Assembly: GCA_951406725.2 (NCBI GenBank)
Contig: OX597818.1
Span: 101,928,001 to 101,992,000 of the forward strand
Origin: Octopus vulgaris
Lineage: Eukaryota
DNA length: 64,000 bases
Reading direction: 5' to 3'
Under the pieces are notes generated by a model that was given only the letters and a program-made list of their open reading frames with translations, did not search any database and was not told the DNA's origin. Position 1 is the first letter of the stretch. The number at the start of each line of letters is the position of its first letter. The position numbers and the translations under genes are program-made. Positions 1 to 64,000 of the stretch are shown one piece after another.

Positions 1-24
1 GTATTAAAACTTAATATTTATATA

Positions 25-84
<60 letters not shown>

Positions 85-424
85 AGATAAAAATTCCCCA
101 AAACAGAAAAATAGCTTTTAGCCAACACATAGATACTTGCGCCAACAAAAAAACACCAAACTTCAGAATTTTCCCCCTCTACCAATTTAGGGACGATACA
201 ACCTCGAGACAAAGAATAAGTAAAGAAAATCTCTTTATTACAAAATACAAGCCACTTCTTAACGGGTCTACGACAAACAATTAATATACCTCAACTTTAG
301 AATAACAGGAAAAAAAAAAAAAAAAAAAAAAATATATATATACACACACAAATACTACACTCCATAGAATCCATTACTAATCAGCCCCTTCATAGCTATA
401 TTTACACCCATTCATATTCTCCCT

Positions 425-665
425 TCTCTGTTTTTTCTTCTTCTTCTTCTTCATCATCATCGTTATCATCATCATCGGCGTCATCATCATCGCCACCATC
501 ATCACCACCATCTTCTCCTTCTCCTCCTTCTTCTTCTTCTTCTTCTTCATCATCATCGTTATCATCATCATCGTCGTCATAATCATCACCACCATCACCA
601 TCATCTTCTCCTTCTCCTTCTCCTTCTCCTTCTTCTTCTTCTTCTTCTTCTTCTTCTTCTTCTCC
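425..665. repeat. (TTC)n/(ATC)n low-complexity block inside the pLTR (second copy ~4850-5075)
   Basis: Internally duplicated trinucleotide runs; source of the spurious poly-K/M ORFs. Confidence 0.9.
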
Positions 666-1012
666 ACCCCCTACCCCTTAAGTTTGTCACTAATGTTTTT
701 TAGTATAACACCTACGCTAATTCTATAAACAAGCCTGTCGATATAAATATTCTCCTGAATTGAACTGAGACTGCCAGCCGCCACTGACCATTCAAAATAC
801 GACCATCAGGGCACTCCCAGATTCTCCCACCCCCTTTCCTCACCAGCCTTCCCTCTACTACCCTACCAAGAACTCACAACTACCTCGAACACACAAGTGC
901 AAACAAGGGAGTCAGAGAAAGGCAGAATGCCACTTAAATCTGAACACTACTATAGAAATATTGTTTTAAAAAAACTTTTCTTCTAATTTTTCTAAATTTA
1001 ATTATTTAATCG

Positions 1013-1056
1013 TTACAGTTGAAAAGGTCTCAAAATGACCGAAACCGGTACTGAAA
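1013..1056 (+). ncRNA. Minimal type I hammerhead ribozyme, U3-A8 variant (upstream pLTR)
   Basis: ttaCAG-UUGAAAA-GGUC(ucaaaau)GACC-GAAA-C(cg)G-UA/CUGaaa. Stem I CAG/CUG, stem II GGUC/GACC, palindromic stem III ACCGGU. Predicted cleavage after A1050. Confidence 0.8.
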
Positions 1057-1173
1057 TGTTCACTATAAAATTATTTTAGCATTTTCTATTTTTTACTTGT
1101 TTTTTCATATATATCAACTCGTGTGTTCCTTTTCACCCTTATACATATCATTAACCCACACGAGATACAGAAA

Positions 1174-2409
1174 ATGCCGACAAAAACAGACACAATCACC
1201 TCCATAAACGAAGAAATACTGAAAGAACTCAAGAAAATCAACACAAATTTGTCAACTTTTTTGAACAAATTCGACTCGACACTTCAACCCAATCGAGAGA
1301 ACAATGAAGAAACAGATACGAAAAATACAACCTCCGAAATTGTCGAAAACCTTGGAAACTTATGCGAAACAATTAGAACATTTTTCTCTAACAACGCTAA
1401 CCAAGGACCTCCAAACGCGTCAATATATGGGATCAATACTCTAACAACATACCAAATGAAACACCACATAATACCACAATGGAACAAATCACTCAGAGAT
1501 AGAAAGTTCGCCTTTTGGAAGATGATCCAAAACAACAACAAAGCGGATATATACGAAAAATGGCTCAACCGGACCCCGTTAATCCTCCCACGTAAATTCC
1601 AGTTCAAAGCTATTACAGAAGAACCTGAAACACAAAGACACCTCAGGGAGAGAATGGCACTGGAAAAAATGAAAATGGAAATAGAACTTCTGAAATTGAG
1701 GGCCCAAACGAATGAGGATAAAATAAAATCCACCGATGAAGATATCAACGAAGAAATTCGCAAAATGACCCAAGGCCCAGATCAAGAGAAGTTCTCCAAA
1801 CTATGGAAAGAGGACTGTGAAAAAGAAGAACTAAAATCTCTCCAACGCTGGGAGAAAAGCGCCACTTGGTTCTCAGACTATGAAGCCGTCTTTCAAACAG
1901 AGCACGCCTCCAACAACCCTTTCCAGAAAATAAGAAAACCAAAACAACACCCAAACACCGATACACACCTGTCTAAAAATCGGAACCTTCACTACTATCA
2001 AAAAAAGAATACAGGACCTAACCCCAACTCTGTAAGCAGCCAGCGATACAATATCAGGAATACCCCCACTTCAAGCAGAGAAAGGATAAATCAACACCCA
2101 CAGCATAGACACTACAACCTCATCCCCACCCAAAGGAGTTACCAACGAAATCTTCGTCCCATTAACCGGTTAAACAACCATGCACAACAAACCCACACCA
2201 CTTGCAATGATTACCAACGAAGGCCTCCTAGAACACCACACCCGAATATGGGATATCGGGATGCTCTCCTCAATACTGCTCCAAGAACACACACCACAAA
2301 TCACAACAGGAGACCCCTAATCAACAAAGAACAACTATATACTAGCTACCGTCCCAACCACCGCATTCATTTTTTAGACCCAATACGCAAACACAGAGAC
2401 ACAAGATAG
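1174..2409 (+). CDS. PLE ORF1: coiled-coil protein with basic, disordered C-terminal region (411 aa from ATG 1174)
   Basis: Long uninterrupted non-repetitive ORF inside the element. Heptad-like segment ETQRHLRERMALEKMKMEIELLKLRAQTNEDKIKSTDEDINEEIRK and an R/N/H/P/T-rich tail. No family recognised. Confidence 0.8.
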   Translation: MPTKTDTITSINEEILKELKKINTNLSTFLNKFDSTLQPNRENNEETDTKNTTSEIVENLGNLCETIRTFFSNNANQGPPNASIYGINTLTTYQMKHHIIPQWNKSLRDRKFAFWKMIQNNNKADIYEKWLNRTPLILPRKFQFKAITEEPETQRHLRERMALEKMKMEIELLKLRAQTNEDKIKSTDEDINEEIRKMTQGPDQEKFSKLWKEDCEKEELKSLQRWEKSATWFSDYEAVFQTEHASNNPFQKIRKPKQHPNTDTHLSKNRNLHYYQKKNTGPNPNSVSSQRYNIRNTPTSSRERINQHPQHRHYNLIPTQRSYQRNLRPINRLNNHAQQTHTTCNDYQRRPPRTPHPNMGYRDALLNTAPRTHTTNHNRRPLINKEQLYTSYRPNHRIHFLDPIRKHRDTR

Positions 2410-4700
2410 CACCAAACAAGCAGGAGGAACCAAAAGTAATAAAAATTATTAATCTAACTCACAAGGAACTAACAGCAAACCAAATAAACATACTTTCCAA
2501 AGGACTCAAGTTTACACCCACCCCACAACACCCCAACTACAATGAAATGAAAGAAGACATCGCAGAATTCTGCAGAAAATTAAGACTTACTGAGGAGCTA
2601 TACGATAAATACAACGAGGACGAATCGTTAGCCAGAAATAGGAGTAACTACACCCCCTCGAAAGGTAAGAATAAAACACTTGATGATTTCTGTGACCACA
2701 TATCAAATTACCCATATCAACATATGCACAAACAAAAACACAAACCAAACTTCAGCAAAAAAGAATGGGCTGAGTTGAACAAATTAAAACTAGATAAAAC
2801 AATAACAATCAAAGAGGCCGATAAAGGGAGTGCTGTTGTCTTAATGGATACGACATTTTACATAACTTTGGTACTTTCTATGCTGGAAGACACAACATAC
2901 TATGAAAAGGCACAAAACTACAGTCAACAAAAAATAATGAGGGAACTAAAATCCATATTAAACCCATACAAAGCAGGGCTCACCGACAAAGAATATGATT
3001 ATATGACCAATTTCACAAGTAAAACTAGCCAATTCTACGGTATACCTAAGATCCACAAAAGTGAAAAAATAAGCAACGCATGCAAGATAGCTACAGACAA
3101 AATAATTAAAGTCCCTAATCCTAATGACCTCAAATTGAGACCCATAATAGCAGGTCCCGCATGCGAAACCCACCGCCTCAGTAACTTTTTAGACACCCTG
3201 TTAAAACCACTCCTCAAACATGTCAAAAGCTATATAAGGGACGACTTAGATATGCTCAATCACCTACCGAATACTATAAACAAAAACACCATACTGGTAT
3301 CCTTCGATGTAGTCAACCTCTACTCCAATATCCCCCACAACCTAAGACTAGAGGCAATCCAATTCTGGCTAGAGAATCACGCCAACGAACTACCACACCG
3401 CATCAAAAAAGAATTTGTGATAGAAGGGGTTAAATTCATCCTGGAAAATAACTTCTTCGCCTTCAATGACAACTTCTACCGACAAAAATCGGGGACTGCG
3501 ATGGGTACACGAATGGCCCCCTCCTTTGCCAACCTAGTCATAGGATACCTAGAGATCAGTCTGTATCGTAAGGTTCTAGAAAGATATGGCAGCCCTTTCT
3601 CCATCTACATAGAAAACAACTGGAAGAGATATCTAGATGACTGTTTCATCCTTTGGCATAAAAATATAGAAAAACTCATAGAATTCCAGAAAATTTTAAA
3701 CGGACTGGACGTAAACATCCAATTCACGATGGAATATAGCCAACAACAACTCCCCTTCCTCGATATCCTCATTAAGAAAGCTAATAATATAATAGAAACA
3801 GACATATACTATAAGCCTACAGACTCTAAGCAATATCTTCCATTCAATTCATGCCACCCCAGACACACCAGGATGAATATCCCCTTCAATCTAGCAAAAA
3901 GGATATGCACTATAGTCTCTAACGCAAACACCAGAGACACACGACTACAAGAACTAAAAGATACCCTAATCACCAGGAACTATCCACCTTCACTTATTGA
4001 CAAGTGCATTCAACGTGCCCTTCAACTTAACATCAAGGAACTGAGACATCCCAAATCAAAGAAAAACTTACAACCAAAAGCCTTACCATACATCTCCACA
4101 CACAACCCTCTCAATAACGAAGCCTTCGACACCATCCACCACAACATACCCCTCCTAAAAAAAGACCACAGAATGAACACAATCCTCCAAACACACACGA
4201 TCATAAAAAGCAAAAGACAGCCTAGATCCATGAAAAGTCTCCTTACACAAGCCCGAATTCACTCTTCAACACAGAAGCCGACAGTAAAAAAATGTGGAAG
4301 ACCCAATTGCGGGATATGCGACTATCTAATCGAGGGTTCTGAGTTCTCCTTCAAACAGGGACAACGGTTTACAGTGAAAAGCAACTTCACATGTGCTTCG
4401 GAGAACCTAATATACTCACTAACCTGCTCCGGGTGTCAAGAGCAGTACATAGGCCAAACAAAAAATGGTTTGCGTAAACGAATGGCCCTGCACAGATCCC
4501 AGATAAAAATTCCCCAAAACAGAAAAATAGCTTTTAGCCAACACATAGATACTTGCGCCAACAAAAAAACACCAAACTTCAGAATTTTCCCCCTCTACCA
4601 ATTTAGGGACGATACAACCTCGAGACAAAGAATAAGTAAAGAAAATCTCTTTATTACAAAATACAAGCCACTTCTTAACGGGTCTACGACAAACAATTAA
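2346..4700 (+). CDS. PLE reverse transcriptase - Zn-finger linker - GIY-YIG endonuclease (frame open from 2346; first ATG at 2547)
   Basis: IINLTHKELT..ILSKGLKFTPTP upstream of Met2547; IKEADKG, FYGIPKIHK, LRPII, SFDVVNLYSNIP, GTAMG, RYLDD, LPFLD, DIYYKPT, SCHP; CGRPNCGIC linker; LIYSLTCSGCQEQYIGQT endonuclease motif. Confidence 0.96.
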   Translation, partial: LPSQPPHSFFRPNTQTQRHKIAPNKQEEPKVIKIINLTHKELTANQINILSKGLKFTPTPQHPNYNEMKEDIAEFCRKLRLTEELYDKYNEDESLARNRSNYTPSKGKNKTLDDFCDHISNYPYQHMHKQKHKPNFSKKEWAELNKLKLDKTITIKEADKGSAVVLMDTTFYITLVLSMLEDTTYYEKAQNYSQQKIMRELKSILNPYKAGLTDKEYDYMTNFTSKTSQFYGIPKIHKSEKISNACKIATDKIIKVPNPNDLKLRPIIAGPACETHRLSNFLDTLLKPLLKHVKSYIRDDLDMLNHLPNTINKNTILVSFDVVNLYSNIPHNLRLEAIQFWLENHANELPHRIKKEFVIEGVKFILENNFFAFNDNFYRQKSGTAMGTRMAPSFANLVIGYLEISLYRKVLERYGSPFSIYIENNWKRYLDDCFILWHKNIEKLIEFQKILNGLDVNIQFTMEYSQQQLPFLDILIKKANNIIETDIYYKPTDSKQYLPFNSCHPRHTRMNIPFNLAKRICTIVSNANTRDTRLQELKDTLITRNYPPSLIDKCIQRALQLNIKELRHPKSKKNLQPKALPYISTHNPLNNEAFDTIHHNIPLLKKDHRMNTILQTHTIIKSKRQPRSMKSLLTQARIHSSTQKPTVKKCGRPNCGICDYLIEGSEFSFKQGQRFTVKSNFTCASENLIYSLTCSGCQEQYIGQTKNGLRKRMALHRSQIKIPQNRKIAFSQHIDTCANKKTPNFRIFPLYQFRDDTTSRQRISKENLFITKYKPLLNGSTTNN
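2370..2376 (+). promoter_or_regulatory. Candidate -1 ribosomal frameshift slippery heptamer U_UUU_UUA
   Basis: X_XXY_YYZ pattern in the ORF1 frame (caT TTT TTA), inside the 64-nt ORF1/ORF2 overlap (2346-2409). No obvious downstream stimulatory hairpin. Confidence 0.6.
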
Positions 4701-4730
4701 TATACCTCAACTTTAGAATAACAGGAAAAA

Positions 4731-4762
<32 letters not shown>

Positions 4763-5514
4763 CACACACAAATACTACACTCCATAGAATCCATTACTAA
4801 TCAGCCCCTTCATAGCTATATTTACACCCATTCATATTCTCCCTTCTCTGTTTTTTCTTCTTCTTCTTCTTCATCATCATCGTTATCATCATCATCGGCG
4901 TCATCATCATCGCCACCATCATCACCACCATCTTCTCCTTCTCCTCCTTCTTCTTCTTCTTCTTCTTCTTCATCATCATCGTTATCATCATCATCGTCGT
5001 CATAATCATCACCACCATCATCTTCTCCTTCTCCTTCTCCTTCTTCTTCTTCTTCTTCTTCTTCTTCTTCTTCTCCACCCCCTACCCCTTAAGTTTGTCA
5101 CTAATGTTTTTTAGTATAACACCTACGCTAATTCTATAAACAAGCCTGTCGATATAAATATTCTCCTGAATTGAACTGAGACTGCCAGCCGCCACTGACC
5201 ATTCAAAATACGACCATCAGGGCACTCCCAGATTCTCCCACCCCCCTTTCCTCACCAGCCTTCCCTCTACTACCCTACCAAGAACTCACAACTACCTCGA
5301 ACACACAAGTGCAAACAAGGGAGTCAGAGAAAGGCAGAATGCCACTTAAATCTGAACACTACTATAGAAATATTGTTTTAAAAAAACTTTTCTTCTAATT
5401 TTTCTAAATTTAATTATTTAATCGTTACAGTTGAAAAGGTCTCAAAATGACCGAAACCGGTACTGAAATGTTCACTATAAAATTATTTTAGCATTTTCTA
5501 TTTTTTACTTGTTT

Positions 5515-5526
<12 letters not shown>
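4497..5526 (+). repeat. Downstream pseudo-LTR
   Basis: Direct repeat of 81-1114 (offset 4416 at the start, 4412 at the end). Merges into (TA)n. Confidence 0.95.
5425..5468 (+). ncRNA. Minimal type I hammerhead ribozyme, U3-A8 variant (downstream pLTR)
   Basis: Identical to 1013-1056. Predicted cleavage after A5462. Confidence 0.8.
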
Positions 5527-5553
<27 letters not shown>

Positions 5554-5631
5554 TATATACATATATATATACATATATATACATATATATATAAATACAT
5601 ACATACATACATAGCCAGACGCCATGATAGA

Positions 5632-5806
5632 TCGTTTGCCACTACACACATGTGTTTTCTCTCCTTGTTTTCTGTGTCCCTTTCTGTAGAAGAGCGTAGG
5701 CACGAAACGCAAAAGCCTTTTTCTATTCCTGAGCGTTCTAGTAATACATCTGTTTGTTTTGTACACCACATGTCTTCGTCTTTTGCTCTTTTCGTAAACT
5801 CACCCT
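5632..5806 (+). mobile_element. Short non-coding element with HHR-like motif (CUGU[AG]GAA family)
   Basis: cttt-CTGTAGAA-gagc(gtag)gcac-GAAA-cg-ca-aaag at 5680-5715. Homologous to the minus-strand copy at 27038-27182. TA-flanked. Confidence 0.6.
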
Positions 5807-5880
5807 ATATATATATGTAAAATATGGTATAATTATAAACAGGGCAAATTACTCCGCAGACTTAAAAGAAGGGATGAACA

Positions 5881-5923
5881 ACTTTAATTGATTTTCGAAC
5901 CTTATGGGTTTTTCATCAGAGGT
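5881..5923 (-). ncRNA. Degenerate minimal hammerhead motif
   Basis: Reverse strand: acct-CTGATGA-a-aaacc(cataa)ggttc-GAAA-atcaat-TA-aagt. One mismatch each in stems I and II. Confidence 0.5.
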
Positions 5924-6139
5924 GTACACAACATTCTGACTGTCTCCAGAGAAACAAGCAGGTTTTCTATTTAAATACGCAGTAAATGCAGCAGTTGCTA
6001 TTTGAAGTGTTCCTTAACTTGCATTAGGAATATGTTCAACACTCTATAAATACCAGCGGCCTGTCAACGGGGTTCTTAATCTACACACTATGAATGTATG
6101 ATATAATCTATATGTAACATATGATATATTCATTCACAC

Positions 6140-6470
<331 letters not shown>

Positions 6471-7852
6471 AGAATAAGGAGATATTCAGTGCGAATGCAA
6501 CAAATGTAGCGAGCGAAGAGTTTTTACATATTCACAAGTTTGTGTCTATTTGTGTAAGTGTATATATGTGTCTGTGTTTCTGCTTGAGTATATGCCAACG
6601 AACAAGTAGATGTTAATGGTGCATATATCTTTCAGATGGCTTGATTTATTTACATTAATAATATATATTTTATTGAGAACTCTATTTTATATAACATGTC
6701 ATTTTAGATTGAAACTCTTCAAATAATAGTGTAAAACGATTTCAAGCTGCGCTTAGGTAAAATACCAAACTGATGAACTTAGTACTAATGGTATCTGAGA
6801 TCAATGACTCGTGTATGTGTGGTTACGTGAGTGTGTCTGTGATTACGAAGATAAGTATACATATAAATACTACGTGTGTATAAAAATGTGCGTGTGTGCG
6901 TATATATATATATATGTGTGTGTATAGAGTCGAATATAGATAGATGTAAATGAGGTATATGTGCACATATATTATATATACATAATGAATGTGGATGTGT
7001 GTTTCTGAATATATGATTTTGTTTATCTATGCAAATAGGTTCATACATGGCTTTATTTTGATTTTACGTTATCATTTATCTGAGAAAACTTGCGATGGTA
7101 TATATAAAATATATGTTATCATCCCTCACTCTTACATATCACAGCATTAACAAATTTTACTGGTTACTTGGAGCACAGGATAAGTTGAGGCTTATGCAAT
7201 GGAAATAATATCCTCGAATTACAGATATTTTAAGAGGTCATTCATATAATGATATTACTTGTAATTTACAGGTGGCGACAGTGTAGCTTGACAAGTAATA
7301 ATGATTGGATATAGGAGGTGACATATTACATGATTTGAAAGCCATAAGTGAACATTTTACTAACACAGCTTCACTTTTACCGTAACATTGAATTACTTTG
7401 ATGAAGCTAGATTTAGTCTTAGTAGAACTAAGAAGAGAGTTTAAAGCAGGACAAGTTCTAATTTATCAATTCTTTTTTATGTCTTACACATAGAAACATG
7501 TATGTAATTATCCGCTATATATTCTGCCAATTATAATGCTTCATTCTGAAGAAAATTAATGTATCATGAACCCTCTTTCTCAGTGATGAGGCACCAATTT
7601 TAATTAAATTGAAATAAGACTCGGAACTAAAAGAATTCATTTTCTTCTGTTCATTTCAGTCTCTTACCGTGTAGTCTCACCAGACATCGGTTTTCTAGCG
7701 TATAGTGTATTTGAATGCGGACTATAGCCATGGTTGTTTGGCATATAGAGGGTTTGATAGTATTTATTTTACAACATAAACTAAACACCAAGTAAATACA
7801 TATGAAATTAATTTTAAGTATCCCGCATTTCAATAATTATTGGCTAAATTAT

Positions 7853-7979
<127 letters not shown>

Positions 7980-8829
7980 ATATATGTATGTATATATGCG
8001 TGTATGTGTGTATTTAACTTTATATGTGTGTGTGCGTGTATGATAGATATCGTTAAATTATAGTTAGGTTATAATTTTAGTCAAAGCTATACCACTCTAC
8101 ACACTTCGGCATATATTTTGCCGTCATGTATTCTATTAATGAATTTTAAATACAATTTGATAACGTGATAACGCCGCCTAGCAGCTTTTCTCATATTGTA
8201 CAAGATCAGACAGTGTTCAGACGGGATAGCATAATTGATTTATTCTAATTACATTGTGTTGAACTTGTCCCCACTGCATCTTTTTCATTTTGATTAAAAG
8301 CTTGCATGAAGATAGCTTTAAATATTAACGCTGTGATTTTAATTTACATGCCTTTTTTCTCTCTTATTAGCAGCTGATTCTCTTTTAAGATTTCATTGAA
8401 CAGGTTTCCCTAAGTAAATGTTCTCACTTGTTATTCTATGTTATTAAATCCCTCGACTGCCCTTCTCGAAAGTCTTTAATTACTGTAATATCTCAAAGAA
8501 ACGGTTAGATCATGCTTGTGTGAAAAGAATCTAAACAGACCAGCCAGTGTGAAACGCATTAGAGGAAACCTATATAATTACATCCCCTTGCTAATTTATT
8601 TTTTTTAATTAATTAAAATTGAATATCTAGGCTTGCTCTGCAGAGATTTCTTTTTATCAGATTTTTATATCTAAATTCTGCTCAGCTCTAAAGAAATATG
8701 TATCATTAACCAACGGCCATGCATTGGTTTTCTACATCAATTATCTCACACAAATTTTGGGATGAAATAAACATGAAAGTGCCTAATATATTTTTCTAGA
8801 GATTTGCATGTCATTTAAATTTTATTTTT

Positions 8830-9025
8830 TACTAGTTCAAAACACTGGACTGCGGCCATGCTGAAGCACCGCTTTCACAGGTTTAGCGGAGATCGACGAC
8901 GGAAAGTACTTATTGTAATAATCTTGGTAGATATTTTATCGGGTTCTTATATCGAACCATCTTGTTAAAGGGATATAAACAAACCAACGGTGATTATCGA
9001 ACGGTGGTAGAGTACATACACAGCA
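8830..9025 (-). mobile_element. SINE family B, 3' half, decayed
   Basis: Reverse complement matches the gcggtgctccagcatggcc..cagtc tail of 31340-31550. Confidence 0.65.
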
Positions 9026-9394
9026 TATACACATAGACATATACATACGCACATATATACATTTATACACACACACGCACACACTCACGTACAAAAACAC
9101 ACACATACATATATGCGTAGGCGCCCACACACACAAACACAAATACACGTGGTTTGGAAATCAAGAAAATGATAACGAGATGAAAGAGCAAAAAAGAGAT
9201 TCAATTAGGATGGTGATTAGGAAATATGGAAGAAATTTTTAACGTTTCGAACTTTCCACAATAGAAAGAATACAATAGGCGCGAGAATCTGCGTCTGGGG
9301 TAAACGGTTAACAATGCTAAAATCAACGGAGAAGCTAGCTTGAGGTGTGAACGCACATACACGATTCTTTTAACATCTATATTCAACCGATGCA

Positions 9395-9790
9395 TTCCTA
9401 AGGATATTGCTCAGCCCGTGGCTATACGAAAGGAACATGTCTAAGGCAGCACACACTGGGAATGAATTCGTGAACGAGCGGTTGAGAAGCAAGCTTATTA
9501 CAACACAGGGTGAAGACCCCTTTGGATCATAAAAGACGATGGGATTGCACCTAGAAAGTTCTCCTACAAGGCACAAGTCCGGACAAGGTTGTTTACAGAA
9601 AACCAGCAGTTGACCAGGAATGAGGTAATGGCTGATACAGCTTGGCACCAGTCACATCGCAACTCATTTCTAAAGCTGAGCGAACTGCAGCAACTTGAAA
9701 TAAAATGTATTCTTCAAGAACTCAAAAAGAACCTTGTACGGGAACCGAACTCACTACCTCATGATCGATTATGAGCCCGGCGTTCTAACA
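9395..9790 (-). mobile_element. SINE family C-related copy, decayed
   Basis: Shares catgggattgcacctagaaagtt..aggcacaagtccgg.caaggttgtttat.gaagaccagcagt with the reverse complement of 57340-57420, and has a tRNA-like head near 9745-9790. Confidence 0.65.
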
Positions 9791-10213
9791 ACATACCTAG
9801 CGAAAATATCTATGCCCTGTATATGGAAACGATTTGGGGTAACTTTGGTACACCTGTCAGTGATCTTTTTCCTATATATCAGTTCGTCGCATTGGTTATT
9901 TCCGTATAGGAATTAAAATAGGCCAAATTTTGATTACATCTGAAATCCATTGAACATTCAGAATTGCTTCTTCACAATATTAATGACGTCAGTGCGGTTC
10001 ATATTGTGATTTTGTATTAATGTAGATATCAAAAGAGTTAATTCTAATTAATGTTACTTCACTAAGTTGGAGACGTGTAATTTAACGTGACAAATCGCTG
10101 TCATCAAACCGAGTAACGACAAAATGTACGTACATGCCAGTATGCCAGTATGTATACATAAATCAAAGTATATTTATTTTTATGTGCTTATATATACATT
10201 CTGTATATGAATA

Positions 10214-10256
<43 letters not shown>

Positions 10257-10829
10257 AAACACGCACACACACACAGACACACACATACACACATACACAC
10301 ACACACACACACACATACACACATACACGCACACACACACACACATATATATACCTATGTGTGTATACGTGTAATTTTATGCTCATGTAAACCCTTATTT
10401 TCTTACACCATACATACATTTAATTATCAACATACATGTTTAATTATTTATGTTCATGTATGTTGTAGGATTGACGGTTGTAACTCATACAGACATCATA
10501 CAGTTCTATATTTAAGAGATGAGGAATTATGTACACAATTTACATTTGACAGATATTTGTCCTCATTTCGGCTGATATACATCACATCATTTATATGCAT
10601 TTGAAAGTCGGTAGAAACATTCGAAATTGCAGTTAGGCGTAAGTGGAACATCAAAGTAAATGTATGCGTATTTAAAAACATTATATTAAGTAAATGTTTT
10701 ATTTGAAAAGACGTGAATTTAAAAGATTTTATTTATATATGTTTGAAGGAATATGTAGACTTTATCGGTATATGAACAGTTGAATACAATAGTCGATTGA
10801 TTTTTTAGAAAATACTTTTAGTGAAAGTG

Positions 10830-11260
10830 GTGTACCAGCTACATCGTTAGCCGGGCCGTGAAATGCTAAGGGTTATTCCATCCATATCTTTTAATTTAAG
10901 CGTTCAAATTTTGCCGAGGTCAACTTTGAATTTCATCTTTCAGGGACGACAAATTTAGTACCTGTAAGTCGATTACATCAGCACTAGTGTCGATGTAGTC
11001 GGCTCACACACTCTAATAAAACTGCTGGTCTAATCTCTAAATTTGAAAGTGTTATTGTAAAAGGGTGGTAAACTGGTAGAAACGTTAGTATGTCGGAAAA
11101 GATGTTTAGCAGTAATTCTTCGGACACTTTCTGTTCAGAGTTTTAATTCCGGCAAGGTCGAACTTAATTTTCATCCTACTGTCATTCACATGATAAGTAC
11201 TAGTTGAGCAATTAGGGTCGATATAATCGAGTAGCCCCGCTCATCTCCAACACTATCAGG
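10830..11260 (+). mobile_element. Two old degenerate SINE family A copies
   Basis: Remnants of gttcaaat...gccgaggtcaacttt..tttcatc and aagtac.ag...ggggtcgat.taatcga. Confidence 0.6.
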
Positions 11261-11274
11261 CTCTGTGACAATAT

Positions 11275-11497
11275 ATTTCTTTACTACCCACAAGGGGCTA
11301 AACACAGAGGGGACAAACAAGGACAGACAAACGGATTAAATCGATTACATCGACCCCAGTGCGTAACCGGTACTTAATTTTTCGACCCCGAAGGATGAAA
11401 GGCAAAGTCAACCTCGGCGGAATTTGAACTCAGAACGTAACGGCAGACGAAATACGGCTACGCATTTCGCCCGGCGTGCTAACGTTTCTGCCAGCTC
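11275..11497 (-). mobile_element. tRNA-derived SINE family A (Meta-domain-like central region)
   Basis: Reverse complement of the unit at 12846-13080. Confidence 0.85.
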
Positions 11498-12845
11498 TGT
11501 GACTATAATGCCAAGAAAATTATTACGCGTACTGCAATTTCCCAATATTTTTTGATTTTGTAAGCATACATCTTTTAATTTGCATCGGCACAGACATGTT
11601 TGAAGTGGATCTAACTGTATAATTTATACAGATAAATACAAATACCGACTTCTTTTTTGTCTTTCGTTTTCTTGGAATTCGGTCTCACACTTAGAATTTG
11701 TTCCATCTATTTTTGTGATGAAATATTTCAACTTTGGAAGTTGAAGTTGACTAATGAAAATATACTTTAATCGGTCAGATGCTTTTATATAATCGGTACA
11801 GTAATAAAAAAATATATATTAAAGTCGTAAATAATTCATGTGTGAAAATTTGATATGTCTCGACAAAAGTGGTTTGCAATATTTTAATTAATTACGCACT
11901 CTTGTCGATATGAGTAATCGATATTTTATTTAATTATATTAATTCAATTTCAATATAATTAGAACATAAATCTTTGCATGGTTTATGCAGAATAATTCAA
12001 TTAGTATATACAAATTATACATTTGCATCAAACAACTGTGCAAATGAGTATTGATTATATATTTTACATCTGCATATAGTTTTACGTCATTTGCTATCAT
12101 GTATGTTGTGTTTCCATTTATTGCAAATTAAAAACATCCAATTAAATTTCCAGGAATTTTCTAAATATACGTATAATCTTTTTTTTATTTATTTATTTTA
12201 ATTCATTAATTCATTAGCAATTTACTTATATAGATTCTGAAGTGTAGCATAATCGATCGGCATATATATTAAAAAATAACATTTACTGCTCAAGGTGAAA
12301 TTAAACAGAATGATCCATTTTGAAGACATTAGGAATGTATAGAGTGAAACATTTGTATATGTGTAGACAAAAACAAAAAAAAGAGAGAGAAGTATTGTGA
12401 TTTGAGGGGAATAGATTCAGGAAGAATAATCTATACCCCATGAAACATATATATTTATAGAACTGAAGTTTCTTTGGAAATATTTACTGTGGTATAACTG
12501 TGAACCACGGTCTAAGACATCTGTTCTATCTGGCGGGTTTCAGCTAACACTAATACGTATTATATGTTCATTATATATGAAGATATATAGACATGTAGCA
12601 TTTAGAGTGGGCGGCAATCCGATTTTCTTCATTTCTGTCAATTAAAGTTTTTGTTGATATGTCTACACACGTACGCGAGTATACACATACATATAGAGGC
12701 ATTAGTACTATCCCTTCCATCAAGGTCGTATAGAGAGCCTCTCACAACAAGTGCAAACTACAGCTAAACAAGGTTTTCATCATCTACCTCAAAACGGACA
12801 AGTTTTCTCTCTTTTCATAATTCTCCAACATATCTATCAAACAAA

Positions 12846-13430
12846 GGCGGCGAGCTGGCAGAAACGTCAGCACGCCGGGCGAAATGCTTAGCGGTATTTC
12901 GTCTGCCGTTACGTTCTGAGTTCAAATTCCGCCGAGGTCAATTTTGCCTTTCATCCTTTGGTGGTCGATTAAATCAGTACCAGTTACGCACTGGGGTCGA
13001 TGAAATCGATTTAATCCGTTTGCCTGTCCATGTTTGTCATCTCTGTGTTTAGCCCCTATGTGGGTAGTAAAGAAATAGGTATTTCGTCTGCCGTTACGTT
13101 GTGAGTTCAAATTCCGCCGAGGTCGACTTTACCTTCATCCTTTCGGGGTCGATAAATTAAGTACCAGTTACGCACTGGGGTCGATGTAATTGACTTAATA
13201 CCTATGTCTGTAGTTGTTTGCCTCCTCTATGTTTAGCCCCTTGTGGGTAATAAAGAAATAGGTATTTTGTCTGCCGTTACGTTCGGAGTTCAAATTCCGC
13301 CGAGGTCAACTTTGCCTTTCATCCTTTGGGGGTCGATTAAATAAGTACCAGTTACGCACTGGGGTCGATATAATCGACTTAATCCGTTTGTCTGTCCTTG
13401 TTTGTCGTCTCTGTGTTCAGCCCCTTTTGG
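12846..13430 (+). mobile_element. SINE family A, tandem trimer
   Basis: Head ggcggcgagctggcagaa (A box), B box gagttcaaattcc, central gcctttcatcctttcggggtcgataaattaagtacc. ~184-bp units restart at 13078 and 13261. Confidence 0.88.
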
Positions 13431-14718
13431 CCTCTCTGTGCTTAGCTGTATTTTTTTTTGTGTGAAATCTCCCCATATGTTACACACTCGCGTGGTCGCA
13501 CCAGTTAATCCTTTCTCCTCGCATCACCCAACGAACTTTTACGGATTCTCTACCTGGACTTTCTACTACACTTCACCTGCATCTCTCCTGTCCATGGATT
13601 ACACTGGACTCCTCCGTTGATGATAAATCATACTAAAGAGTAAGGAGTAACTAAATATATATATATATATGTGTGTGTGTGTTTGTGTGTGTCCCTGTGT
13701 GTGTATGCGTACATGTGTCTATGTATATACATCGGCCATAACACATTATTTCGTATATGTCTCAACCATATTCAAACCGAGTTTAACATGCCACATCAAC
13801 ACCTATACGTTACAATCCATACTGTTCATGTGATAAAACATGCAACCATCTGTATATGAGAATTTTACATAATCATTTATGGCCGTATAACCCATAATCA
13901 ACTTCACCATTTTATGACACATTAGAATGCAATGTGTTTCAATTTCACAGATGCATGTACAGTTTATATTATTAGGCCCACAACTTATTCAAATGCACCA
14001 CTTCAGCATACTTGTCCTAAAGCAAGAATTCATTAATTACTATGTTTCTTTATCGTGTTCTTACTAAACTCAAGAGTTGTCTGTATAATGAATGCTTCGG
14101 GCTCGTCACAAATATTCTTAGAAAAATATAACATGATATTTGGTATGATAATTGTAATTTACGGCAACTGAATTGTCAATGGTTTTCAGGAAGCAGATAT
14201 ATAATATAAAGCTCTCCGGAAGCCACGTTAAATTATTGTCATTAAATATATATCCTACGTTTTTGTTCTTTATTTTGTAGTTGTTAATCATCAGTTTACT
14301 GTCGGAGAGGCGTGATTTGAATTGAACACAGAAGTAGTAGTTCTAGAAGAGTTCATAAATATTAACAATATTAGATTTTGGCCAATGTACGAGGGGAGAT
14401 AAAAAATTGTATGCACTAACTCCAAAACTTTATTTATGTTGGTCGTACTGTCTTCAGCGCTTGTGCGCTCGAAGGACGAATACCTGTGTTTAGCAAAAAC
14501 CGTAGTTTGAACTTGATCGCTCCGTGATCTTTCTATGTTATAGAGTAAAATAACATATAACGATTTATGTTGCCTTCCTCGATTTCAGCACGACGTGTAT
14601 TTATAGTGAATGTATATTGTAATATGGTGTTTGACGATTTAAAGTCTATTCACAGCATATTGGCATAGAAAATTCTTTTTCTTTTGCCCTTGTTTAATAT
14701 ATATATATATATATATAG

Positions 14719-14788
<70 letters not shown>

Positions 14789-14797
14789 ATATATATA

Positions 14798-14857
<60 letters not shown>

Positions 14858-15307
14858 CACTTATCTTGACTGGCGAAGGAAAACTACTGTTTACATCTAG
14901 AATTGTACAACTGCTCCGTGAAAGTATCGCTTAATAAAAATCGGAGATATTCATTTCTACTTATATCATAACTTGTCAGAATTGTCCAGGCGCAACATCA
15001 CTCTATCATTTCTACTCCATAGTGTTTTTCGAAACACAACTCCATGTAATAAACACCAGACCAAAAATATATTTCATAGTCACATAGAGTCATAAAATAC
15101 CATAATAGTTAGATGTGTATATATTCATACATAAGTGGATATTCATATACACACACAAGCTGCGTACACATGCACCGGAAAAATCACACACTCACATTCA
15201 CATACGCAATCACTCAAAGAATCACACACATACACACAAACACAAACACACACACTCACACTCACTCACACACACACACACATACACTCGCATATATACA
15301 TGAAGAC

Positions 15308-15419
15308 GGCGAGCTGGCAGAAACGTTAGCGCGCCGGGTGAAACTATCAAGCAATCTTTCACTCTATATTTGTTATGTACTCCTGCACATTTACACATAC
15401 ATACATAACATATAATCAA

Positions 15420-15453
<34 letters not shown>

Positions 15454-15690
15454 TTGTGGTATTTCGTACGCCGCTGCGTTCTGAGTTAAAATTCCGCCGA
15501 GGTCGACTTTACCTTTCATCCTTTCGGGGTCGATAAATTAAGTACCAGTGGCGCTCTGGGGTAGATGTAATCGACTTAATCCGCTTATCTGTACTATTTT
15601 GTCCCCTCTATGTTTAGCCATTGTGTGCAATACAGAAATCGTTATTTCGTTTGTCTCATATTCGGAGTTGAAATTCCACCAGGTCCATTT
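15308..15690 (+). mobile_element. SINE family A, split by an ~120-bp insert ending in (CA)n
   Basis: Head at 15308-15342; body resumes at 15458. Confidence 0.75.
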
Positions 15691-15703
15691 TGCTTATATA
15701 TAT

Positions 15704-15736
<33 letters not shown>

Positions 15737-15748
15737 TATATATGTATG

Positions 15749-15789
<41 letters not shown>

Positions 15790-15799
15790 TTTAATTAAA

Positions 15800-16190
15800 G
15801 CAGTCTACCAAAAATGTGACCTCTTCAGACGCGTATGTTTTGCTTCTTGTGAAAAACGAAACATCTTTCAATTCCTTTAAATACTCCTCCACAGCTTCCT
15901 TAGTTGTGCTCTCTATTCTTTTAGCCTCTGATGGGGTCAACGTCTGTACCATCTCAAGATATTTTCAAAATTTCTTAGCCATGTCTTTATTCCAATGCAT
16001 TTCGTATTGATTCAGAAAGTCTCGAACGTCGGAAGCACGCCTCCCTGTCGCTATCGCATATGTCTTCACTTTCTCCGTCTCAGGAACGCTCACCAAACAA
16101 TGGCGGCGTTATACTAAAAAACTGCTGCAAATGCAGCTCAAAACGACTCAATCAACAACAAAACCGCAGCGAAACGAAAACACGTCCGAC
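15800..16190 (-). pseudogene. Possible 5' end/ORF1 fragment of a non-LTR retrotransposon
   Basis: Reverse strand begins gtcggacgtgttttcg, then a stop-interrupted coding-like frame LVSVPETEKVKTYAIATGRR...TTKEAVEEYLKELKDVSFF. Family assignment is inference. Confidence 0.35.
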
Positions 16191-16958
16191 AATAACATTT
16201 TGCAACTGTTGAATAAACGGGTTTTCAAAATTTTTTTTAAATACTGTGAAAAACATTTGGTTGACATTTTGGTTTAAAAATGGAAAAGAAAATAAGTAAA
16301 TCCTGGATGAACATTTATTTATAAACTTTATAATTGTAAGGTGGAAGCGAAAAGGGAATTCGCGCTTTCGCCTCGGAGGGAGTCTAGAAATTATGTAAAA
16401 TAAAAATATTTAAAGGGAAAGGAATCCACGGCTTCATCTCGCAGCGGGAGCGAGATGGCCGTCTCATTTGTATTGTAATTTTATTCATTTCACATTCATC
16501 TTTCTATGTGTTTTTTGTTCTCGCATGTCTTTGTATGTCTCCTCTGTAATTAGGCCTTGTGTCGGTAATAAAGAATCAAGCTAGCAATGACTCGGAAACT
16601 AGTCCCTGGATGTTGGCTTTGCTCGGTGGGGGTGCTTGTCTCCACTTCGAAAACATAAGGACACGGGAAATATGCCAAGTCCAACTGAAAATGGTGTTAC
16701 CTATGGCTAAATAACAGTAGCATGCTTCCTGTTTATGGAACTGTCACATTAAGTTAGCAACATACTATCATTTTAATTTCATGTTATTACATAACTGACT
16801 TCACAATTTGGGTATTCAGAACTTATTGAAAACTCCTAAAAACGAGATCCTGCTACATACTTTGTATTGTTGTTATTGGATAAACGAAGCAAATATGAGA
16901 ACGGAAGCGAGGGATAAGCACCGCTTTCCAGGGAATTACTGTGTACATCAGATAGTAA

Positions 16959-17010
<52 letters not shown>

Positions 17011-18068
17011 ATGTGTGTGTGTGTGTTCATCCAAAACTGTTTCTTCAATTGACGTAGTGCAATAGAAGTGTACAAAGGGAGTTCGCTTTGGTTTACCACT
17101 AAACCTCCTGGTTAAACAATAAGTGGAAGATGTGGTGCTGTCTATCAATGATGGCTAAAACTGGTTCCTTGTGGAGTGGGTAGTTACACATTTAGAAAAT
17201 GATGACAGAGTAAAATATTTCGCATCGTTCTTGAACATTTAATTTATAATATAAACATAGTGATGCATACGTAAAGTCTCTCCCTCCCACTCTCTCTGTC
17301 TCTCTCTCTCAATATATATACGCACACATGTGTATATGTCTTTGTGTGTGTGAATGTATGTTCACCTACATAAAGATACAAACATCTCCATGTATGGTAA
17401 ATCGCGCCAGCCAATTTTCCCTTTCAATACCTATATCTCTCTTTCACGTTTATATTCGTTAGTAAGACTGTGGGCGTTTCAAAAATGCCACCGTTATTTT
17501 TACTTATTTGTGCTTCACACGCTGAAGAAAGTCAACTTGCAAATTCAGTATTTTTGTGTGAAAAGAAATGCACTAAAATTTCAAATATATATTTATTTCA
17601 AACACTATTTGAAATGCAAATATAGGAAAAAAACTGTTACAGTAATGTAATATAATACGGTTTATGAATATCTCCGACCTTTTGCACGTATTTATATTTT
17701 TGTTATACGGCAGAGTTGAAAGTATGTCAGTCTTAACAAATAAAAATATATGAATGACATTTGTGCCTTTGACTTGAGAGAAAAAAAAAAGTTGAAGATA
17801 AATTGGCAGAAAATTTATATATGTGTAAAAATTTAAAACGAGTTTCAAATATACATTGATCATTTTCTCTGATTGTATCTAAATGTACATATTCTCTATT
17901 TATTTGATCATAAGACTGAAAAGCTTAAACATGGCTGTATTAAATGTATAATGCTGCGCTACATATTTCATATTCGATAGTACAATTGCATTTCAGAAGC
18001 CGTTCAGAATAAATCCTTCCTGAATGCGAAAAATAGTCAGTCAGTTTTAAGAGTAGGACAAATGTAGG

Positions 18069-18390
18069 GAGTGAAGACGCATGACCTATTGGTCAAGAAA
18101 TTCGTTTCCGAATCGCAAGGTCATGAGTTCAACTACCAGCGACACGTTGTGTCCTTAAGCACCACAATTTATTTCACGCTGCCCCAGTCCACTCAGCCTG
18201 CAATAAGGAGTAGTACCGGTATTTCCAAGGGTCAGCCTTGTCACATTGTGTGTCACAAGGAATCTCTTTGAGAATTACGTTAAAGGTGCATGTGTTTCTG
18301 AAGTACTCAGCCACTTGCATATTAAGTTCACGAGCAAGCTATTCCGTTGTTCGCATCAACTGGAATCATCAGCGTCGTAACCGACGGATT
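18069..18390 (+). mobile_element. SINE family C-related copy, decayed
   Basis: tRNA-like head (gagttcaactacc) and ttgtgtccttaagca..actttatttcac..cagtccactcagc core. Body similar to 57105-57235. Confidence 0.7.
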
Positions 18391-20111
18391 GTGAAATGGA
18401 AGGAAAATCTGCAGAAAACGAAAATGTAAATTTTCTGACGCACACATGGCGATAATCATGAATGCTAATGCTCAGAGACATCAGTGCCAGACATACAAAC
18501 TATGGACACAAGTGTAAATAACTGCATACATGTCGTTTCTGCATATTTGTTGATGCCACAGATAAACATATCCATTTGCATGTTCATGTATTCGTGTGTG
18601 TGCTTTTGTGTGTGTTTGTGTGTGTATGTGTGTGTTCGTGTGCACGAGCCTCTGTGTGTGTATTCGTGCTCAACCACCATTTCAAGACCAGTGATGTTAT
18701 GGTTACTTCCCTGAAAAGTAACAGTCCACTGAAAGGGAGCGATAGAATAATTACCCGGCATGTAATGATAATATATATGTATATATAGATATACGTGTGC
18801 GTGCATATCTGTACATGTCTATTACGTTGTTCCGAATATAATGGCCGAGTTCAATACATATCTTTATTCTGGAAAAATTAATAACAGAAATATTTTCATT
18901 GGTCAAAGTACGAGCCGTGAATATCTATGCATCCCTGCCATCGATCGACGAGGTTATTTATGCCTCGCTGATAAAAAAACGTATTGGGTTTGATACTAAG
19001 AAATCACCTCCGAATCTTGGCGGTGTCGCGGTTGTACATTCTTTTGTCACTTCTACCGTAGTGTCCTCACAGAAGCAACTGCATAGAATTTCCCGTTAGT
19101 CTCTCAAATGTGAGTATCATCAATCTTCTTCTGCAAAAGAACCACAACTATTCAGTTTGTAGACACAGCTATAACGATCTAATTTACCGCTTAACCAATT
19201 GTTTCCTTTATAATATAATTTGAATTGTTATTCAGATTTGCTTTTTCTGAACGTTCTTTTTTCACCAGAAGTATTTCCATGGCAAATGAATCAGCTAGTA
19301 GACGGTTATATTACACATTTCTTTACTTCGAGGAATACGCTAACTGACTATTTATTTTGCTGCAAAACCAAAAATACATTACGGTTCACTAACTTCAGAA
19401 GAAGGTCATATATATATAAATATGAATATTGATAATCACGCATTAAACTCAATTCAGTGTTTAAAATTTTATCGCGTTAATTGAAAGGAATGTATTACAG
19501 TCATAGTATTATCTGAACCCCTAGAAGTGGTAATATCAATGCGGTTCGTGCTTGGATATTTCATATTGAATTAATCACCTGCGTCGATAAGATATTCAAC
19601 TTCAACTACGCTCTGTACTGGGCATGATGCTGGTGAGAATGCATACCGTATAACATTTAATCATCAATTAAAATTCTTTCCATCATATTTCGAAATATAA
19701 AATAACTACGATCCAACTGCTAATTACCAACAGCGGCTGCGGGAAATTCATTTCCTAGGGCAAACTCAAAGTCCTATAATTAAAAGGCTCGAATATCGCC
19801 ATATATTGCACATATAAGCTTCCCATATAACATGGAATAATCGAGTTAATTAGGGACATACACAATGATCGGAATTAAGGTGTGCTGGCACAGGTCCTGT
19901 CAAAACATAGGAAAATGCTCATGCACTTTCTAAATTTTATTTTCTTCATAACATATATCTCAAAGTAAACTAATTAATAGTGCAACACAATTAAGATGGT
20001 ATATGCACACATACACATAAATAGGTACACATATATATATATATGTAGGAGTGCGTGGGCGTGTGTACATATACATGCGTTTGTGCGTGCGCGCATGCAA
20101 CTACGTGTCAG

Positions 20112-20164
<53 letters not shown>

Positions 20165-20451
20165 GTGTATGTGTGTAATGTAACAACGAGCGAGAGAGAG
20201 AACGGAGATTGAAAATGAATGGAGGAGAGGAGGTGAGCAAAGAACTACACCTCAAATATCCTAATGAAATGAATGCAGATAATTAAGTTAAAGTGTGTGT
20301 TAATGAAAGCACGCATAAAATTAATGAATGATGTGATGACATAACGCTGGTCGTTAGCGACAAAAGAGATGACTCGGAGAAAATATCAATAAATACAAAA
20401 ATTAGTTTCATTATTTCCATGGTTGGAGAACACACACACACACACAAACAC

Positions 20452-20489
<38 letters not shown>

Positions 20490-21010
20490 CTGTATATGTA
20501 CATATATATATATATATATATATATAATGATGCAAATAATGTACTTTATTGTCCTTAATATCAAAAGCGATATATTTCATGTTCAATGAAAATTAATAAC
20601 TCGCAACATAACCATTAAAATACAGATATTCTTTCCAATACGAAATATATTTTACTTAATCCCACTAGAATATGAATCTGGGAATGTGTGACCACCGAAT
20701 TCATAAATGTGTTTTCTGTTCAGCCTCCATTATGGAAGAACTTTTGCAGCAACTAAACAGTAGAATGAAAACCATATAAATCTCTCCGGGAGAGGCCTAC
20801 GTATTCATGCAGGTCAGGTTAGAGTCCTGTAACACAAGTTTTAGATTTAAAGATGTGGAACATTTCACATGGAAATATTTATTAAGTTGGTTCATGAGGT
20901 CCCAAGCATGTCAAAATTGTACATTATCGATCTCTTGTTTATGTTTGCAAATTTCGAAATATATAAGAGAATTTATGACTAATTGCTTTGGCACAAATAA
21001 ATACATCCCG

Positions 21011-21097
<87 letters not shown>

Positions 21098-21103
21098 ATA
21101 TAC

Positions 21104-21150
<47 letters not shown>

Positions 21151-21153
<3 letters not shown>

Positions 21154-21410
21154 TTGAAACATTCCTGTCACAACATGGGACCTTGAATACTGCTCAAATG
21201 CAAGAAAGTATACTAGTCCCTACATATTTGATATTCAATATTTCATTTAATTTAATTTTACTATATATACAACATATACTATTTATACTATATATCCTAT
21301 ATTCTACATTAATATTAAAAATAATATAAATAAAACATAAAAAACAGTTTTCGAAATCCTTTGAATAATATATATCCCTCTATACACAATCATACAAACC
21401 CCTTTTTATT
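21151..21410 (+). mobile_element. TA-flanked remnant with degenerate hammerhead motif (21177-21220)
   Basis: gggac-cTTGAATA-ctgc(tcaaat)gcaa-GAAA-gtatac-TA-gtccc, followed by an AT-rich tail. Lies between two (TA)n tracts. Confidence 0.5.
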
Positions 21411-21695
21411 TATATATATATATGTGTGTGTGTGTTGTGTGGTATATCGTTGAATTAAGAAACACTTGTGCAACTTCATCGTATTACAAGCATTTTGTGG
21501 AGAATTGTCACTAATATACATGTCTCCCTTTATAGGTATGGGCCATTTCGTAGACGATTCAGTTTTATAGTCTCATATAGGATTATCTACTATTTCTTCT
21601 TTATATTTTGGTCAGAAAGAGATTTCAACATACACACTCAAACACACATATTATAAGCAGGTTCTCTATACCCCTCCCTAATACATAAACGCACA

Positions 21696-21787
<92 letters not shown>

Positions 21788-21794
21788 TACATAT

Positions 21795-21854
<60 letters not shown>

Positions 21855-21856
<2 letters not shown>

Positions 21857-22031
21857 CTCCATCTCCCCTTCTTCGGATCTTTCCTTTTCCTATGTTTTTG
21901 ACGAAGAGCTCCGCTCGAAACGTTAAACCCTCCTTCTTTCCTTCCTTCCTGAGCGTCCAATAACATTATATTTGTTCCATGTCTTCGCGTTGTTGTGTTT
22001 CCTCTTTGTTTTTTCATGTTTGGATTAATTC
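21855..22031 (+). mobile_element. Short TA-flanked element with minimal hammerhead motif (21894-21928)
   Basis: gttt-TTGACGA-a-gagc(tcc)gctc-GAAA-cg-TT-aaac. Second copy at 32790-33013. Confidence 0.7.
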
Positions 22032-23795
22032 TATATATATATATACGATTGGAATTCTCTGTTAACGAACACACAATTTACATCCTTGTAACAATAGATA
22101 TTTGGTATCCTATCCTTCGCCATTAGAAGGAGAACAACTTTTCGGTGCCAGTGTAACAAACGCCGATTTAGTTGTCAGTTTCACCGTTGGAGAATAAATG
22201 GTTAAGTGAATGTCTGCGAAATAGATTAATGCACGAGAGAAGTGACTATATTAAATAGCTATGGTTTGAGGAAAATGTTTCCATGGCGACACAGAAGCTA
22301 CTAATATTAAACTTAATTTTCAACTAAAATATTTACATGCATATCTCTTCTGGCTATACGTAGGCCATTCAACCATATTGGATCAGCATAAGAAGCATAT
22401 TAGATTTTAAATTATTGAATAAAATGTATTCTCTTTAAATGTGGCATGAGCGCTGTTTCATACCAAAGCGGCAATCGGTTGCATTTCGGATTTTACAAGA
22501 CGTTTACAGCTGCTTTAAAAATTGATTGCTACATAGTTAAACATATTTTTACATTTGCATGATTCTGTATTTGTTTGGGTTTGTGTGCTTGCATATGTGC
22601 GCATGTGTTTCCGTGTGCGAGTGTGAATAAAGAGAAAAAATCGAGCTAATTGATAATGAGGAAGATGGCGGCAGATTCAGATATACATATTAAACAGTAG
22701 ATATATTTTCGTTACTTACAAGTGGCATTTTTTAGTCAACTATTTATTGCAGCTCTAAACTTTTTTCCCATTTTCAATTACCGAATTCCATGTTCTCAGA
22801 AATGAATACATTATATCTAGAATTTAAGTTCGACCGTCGGTGAACATCATCAATTAACTATATGGACAACTGAGGAATTGAGCAGTGAAGACAATTTGAG
22901 TACCCTCTAAACTACGCTCTCTCTTCGGTTACCATCAATCCAGTAGGGTAATAGTTCAAGACGAACCGGGAGGTAGATGTTGAAGTCTTATTTGCCTTAT
23001 CTAGCATTGTGCAATACTGGTTGATATCCAAATTCGCACTTCACAAGATCCTGGAAGCTCCCGGAATGGGGCCTCGCAACTGGATACAGTTTTAAACCAT
23101 ACATAGAAGAATAACTAATAAAATTTTAATGCAATGAGCTATATAATATTGAGGCACAGATATTTTATTGTCGATCGTCAAAATACAAAAAGATAACGCC
23201 AACATTACTAAACTGAAGGGAATATAAAATTGCTTTGAGAATAACTAATCGCTAACATTTTAGTGAGCAATGATAGTAAATATTTTGGACAATAATTTGT
23301 CTACATTATCATAATGAAATGAATAAATTTCAAGAATTTAATGAGTTTTCTGCAATCAGTTATTATTAAGATATTCAGATGAAACTGCGCCTTGTTTTTT
23401 CTTTTAAAGCATCAAAGTTTCTATAGAATTTCATTTAGTACATAATGTATTCATATAACGAGGATTCGCTTTATTATTGTGTGTTCATTGATTTGTAATA
23501 ACTATTACCATTTCAATGTAATTTCATTGTGTAAGTGTGATACGAGTGTATGTAAGTGTATGCGTGTGTAATAGTGTGAGCCACGTTGTTAATATTCCAA
23601 ATGATGCAGTTATGTTATATTTTGTTCCTTAATAACATAAAGTATTTCTCGAGAAAAAAACATCCGAGGTAAACGCAGTTATTTTGCTCAACCTTGAAAT
23701 TGCGTATCTTGGTCATCAATGCATACTTACGTTCCAGTGTATATGCATAAGTGTGTGTGTTTGTGTGTATGTGTATATACACACAACTATAGTTT

Positions 23796-23920
<125 letters not shown>

Positions 23921-24130
23921 GTGAGTGTGTACTGACAAATTTTCTGCGCAGCTGCATGGCACTAGGTTCAATCTCACTCAGCAAGGTGTCTTCTAATATA
24001 TCAAGTTGACTAAGGCACTGTGTAAAATTGTTATTTTCGTATGTACGTATGTGTATATATATATTATATATATATATATATATTTATATATGTATATATA
24101 TATATGTATATGTATATAGATGCGTGTGTA

Positions 24131-24168
<38 letters not shown>

Positions 24169-24408
24169 GGGGTGATAGGGTGAGGTATATAGTTGTTATT
24201 TACAGAAAATCACAAGACGAAGTGAGGTGTATATACAACGTCGGGTGTATTAGTTTGACGCTCGGGAAGGTGAGGACGTGTTTTACGGTTGGAGTATACA
24301 AGTATTAAAGAATGAAATTATAAACAGATGAACGACTTATTCAAGTCAGATTATGGCTTTCAAATATACTTTTTAACACATAGATGCTGGAATGTACAAA
24401 TTATATAT

Positions 24409-24478
<70 letters not shown>

Positions 24479-24798
24479 CAATTAAAACAGTCTTCCCACG
24501 ATATACGTATGGGTGCATTTTTGCACCATATCTCCAGATGAGAGTTTTCAAATTTAACAGCGAAGTATTCGGTGCCCTAACAGAACTTTCCACTCACGTT
24601 ACGTTAGATATAAAGATTGACTCTTAATGTTAATACTGCTTCTTTTTTATAATCATGTATATACACACACACATATTGATCGATAGAAAGATAGGTAGAT
24701 AGATTCATACATACGTACGTACATGTGAATGTATACAGATATATGTACATATACACGTATATATGTATAAATATCCATACACACAGAAACACCGTCAC

Positions 24799-24852
<54 letters not shown>

Positions 24853-25405
24853 ACATATATAAAGATGCATACACACACACACATTTATATATATACACAC
24901 ACAATCACACAGATATATACATACATAATGCCTCGTATGAAGAATAATTATCATATACATTGTCATGTCTGGATTTTATTCTAGGCACTTTAAGACAATC
25001 GGCTTACAAAGGATATAACTTATTGTGGATGGTTTCGAGGTATAACCAAGGAATAATGTTTACACTTGGTTAGATATACGGTACCATCTAAGCTAATTGT
25101 GCATAATATTTTTATCAATACGGATTGCTGGTCGCTCGAGGAAGATAGAGAAAATGTAAGCTGTTTTCAATTAATTGTGTATTAGCTCACAGATACTGAA
25201 AAGAGAACTGTTTGAATAAAATGCAATATAAACCACAGGAAAAGTTGCAATTAAAGAGTACCAAACAGGAGTAATGTAAAACAAAGGAAAATAAATAAAT
25301 GATGTTCCATTAAATGAAATGCAGTCTCATATATATAACAAGATATTTCAATATTGTGATTCTCGATGTAAAGTGAAATGGTGTATGTGAATATAAGCAT
25401 GAGTC

Positions 25406-25439
<34 letters not shown>

Positions 25440-25466
25440 TACACACCGATATACAAATAGAAAGAC

Positions 25467-25542
<76 letters not shown>

Positions 25543-26500
25543 TACGTATATGAAGTATATAAAATACATGTGTATTGCATATATATATAAATGTATTCAA
25601 TGTAACCATGTCTGTAGGATAAAAAGTTGGTAACATTCTTTATTCTAAGTAACTTCATTTTAATCACATGCTATATCTACATATCTTGCAGTAATTCCTG
25701 CTCCTATAGGCCGAGGGCCTGACATCTTACTGCAGAATCTGAAATGTTGAAATGTAAAGTCGACGTCGCCGGCTTTGTAAGTTAGAACATAAAACTAAAA
25801 GATACGCCGCTATGCATTCTGGCTTGTGTAATAAGGATTCTGCCACCTTGCCGCTTTAATCACAATGAAATACCATTATACGCCCTAATTATGTTCCAAA
25901 TAGTCTCCCAACATAAACTTTAAGTTTCACATGTCATAAATGATGGGTTTCATTACTGGTAATGATGACACTTTTAGAATTGAAGTACTTGACATGCCAG
26001 ACACTACATGTAAAAGATATGCTTTCTCGCCAGATTAACAAAACATGTCGGTGTTTCACGAAATATACCCCTCATATAAGTTACGTTTGAGTAGCGATTG
26101 TACAACAAAGAACGACTGTGGTCCACGCTATTTAGTACACAATTCTTGAAAATCACACTTCTATATCCGATCCATAAATGCAATGCCTCCATTCTCAGAC
26201 ATCTGTTCTATAACAAAACGGTCTCTGCTTCTCTATCCTGGCTAGTATTGTATAATTTCAGTTTATGTACAATCGCATCGCAATCTTCCGATTATCCTAT
26301 CACGTATTTTCTGTTCTACTTCAACGTAACGTAACAAATCACATAGGCCAGTTCTTCCATAGAGAACTCAGTATCTGATCTCACCTCTCTGTCTGCACTA
26401 TTTGTGTTTCTTCCATTTTTTTAGGTATTTGATTACAATAAATGGAGATGTACGTAATTGCATAGCAAGTGGCCTTGTCTGATGTCGTGTACTGGAGAGA

Positions 26501-26781
26501 AAACAATTACAGCGTGGAAGCTATTTATAAGCCATTTAAGAAACACACAAAAACCGTTAGATTCACTTCAACATTTAAATTTAATTTGCCAAAATATTTT
26601 CGTCGCTTTAAGACTGCGACCTGTTCACTGACAAAATTCCGTGCTGCATCTCAGTGAACAGGTCTCGGTCTGAAAGCGACGAAAATATTTTGGCAAATTA
26701 AATTTAAATGTTGAAGTGAATCTAACGGTTTATGTGTGTTTCTTAAATGGCTTATTAACACCTTCCACGCATCAATTGTTT
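26501..26781. repeat. Long inverted repeat (~130-bp arms, 19-nt spacer) of a hammerhead-bearing fragment
   Basis: 26501-26631 is the reverse complement of 26651-26781 with few mismatches. Confidence 0.92.
26585..26635 (-). ncRNA. Hammerhead ribozyme motif, G3-C8 variant
   Basis: Reverse strand: tttgtca-GTGAACA-g-gtcgc(agtcttaaa)gcgac-GAAA-atat-TT-tggcaaa. 7-bp stem I (one G-U pair), 5-bp stem II, palindromic stem III. Confidence 0.65.
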
Positions 26782-26930
26782 ACAATAAACGGATTGTGTT
26801 TCTTATCAATCTCTCCATTCAAAACGTACGATAAGTTGCAAAAGTTGTTTTAATAGCATACAGATATATATAACCATACAACAACAAACAGACATATGCA
26901 CAAACACTCGTTGATGCACCCCCCACACAC

Positions 26931-26983
<53 letters not shown>

Positions 26984-27037
26984 TGGTCACTTAACACGCA
27001 CGCACACACACAAGAACATGTAAATATGTAAGTTTAT

Positions 27038-27182
27038 AGGGGAGAATTCACAAAAAAAACAAAAGACGAAGACAGGTGGTGTAGAAAAACAGATGTATTA
27101 GTATAACGCTCGGGAATTGAAAAGGTCTTTAACGTTTCGAGCCTACGCTCTTCCACAGAAAGGAACACAGAAAGAAACAAGT
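27038..27182 (-). mobile_element. Short HHR-like element (CUGUGGAA family)
   Basis: Reverse strand 27127-27162: cttt-CTGTGGAA-gagc(gtag)gctc-GAAA-cg-TT-aaag. Homolog of 5632-5806. Confidence 0.65.
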
Positions 27183-27943
27183 TGTTTATATATGCATGTC
27201 TGTGCATATTGTGTTTAGAAGAGTAGTATTTTCATTCAGGAATTAGTGTATATTTTAATAGAAATACGCAAGCAAGATTTCAGTAAATTTCCAAATTTCG
27301 TAATATCAGTATATCTCTGTAATAGAAGTATACTAAGTGTCTGCAATATGAGTGTATGTTTGTTGATGTGTGTAATCACATGTCAACAACGTGAGATTTT
27401 CATGTAAAACATACTTTCTCTTGAGTCATTAAGATATTAATGCCGCAATGATCACTTTTATGCTAAGCATATAATTCATAGTTGACTTTTAAGTAGCAGA
27501 CAAGGCATTCTATAACCTTTATTGATTTTACTTCAATAAATATGTAAAACTGAATAGATTTACTTCTGAGAAAATATTACGAAAGAAAAAGAAATATCGT
27601 ATTTTGTTAAGCTAAAAAATAAATGTATTTATAGATCATGTCGTTTGTATTCTTGGATAAGTCCATTAGATTTATAGTCATTGAGCATTCAATGATATAG
27701 TCTATATATGGCATTTATTATAGTGCCGCATAAAATATTTTTACTTCTTAAAAATTAGATTTTCACTTTTTATTACATTTCGATTCTTTTCAGAAAATCG
27801 AAGCAATTTTCTTCCTATAATATTAAAATGTAGTACCGACAAGCGAAATTATATGAAATATTAAGAAAAAAAAATTATATATTTAGATTCGTGTTGCCTT
27901 TATCAGAGAGAAATTTCAAAACAGATAAACAGAATATACTTAC

Positions 27944-28100
27944 CTGCATCTAATGCAGTCTCCATATAATTCTCCTACAGAAATACAAGCAACTCGCCGA
28001 GCAATAGTCGATACCTAAGCAATGTTAAGTGAATAATCAATACTTACGACAAGAGACTTAATGTTTGGCAATGGAATTAACTTTACAAATATTCAAACAA
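27944..28100 (-). other. Candidate pair of small host exons (28048-28100 and 27944-27974) with a 73-nt intron
   Basis: Two gtaagt donors and two acceptors (ttttcag, tttctgtag). The second exon contains ATG GAG ACT GCA TTA GAT GCA G. No homology support. Confidence 0.25.
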
Positions 28101-28889
28101 CTGAAAATATAAAAATAAAAATTCTCAACGATGACCAGACTGAATTGTTGGTAATATAAACTTAACACTTTGTAAGCTTCCTATTCTCAACTTAGAATTA
28201 TTCACCGAAACGTCTAAATGGTGTTATCATATCAGTGGTATAGTAATTACATTTTTCTCTTATCTGTATGAAATGCAATATAGATATTTTTATGTACGCA
28301 TAAGAAATTTAGTCTGTGATAGTTTTCCAATGAGTTATACAATATAGTTTGGTACTTTTCAAAGTTTTAGATTTTATTATTAGTAATAAATAACGCATTA
28401 TGTAAAATCAAACTCTTTCAATCGTATCACACAATATTTCGTGAAATGTGTTTCTAGAAATTTAGTACTTACGTCAGCCATATTGGAAACGAAACTTTCC
28501 CTTTTCAAAAGTTTAAACATTTTTGCTACATATAAGCTGTCTGTTACTGTGCAGCAGTTGATACAAATATCGATTTTGCTGGAAATTCATTTTTCATTCT
28601 CTTGGTGGAAGACATTAAATGCAATTAGTGCATAATGTTGAATATACGTGCGTTGAGACTAGAGATGCATTTATAACAATATGGAATATATATATGTTTA
28701 TATAGTACATGCATGAGTTGAATACTTTAGCATATCGGTGGAATAGCATATAGACACAATGTTGTGTGAGATCCATGTTATAATTTGCGCAAACTCTAAA
28801 CCAACCGTACACATTCCCACTTTTTCCTATAAAGTTACAAAATTCTTTGTAATTGAATAATATATGTGTGTACAAACACTCACATACAC

Positions 28890-28930
<41 letters not shown>

Positions 28931-28995
28931 CTTGCATATATCTATGTTTGTATATATATATGTATGTATATGTATATATATATATATATATATAT

Positions 28996-29093
<98 letters not shown>

Positions 29094-30026
29094 TTTTATT
29101 CTTTTATTTGTTGCGGTCATGCTGGAGCATCCTCTTTAGTCGAACAGTTCTTCCTACATATTTCAATGATATTTTCCTGTTACTTAGATTTGCATTTATT
29201 CCGCTATTGCTCACCCCCAATCTTTCAGATCTGCACTACGTATTTGCAGCACTAGTGCATAGTACATTCCAAAATTAAACATTGGTTACCTAATATAAAA
29301 ATTTACTCCAATTACATGACAATGATACTGCTTATTTTTATTCTACTTATTCAGCAAACTGCATTTACACTTCAGTAACAGGCATTCAAAACCAAAATGT
29401 TGTACAGTAAGGGCTGTATGTCTGTTAATCGCCACGCATGCACAGAATATGTGGCAAATCCAATAAATACGTAATTCTTTATTCCACGAGGATGATTATA
29501 TTTTTTCTTTGCGATGCTAAGAAGGTTCTGGTTTAAGAGATACTATTTAATCACAGAATTATACAACCATGCAGTTTTGAGTACTTATAGGCTGCAAGAA
29601 ATCTGGTATATTGCAATTAATCTCTTTCAAGATTATCTCGGTAGAATTATCGGTAAATAGCATGCAAGGAGAGAAACCAATTCTGCTGCTTGTAACTACT
29701 CTAAAAGAGACTCTAGACAAGTGATGGAATTATCATTTTTTTTAGTGTTTCCTTAAAAATAATATATAATGGAATATAAAATACATAGCTGGAATGTATA
29801 AGTAAATGGGTGATAAAATTCAGTGAAAACTCATTCAAGTAGATATTAAGTAAATTGTAAATGAAAGACGTATCTGAAAAAGGAATTTGCGACACATGGA
29901 GTACTAAGGAGGACTTGTGGAGTACCTAACACTTCTGCAGTAAAATTACATACATATGCATATCTATGTTGACGATTTTCACTGAAGTCACAAATAACCT
30001 CTTAGTATATTGTGATTTAACATTTA

Positions 30027-30238
30027 AACGAGGGCTACTGAAAAGTTACTGGCATTTAAGAACATCAAGATAGGCCCGGTTGCAGGACCAGACTTACAAG
30101 TACTTTTACAGGGCTTAGGAACACTGAATAACCGCTGCAATAAGAGTGGGAATCTGAGAGGAAAATATGTTGAATACGACCACAATTAACTGAATCTACA
30201 GCATTTTCTTTTACCCGACTTTTCAGCACTCCATTGTA
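30027..30238 (+). mobile_element. Mariner-derived MITE
   Basis: TIR-like acgagggctactgaaaagt / acttttcagcactccattgta. Internal remnant of a mariner C-terminus (..NLRGKYVE). Related pieces at 35557-35701, ~50965-51110 and ~61130-61290. Confidence 0.7.
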
Positions 30239-31091
30239 CACATATATACCACTACTGTTGTGAGGAATAATATTTAATGACTAAGGAAGAAATAGCACTC
30301 CCACGTCCTTTTTCTATGTTTTTGCATTTTATTGTTTGTATATTCATTTCTCTGCTTTCTATGTCCAAAGCCATCCACACACATACAAGCGCACACACAC
30401 GGGTACTACATACAAACACATGCAATATAACGATAAATATATTCCTGTCTTCTTTCTGTGCAGACATACACACATAACCACACACACAAATAAAACGCCC
30501 ACTCACAAGAACACATGCGTAAGTATATACATAAATTTAAGCCTCAATATATAGATTCAGCTAAACTGGTCGTACTTGTAAAACAAAAGCTCCTTAATGT
30601 ATCATTTTTACGAAATAGAATATGAAGTGCGACATAAGAGGAAAAACGTAAGGAGTGTATAAAATTACAAATAAAGAGGAAAACAATATAATAAAAATTA
30701 TATTAACATTTGATATTCGTTTTGAACAATTCAATGTTGAAATAAATTTTATCACAGTATATTTCTCTTTTTATGATTTTAAATATCTGTGTGTATGTGT
30801 GTGTGTGTGTGTGCGTGTGTCGTATGTGCGCCTGTGTGTGTGTTTGTAAATGTGCATCGTTGTGTCCTTTCGCCAAGAACTTTAGTTTATAAACGTTCCA
30901 GAAGTGTCAGTTGTCACGTGTGCGACGTACAGATGCAATTCTGCAAAGGAATAGTTGCATTGGTTCTAACATAATTATACTTATGCTTTGAAACTATTTC
31001 CTGTAAAATAGCACAGGTGGTTTCTTTATAGTGCTCAAATCTTCGTGCCGCTCGTTCGCTCACTCTCTCCATCAATAGACGTAATCTTAAT

Positions 31092-31254
31092 AGGTGTAGG
31101 AGTGGTTGTGTGGTAAGTAGCTTGCTTACCAACCACATGGTTCCGGGATCAGTCCCACTGCGTGGCACCTTGGGTGAGTGTCTTCTAATGGAGCCTCGGG
31201 CCGACCAAAGCCTTTTGAGTGGAATTAGAAGACGAAAACTGAAAGAAGTACGTC

Positions 31255-31296
<42 letters not shown>

Positions 31297-31552
31297 ATGT
31301 GTGTGTGTGTGTGTGTGTATGTGTGTGTGTGTGTGTGTTTGCGTGTCTGTGTTTGTCCCCCCAACATCGCTTGACAACCGATGCTGGTGTGTTTCCGTCC
31401 CCGTAACTTAGCCATTCGGCAAAAGAGACCGATAGAATAAATACTAGGCTAATAAGGAATAAGTCCTGGGGTCGATTTGCTGGACTAAACGCGGTGCTCC
31501 AGCATGGCCACAGTCAAATGACTGAAATAATAAAAAAGAGTAAAAGAGTAAA
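31092..31552 (+). mobile_element. tRNA-derived SINE family B with internal (TA)n(TG)n microsatellite
   Basis: A box tggttgtgtggtaa, B-box-like ggatcagtcc, ccttggg..agtgtctt core, microsatellite 31256-31337, (taaaagag)n tail. Confidence 0.85.
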
Positions 31553-32431
31553 AGGTGCACTGTGTATCGTTTGACAAGTGCTTAAGTGATCGCAGAGCAA
31601 TGTGAGATGAAGTGTTTTGCGTAAGAACAGAACGAACTACTCGACCTAGGAATTAAAATCACAATCTAGCGATCGTGACTGCTGTACCCGAACCACTAAA
31701 CCAAGCGCCCTCATATTGTATGTATATGTTCCGATATCATTATCGATATACTATATGAATCACATCGTATATATCATAACAGTTTAGAAAAGCGTTAGGC
31801 GTCTAGATATACGAGGTTATGCTTCTGTGCATTTTTGATCGAGCGTAACTCGACACATTTTTAAATGTATTGTTTTGGTTCATATGTTTGCGAGAGCTAT
31901 ATTTCAGAGGAGATTACCTCTCGTCCAGAAAGTTCACAGAGGTCGAGCCTTCAGGGTTCACAAAGGTTAACTAATAATTTTTATTGATTTTTCAATTTTC
32001 TTACAAAAACAATGTTAAGAAGCCGTGCTGAACAGAAGTATTTCGGGATTCAGTAACGAAATGTGCAGAGAAAGAGAAAAAATAAAACTAATCCTAAATT
32101 GATTTTTTCCGCCCTAAATAACTTGTTTGGGAATATATTATAATCAATAATTCATTAGTGTCTGTTAGTATGTAAACTTTTATCTGTACATAGACACATA
32201 TCTGCCTGAACATACATACATACACATGCATCAACTTTTATGCATATGTTTAATGCGTACACGCCTCTAGTGATTTTAACCTTAATTTTGCCCTCTCGCT
32301 GTCATTACACGCGCGCGCGCACTCCCGCGAACTCAATCACATAGTCATGCATACACAAATACGCATACGCAAGTGTTACGCGCAAACTCGTATGTACTCA
32401 CATACATATATGACAGTCAAGCAAATATACA

Positions 32432-32466
<35 letters not shown>

Positions 32467-32509
32467 ATCTATGTATCTATCTATCTGTATATTTATTTAT
32501 CTATATATC

Positions 32510-32570
<61 letters not shown>

Positions 32571-32789
32571 ATCTATCCTCGCCACTACCGCTTGCTTACT
32601 TTCCTGTATCTTAACGGCTCATCAGAAAAGAGAACAATTGAAGAAGTACCAGGCTTCGTAAAAAAATGTTGTACTGGGTTCAATACGTTCAACTGAAACT
32701 TTTTCAAGATTTTTCTCCAGCGTGACCGCTGTCTAATGACTGATAGAATTGAAAGCTAAAAGATATATTTGAATTCCACAATTGCAAAT

Positions 32790-33013
32790 GTGACCACGTG
32801 TGTACCGTTGGCGATTTTTTTCCTCCCTTCTCTAGATCTTTCTTTTTCCTCCCTTCTCTAGATCTTTCCTTTTCCTATGTTTCTGACGAAGAGCTCCGCT
32901 CGAAGCGTTGAACTCTCCTTCTTCCCTTCCTTCATGAGCGTCCAATAATACTATATTTGTTACACGTTCTCTCATTGTTGCGTTTTCTCTTTGTGTTTTC
33001 ATGTTTGGATTGA
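32790..33013 (+). mobile_element. Second copy of the short HHR element (motif 32879-32913)
   Basis: gttt-CTGACGA-a-gagc(tcc)gctc-GAAg-cg-TT-gaac. Homologous to 21855-22031; ends in (TA)n. Confidence 0.7.
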
Positions 33014-33036
33014 CTATATATATATACACACAGTGA

Positions 33037-33362
33037 AGGCGCATGGCTCAGTGGTTAGAGCGGTCGAGCTTACGATCGTGAGGTTGTGAATTCGAAACCC
33101 GGACCGGGCTGCGTGTTGTGTTATTGAGCAAGACACTTTATTTCACATTGCTCCAGTTCACTCAGCTGTAGAAATGAGTTGCGACGTCACAGGCGTCAAG
33201 CTGTAGCGGCCGTTGCTTTTCCCTTGGATAACGCTGGTGGCGTGGAGAGGAGAGGCCGGTATGCATGGGCGACTGCTGGTCTTCCATAAACAAACTTGCC
33301 CGGACTTTTAACTGGGAGGGTAATTCTCTAGCTGCAATCCTATGGTCATTCATGACCGAAGA
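33037..33362 (+). mobile_element. tRNA-derived SINE family C (CORE/V-like central region)
   Basis: A box tggctcagtggtta, B box gaattcgaaaccc, core ttgagcaagacacttt...ctcagctgtagaaatg. Confidence 0.85.
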
Positions 33363-33541
33363 GTATCTCAGCATATATGCATACATATATATATGTGTGT
33401 GTGTCTGTGTGTACGTGTGTGTATGTATGTGTGCGGGTGTATAAAAAGAGATAGATAGATGGATAGATAGATAGGTAGATAGATGGATGGGTAGAGGGAT
33501 AGTTAGATAGATGGATGGATAGACAGATAGATAGATAGACG

Positions 33542-33629
<88 letters not shown>

Positions 33630-33958
33630 TATAGCCAGACAGTTACAGGCAATCAATCTCATACTTATTTTGAATTTCGTCTTTTTCATATGAATTTCCA
33701 ATACATGACTGAAGATATTTTGACACTAACTTTTCAGAAGGCAAAAACAAAAATACGTTCGCGCATGAAAACATCAATATATAACTTATACAGAGTTAAA
33801 ATAAAGCATGCATGGAGATAAATGTATGAGGGATTAAAAAGAAATCAATGTGATGTACTAGCTAATAATACATGGCTTTCAACTCTAACCAACTGCTACT
33901 GCTGAGCCGCTAACTTACAGGAAAGTTAGCACGCGGTAGCGGCGAGGACAGATACACA

Positions 33959-34041
<83 letters not shown>

Positions 34042-34047
<6 letters not shown>

Positions 34048-34625
34048 ACAATTGAGGGTAAAATTAATTAATCAATTTCACCATCCTTTTACATACTGAA
34101 CACTTGGTGAAATTGATTAATTAATTTTACCCTCAATTGTTGATATTATAATTCATTTCTCTCTGTCATACTGCCTCGGTTCTCGCGGTTAAAATATAAT
34201 GTTTGCTAGATAGACCACGTGGGTGGAAAAGGAGTGCAGAATTTTACGCCTGCGCATTTTGAATTTGTTGGCACTGGCAGTCGGAGCTGGTTCATCTGAA
34301 GCGACAAGTTCGCCGATTGGTAAAGTTCCTTCTTTTTAGTGTTTCCAAATCCAAATTAAGAAATTTTGAGCTGACGATAGAAATGCTGATTTTATTTGGC
34401 TAATCTTGAAACGTTGACGTACTCAAACGATCTATGTACTTGTGATATTTTTCTGTATTTACCTCCAAACCTTCGTGAGCTGTCTGGAGTAAACATTAAC
34501 TGAGAGAAATTTTCTTTAAGTAGTAGAAATGGCAAAAAAAAATTTTTGGGGGCTGCTATTTCTACTAAGTTCAGTATGTGGCAAAGTAATTTATTTTACT
34601 AAGCCCTAATTATATAATGTAATAT
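34042..34625 (+). mobile_element. TA-flanked PLE-like remnant with 5' inverted repeat and hammerhead
   Basis: Perfect 42-bp inverted repeat 34042-34083/34105-34146; HHR at 34365-34427; (TA)n on both sides. Confidence 0.7.
34365..34427 (+). ncRNA. Type I hammerhead ribozyme with canonical core
   Basis: tttgag-CTGACGA-(30-nt imperfect stem II)-GAAA-cgt(tg)acg-TA-ctcaaa. 6-bp stem I, GUA cleavage triplet. Confidence 0.72.
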
Positions 34626-35556
34626 TTTGAATTATATATATATATATATATATATATATGATCCTTGAAAACTATTAATTGCGTTCGTATAAGTAATAAT
34701 ATTGAAGGACTATTCCACATATTCGTCACAAAAGTGAAAGAATGAAATATGACCGTAAGGAACATGTTTTGAACAAAAGCAAATTTTCCATATCAGACGG
34801 CAGAAAATATATTCCAGATTGCTGAGAAGACAAAATAATTGCCAACTCAGTACCTCTGGACATACTGGCTTCAAATTTTGGCACAAGCTCAGCCAATTCT
34901 GAGGAGGGGATATTTTGATTGCATCGACTTCAGTACTCAACTGGTTTTTATTTTGTCGATACTGAATGGATAATAAGAAAAACTGACCTCAGCGAAATTG
35001 GAACTCAGAAAGTGAAGACGAACGAAATGCCGCTTAGAATTCTACCCTGCCAAGTAACAATTCGGCCAACGTGCTGCCTTGCTATTTATAACATATTGAT
35101 GTCTAGAATGATCTCACCACATTGAGTGTATCCATGCCAAAGCTTTCGTATTTACCTGTCTATATTAATGCACCCAAAAGTTCAATATGTTCTTAACACA
35201 CTGTTGTCACGAGAGGAAACGTTGTTCACCAATGACGTACATCGACTGCCATATTTTGCGTCTCACATTATCATTACTGCTTATCTCTTCGATAAAGATC
35301 TTTTGGTAACAGAAGGACATATATAAATTGATCACAAAATTCCAAAGGTGTGTATTTTAGCATGGACACAGTCCAAACACTGAATCCTGCAAAATTAAAC
35401 ATGAAATAAATAAAGTAAATAAATCTGTAGACTGAGCAATGAGTTCTTTAGTCAAGCTGCATGTAAGTGTAGTGAAGTTGCAGTAATTAGATTCAAAATT
35501 GGCCTTTATCTTGATCCTCACAGATAACAACGAGTTATCCTAGATAAACCCAATTG

Positions 35557-35701
35557 TACGAGGGAGCGCTGAAAAGTTCTTCACTTTGGGTTAATCAAAA
35601 TACAGGAGGATCAGGTAATTATATTGTTTCATTCTCATCTCAGATTCACGTAATGACTGCAGCGATCATTATAGTCAGGAACCTTTCAGCACCTCCTTGT
35701 A
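35557..35701 (+). mobile_element. Mariner-derived MITE, short form
   Basis: TA-cgagggagcgctgaaaagttct ... aggaacctttcagcacctccttg-TA. Confidence 0.7.
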
Positions 35702-35988
35702 CCTCTTCAAATCTCTCTCTACGTGAATTGTGTGATATAGAGTGCTCTATACAGTGTATAAGAACACCAGTGATCTCCGTAGCTTCTGCGATTTTATTCT
35801 TTTATATAATTAATAAAGAGACACGTGAATTAACAATAAGATTTATAAAATTTGCCATTTCCCCATATTACACGAGAACATCTTGCATAAGCGCCAACAG
35901 ATAAGATTTAAAAACGGAATCCATCATAAACTCCTATGAGAATATACAATGACAATGTTTTGGAAATGGTAAGAAATAGCCAATGAAA

Positions 35989-36599
35989 GGCGGAGAGCTG
36001 GCAGAAACGTTAGCACGTCGGGCGAAATGCTTAGCGGTATTTCGTCTGCCGTTACATTCTGAGTTCAAATTCCACCGAGGTCGACTTTACCTTTCATCCT
36101 TTCGGGGTCGAAAAATTAAGTACCAGTTACGCACTGGGGTCGATGTAATCGACTTAATACCTATGTCTGTCCTTGTTTGTCCCCTCTACGTTTAGCCCCT
36201 TGTGGGTAATAAAGAAATAGGTATTTTGTCTGCGTTACGTTGTGAGTTCAAATTCCGCCGAGGTCGACTTTGCCTTTCATCCTTTCGGGGTCGATAAATT
36301 AAGTACCAGTTACGCACTTGGGTCGATGTAATCGACTTAATACCTATGTCTGTCCTTGTTTGTCCCCTCTGTGTTTAGCCTGTGTTTAGCCCCTTGTGGG
36401 TAATAAAGAAATAGGTATTTTGTCTGCCGTTAAGTTCTGAGTTCAAATTCCGCCGAGGTCGATTTTGCCTTTCATCCTTTCGGTGTCGATAAATTAAGTA
36501 CCAGTTACAAACTGGGGTCGAGATAATCGACTGAATCCGTTTGTCTGTCCTTGTTTGTCCTCTCTATGTTTAGCCCCTCGTGGGCTGAAAAGAAATAAG
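35989..36599 (+). mobile_element. SINE family A, tandem trimer
   Basis: One head plus three units, restarting at 36220 and 36414. Confidence 0.88.
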
Positions 36600-37281
36600 A
36601 ATTACCCAATAATTGGCCGTGATTTGAAATATTTTGTAACAAGTTTTGCAGCAAATATGTTTCAATTCATCGTATATACGGCAAAATATTCTAATTCAGC
36701 GGCGTAGCATTCATTGTAATTAAATATAAATTCCAACTGCTTTTGTCAGTTCCGTGTATTTAGTAAATCAATTAGAGGCGTTGCAATAGTTATTAATAAT
36801 ATGAGGATATAAATCATACAACGCTGTTTACATAAGGCGTTAGATGTAATGTCAATAAACTTGTGTCAAACAATTTTTTAAAAAATTGTTTCTTTACTTT
36901 TTGTTGAACTTATCGCTGATGAATGAGAAATTAGGGGAGAATTATTCATCATAAATTTTATTGTGGCGGAAAATAAAATACAAACATAGTTAATAAAAAA
37001 AAATCATTTTCTAATGAACCAAAATAATTTTCGTTCAGATAAATTTTGATTTTCATGTATGTCACGAAATTAAATAATGTATGGTTCTTCGAGAATTTGT
37101 CGATGTGTCATGCGTTTATTTATCATAAGTATTAAAAAGCACATTGAAGGAAAACCGAGATATTCTAGGAAGGAAAGTTCGAATACATCTCAGTGTATTT
37201 CGTTATTCATTTTACGCTTCCTCATCGGCGAAAAATACACACAGATGTGTACACACTCCTAGGCACACAAAACAAATCACT

Positions 37282-37317
<36 letters not shown>

Positions 37318-37339
37318 CACACATATATATATATATATA

Positions 37340-37812
37340 TAATTCCCTTACGGGACTGTCACGTGAAGTTAACAGTATAGAACCACTCTATCGCTCCACC
37401 ACCGCACATATCTCGATGAGATATTTAGAAATTTAATATTTCTGATTTTGGTGATCAGTGAATAAACTTCACTGTAAAATATATATATATATATATATTT
37501 ACGAAGTCTAGACAAATGTCTTCAGCTAGCAAACCTTTGCTACTCTAGACTGATGATGGGCAAGACCCAGACATATGCATGTCTCTAGATGCAATCCTAG
37601 CTGTTGGGGGTGTTTGTCTCCCCTTCGTAAATATATGAGGACACAGGAAATGTGTCAAGGCTGACAGGAAGCGTCGATGCTTCCTAGGGCTAAACAGCGG
37701 TGGTGTAATTCCCTTACGGGACTGTCACGTTAAGTTGACAGTATACAACCACTCTATCGCTCCAACACCGCACATATCTCTACGAGATATTTAGAAATTT
37801 AATATTTCTGAT
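37340..37812 (+). mobile_element. TA-flanked partial-tandem element with degenerate hammerhead (37545-37588)
   Basis: ~107-bp direct repeat 37340-37446/37706-37812. ctaga-CTGATGA-tggg(caaga)ccca-GA[AA missing]-cat(atgc)atg-TC-tctag. Confidence 0.65.
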
Positions 37813-37813
37813 A

Positions 37814-37893
<80 letters not shown>

Positions 37894-37899
37894 GAAATG

Positions 37900-39090
37900 A
37901 TACAAATGACGCCGTTGGTATTGTACTTTCAATAGCTCCAGTAAATGGAAGTTTGCTTCTGACTGACACCGCTTCTATTCATAAGCAGTAGGAAGAATAT
38001 TTATGTGAACTGTTGAGTAGACCATGATGTGCTTCTATGAGGATGACAAAAGAAATCAAATACCTTCCAGTTATAGAAAAGATGGCATTTGAATCAATTC
38101 TAAATTACATTAGTTAGCTGTGAATAAGCAGAATAAAGATAGTTCTCCAGGGTGTGATGCAATCTGCACAGAGGTCTTGAAATATGGGGGTGACAAAATT
38201 CTTGAACTCTTGAATATATTAATTTATCACTGTTGGAGAACTGAGAAAGTGCCTCAAGATTGCATTGATGACATTTTAGTATCCTTGTGTACACCGGGGC
38301 CAAAGGATCTGTGTGATAATTTTCGTAGGATTTCGCTTTTGTCTGTGGTTATTTTTCCGCATTCTGTTAGAACGTTTAAATAGCGTCATAGTTCCAAATA
38401 TGGTGTTTGAGTTTCAGTGGACTTTCCGCTCCCTCGTGGGCAGAGCTGATTGTATCTTTACTATAAGTTATAAGAAAAGAACATTGAACGGCATCTTGCC
38501 CTTTGCCATTGTTTTGTTGATTTGAGCAAAGCATTTGATACTGTTAATCGAAATGCTCAGTAGCTAATTCTTATGAAAACAGTTTGTCCAGAAAAATTGT
38601 AAACAGGATCAGGGTTTTGCATCAAGATATGAAAGCTCGATTTAATGTTGGTGGCAGGTTCTCTGAAACTTTGGCCGCGGGAAAAGGGTAAAGCAAGGAA
38701 ACCCTGATGCACCCACCATTTTGCAATATGTTTTGCTATTGTGTAGTCACACGCTTTTCGGAACTCTGAGAAGAATATTTGCATAAAGTATCGAACACCA
38801 GGGAGTGGTTTTAATCTGACTAGACTGAAATTCAAAACGAAGGTTTTTACTTCACCCATTAAGGACCTGTTATACGCGGACGAATGCGATCTAGTCAGTT
38901 ATTCTGAAACAGGCCTGTAATCTCATGTATCTGCTTCTAATGGTTTTGGCTTAACCATCAACTTGGAGAAATCAGTTGTAATGAGGCTACCTGCATGTGG
39001 TGCTGTTTTCAACCACAATATAATTGTTTTTTAAGGCAAACTACTTGATATTGTTGATTCTTCCATTTACCTTGGAAGCTCTGTACAAAT
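37900..39090 (+). pseudogene. Decayed RTE-clade LINE reverse transcriptase fragment
   Basis: SPGCDAICTEVLKYGG, DNFRRISLLSV, RILLERL, DCIFT, VDLSKAFDTVNR, DLLYADECDLV, FIYLGS, with frameshifts and stops. Confidence 0.88.
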
Positions 39091-40282
39091 TGATAAAAAC
39101 TGAACAACGATCTGCATGAATATTCTGTATATATTTTTTGATATTTGGAATAGGTTCAAATATTTTAGAAAATTGTTATAGTTGTGAATGAAATCTTAGA
39201 GATAAATTGTGTAGAACCGATTAGAAATAAAGCTAAAGAAATGAAAACAAGTTAATTTATAGAATACACAAGGAAAGCAATCAACGTAATAAGCATATCA
39301 ATAATAATAAAGTTGTATGAAATGTTCATTTTTAAATTGAGTTAAATTCAAAGAAAACTAAAATGTTATGCATTGTATTGTATATTATCTTTGGAATTAG
39401 GAAACTAACGATTGAACCTACATACAAACAACTGAGTATAGAATAATATATAATGTTTAACAGAAGTAGCAACAAAAGAGCAATCAGGGAATTCATGGAA
39501 AACTTTCATAAACCTTTCTGTGAATCAGTAAATTCCAATGATTTAAGATGTATAAATGCAGAGAAACGTCAATGGAATAAAGTTATCCACTTCCTTTCTT
39601 CAACATTTGTTATGTTCTAATAATTTGCATAAATTTCCTTTCAATTTAATCGTCATATAGAAGCTGTATACGTTTGTGCTATACTTAAGTACAATGCCGC
39701 TCGTTTTATATGAGCAGAGAAAAGCTTTCAAAACTGCGATGATAATTAATTGGGGACCAAGCTATATTGTCTTTGATTGAATATTTTTGTAAGGAAACAT
39801 AAGCTAGTCTAAAGAAACATCAGTAGTATACATCATTGAATAGATTTATCATATTCGTTGAAGCAGTACTTTTGTGTACCAATCTTCATTTAATTTGTTT
39901 GTAATTTCCTAGTATTAAGGTGCAGATTAAAAGTACACTGGCGGATAATTGATGAGAACAGTGTATATATTTCAATATAAACGAAGTCTACTTTTCGAAA
40001 CTGAAGATGCTTATCAGCAGTGGCAAAGATATCAATGTCTGTAAATATAATTTATATGTACACAAGAATTTCTGTCTTAGTATTTCATTCACAGCACATA
40101 TCAAAATATACATTCTAGGGACAGCAAATAGACACACACACACACACGTACACACATACACAAACACACATATATAAACTGAAGGTGAATCGGAGAAGGG
40201 AATATCTTGAATAAAATCCCAATTAACTGATCTATTTGTATTTTATTTTATCAAAAACCAGCAACATTTCAACCACAAACCT

Positions 40283-40335
40283 TCGTGGCCGTGGCCGTGG
40301 CCGTGGCCGTGGCTGTGGCCGTGGCCGTGGCCGTG
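40283..40335 (+). repeat. (CGTGGC)n hexamer run at the head of a decayed SINE family B copy (to ~40460)
   Basis: About 8 units running into gcggtaagatctttgcttctgaaccaca. Confidence 0.8.
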
Positions 40336-40501
40336 CGGTAAGATCTTTGCTTCTGAACCACATTCTTTCACATCCCTTCCTTGTGCGTAGCATTTTCGGA
40401 AAGTGTCTTCTATATATAGTCACTTGTCTTTGATTGCATTTGGTTCACGGAAATGAAAGTATCCCTTCACACAAACGCTCATACACACACTCACACGCAC
40501 G

Positions 40502-40537
<36 letters not shown>

Positions 40538-41873
40538 TATATATACGTATAAATTGATTGAGTAAACAGAAGATCGATATGGTATAAATTTATTTTGTAC
40601 GACTGTCGTCACAACCGATTCTGCAACTCTCATTTATAGGTGGGATGCTGTGCATCATACGATGTTGCATCAATCTTGCAGTCTGTGTAACATCGGATCA
40701 AACACTACGCAATTCCCAAAGTAGATTCAAAGGAAATATGCCCCAACTGCAGGTAATACCAGGTAGCCCTAATTGTGCCAGTGTTTTACTCAGCACATCA
40801 GCACACTAATTGACAAACAGACACACACATAAATATATGGAGAGATAGGCTGAAACCAGAGGGTCAATCCATATTCCATATCTTAATATATTTTCACCAA
40901 TTCAAATTTTAGATTTCAATTCACCTGCAGGCGATATTCTGCTTTTTCACACGACATAATCCGTTTATTCATAAATGAAAATCGCTTCGGAAACAGATGC
41001 AGAGAACTTTATCCTACTTCTATTCTTTCTTTGTTTCTTGAAGTGTGTGTGTGTACGTGTGTTTTTGTGTGTCTGTGTGTTTGTGAGATGAGATAAATTT
41101 TTGTTCATACTTGAGCGTTTATCAGAATATCAGAAACATCATATTTTGTTCATAGCAGGTGTTAAAGCGGATGCAATACCTTGTTATATATTGCTTTCAC
41201 TGAGCAAACATTGTATACGAATTTATGTATTTGTGTCTACCTCTGTTTCTGTTTACACAATGAAATATACATAAATATATGTATATGCTAGTGTTTGTGC
41301 GTGTGTGTCTATGTGTGTATAGATAAAGATAAATATATGCATATATATGTATGTACAAAGGTATAAGTATATACGTGTGTGTGTGTGTAAATGTGTATGC
41401 ATGTATGTTTCTATGTACGTGTGTGTATATCTATGTGTGTGTGTGTTTCTCTTAGTACTCTAATTTTCTTTGAAGCATTGCAATGTACGTAAATGATGTA
41501 AATCTTTGCAAACTCTATGAGCGATGCAGGTGAGGCTTCTAGCAAATTTTGCGTACTGGTGTCAATAATTCAAAGCATAAAAGAAATGATATTTTATAAC
41601 TGTTCAGCTATTGTTTAAAAATCTTATATTTACTGGAAACAAAATCTTCACTTACCAAATAATAAAAAGAACAGTATCAAAGCCGTCGGAAAAGTAGTTT
41701 TTGGCAAACTCTTACTTTTATATTGTACAGGATTTTAGGTTAATGTATTTTTAGTTTGGCTCATGAAGTTAGGCTGTATCTGTAGCAATATGTAATAGGT
41801 TTTAATAACTGATACTATAGTATATACCATGCCATAACAAGTCACTTAAGTCAGTAAATTTTAGGCTGTTGTA

Positions 41874-43165
41874 TTAGGCTGTTCCGAAAATAGTGGCCGC
41901 TCTAAGTATTGTGATTTGAAACGCAATTTTAGCATACTATTTTAATTATGTTTCAGGTGAATTTCGACATACTTAATATCTGATGCATACTCTTTAATAA
42001 TTTTCTACTTATTTCAGACAGAAAGCATCATTGAAGCGTAGGCGCCCTTAATAATGAAAATGACATAAAAGGACTTTCGCTTACTTTTCTTGCATGAGTT
42101 AAGCTTGGGCAGAAAGCCTCCCAAACTGCTGCCAATTTCAACGGAGCGTGGAGAAAGGCATCCAAAAGTGATCGCACAGTACAAAGGTGGTTTCAGGAAT
42201 TCCGTAGTAGTAATGAGAAATTTCAAGATGATGAAAATAGAAGACGGCCATGCAGTCTTGACATTGAAGATTTGAAAGCATTTGTTGAACAAAACCCACG
42301 TGGAAATTTCAGAGAAACGTCTCAGGCACTTGGTGTCGGTAATGTAACGGTCTCACGCTATATACAGAAAACTGGTAAAATGAGAAAGCTTGATAAATGG
42401 GAACAGCATGAGCTCAATTAAAATTAAAATTTTCGGCATTTTGGAAGTGCGCTCGATGCCCTTCCTTCAAAAGATCAATGATCCTTTTCTTCGCTGTATA
42501 ATCACTTGTGACGAAAAGTGGATCCGTTATGATTAGCGTAAACGCTCAGGTCAATGATTTGATCGTGATGCGCCCCCCCAAAACATTTTCCAAAGCCGAA
42601 GTTGCATCAGTAAAATTACGATGACTCTCTGGTGATCTGTAATTACTGTTGTCCATTACAGCTTTCTGGAAGCCAATCAGAGCATTTCAGCAGAGGTTTT
42701 CTGCAATCAACCCGATGAAATTCAGTGTCACCTGCCAAATATGAAACCTGCATTTGGGGAATTAGCGTGACCCAATACTGCTCCACGATAATGCAAAGAA
42801 TGCAAAGCTACATGTTGCAAGAATGACGCTACAGAAACTCACAGACTTGTGATACGAGACTTTACATCATCCTCCATATTCTCCTAAACTTTCACCCATG
42901 GACTACCATTTTTTTAAGCATTTAAGCACATTTTTAAGTGATGAAACTTGCAGGTCCAAACTAGAGGTGGAATCCACTTTCAATGGTTTCTTATCAAAGC
43001 AAACAAGTTTATTTTACCAACGAGCCATAAATAATCTCGTTGATAGATGGCAGAGATGCAGAGATATTCACGGTTCATACTTTGATTAATCACAACATTT
43101 CTATTGTTAATTTTTCCAGAATAAAATTATTTCTGAAATTCGCCATAATTTTCGGAACAACTTAA
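41874..43165 (+). mobile_element. Full-length decayed mariner (DD34D-type) transposon, 1292 bp
   Basis: TIRs ttaggctgttccgaaaatagtggc / gccataattttcggaacaacttaa with flanking TA duplication. Remnant motifs IITCDEKWI, LLHDNA, HPPYSPKLSPMDYHFF. Confidence 0.92.
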
Positions 43166-43894
43166 TAGTTCACAGAGAAACATTTAAAACTTAATGTAAA
43201 CTTAGTTATTTGATAACTTATTTCGGCAAATTTCAAATTTACTTAGGTAAGTTTGCCGGAAAATTTATGTTTCAGGCGGCTTTGATCCTGTTCTCTATAT
43301 TATTTGGTATATAAAGATTTTGTTTCCACTAAATATATATCTTTTTAACAATATGTTATACGAGATTTTGAGATGTGTAAAACAATGCTGGCGTTCATTC
43401 CAAAAATTTTGTAAAGTAACTGTATCTAGCATTTTATGGAAGCAAGCTGAAAAATACCCTATGTAATAGATTATTATTAATTTTCTGGAATCGTTAGTTC
43501 ATGTGACTTCCCAATACCGTCAGTTCTCAAGTGGTGATCTAGCAGAATCGTTACAACAAGGTTATAAGCGCTTCGCGCAGTTCACCGGTTTTATGCCCTG
43601 AATACAAATTCCCTTAAGTTCGTCTTTGCCTTTAATACTTTCAAGAACGATAAAATAAGCACCTGTTCAGCATCGGTGTCGATGAAATCGACTTATCTAC
43701 TATTCCGAAAGGTTGGCCTTTATCGCAAATTTGAAACCAATAACATTTTTTCTGAGAATTCACTTTCATCAGTATAAAGTTATAGAATGAAAGAGTATTT
43801 CAACGGAACACCGCATGAGGGGTTAAAAATTAGCAATAACTCTGGACGAATTCGTCATTTCGGAATGTTGAAGCTAAAAAAGTGCGCACCATTT

Positions 43895-46800
43895 TCCTCG
43901 AAACATTTGAAAAGTTTTTCCAAAATTTTCTTCAAAATTTTTTTAAAGTTTTCTAAAATTTGCATCAAAATCTTTAAAATGTTTTTATCAAAATTTTCAT
44001 CAAAATATTTCAAAAGATTTTACAAAATTTTCATTAAACGTTTTGAAAAGATTTTCCAAAATTTTCATCAAAATCTTTGTAAAGTTTTTCCATAATTTTC
44101 TTCAAAAGCTTTGAAAAGCTTTTTCCAAAATTTTCACCAAAATTTTGAAAAGTTTTTCAAAATTTTCATTAAAACCTTTGAAAAGTTTTTCTGCAAAATT
44201 TTTGAAAACATTTTCAAAATTTTCAACAAAATCTTTGAAAAGTTTTTCCCCAATTTTCATCAAAATTTCTGAAAACTACATCAAAATTTTGATCAAAACA
44301 TCTGAAAAGTTTTACAAAATTTTCATCAAAATCTTTGAAAAGTTTTCAGAATTTTAATCAAAATGTTTGAAAACTATTTCAAAATTTTCATCAAAATGTT
44401 TGAAAACTTTTTCAAAGTTTTAATCAAAATCTTTGAAAAGGTTTTTCAAAATTTTCACCAAAATTTTTGAAAAGGTTTTCAAAATATTCATCAAACATTT
44501 TGAAAAGTCTTTGAACATTTTACACAACAGCCTTAAAAAGATTTTCAAAAATTTTCACCGAAATTTTTCAAAAGTTTCTCAAAATTCTCATCAAAGTCTT
44601 TGAAATGTTTTTTAAAATTTTCATTAAAATATTTCAAGAGTTTCTCCAAAATTTTCATTAAAATCTATGAAAAGCTTTTCAAAATATTCATCAAAATCTT
44701 TGAAAAGATTTAAAAAATTTTCGTTAAAATCTTTGAAAACTTTTTCAAAATCTTGGAAATGTATTTCCAAAATTTTCAACAAAATTTTTGAAAACTTTTC
44801 CAAAATTGTCATCAAAGTCTATGAAAAGGTTTTTCCAAAATTTTAACGAAAGTTTTTGAAAATTTTTTCAAAATGTTCATCAAAATCTTTTAATTGTTTT
44901 TCCAAAATTTTCACCAAAATTTTTGAATAGTTTTAAAAAATATTTATCAAAATTTTGAAAAGATTTAGAAAATTGTTTTTAAAATCTTTGAAATCTTTTT
45001 CAAAACATTCATGTAAAAGTTGGAAATGTTTTTTCAAAATTTTAACCAAAATGTTTGAAAAGATTTTCAAAATTTTCATCCAAATCTTTGAAACCTTTTT
45101 CAAATTTTCATGAAAATTTTTGAAAACTATTTCAAAATTTTTATCAAAATCTTTGAAAAGATTTTCCAAAATTTTCACCAAAGTTTTTTAAATGGTTTCA
45201 AAATTTTCCTCAAATTTTTGAAAAGTTTTTAAAAATCTTATACAAATTTTGATCAAAACATTTCCGAAATTTTCATTAAAATCTATGAAAAGGATTTAAA
45301 AAATTTTCATCAAAACCTTTGAAATGTTTTTCCAAAATTTTCACCCAAATATTTTTGAAAATTTTCAAAATTTTTTAATCAACATCTTTTTGAAAACTTT
45401 TTCAATATTTTCATCAAAATATTTTAAAACATTTTCGAAATTTTCAACAATATTTTGTTGAAAATTTCGAAAATGTTTTCTAAAATATTTTCACCAAAAT
45501 TTTTGGAAAAGATTTTCAAAATTTTCATCAAAATCTTTGAAATGCTTTTTTCCAATATTTTGAACAAAATTTTGAAAAGTTTTTCAAGGTTATCATCAAA
45601 ATCTTTGAAAGGATTTGTAAAATTTTCGTCAAAATCTTTGAAAACTTTTCCAAAATTTTCATTGAAATCTTTGAAAATATTTAAAAAATTTTCGTCAATA
45701 TCTTTGAAAATTTTTTCGAAATTTTCATCAAAATCTTTGGAAAATTTTTCAAAATTTTCGACATAATTTTGAAGAATTTTCAAAATTTTCATCAAAATGT
45801 TTGAAAGGTTTTCCAGAGTTTTCACCAAAATTTTTGAAATGTTTTTCAAAATTTTCCCGAAAATTTTTGCAAACTTTTTCAAAAATTTTAACACAACCAT
45901 TGAAATGTTTTTCCAGAATTTTCAACAAACTTTTTGAAAAGATTTTCAAATAAATTATTAAAATCGCTTAAAAGATTTGTATAATTTTCATCAAAATCTT
46001 TGAAAAGTTTTTCAAAATTTTAATCAACATCTTTGAAAACTTTTTCAAAATTTTCATCAAAATATTTAAAAATTTTTTCGAAATATTCAACATTGTTGAA
46101 ATAGTTTTTCCAAAATTTTCAACAGAATTTTTTAATCGTCTTTTCGAATTTACATCAGAATATTTAAAAAATGTTTACAAACTTTTACACAAAATCTTAG
46201 AAAAGTGTTTCCTGAATTTTCAACAAAATTTTTGAAAATTTTTCGAAAATTTTCATCGAATAATTTCAAATTTTTTTCCAAAATTTTCATTAAAATTTTA
46301 GAAAAAGATTTTAAAAATTTTCGTCAACATCTTTGAAAACTTTTTTAAAAGATTCATCAAAATCTTTGCAAAATTTTTCAAAATTTTCACCAAAGTTTTT
46401 GAAAAGCTTTTCAAAATTTTTATCAAAATATTTGAAAAGATTTTTAAAATTTTTACCCCAATTTTTGGAAAATTTTGAAAAGATTTTGGCGAAAACTCTT
46501 GCAAACTTTTTTTAAATTTTCATCAAATCCTTTGAAATGTTTTTCCAGAATTTTCACCAAAGATTTGGAAGAGGTTTTCAAAATTTTCATTAAAATCTTC
46601 GAAAAGATTTTAAAAATTTTCATCAAAATCTTTGAAAAGTTTTCAAAATTTTCATCAACATCTTTGAAGACTTTTTCAAAATCTTCATCAAAACATTGAA
46701 AAGATTTGTAAAATTTTCGTCAAAATCTTTGAAAACTTTCATAATTTTTCCAAAATTTTCATCAAAATTTTTCCAAGATTTCATCAAATTATTACAAAAC

Positions 46801-47585
46801 TTTTTCCATAATTTTCATTAAAATCTTTGAAAAAATTTTTTTAATTTTCGTCAAAATCTTTGAAACCTTTTTCAAAATTTTCATCAAAATCTTTGGAAAA
46901 TTTTGAAAAATTTTCGCCAAAATTTTTGAAGGATTTTCAAAATCTTCATCAAAAGGTTTTCCAGAATTTTCACCAAACTTTTTGAAAAGGTTTTCAAAAT
47001 TTTCATTAAGATCTCTGAAAAGATTTTTAAAATTTTCATCAAAATCTTTGAAAAGTTTTTCAAAATTTTGGTCAACATTTTTGAAAACTTTTTCAAAATT
47101 TTAATCAAAATATTTTAAATTCTTTTCGAAATGTTCAAAAAAATTTTCATTAATATCTTTGAAAAAATTTTCCAAAATTTTCATCAAAATATCTGAATAG
47201 TTTTCGAAAATTTTCATGAAAAGTTTTTTCAAAATTTTTACCAAAATTTTTGAAAAGTTTTTCAAATTTTTCCTCAAATCCTTTGAAAAATTTTTAGAAA
47301 ATTATCATCAAAATCGTTGTAAGCTTTTACAATAAAATCTTTGAAAACTTTTTCAAAATTTTCACCAATATCATTGAAATGTTTTTCAAAATTTTGATCT
47401 AAATCTTTGAAAGGTTTTTCAAAAATTTAGACCAAATTTTCGAAACGTTTTTCAAAATTTCACCAAAATCTTTGAAAAGGTTTTTAGAAATTTTAATTAA
47501 TATATTTCAAAAGTATTTCCAAAATTTCTGAAAAGTTTTTCAAAATTTTAATGAAAACATTTGAAAAGTTTTTGGAAATTATCAT
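43895..47585. repeat. Degenerate ~33-bp AT-rich satellite array (~3.7 kb) with ~11-bp sub-period
   Basis: Approximate consensus aaaattttcatcaaaatctttgaaaagtttttc. Confidence 0.93.
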
Positions 47586-47744
47586 CACTCTTTTTTTTCT
47601 CTTTTCTGCTCAATCCCTTTGTGGAATATTGCAGGCTCGCAGTATCAAAGAATTTTCGATGCTGCCCGAACGTTAAACTACACAATCCGTGTGTTGTTCC
47701 TTCAACTATCTTCATTTATTGAATTATATTTATTTACTCGTTTT

Positions 47745-48086
47745 AAAGATTTGTCAGCGGCAATACTGGAGCCACGCCATCAGTCGAGCAAATGGACAGC
47801 AGGACTTATTCTATCTTTCCTATTTGCCGAACCGCAGCATTGCTTGTCAAGGGATATTGGGAGACAAACAGAGACACACACACATATACACACATATATA
47901 CGCGCATATATATGTATTTATACGACGGTCTTCTTTCAGTTTCCCTCTACCAAATCCACTCACCAGGCTTTGGTCGACCGGAGGTTATAGTAGAAGACAC
48001 TTGCCCAAGATGCCACACAGTGGGACTGAAACCGGAACCATGTGCGTAGTAAGTAAGCTACTTACCACACAGCCACTCCGGCGCCT
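47745..48086 (-). mobile_element. SINE family B copy
   Basis: Reverse complement of 31092-31530, including the internal microsatellite. Confidence 0.82.
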
Positions 48087-48099
48087 AGATATAATTGTA

Positions 48100-48150
<51 letters not shown>

Positions 48151-48216
48151 ATGCATATGTATGTGTGCACATGTTTATATATATGTATATATGAATGTGT
48201 ATATATATATATATAT

Positions 48217-48255
<39 letters not shown>

Positions 48256-49077
48256 CAGAGAGAGAGAGAGAGACGGAGGAAGAGAAGACCTTTTAGTGAA
48301 ATAGAGAGACAGCGGTAGAAAGAGAGATGGGAAAATTCAGTAATAACACTCAAAATTATAGTATTTTCTTTGTTTAAATGAAAAACTACTTCTGTTTTTC
48401 CTTTATGTTTGAAAAGAAGACGACAAAAATATACCGTTATAATGAAAATATTTAATTATATATGTGAAATATCTTACAAAAAATGAGAAAATTTTGACCT
48501 CTAGCAAACCAAGTCGCCAGCACCAACTAAGTAAATTATCCAACTAATATCTCTGCGTCCTTATATGAAGACCCACAATATTCAGAACACAAATCCGATA
48601 TTGGAAGAGACTTCAAAATCATGTCTTAGACATTAGTAAACTTCTTTTAGGGAAATGTAATTAAAGGTAGATATGAAGGTGAGTTGGAGGTATGTGCAGC
48701 ACGTTGCTACATTCCTTATATGTTGGTATTCTCCCTACTTATGGCATATGACACCTTTGCATCCCACCAGATTAGAAACCACTAACCTAACCTGTCCTTC
48801 AAGGCTTTCTCATATACGAAGTTCACATATCTTCTTGGAGGAGAGAAGAGGATGAGTCGGTTTGGGTAACCATTATTTGGGAGTTTTTTTTATGGAGTGG
48901 AATTTTAAATTCTACCTCAACGTCATTGAGTTGCCTTTCACGACGCTCAGGGTAAACGTTGACTCTTTTTTACGCAATACTGTCTCCAGGGAGCCTAGAC
49001 CAAGGACTATATTCTATATCATATTATTGGTTTTAAACACAGTACGTGTTCATCGAATGCATACGTCCAGTAATAGC

Positions 49078-49109
<32 letters not shown>

Positions 49110-49388
49110 AAACGTTAATCCCTACGTATTATTGCTCTCTGGTTGATTTTCGTTCTCTCTCCATTTTCACTTCTCAAAAGTTTCTGTTGAAAAACGTAGG
49201 CTCGATAAATTAAAATATTTTCCGTTCTTCCCGAGCGTCAAACCAATGCTCGGGAAGAGCATTATTATCCCCTCACTTGTTTTCATTTTCTTTTCTTTAG
49301 ATTTGTATATGTATAGATATATTTTTGTCTGTGTGTGTATGTGCCTGTGTGTGTATCTTTTCTTGAGTGTGGGTGTGTTTTGTTTTCT

Positions 49389-49420
<32 letters not shown>

Positions 49421-51139
49421 TATTAGTTCTGGCTTTTGAGATTCATTATCAGTGTGCATAGGACATGAATTCAAAATGAATACTTAAAATGCATTTTGTT
49501 ACATTATTACAGCACTACTTACACTGCTCTCGAATTTCAAAACAATCTCTAAAACTGCATAATTTACGCTTCATTAATGAGTGTATCTTATTGATTGTTT
49601 GAAATTTCCATGTAATATACATTGATTTCGATTATATATTTACATATATTAACTATAGGATAAATGAAGAAGAAGTTTAACTTGGTGAATAATTTTGCAT
49701 TTTTTGCGAGAAAAGAACATGCGTTGGATAACTACTAAGTACCACATGTATTGGTGATTTATTGAAATTCATCACTCATCCTTTCTTTCCTTTCATCAAA
49801 TGTAAAATCATAAACCTGTGAAAATATTCATGACATGTAAAGTTATCGGAGAAATCTTTAAAGAAGCTCAGATATGCAATACAAACCAAAGCAAATATAT
49901 TTCTTCAATTTCTCATTCATTTTGTGATAATATGATGCACAACAGCAAGTCTTATTGGAGCAGAACCATCAATTCGAAGAGAGCATCTGAGTATATTCGA
50001 TAACGTATTTGATTGTTGTATGTTACCATCACACATTAAATTCTATCACACCGCCTTACGGCTTATAAATATAGAACATTATTTGGTCATTTTATCTTAA
50101 ATTCTTTAGGATTTCACAAAGGGAATGTTGTGTTTGAAGTATCACTATTACGTCAACAAACATGTCTTCAAATATTTAATGACGTTGGATCGTGTTACTT
50201 GTTTCGTGTAAAATTGCCTTTGTTATTTAGGCTAAGCTCAGCCATGAGTCCTTCCAAATATTGTTATCCTGTTTTTCTCAGTTTCTGTTTTGAACAACAG
50301 AAATTTATATTTATATCGGATATGATCACTTCTTTAGGCAGCAGGATATGATTGGAGATTCAATGTAAACACTCACATGTGTAACTGGGACTGTCTTAAG
50401 GCATGCATTCACTGAACATTTGTTCGGGGGTGTCACACGCCTGGGGTCTTAGTCATGTTCTATAAATGCTGTATTGCTCTCAAGCATATACTTTAAGCGC
50501 TAGTGTATTTATTCCACTCTCAGCCTATAATGTGATAGGATGACTGAATCTGCTATACTTAAACATTCATTGAAAACGTTATACTTAATATAACCGTTGC
50601 TTCTCATCAAGATTTTACATTGCATTGTAACAACGATACATTGTTAAAGAATAAAACAATGCAGTATTCCCTATGTATATAATTATCAGATTCATACAAG
50701 AATCTGTTGTTATCATGCCACTGGATGCCACAAACTATTTGTATATTTTCTATTCTTCCTTAGATCTTGATTTCTACAAGATCAGTAAATTCTCAACTAA
50801 TTTCTTTTTGGCTATTGCTTGTGTTACTATAAGGATATAACGAGATTTGAGTTCAATAATTAGGTAGTATTTTTCGTTCGAGAAGGAAATTTTTCAAGGC
50901 TTTTCTGAGATACCTCCGACAAATCAACTTGAAATATAATGAAATGTTTGAGAACTACGACACAATACTAGGGCGTGGTAAAAATATCCTGACGTTAAAA
51001 GTATCGGAAAAGGCCTGGTTAGAGGCCCAAATTTCCGAGTTATTATACAGAGCTTTAAAAGTCTGAAGGACTGCTGCATACATTTTGTGAATCGGAAAAG
51101 GGAATACGGGGTTAATTTTTACAGCGTATCATCTTACCT

Positions 51140-52934
51140 CAGTCATGAAACAACATACCCCTTCTATTTCAGTTTAACACACCTAGAACGCCATCCGAAC
51201 CCCAGAAGCCACAAGTCTGAGAAAGGCAACAAGCTTCAAGAGGACTAACGTGGACAAGGTTTTCGATAATCTGACAGAAGTGCTTTACCGCTACAAGTTT
51301 TAGAGCCATGATATCTACAACTGTGAGGAGACGGGTGTCACTACTATGCAACGACCAGATCGAATTGTGGCAGAGAAAGGAGGGAAACAAATAGAAGCGA
51401 TGAATTCAGCTGAGAGAGGGATCTTGGTGACAGTCTGCCTTGCAGTAAATGCCAGCGGTTATGCAACACCGCCAATGCTTGTGTTACCTAGAGGCCACTT
51501 TCGTGAATACTTCATTGCTAATGGGCCAACAGGTTGCTGTGGATCAGCAAATCCAAGTGAATGGATGAAGGAGGCAGATTTTCTTAAATTTTTGGAACAC
51601 TTCATGAAGCACACTCGTTGCAGCAAAGAGCATCCTGTCCTGTTACTACTTGACAACCACAACTCCCATATCTCTTGTGATGGGTGGATGAAGTGTGATG
51701 GATGAATGAAGTCGCACCCAGGTAAAACGATGATCATTTACGACATGCCGGCCGTCTTGAAGGAATCCCTTCCATATGCGTGCACACCAGTCAAAATCCA
51801 GAAAGGATTTTAAGTCATTAGCATCTGGCCCTTTAACAGGGATATCTTTGGTGATGACGAATTTCTTCCAAGTTACGCCACACACCGTCCTACTCCAAAA
51901 CAAGGTGAATACTAGTCTGAAGTGCAGCCAAACGACCATCCTGACGTGCAACCTGGCAGATAACCAGCCTAAGTTGTAGCCAGACGACCTGTCAGATGTT
52001 CAACTAGGTGACCAGGTCAATGAACGTCAAGACAGTCCGATGCACCAACACACACCAGGCCCAGGTTTTCTTGCTGGTGGTGTTTCAAGCCCAGAGATGT
52101 AGCGCCCATTAAGGGAGTCTTCCCCCAGGAAGACACGTGGAGGTCATGGAAGTTGCAAGAGGTGCCAAACAGCGATTCTAATCCTAACCCCCATGAAACA
52201 GCTCATAGTAGATAAAATAAACGAATGGAAGTACAAAACAAAGAAGGCAACTGGTACAGAAAAGGCAACAAAGGGGAAGGGAAAGTCCACTAAAATAGAT
52301 AAAGACAAAGGAAAGCAGCCTCGCAGCAAGCAATTCGCCGATTGGAAATGTCTTGTCTGCTCAGATTGGTATTCCAACTCCCTTCCAGGTGAAGAATTGG
52401 TGCAATGCATGATCTGTAAAGAGTAGGCACACACTGAGTGTACCGATGGACAAGATTTTCTGTGTGATCTCAGTGGTGAGAATTTAATGGAGGACGATTC
52501 CGACTAGATGGCACATGTCACAAGGGGAAATTAGTTGATGAGGACTCTCAGAATCACAGTTAGGATATGAAGTGTTTCAAAGCATAGTTAATTAATTAAA
52601 ATAATACTCCCTAGATGAAAAAAGCAGGAGACGTAAGCATCTCAAACTTGTTTGTTAACATAATTCCGAGTTATCAACAGTTGTAACAATGTACTCCAGT
52701 AAGTGTCAGAACGCAAGCCGCACTCGGGTAACATCGTTACAACTGACACCACCTCATTAATTAAAACCTGTATAATTAATGTTATTTGATTTCTGTCTTT
52801 TGCTGGTGATAAAAATAGAGATGTTTTACAAATAAATCTGAAAAGAAATTTCAGCTGTGTTCATTATATGGGTGGTAAGGCAAAATAAAAAATTTTAAAT
52901 TTTAAAAATGTAACAACTAGATCCTGTCTCCCCT
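51140..52934 (+). mobile_element. Decayed pogo/Fot1-like DDE_1 transposon, 5'-truncated, with C-terminal PHD-like finger
   Basis: DIYNCEETG, SAERGILVTV, PPMLV, EWM, VLLLLDNHNSH; C-terminal CLVC...VQCMICKE*AHTEC; candidate end ...gtctcccc-TA near 52934. Confidence 0.85.
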
Positions 52935-54579
52935 ACCTAAACAATCCGTGGAAGCCTGAGACATTAAAAAGGTATAGTTATTCAAGTGCAAAACAGTTAA
53001 GATTCAATGCTAAATTTATTATAGTTTGAATTTATTTCTATGAATTACATTATCTTTAAAACATTCAAAAGAGAATAATTTCTGTCCATACTCTGTATAA
53101 GCCTAGACATCCCAAAATATGTAAACGAAATATAAAGCCCAAAATGTGTATAAATATGTTTATAATACAATCTTAGTTATTACTAAGCTAATGCGAGATA
53201 CACATCGTCCTTAGCAGGAGTATATTTAACAGGAAATTATCAGGAGGAACAAGTTTGTGGAGGATTTATTAATTTAATCAAGCGTACATTTAGGCCATTC
53301 AAATATACCTAACGTAAATTAGCTATGAGCTAGTCACTCAGATGTTTACACACACAAATATTTTGCTTCATCAAAGGTCTGAAGAGAATAGAAGCTAAAT
53401 ATTATATGAATCTGTAAGCAGCTGTATATTCCCTCTTGTTTCTCGTATTCATTCACTTAGTAATATCATTTGAAAATTTACGAATATCACACTTTCTCAG
53501 TTCTCCTCCGCTGCCATTCTGAGGTTTTACAATTATGTACGAGATGAATAATTCAGTCAAGGATTATATTTGGCGAGGTGTTGTTAGTAGGAATCCTTTC
53601 AAATCTGAAATATATTTTGTTGTTGCTGTTTTAAGTCTATATATCTACCTCTGTCTGTCTGTCTCTCTCTATCTCTATCTCTCTCCTTCCTCCTCTCGAT
53701 TTCTCACTATATATTTTTCTGTTTTAATATGGACATATAAAATAGTGTTTACTTATTAAATTGTATTAGAAATAGCTTCAGCAATTTTGAAAATAGGTTA
53801 TGTTAACTAAACTCAATTATAAGTATGAAATCCATGGAAACATCTCCCATGGTATATGAGTCACATAACACTACTTAGGCAAACATATGCTGGTAAGAGG
53901 ATTATGTAGTTGGAAGGCAGGGAATCAATCGATTATCGATGGTATATAGATTTAATAAACATGTAATTGAATACTAAGGCATTCTATTTGATGTTGACTT
54001 TCCACAGTGTATCTATGCGTATTATATTGCCCTGTTGCATTTTAAGTATATATACTTCTACGAAATGCTGAATGCATGTGTCTCGAAGCACAAACACACA
54101 CACACACACATACACACACACATCTATATATATATATATATATATCGTATTTTTGTGTTATATCTACTATAATTTCTGTATTTATATATTTATATACGTA
54201 AATATTTGGTATGTTAAGCGATGGTCGGGAGAAATGCAGAGACACACAAATACAGGCACACACACATACGTATATGAGGGATTCTTCAAGTTTCTATCTA
54301 CCAAATCCACTCATAAGATTTTGGTCGCCCCAAATCTATAACAGAGGACAGTTGCAATCTTCAGCTGCACAAATTAAATTAGAAGAACACATTAGAATAA
54401 TTTTACCCAAAATCTCCGAGAGGATAAGGAGACAGACAGAGAACATGTTTTATTGTGCAGCTGAAGATTGCTTTATATTTTAAATTGATGTAATGAAATG
54501 ACTGCATTGTTCAATTAAATGGAGTCGGAGGAAACGGTCGTACTGCATTACTTCTGGATATCCTTGCTGCTTATTTTGA

Positions 54580-54604
54580 TTATATATATCTACATCTATA
54601 TCTA

Positions 54605-54659
<55 letters not shown>

Positions 54660-54748
54660 ATATCTATCTATCTATCTATCTATATATATATATATATATA
54701 CCAAATCTGTACACATATTACACACATCTGTACGCATATTACACACAC

Positions 54749-54799
<51 letters not shown>

Positions 54800-54819
54800 T
54801 GCAAATCTGTACGCATATT

Positions 54820-54876
<57 letters not shown>

Positions 54877-54882
54877 CAAACA

Positions 54883-54913
<31 letters not shown>

Positions 54914-54965
54914 GACATACATACATACATACATACATACATACATACATACATACATACATACA

Positions 54966-54997
<32 letters not shown>
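54580..54997. repeat. Compound (TATC)/(TA)/(CA)/(TACA) microsatellite with three copies of a short atctgtac.catattacaca motif
   Basis: Seen directly. Confidence 0.9.
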
Positions 54998-55895
54998 CGA
55001 GTGAGAGCGAGATGAGTGTAATATATGTGTAGATTCATATTTTAAGAAGCTTCTTGTCTGAGTGTAAAATATATTTTTAAGTTTTGACATCCATCAAGTA
55101 ACACTAAGATGGGAATTTTACCCGTAAAATTATACAAATTAAAAATCAAGCGTGCATGGTATAATGTCCTCCGGGCTTGATAATAATTACATCAGATCAA
55201 GTAGACTTCCAAGGCAGGAGATCACGTCAATAGAAGAAAGCCGGAAATATAAGAAAGATGTTTATATATAAGATAAGAACACAAGAACACAAATGGCTCC
55301 TACGTTGGATGTGGAACTTAAATCGGGTCGTGAAAATAGATGACGGTATGCATGCGTACACAATTTTATGTACACGTATATATCTATAAGTATATTGATT
55401 TGTACAATCATATCTAAGCGTATAAATATGTCTAACTCGTATTGTGACGTCACCTGACTCTAGACCAATGAAATTTTACCTCCTATCAAAACTGAATTTC
55501 AGTAAATACTACAATATGATCCTTTAATAGAATCAACCAACTGGAACGGCTGAGGACCGATCCCCACATGGAAATCAACCAGGCAGAACGACAAAATTGA
55601 CCTCCAGAAAAATAAGATGTCTTCAGTAATTTAACAAATCAAAAATCAGATCCGTTCACGGATCTCTCTCTTAACTCAGTATGACTGAACATTTGGTGAC
55701 CCACATTTCTAATTGATCACTTCTATTAGAAGTTGTGAACATCTAAATCTCATTTGATATTATTGAATCTTGTCTCAGTATGACCGACCCTTTGCTGATC
55801 CACATTTCTGATAGATCACTTCTACAACTATTAAAGTTTGTGCATTTAAACAAGATGATCCACATTTTTTTATATCATCGAATGTTATGGACATT

Positions 55896-56204
55896 TAAAT
55901 CATATTTGATATTATTGAATCTTGTAAGCATCAAATCTTTTAAACTTGTTGTAAACAATGAATATTTCAAATTTATTTTTCTGCTTAAAGTTAAATTTTT
56001 TACCATTGATAAAATTAAAATATTGTTGAGACTACTTAGGTATGCATGTAAATCATATTTGATATTATTGAATCTTGTAAGCATCAAATCTTTTAAACTT
56101 GTTGTAAACAATGAATATTTCAAATTTATTTTTCTGCTTAAAGTTAAATTTTTTACCATTGATAAAATTAAAATATTGTTGAGACTACTTAGGTATGCAT
56201 GTAA
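55896..56204. repeat. Perfect 2 x 153-bp tandem duplication
   Basis: 55896-56048 is repeated at 56049-56201. Confidence 0.95.
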
Positions 56205-56772
56205 CTAAATTTATTTTAAAACAAATTCAGGTACGTTTTCAACAACACATTTTCTTATATTTTTCTTGCGTGGAGATACGCCCACTCTTTTGTTATATAT
56301 ACTAAGAATGACTTAGTGGTTAGGGTGTTGCACTCACGATTGCAAGATCGTGGGTTTGATTCCCAGACCGGGCGTTGTGTTGTGTTTTTGAGCAAAGCAC
56401 TTCATTTCATTTTGCGATGCGATCATTTCGACATCTGACATGTGACACCTTTACAAGTAATGTCGATCTGATGGAGGGAATGAGCTTATATCTACACAAA
56501 CATTATATCACTCACCCAGTATCCCTTGGCAAGTCGTGGGGGTAGAATCATCAGTTACATTTTCCATATATTTCCGTCAGAAGCAGCCGCCATAAAAACA
56601 ACCAGCAGTAATTCCAAGCGTGGCTAACTGAAACCATTTATATTATCCACCGCCCTCGTCCTTGGTCTACATTAGTTTTCCTGCACTTTGTCTCCACTTA
56701 AACTATCCATTTTTAGATTATGTACTGCCACATACTAATTATATACCCGTAATATCAAACCTCTGTTGGTGG

Positions 56773-57432
56773 AGGCGCAATGGCCCATTGGTTATGGCAG
56801 CGGATTCGCGGTCGTGGCATCGCGGTTTCGATTCTCAGACCGGGCATTGTAAGTGTTTATTGAGCAAAAACACCAAAAGCTCCACGCGTCTCCGGGTGGG
56901 GGTGGTCGTGAACCTTGCTGTACTCTTTCACCACAACGTTCACTCACTCTTTCTTCCTGTTTCTGTTGTCCCATGGTCATTGTAAGAGTTTATTGAGCAA
57001 AAACACCAAAAGCTCCACGCGTCTCCGGGTGGGGGTGGTCGTGAACCTTGCTGTACTCTTTCACCACAAGTTCACTCACTCTTTCTTCCTGTTTCTGTTG
57101 TACCCATATTTCAAAGGGCTGGCCTTATCACACACTGTCTCGCTGAATCTCTAAGAAAGAGATTCAGCGAGAATCTCTCAGAAAACTACGTTAAGAGTAC
57201 ACGTGTCTCTGAAATGCTCGACCACTTGCACGTTAATAAAGGAGTTGCGACATCACTGGTGCCAAGCTGTATCGGCCTTTGCCTTTCCCTTGGATAACAT
57301 CGGTGGCGTGCAGAGGGGAGTCTGGTATGCATGGGCGACTGCTGGTCTTCCATAAACAACCTTGCCCAGACTTGTGCCTCGGAGGGTAACTTTCTAGGTG
57401 CAATCCCATGGTCATTCATGACCGAAGGGGGT
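56773..57432 (+). mobile_element. Composite SINE family C copy with internal duplication
   Basis: tRNA-like head ggcgcaatggccc..ggtttcgattctc; ~133-bp duplication (~56844-56968 / ~56977-57100); 3' part matches 33175-33360. Confidence 0.8.
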
Positions 57433-58129
57433 CACTATCTAACCTATGTTGGTGATAATGAGGTGAAGGTACAGGTAGTTTGCGAGGCTAACTGACCATA
57501 TGTTCGACTGACCACGCGTCGACTGAGGTTACACAGGATATACTCCGGAAAAAAACCCAATTAGGTACCTTTTATTCGTGATCGTACTGTTATCCTGTAC
57601 GAAATCCAAAATGAAAATATCGAATACGGCATTGTTTTACCAACCTATCCGTTTTTGATATTCGATAGCTGGGGCTGTTACACGCAATCCGGCAATCCTA
57701 GCAAGCAATCGAGTGTCCTGTCCGCCATTAATGAAAAATTCGGCCGATATATAATTATATTTAACATCTCTCATTGATGTTCTACTACTATGTAGAGTTC
57801 ACTTTGAACAGTTTGTTGAGGGAACCAATGTGACAGTGTTTCCCAGACTAATTCTCATTTCTTCTTTGCAGCATTCGCCACTGAATCCATTTAGTGTATG
57901 CTGGTAGATACATTCCTATGAGGCATGTAGCAACATATCATCTGCAAAGATTACCTAAGCGATCCTATAACCATCGTATGGGAGACGAATTACTGAACGG
58001 TTGCCCATGTCAATTAAGTTTATACACCCTGCTTGCAAGTTTTCGATTAAGCACCGTTACTCGAACATAAATTTTCGTACCGTCGTATGACGGCTTCATT
58101 GGTATATTTACCGTTGAAGACTAACGTCA

Positions 58130-58600
58130 CAGCGATTGAAGATCTGTAGTGCAAAGGGCTGCTGGAGAGGCAGGAATTCTAGTTCACATGTTAAACGTGT
58201 GAAACTGAGAAGGTATTAACTTGCTAACTCATGTATACCTTAAGGTTTGGACCTATGGGAACACGTTAAGCAATGGAAACCAAGGGAGATACTCACGATT
58301 TTTAAAAAAAGAAAACAAAGGTGAGGGTTTTGATAATATAGGAAGCGCCTTCTTGATTGAATTCGGTAGAAAATTTATGATGGGTTTCTAGGAAAGCGAT
58401 CTACAGAATTCTCGAAGCTAATTGATGAACAATATGCTTTCCCTCCTGAACACTGCAAAACCAAACAGATAATTATTTTACATTAGGGACTCAAGAAAAT
58501 ACTGGCAATACCATAAAGAGCTATTCCATTGCTTTGCAGTCTGCATAAGGCATATGATCGCATCCCGCAGGGCAGTTTCTGAAAGGTTTGTCAAGAATTT
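58130..58600 (+). pseudogene. Old RTE-like LINE RT remnant
   Basis: Fragments AAGEAGI..HML, IFKK, LIDEQYAF, KKYWQYHKELFHCF..LHKAYDRIP. Confidence 0.65.
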
Positions 58601-58681
58601 GGGACGCATACACATGCACAAACACACACACACATGTACACACATGTGCACACACACACTGGTATGTATATGTGTTTGAAT

Positions 58682-58915
58682 GCGGCGAGCTGGCAGAAAC
58701 GTTAGCACGCCGGGCGAAATGCTTAGCGGTATTTCGTCTGCATTACGTTGTGAGTTCAAATTCCGCCGAGGTTAACTTTGCCTTTCACCCTTTCGGGGTC
58801 GATAAATTAAGTACCAGTTACGCACTGGGGTCGATGTAATTGACTTCATACCTATGTCTGTCCTTGTTTGTCCCCTCTGTGTTTAGCCCCTTGTGGGTAA
58901 TAAAGAAATAGGTAT
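58682..58915 (+). mobile_element. SINE family A monomer
   Basis: Full head and one unit, ending aaagaaataggtat. Confidence 0.88.
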
Positions 58916-60139
58916 GTATATGTGTTTGTGCGTGTGTGTGTGTGTGCACGTGTGAATGTGTGTGTGTGTGTGTGTGTGTGTCTATATATATATATATACA
59001 ATTAGATATATATACCTATTTTTGCAAGAGCGTACCTCTGTTTATATATGCGCAGAAGTTTTATGTTTATTATTAAAGATACAGATTTTTAATTGGGTCT
59101 ATTTTATTCCAGAATTTCCCTTCACTAGCATGGCGTAGCTTTTGTATCTACATTAGATTAAGCGTTTATAGTTTGTTTGTGTTAGAGTTGATCGATTTAT
59201 TAAATTATTTTCACCAAAATGTGTTGTGTGTAAACGTAGTGTGTTAATGTTGTATTTATGCTTATATAAATCTGAGTTTGTGCGCATGTGTATGCCTGTC
59301 TGATTATAAGTATATTTATGCAAATGACCATGTCTGCGCCTGTGTGCGTGTGTGTGTGTGGCGTGTCTATGTGTTTGAGTGCGTTTGTGTGTTTATGTCT
59401 ATATGTATATGTTTGTGTGTGTAATGGGATTATATGAAAGTATGGTTGTAGAATTTCTAAATGTATGTCAATCCGTGTATGTCCATCAGAGGCCAATGAT
59501 GCCAGCTGTTATTAAGTCACATGTTCTTTATCGATCAAATGCAAAGTAGTAAATCTAATTCGATTACGAAGGAAAAATCGATATTACACACTTCGGTGTC
59601 AGAAATCATGCTAGGTAGCTATTGAAAATGTTATTGGTATATCGTAAATTAGTGTTGCGAGTGGTTGTTAACTTTTTTGGCTAATAAACTGTTCACTGCA
59701 TAAAAGGAACGCACATTATTCAGCACCTAACGGATAGCATTGAGAATTCTGAATGCAGAGCTTACTATCCTTATTTTTATCATTTTCACTCATTGAAATA
59801 ACTATGTGAATCCGCCTTGTTATTGGATTTTGTCTTAGGCGATCGATTGATTTCCTACTACAAGCGTAGCCATCCACTCCACAAATAATATTGATATTAC
59901 TGACTACTGCTAACTATACTGATAACGGTTAACAGCAAAATGATTTACAGCGATAACATCAGCAACAACAACAATATCTAAAGCAATAGTAGGAACAGAA
60001 GCAGGAATATTACAAATATTTCAATGTAATTTTATAATTTATTTAAACAATTTTTCATGAAGTTTGGAGTGGAGAGAAATCTCTAATGATATGTATATGT
60101 ATATTTTTTGCAGTAAATGTCTAAAGATTCCTTGGCTGT

Positions 60140-60393
60140 CGCTGGTAGCAGTGGTCGTAGTGGTAGTAGTGATGATGATGATGATGATGTTGATGGCAAT
60201 GAAATTACGAAGATTTTGACGACGACGACGACAGCGACGGTGGCAGGCATTAATGAATGGGGATGATGATGATTATGATGATGATGGTGGTGGTGGTTGT
60301 GGTGGTGGTGGTTGTGGTGGTGATAATGATGATGATGACGATGAAGATTATGAAGACGATGATGACAACGACGGCGAGGGTGGCAGGTATGAT

Positions 60394-60426
<33 letters not shown>

Positions 60427-60625
60427 GTGGTGGCGGTGATGATGATGCTGATGATGATGATGATGACAATGAAATTATGAAGACGATGACGACGAGTACG
60501 GCGAGGGTGGCAGTCATGTCTGGATGATGACGACGACAGGGGTGATGATGCTGATGATGATGGTCGTGGTGGTGACGAAGACGACGACATTGTTAATAAT
60601 AAAAGAGATGTGGATAATAACGATG
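60140..60625. repeat. (GAT)n/(GGT)n/(GAC)n low-complexity tract with a thrice-repeated cassette (..acggcgagggtggcagg..)
   Basis: Seen directly at ~60198-60250, ~60340-60390 and ~60467-60515. Confidence 0.85.
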
Positions 60626-61686
60626 AGGTAAATTATGATGATAGGGAAGTCGGGGTAAGGTGTGATATTACGAGTGAATACGATGAATATGATTATGATC
60701 TAAGCGTTAAAATTAATAACATTAATTCTAACGATAACTGCCATACTAATAACTGTAATAATTTCTTCTTTAACAGAAGACAAATATCTGTAACGAACTG
60801 ATGCAGTCTATTGAATTGACCTCATATATTACTCGAATATTATTTTATCGATTGCAACAGAATGAATAGAAAAATCAATATTTGATTGGTGTGAAATCAG
60901 TATCGATGGTGACAAATATGCTTATAATAATTAACTTATTCTGGTTCAATTTGAAAGGAATATAAAACTACAAGCAATAAAATTAAGATGAGACAAGGAA
61001 GCCTCCGTTGTACATGGATGGAACCTTTAAGGCTAGAAATAGCAATCACCTGGCAATCTGTATATTATCTTGTGTATCTGACAATAAACTATATTGGGAA
61101 ATGTAATCGAAAATACGAAGTGATTCTGGAAAGATCCTGGCTTTAAGAGTATCGTGAAAGGCTTGGTAAGAAGCACAACCTCCCGAGATCTTTTCCAAGT
61201 TTTTTTCCGGTAACCAGAAGGACCGCTGAGACCAGTGTGTGAATCGGAAAGGGGAAAAATTTTGAATGAAATTATAACTAAATGATCTGCATGTATTTTG
61301 TCTCACCGAGAGGCAGGGCATTTTCCGCAGCCCCACGTATATGAAAACCAGAATATCCAGGACTAGAACGACATAAGATTTCCTTTCATGGTTTGAAAGA
61401 AAAATACAAATAATTTGAAGTTGTTAGAAAACCGTTTTAATTATTTGTAAACATCCTAGATGACTTGGTACAGTTAACCCTAGTGTTATTATGCCCTAAC
61501 ATCTAATATGGAGCTTCCAAAGTGTTCCAACAAAGGCAGTTGGGGATAATAAGTTTTGGATTCTAGAAGTTGTAGCAATACATTTTAGTCTATTTGGAAG
61601 AATATGCTCCTCACAATGGCTTTTAGATATTGTAAAGTAATCATTGTCATTGTCTCTCTTTCTCTCTCTCTCTCCCTCTCTCTCTC

Positions 61687-61733
<47 letters not shown>

Positions 61734-61754
61734 ATGTATATATATATAGGGGGA

Positions 61755-62105
61755 GAATTCGCATGGAATTTCATTGGTATCTCGTTCACCCGCGACTCAC
61801 ACATAATAATCAAGAGGATAGTAGTTTGGGGAATTAGGTGGCCATATATTGGGTGTGATGTTGTCGCAGGAATTGTCTAAGAGCCCTGACTGGGTCATCC
61901 TGCTTGTGTGATCTGGTGCAGAGTCCTTTGTCCAGACATAGGGTTTGGCAGCAACCATACTCTTGATCGAAGGCAGCATTAGCTCTGCCAGGCACTTTAT
62001 GTAAGCGTAACTTTTGATTCTAAGTCCGAGTGAGAAGATGAATGTTCATTACTAGTGATCACTCCAAACACCATGATGTTGAATGAATCTTTGGTTTTCA
62101 ACAGC
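61755..62105 (-). pseudogene. Tc1/mariner (maT/DD37D-like) transposase fragment
   Basis: IMVFGVITS, YVWTKDSAPDHTS, WPPNSPNYYPLDYYV. Confidence 0.78.
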
Positions 62106-62325
62106 TTCGGTGCATGTCCTGCGATTGCACAGTCCTCAGATTGACACTCTGAAACGTTGGTACTAGAGCTGTCGACACGAATACCAAATGCCAAGCAGTA
62201 CCGCCAGTGCTTCCAAATTTCTGGCAGCAGAGTGAACTGCAAGAATGCACATGCAAGAAATTAGATATTTAAAATGGGGACAATTTACCCATCGCATTGT
62301 ATGTAAGTATATATTATATACATAA

Positions 62326-62389
<64 letters not shown>

Positions 62390-63903
62390 ACAGATTGAAA
62401 ATAGAAATGCGATCAGTCATTGTTTTGAAACACTGGCAGACTTCCTGAGGAATACTTCCCAAAAGTAAATTAATTAGCAAGTGATTTAGCAGTGGTCATG
62501 AACACCTGGTGTCGCGTTGCGTATTAATAATTCTAACAACGGTAAATTATCAATTGAAAGATAAAGTAGCGAATTTCCCTGAAATACATACATATATTTC
62601 ATTCAAAATGAATAGAAAATCTAGAGCACATCATATTCGTCATTAGAAATTATATATGAGTGTGCGTGCGCGTATTCTATTCTAACTACAAATCAATTAT
62701 CTTAGTAGATATCTAGATAAGAGTTTTCTTCTTTTATCCTTACTTATTAATTAATTACAACGTATAAAGTAATTCCATTTAGTACTATCACCAATACACA
62801 GTATTATTCCAATGATACATATTTTGATGAGAAATTTTGACTAAATATAAAACATTAATTGTTGGTTTTTAATTTATTGATTCTAAGATTGTGGATATTA
62901 ATTTCATTTACAAGAAAATTCAAAGAAAAAGAGAAACAATCTAAAGGAAGTAAGAGATTTACGTGTTTCTAACGATTACTCGCATAAATTATTATCTTTG
63001 GTTGGTATGTTAGTAAATTTGAAATATTAGCGACTGCATAGATGAACATTTTCTATATCAAAATGGATATGCGCACTTTTCTTAAGGTGCAACAAAGACT
63101 TTTTTGTAAAAACGATTTTCGATTTCCTAATATCAATATATTAGAAAACCTGAAAACGGTTGAATTAAATATTCTCTTTTTAGTTGTGTATATATATTTT
63201 TTTTTTTATATTTCTAAGGATCCATAAATGATTTTATATTGAAATTATTATTTTTTTTTTATTAATTGTCACAATCAACATAATAATAGAATCAGATTAG
63301 GAAGGGGAATAATGATAAAAAAAAATCCAATATGGAGATGCTTTTAACCTTAAGTGTTAAGATACTACAGAGTTTCACTGTGAAAAAAGAATAAAGCTGT
63401 AAAAATGAAAGAAATACTAAATGGAATTTCAAATGGTGGAACTGAAAACTACAATAACTCTTCGATTAGAAAGTAATGGCCGAATAGAACGCTACTTGAA
63501 ATTATATAAATTATGTTTCACACCATGAAAAGTGGTTGCATGCGAAATAGTTCTTGCTCTAATATTTACCCTTTCCCTTGTAGATTAATAGATATTTTTT
63601 CTTCATTTGACAGCTTTTATTCTTCTTCAAGTTTAGTCGAGGAAATGTCGATTTAGCAAGGCAACACTTAAAAGTGTATCAAGTGTTTAAGTCTTGAGTT
63701 AATGTCGGCAAGATATTGAGAATAGACTAAATGGTTCTTCATAAATAGATTACTACTACTATTATATATATGTAGAAATACACATTTTATATGTGTGAAT
63801 GTCTCTATGTGCTTATACGTTATAAAGTAAATGTGTAATCCCATAGGCATCTGCACACTGGTTGACGTATGCGTGTATGTGTGCATGTGCGTATGAATGT
63901 ATG

Positions 63904-63944
<41 letters not shown>

Positions 63945-64000
63945 TTATATATATATATACATATATATACATACATATATATATATATATATATCTGTGT

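What the first reader, a model, noticed from the sequence alone, without database searches (positions are those of the whole stretch)
1013..5468. Paired U3-A8 variant hammerheads in the pLTRs define a 4412-nt unit RNA
Seen: identical motifs at 1013-1056 and 5425-5468 with core UUGAAAA instead of CUGANGA, so the C3-G8 tertiary pair is swapped for U3-A8. Stem II GGUC/GACC, GAAA, a palindromic ACCGGU stem III and a GUA site are intact. Known: PLE pLTRs carry minimal type I HHRs, whose palindromic stem III allows dimeric cleavage. Inference: the two copies pair and cleave after 1050 and 5462, releasing a 4412-nt uncapped monomer that could circularise. It contains both ORFs, with the ORF1 ATG 123 nt from the 5' end, which raises the question of how it is translated. 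A CUGANGA search would miss this motif.
Basis: partly seen in the sequence, partly recalled or inferred. Interest (0 to 1): 0.75.

Follow-up and report, generated by a model that had tools for sequence, protein, structure and literature searches.

The report
Penelope ribozyme cuts recorded in DNA
The two motifs are copies of an already described variant of a self-cutting RNA in a young jumping gene, and this genome holds insertions in which the U6 splicing RNA or cut pieces of other self-cutting RNAs are joined exactly at the predicted cut, which likely records cutting and re-joining inside living cells.

Summary
Observation confirmed. Identical U3-A8 type I hammerheads sit at 1013-1056 and 5425-5468, 4412 nt apart, in the pLTRs of a young two-ORF Penelope-like element; 2103 such motifs occur genome-wide.

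The genome adds evidence. Six independent U6 insertions join this element at the predicted cut (1051) although the junction was free to float over 27 nt. Four insertions join 5' products of other hammerheads there, versus none of 30 one base on. A second U3-A8 family shows one U6 join at its own cut. I infer in vivo cleavage and probably RtcB ligation.

Against a linear 4412-nt template: 30 of 30 sampled copies end 64 or 90-98 nt past the cut, so the copied RNA carried an intact ribozyme (uncut multimer or circle). ORF2 is likely reached by a conserved -1 frameshift. Pairing of these two copies and circles are untested. I found no paper on such chimeras; the scan noted U6-at-cut chimeras earlier in another genome.

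The parts
80..1114 (+). Upstream pLTR (5'-truncated second copy: end of EN domain, 3' UTR, ribozyme, 5' UTR), preceded by (TA)n
   Evidence: 98% to 4496-5526; (TA)n flank read
1011..1058 (+). Minimal type I hammerhead, copy 1: stem I 1011-1018/1051-1058, core U3-A8 1019-1025, stem II 1026-1029/1037-1040, GAAA 1041-1044, palindromic stem III 1044-1049, predicted cut after A17 = 1050
   Evidence: 2103 genomic matches; chimeric junctions at 1051
1051..1148 (+). Start of the 3' cleavage product with the two inferred reverse-transcription start sites (about 1114 and about 1148); 1115-1148 is the optional PLE 'tail'
   Evidence: 30 of 30 sampled copies end at 1114 (20) or 1140-1148 (10), then TA-rich or (TA)n flank
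1174..2409 (+). ORF1, 411 aa, no Pfam family at cut-off
   Evidence: no longer homologue found (weak test)
2370..2376 (+). Slippery heptamer U UUU UUA in the ORF1/ORF2 overlap; likely -1 frameshift giving a fusion of about 1,175 aa
   Evidence: intact in 29 of 29 matches in fetched loci; T6 run in 15 of 30 relatives, 14 in the same phase, background 159 of 1308 windows; lengths
2346..4700 (+). ORF2 frame, 784 aa stop to stop: GLKF 2502, DKG 2817, RT YLDD 3627, CX4CxxC linker 4293, GIY-YIG 4407-4460
   Evidence: Pfam RVT_1 E 2.6e-8, GIY-YIG E 3.6e-4; motif positions; at least 125 genomic copies at 97-100%
4496..5526 (+). Downstream pLTR; ends 64 nt past the second cut and runs into (TA)n
5423..5470 (+). 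Hammerhead copy 2, predicted cut after 5462
   Evidence: identical to copy 1

Best explanation
These are the two pLTR copies of a minimal U3-A8 hammerhead in a young Penelope-like retrotransposon, and the ribozyme likely cuts a fraction of the element's RNA in vivo after A17 (1050/5462), leaving a 5'-OH end that a host ligase, probably RtcB, joins to RNAs ending in a cyclic phosphate. Shown in DNA: the anatomy; reverse transcription copies that begin 64 or about 98 nt downstream of the cut at TA microhomologies and insert in (TA)n; and chimeric insertions of U6 or of other hammerheads' 5' products joined at 1051. Inferred: cutting needs a dimer through the palindromic stem III and is weak, partly because U3 can pair with A17 and cover the cut site. 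Most RNA therefore stays whole or is re-closed, and this intact-ribozyme RNA (uncut multimer or ligated circle) is what gives more-than-unit copies such as this one. Cut-and-misligated RNA gives the short chimeras. The RT-EN protein is likely made as an ORF1-ORF2 fusion by a -1 frameshift at 2370-2376.
For: Covariation: in loci of related elements 11 of 11 hammerhead hits have a Watson-Crick 3-8 pair (7 C-G, 3 U-A, 1 A-U) without this being required, against 5 hits in 20 shuffles, 1 of them paired. A 45%-identical two-ORF relative (L309) has paired C3-G8 motifs with the same ACCGGU stem III. First pair of stem II among 126 fetched family contexts: G-C 100, G.U 16, A-U 7, mismatched 3. U6 chimeras: with the junction free over 27 nt, 8 of 12 matches are U6-PLE arms from 6 insertions, all in register with 1051; the other 4 match the control count of 4. 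Counting further arms, 9 of 10 register at 1051 directly after the U6 U-run. U6 was confirmed by Rfam. Donors ending GUC after a hammerhead core join 1051 in 4 insertions (L175, L182/183, L186/187, L214), and the donor family of L186/L214 continues differently at its own loci. Control junction one base on: 0 of 30 examined (of 39) carry U6 or a hammerhead donor. A second U3-A8 family (ORF2 46-51% identical) has U6 joined at its own predicted cut (L266). RtcB joins U6>P to 5'-OH RNA before retrotransposition in humans (PMC6789731). 3' ends: matching the two internal RT start sites of PMC11167929. Folding: active dimer -24.9, active monomer -2.3 kcal/mol; U3-A17 pair probability 0.71; the analogous C3-G17 trap is proposed in PMC3884650.
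Against: No biochemical test and no raw RNA reads were available. Plain truncations (TA flank or inversion) are not clearly more common at 1051 than at 1052 (13 among 75 classified rows of two searches versus 7 among 30). No fetched locus beginning at or near the cut runs on into ORF1 (0 of 105), so a unit-length copy starting at the cut was not seen. One U6 arm begins about 14 nt downstream (L254). Most chimeras carry tails of sister subfamilies rather than of the window's exact copy. Within the family only 1 copy has C3-G8, against 6 C3-A8 and 4 U3-G8 single changes, which is no covariation signal. The G.U and A-U pairs of stem II may partly be CpG decay, and that sample is biased by my searches. 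In the anole PLE no RNA-seq reads began or ended at the cut, and cleavage was not needed for insertion in vitro. The numbers are small, and the donor-versus-control contrast alone is modest.
Confidence: 0.75

Rival explanations
1. The ribozyme cuts in vivo, but the chimeras arise when the reverse transcriptase runs off the cut 5' end and jumps to the 3' end of another RNA; no RNA ligase is involved.
For: Inverted arms and U6-to-other-repeat joins in this genome show frequent template switching. Three junction rows carry a repeat piece that is not an obvious cyclic-phosphate end (L188, L190, L191).
Against: Donors are enriched for predicted cyclic-phosphate ends (U6, GUC-ending hammerhead products) and join without added bases, whereas U6 joins to other repeats are ragged (read by eye). 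Run-off should also give a surplus of plain truncations at 1051, which is not evident.
Confidence: 0.25
2. One reading: the two copies pair in cis, release a 4412-nt monomer, and its circle is the main transposition template and message.
For: The dimer fold is stable. The ligation-ready 5' end evidently exists. One insertion joins an internal ORF1 break to 1051, as a small circle would (L168). The model is proposed in PMC4209133.
Against: An uncut read-through explains the same genomic structure, and three-unit tandem arrays exist to supply it. Unprocessed RNA was the dominant substrate for the anole PLE in vitro. Nothing here shows two cuts in one molecule. With over 2000 copies, a dimer partner may come in trans.
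Confidence: 0.35
3. The motif is a decayed or inactive hammerhead that hitch-hikes in the pLTR, and the junctions at 1051 reflect a protein nuclease or a structural stop.
For: Rfam score is far below threshold. PLE minimal hammerheads cleave poorly in vitro. Craig et al. raise the idea that hammerheads parasitise PLEs.
Against: The 3-8 pair and stems covary across families. The junction falls at the NUH site in two families with different stem I sequences.
Confidence: 0.07

Closest known systems
Minimal type I hammerheads of metazoan PLEs, including the U3-A8 variant of the Cercyon PLE of Schistosoma mansoni (Cervera and de la Pena 2014, PMC4209133; text parts 1-2 of 4 read, figures and supplements not seen)
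   Same: Position in both pLTRs, short palindromic stem III, U3-A8 in place of C3-G8, mostly single copies, proposed dimer cleavage and circle
   Different: Different host and PLE clade; here the motif is nearly invariant in a young family, has A17 able to pair with U3, and has genomic evidence of in vivo cutting, which that paper said was absent
U6/LINE-1 chimeric retrocopies made by RtcB ligation (Moldovan et al. 2019, PMC6789731; passages read)
   Same: U6 ending in about five U joined without microhomology to retroelement RNA and then reverse transcribed
   Different: L1 junctions are scattered; here they fall on one ribozyme-defined base, and 5' products of other hammerheads also serve as donors
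Anole Poseidon PLE, PAc (Frangieh et al. 2024, PMC11167929; text parts 1-2 of 4 read)
   Same: Two internal RT start sites downstream of the hammerhead that define the optional tail; AT-rich targets
   Different: PAc has one ORF and a C3-G8 core overlapping its start, and no RNA reads were found at its cut; this element has a Cys linker, two ORFs and chimeras at the cut
Neptune/Nematis-type EN+ PLEs (Craig et al. 2021, PMC8557442; passages and figure legends read, figures not seen)
   Same: GxKF and DKG motifs, CX2-5CxxC linker, C-terminal GIY-YIG, (TA)n targets, pLTR plus 30-40-bp tail, inverted truncated copies; the legend says ORF1 can be separated by a frameshift
   Different: I could not see which clades carry the frameshift, and I made no tree with reference elements, so Neptune versus Nematis is open

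Membership tests
Minimal type I hammerhead ribozyme | Core (N3)UGAN(N8)A, GAAA, NUH | tested here: met
Minimal type I hammerhead ribozyme | Watson-Crick 3-8 pair that covaries | tested here: met
   U3-A8 here; 11 of 11 hits in relatives paired, in three pair types; no signal within the family itself
Minimal type I hammerhead ribozyme | Stems I and II, with G10.1-C11.1 | tested here: met
Minimal type I hammerhead ribozyme | Palindromic stem III that is stable only as a dimer | tested here: met
   computed energies only: dimer -24.9, monomer -2.3 kcal/mol
Minimal type I hammerhead ribozyme | Rfam hammerhead model at gathering score | tested here: not met
   HH9 19.7 bits versus 52
Minimal type I hammerhead ribozyme | Self-cleavage after N17 | not testable with these tools
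   indirect support from chimeric junctions at 1051
EN+ Penelope-like element, Neptune/Nematis type | PLE RT with GxKF and DKG, C-terminal GIY-YIG | tested here: met
EN+ Penelope-like element, Neptune/Nematis type | CX2-5CxxC linker between RT and EN | tested here: met
   CX4CxxC at 4293
EN+ Penelope-like element, Neptune/Nematis type | Partial tandem (pLTR), optional tail, (TA)n target, inverted truncated copies | tested here: met
EN+ Penelope-like element, Neptune/Nematis type | Phylogenetic placement in Neptune or Nematis | not tested
   no reference clade sequences were on hand
RtcB-type chimeric retrocopies | Donor ends at a natural cyclic-phosphate position and joins without microhomology or added bases | tested here: met
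   U6 after its U-run in 9 of 10 arms; hammerhead donors end at GUC in 4 insertions
RtcB-type chimeric retrocopies | Junction exists in RNA before reverse transcription and depends on RtcB | not testable with these tools
   only contigs of guessed RNA runs were available
Programmed -1 frameshift | Slippery run conserved in phase in the ORF overlap | tested here: met
   some of the 15 loci are near-duplicates of one family
Programmed -1 frameshift | Downstream stimulatory structure | tested here: inconclusive
   no stable fold in 2370-2450

The most novel reading that the evidence does not exclude
Weak PLE and retrozyme hammerheads cut in the germ line, and the host ligase joins their ends across families and to U6. 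The same ligase closes the 4.4-kb unit into a circle that the PLE enzyme copies past its start to give partial tandems. The U3/A17 mispair and the need for a dimer tune the ribozyme to cut only part of the RNA. Genome assemblies then hold a readable log of which ribozymes cut in vivo and where.
Probability: 0.4. Interest if true: 0.75.

Novelty: new variant of a known kind. Interest (0 to 1): 0.55.

Why it matters
Whether the feeble hammerheads of animal Penelope-like elements cut at all in cells has been open since 2014. That paper had no in vivo evidence, and a 2024 study found no RNA reads at the cut. Chimeric insertions that start exactly at the predicted base are in vivo evidence for a non-canonical U3-A8 core. 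They point to a ligase able to make the proposed circles, and they give a cheap genome-only test that can be run on any assembly. The U3-A8 variant and the circle idea themselves are not new.

Tried and rejected
RNA evidence: no RNA holder on record was listed. Four guessed-RNA runs were contigs only and cannot show ends, strand or circles; not used for or against.

Reciprocal chimeras (this ribozyme's 5' product joined to foreign RNA): the pattern was swamped by point mutants and by what looks like the end of an abundant unrelated repeat (100 of 125 listed; control). Only one older insertion has both arms ending at 1050 before (TA)n (L375); n = 1, not relied on.

The single C3-G8 family copy (C13) is an 88-92% diverged copy, so I rejected it as proof of covariation. 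The 42 other matches with different loops are mostly C3-G8 (27, my count from the listing); those fetched showed no BLAST link to this element, so they were not counted as relatives.

Splice acceptor instead of frameshift at 2370-2377: rejected, since only 7 of 15 relatives have AG after the T run. A search for ORF1 fused to RT in longer proteins found nothing (weak test). Ribozyme-catalysed trans-ligation of foreign donors: rejected, since the donor stem I strand does not pair with this 3' strand. A genome-wide pattern for other U3-A8 families could not be run in the form I wrote, so their number is open.

Lunse et al. 2017 on PLE hammerhead dimers was not held; I saw only its title and a review's summary. 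It may list U3-A8 or A17 variants. Automatic junction classes are rough (for example L151 and L173 were called antisense because of simple repeats).
Full report
Observation. The two 44-nt motifs are identical and 4412 nt apart, inside direct repeats 80-1114 and 4496-5526 that differ only in simple-repeat lengths; (TA)n flanks both ends. All named parts of the hammerhead are present, and stem I extends to 1011-1018/1051-1058. A relaxed scan of the window finds no other site. Rfam gives only a sub-threshold HH9 match.

The element. ORF1 is 1174-2409. The ORF2 frame is open from 2346 to 4700 and carries GLKF, DKG, RT, a CX4CxxC linker and GIY-YIG, the features given for Neptune/Nematis-type PLEs in PMC8557442 (passages) and PMC3846280 (passages). 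The family is young and abundant: all 125 scored RT matches are 97-100% identical, many with the same 784-aa frame, and the U3-A8 core with this stem II occurs 2103 times, against 58 with another base at position 3 and 8 with another base at position 8. Tandem units elsewhere measure 4383, 4423 and 4433 nt.

Is U3-A8 real? Within the family the evidence is nil: 1 C3-G8 copy, 6 C3-A8 and 4 U3-G8 (my count from the listings). Across families it holds. In 66 loci of related elements from metagenome and genome contigs, a finder that left positions 3 and 8 free returned 11 hits, all Watson-Crick paired (7 C-G, 3 U-A, 1 A-U); 20 shuffles gave 5 hits, 1 paired. Some hits are repeats within one locus or family. 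L309, 45% identical with the same two-ORF layout, has paired C3-G8 motifs 3699 nt apart. A second family in this genome (ORF2 46-51% identical) has U3-A8 with a different stem I. The first pair of stem II reads G-C, G.U or A-U in 123 of 126 fetched contexts (biased sample, CpG decay possible). The variant is in print: PMC4209133 reports U3-A8 in the Cercyon PLE with about 1,300 hits, weak dimer cleavage, and the circle model (parts 1-2 of 4). A review repeats the dimer and circle model (PMC6765202, passages).

Where copies end. All 30 first-listed copies end at 1114 (20) or 1140-1148 (10), at TA microhomologies, and none at 1050. This matches the two internal RT start sites that define the PLE tail in PMC11167929 (parts 1-2 of 4). 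Inference: a copy longer than 98 nt must come from RNA with the ribozyme intact, either uncut or re-closed. The linear 1051-5462 monomer cannot template the present insertion.

Where copies begin. I searched for tails whose upstream base differs from the ribozyme's (28 and 48 matches; all fetched). Of 47 rows classified for the second search, 22 are mutated own ribozymes, 2 are U6, 6 rows (4 insertions) are 5' parts of other hammerheads ending GUC, 6 were called inversions, 3 TA flank, 1 an internal ORF1 piece and 7 other. One arm of L206 also looks like a hammerhead 5' part. The control one base on gave 39 matches; of the 30 examined, 19 are own ribozymes, 4 inversions, 3 TA flank, 4 other, and none U6 or hammerhead donor. 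The donor family of L186/L214 has 313 matches; the subfamily with the same stem I continues with its own complementary strand, so donor and acceptor are each cut at their own predicted site.

U6 test. Of the first 100 of 210 U6 3' ends, 5 are followed by this element, all in register with 1051 (read by eye; 14 other loci checked by alignment showed no match to the element). A pattern that let the junction float over 27 nt gave 12 matches: 8 arms of 6 insertions, all at 1051, and 4 unrelated, equal to the control count. With two more arms found in the loci, 9 of 10 register at 1051 and 1 begins about 14 nt later. Rfam confirms U6 at all six insertions. One further U6 copy is joined to the second U3-A8 family at that family's predicted cut (L266). 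U6 ends in a cyclic phosphate and RtcB joins it to 5'-OH RNA before L1 retrotransposition, with scattered L1 junctions (PMC6789731, passages; PMC13247085, passages). Hammerhead cleavage gives a cyclic phosphate and a 5'-OH (established chemistry, recalled). I therefore put in vivo cutting at 1050/1051 at about 0.9 and ligation rather than template jumping at about 0.65-0.7. Against: no surplus of plain truncations at 1051, no unit-length copy starting there (0 of 105 loci), small numbers, and mostly sister subfamilies.

Activity. Computed energies favour the dimer (-24.9) over the active monomer (-2.3 kcal/mol); both are beaten by folds in which U3 pairs with A17 (-27.1 and -9.8; pair probability 0.71 in the monomer). 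This mirrors the proposed C3-G17 trap (PMC3884650, passages) and predicts partial cleavage. Whether the partner is the other pLTR or another molecule is not shown.

Translation. Relatives align from the 'KIINL...GLKF' block, which in this element lies before the first ORF2 ATG. A U UUU UUA run at 2370-2376 is intact in 29 of 29 matches in fetched loci. A T6 run lies in the overlap of 15 of 30 relatives, 14 in the same phase, against 12% background windows; only 7 of 15 are followed by AG. A -1 frameshift is likely; the legend of Fig. 1 in PMC8557442 already allows a frameshift after ORF1. ORF1 could be read from uncut capped RNA (a promoter in the upstream pLTR is reported for Penelope; untested here) or from the cut RNA, as self-cleavage can promote cap-independent initiation (PMC13725137, abstract and passages).

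Novelty. Searches for U6 snRNA + Penelope + chimer, U6 + RtcB + retrotransposition and PLE hammerhead cleavage in vivo returned no paper on chimeras at PLE ribozyme cuts; the library lacks most subscription papers and Lunse et al. 2017. U3-A8 searches returned only PMC4209133 for that term. A 2026 preprint links animal retrozymes to PLE pLTRs (10.64898/2026.07.22.740005, part 1 of 5). After my own, the scan's notes showed the same U6-at-cut reading in another genome; those notes are unchecked and are not counted as support, and their summaries do not mention hammerhead-to-hammerhead joins. Verdict: a known ribozyme variant in a known element type, with a new variant of chimeric retrocopy that bears on an open question. 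Interest 0.55.

Noticed in passing
L032-L060 (for example G000:C1:20002278-20004542): 359/360-nt tandem repeats with a canonical C3-G8 hammerhead and the same ACCGGU stem III, about 100 matches; retrozyme-like.
   Followed up: no
L274-L293: A dispersed family (313 pattern matches) with a C3-G8 hammerhead and palindromic stem III, several subfamilies with covarying stem I; donor of chimeras L186/L187 and L214.
   Followed up: partly
L294-L308: Second, older PLE family with a U3-A8 core, very short stem II and a GUU cut; one U6 chimera at its cut.
   Followed up: partly
G000, listing: Most of the first 100 U6 3' ends are followed by the starts of a few abundant repeats (SINE-like by recall) with ragged junctions: many U6-repeat chimeras.
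   Followed up: no
L261:375-586: Two full-length U6 copies joined head to tail.
   Followed up: no
L268 (G000:C1:139422697-139429805): Cluster of five U6 copies with shared downstream sequence, likely the true U6 genes.
   Followed up: no
L188, L190, L191: A repeat with tRNA-like A and B boxes (recognised by eye) joined at 1051; in L188 it ends in a T run like a Pol III terminator.
   Followed up: partly
L168: An internal ORF1 piece ending near window 2212 joined to 1051, as a small circle or an RNA break-and-join would give.
   Followed up: partly
L073-L099 (subset): Old dispersed hammerhead-like motifs with the same stem II but a different stem III, mostly C3-G8, with no BLAST link to this element.
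   Followed up: partly
window 1056-1079: A seven-codon upstream ORF starting 5 nt after the cut, absent in a sister subfamily that lacks this ATG.
   Followed up: no
L373, L374; P0029, P0078, P0079: Related PLE proteins sit in records labelled as bacterial, probably animal DNA in metagenome bins.
   Followed up: no
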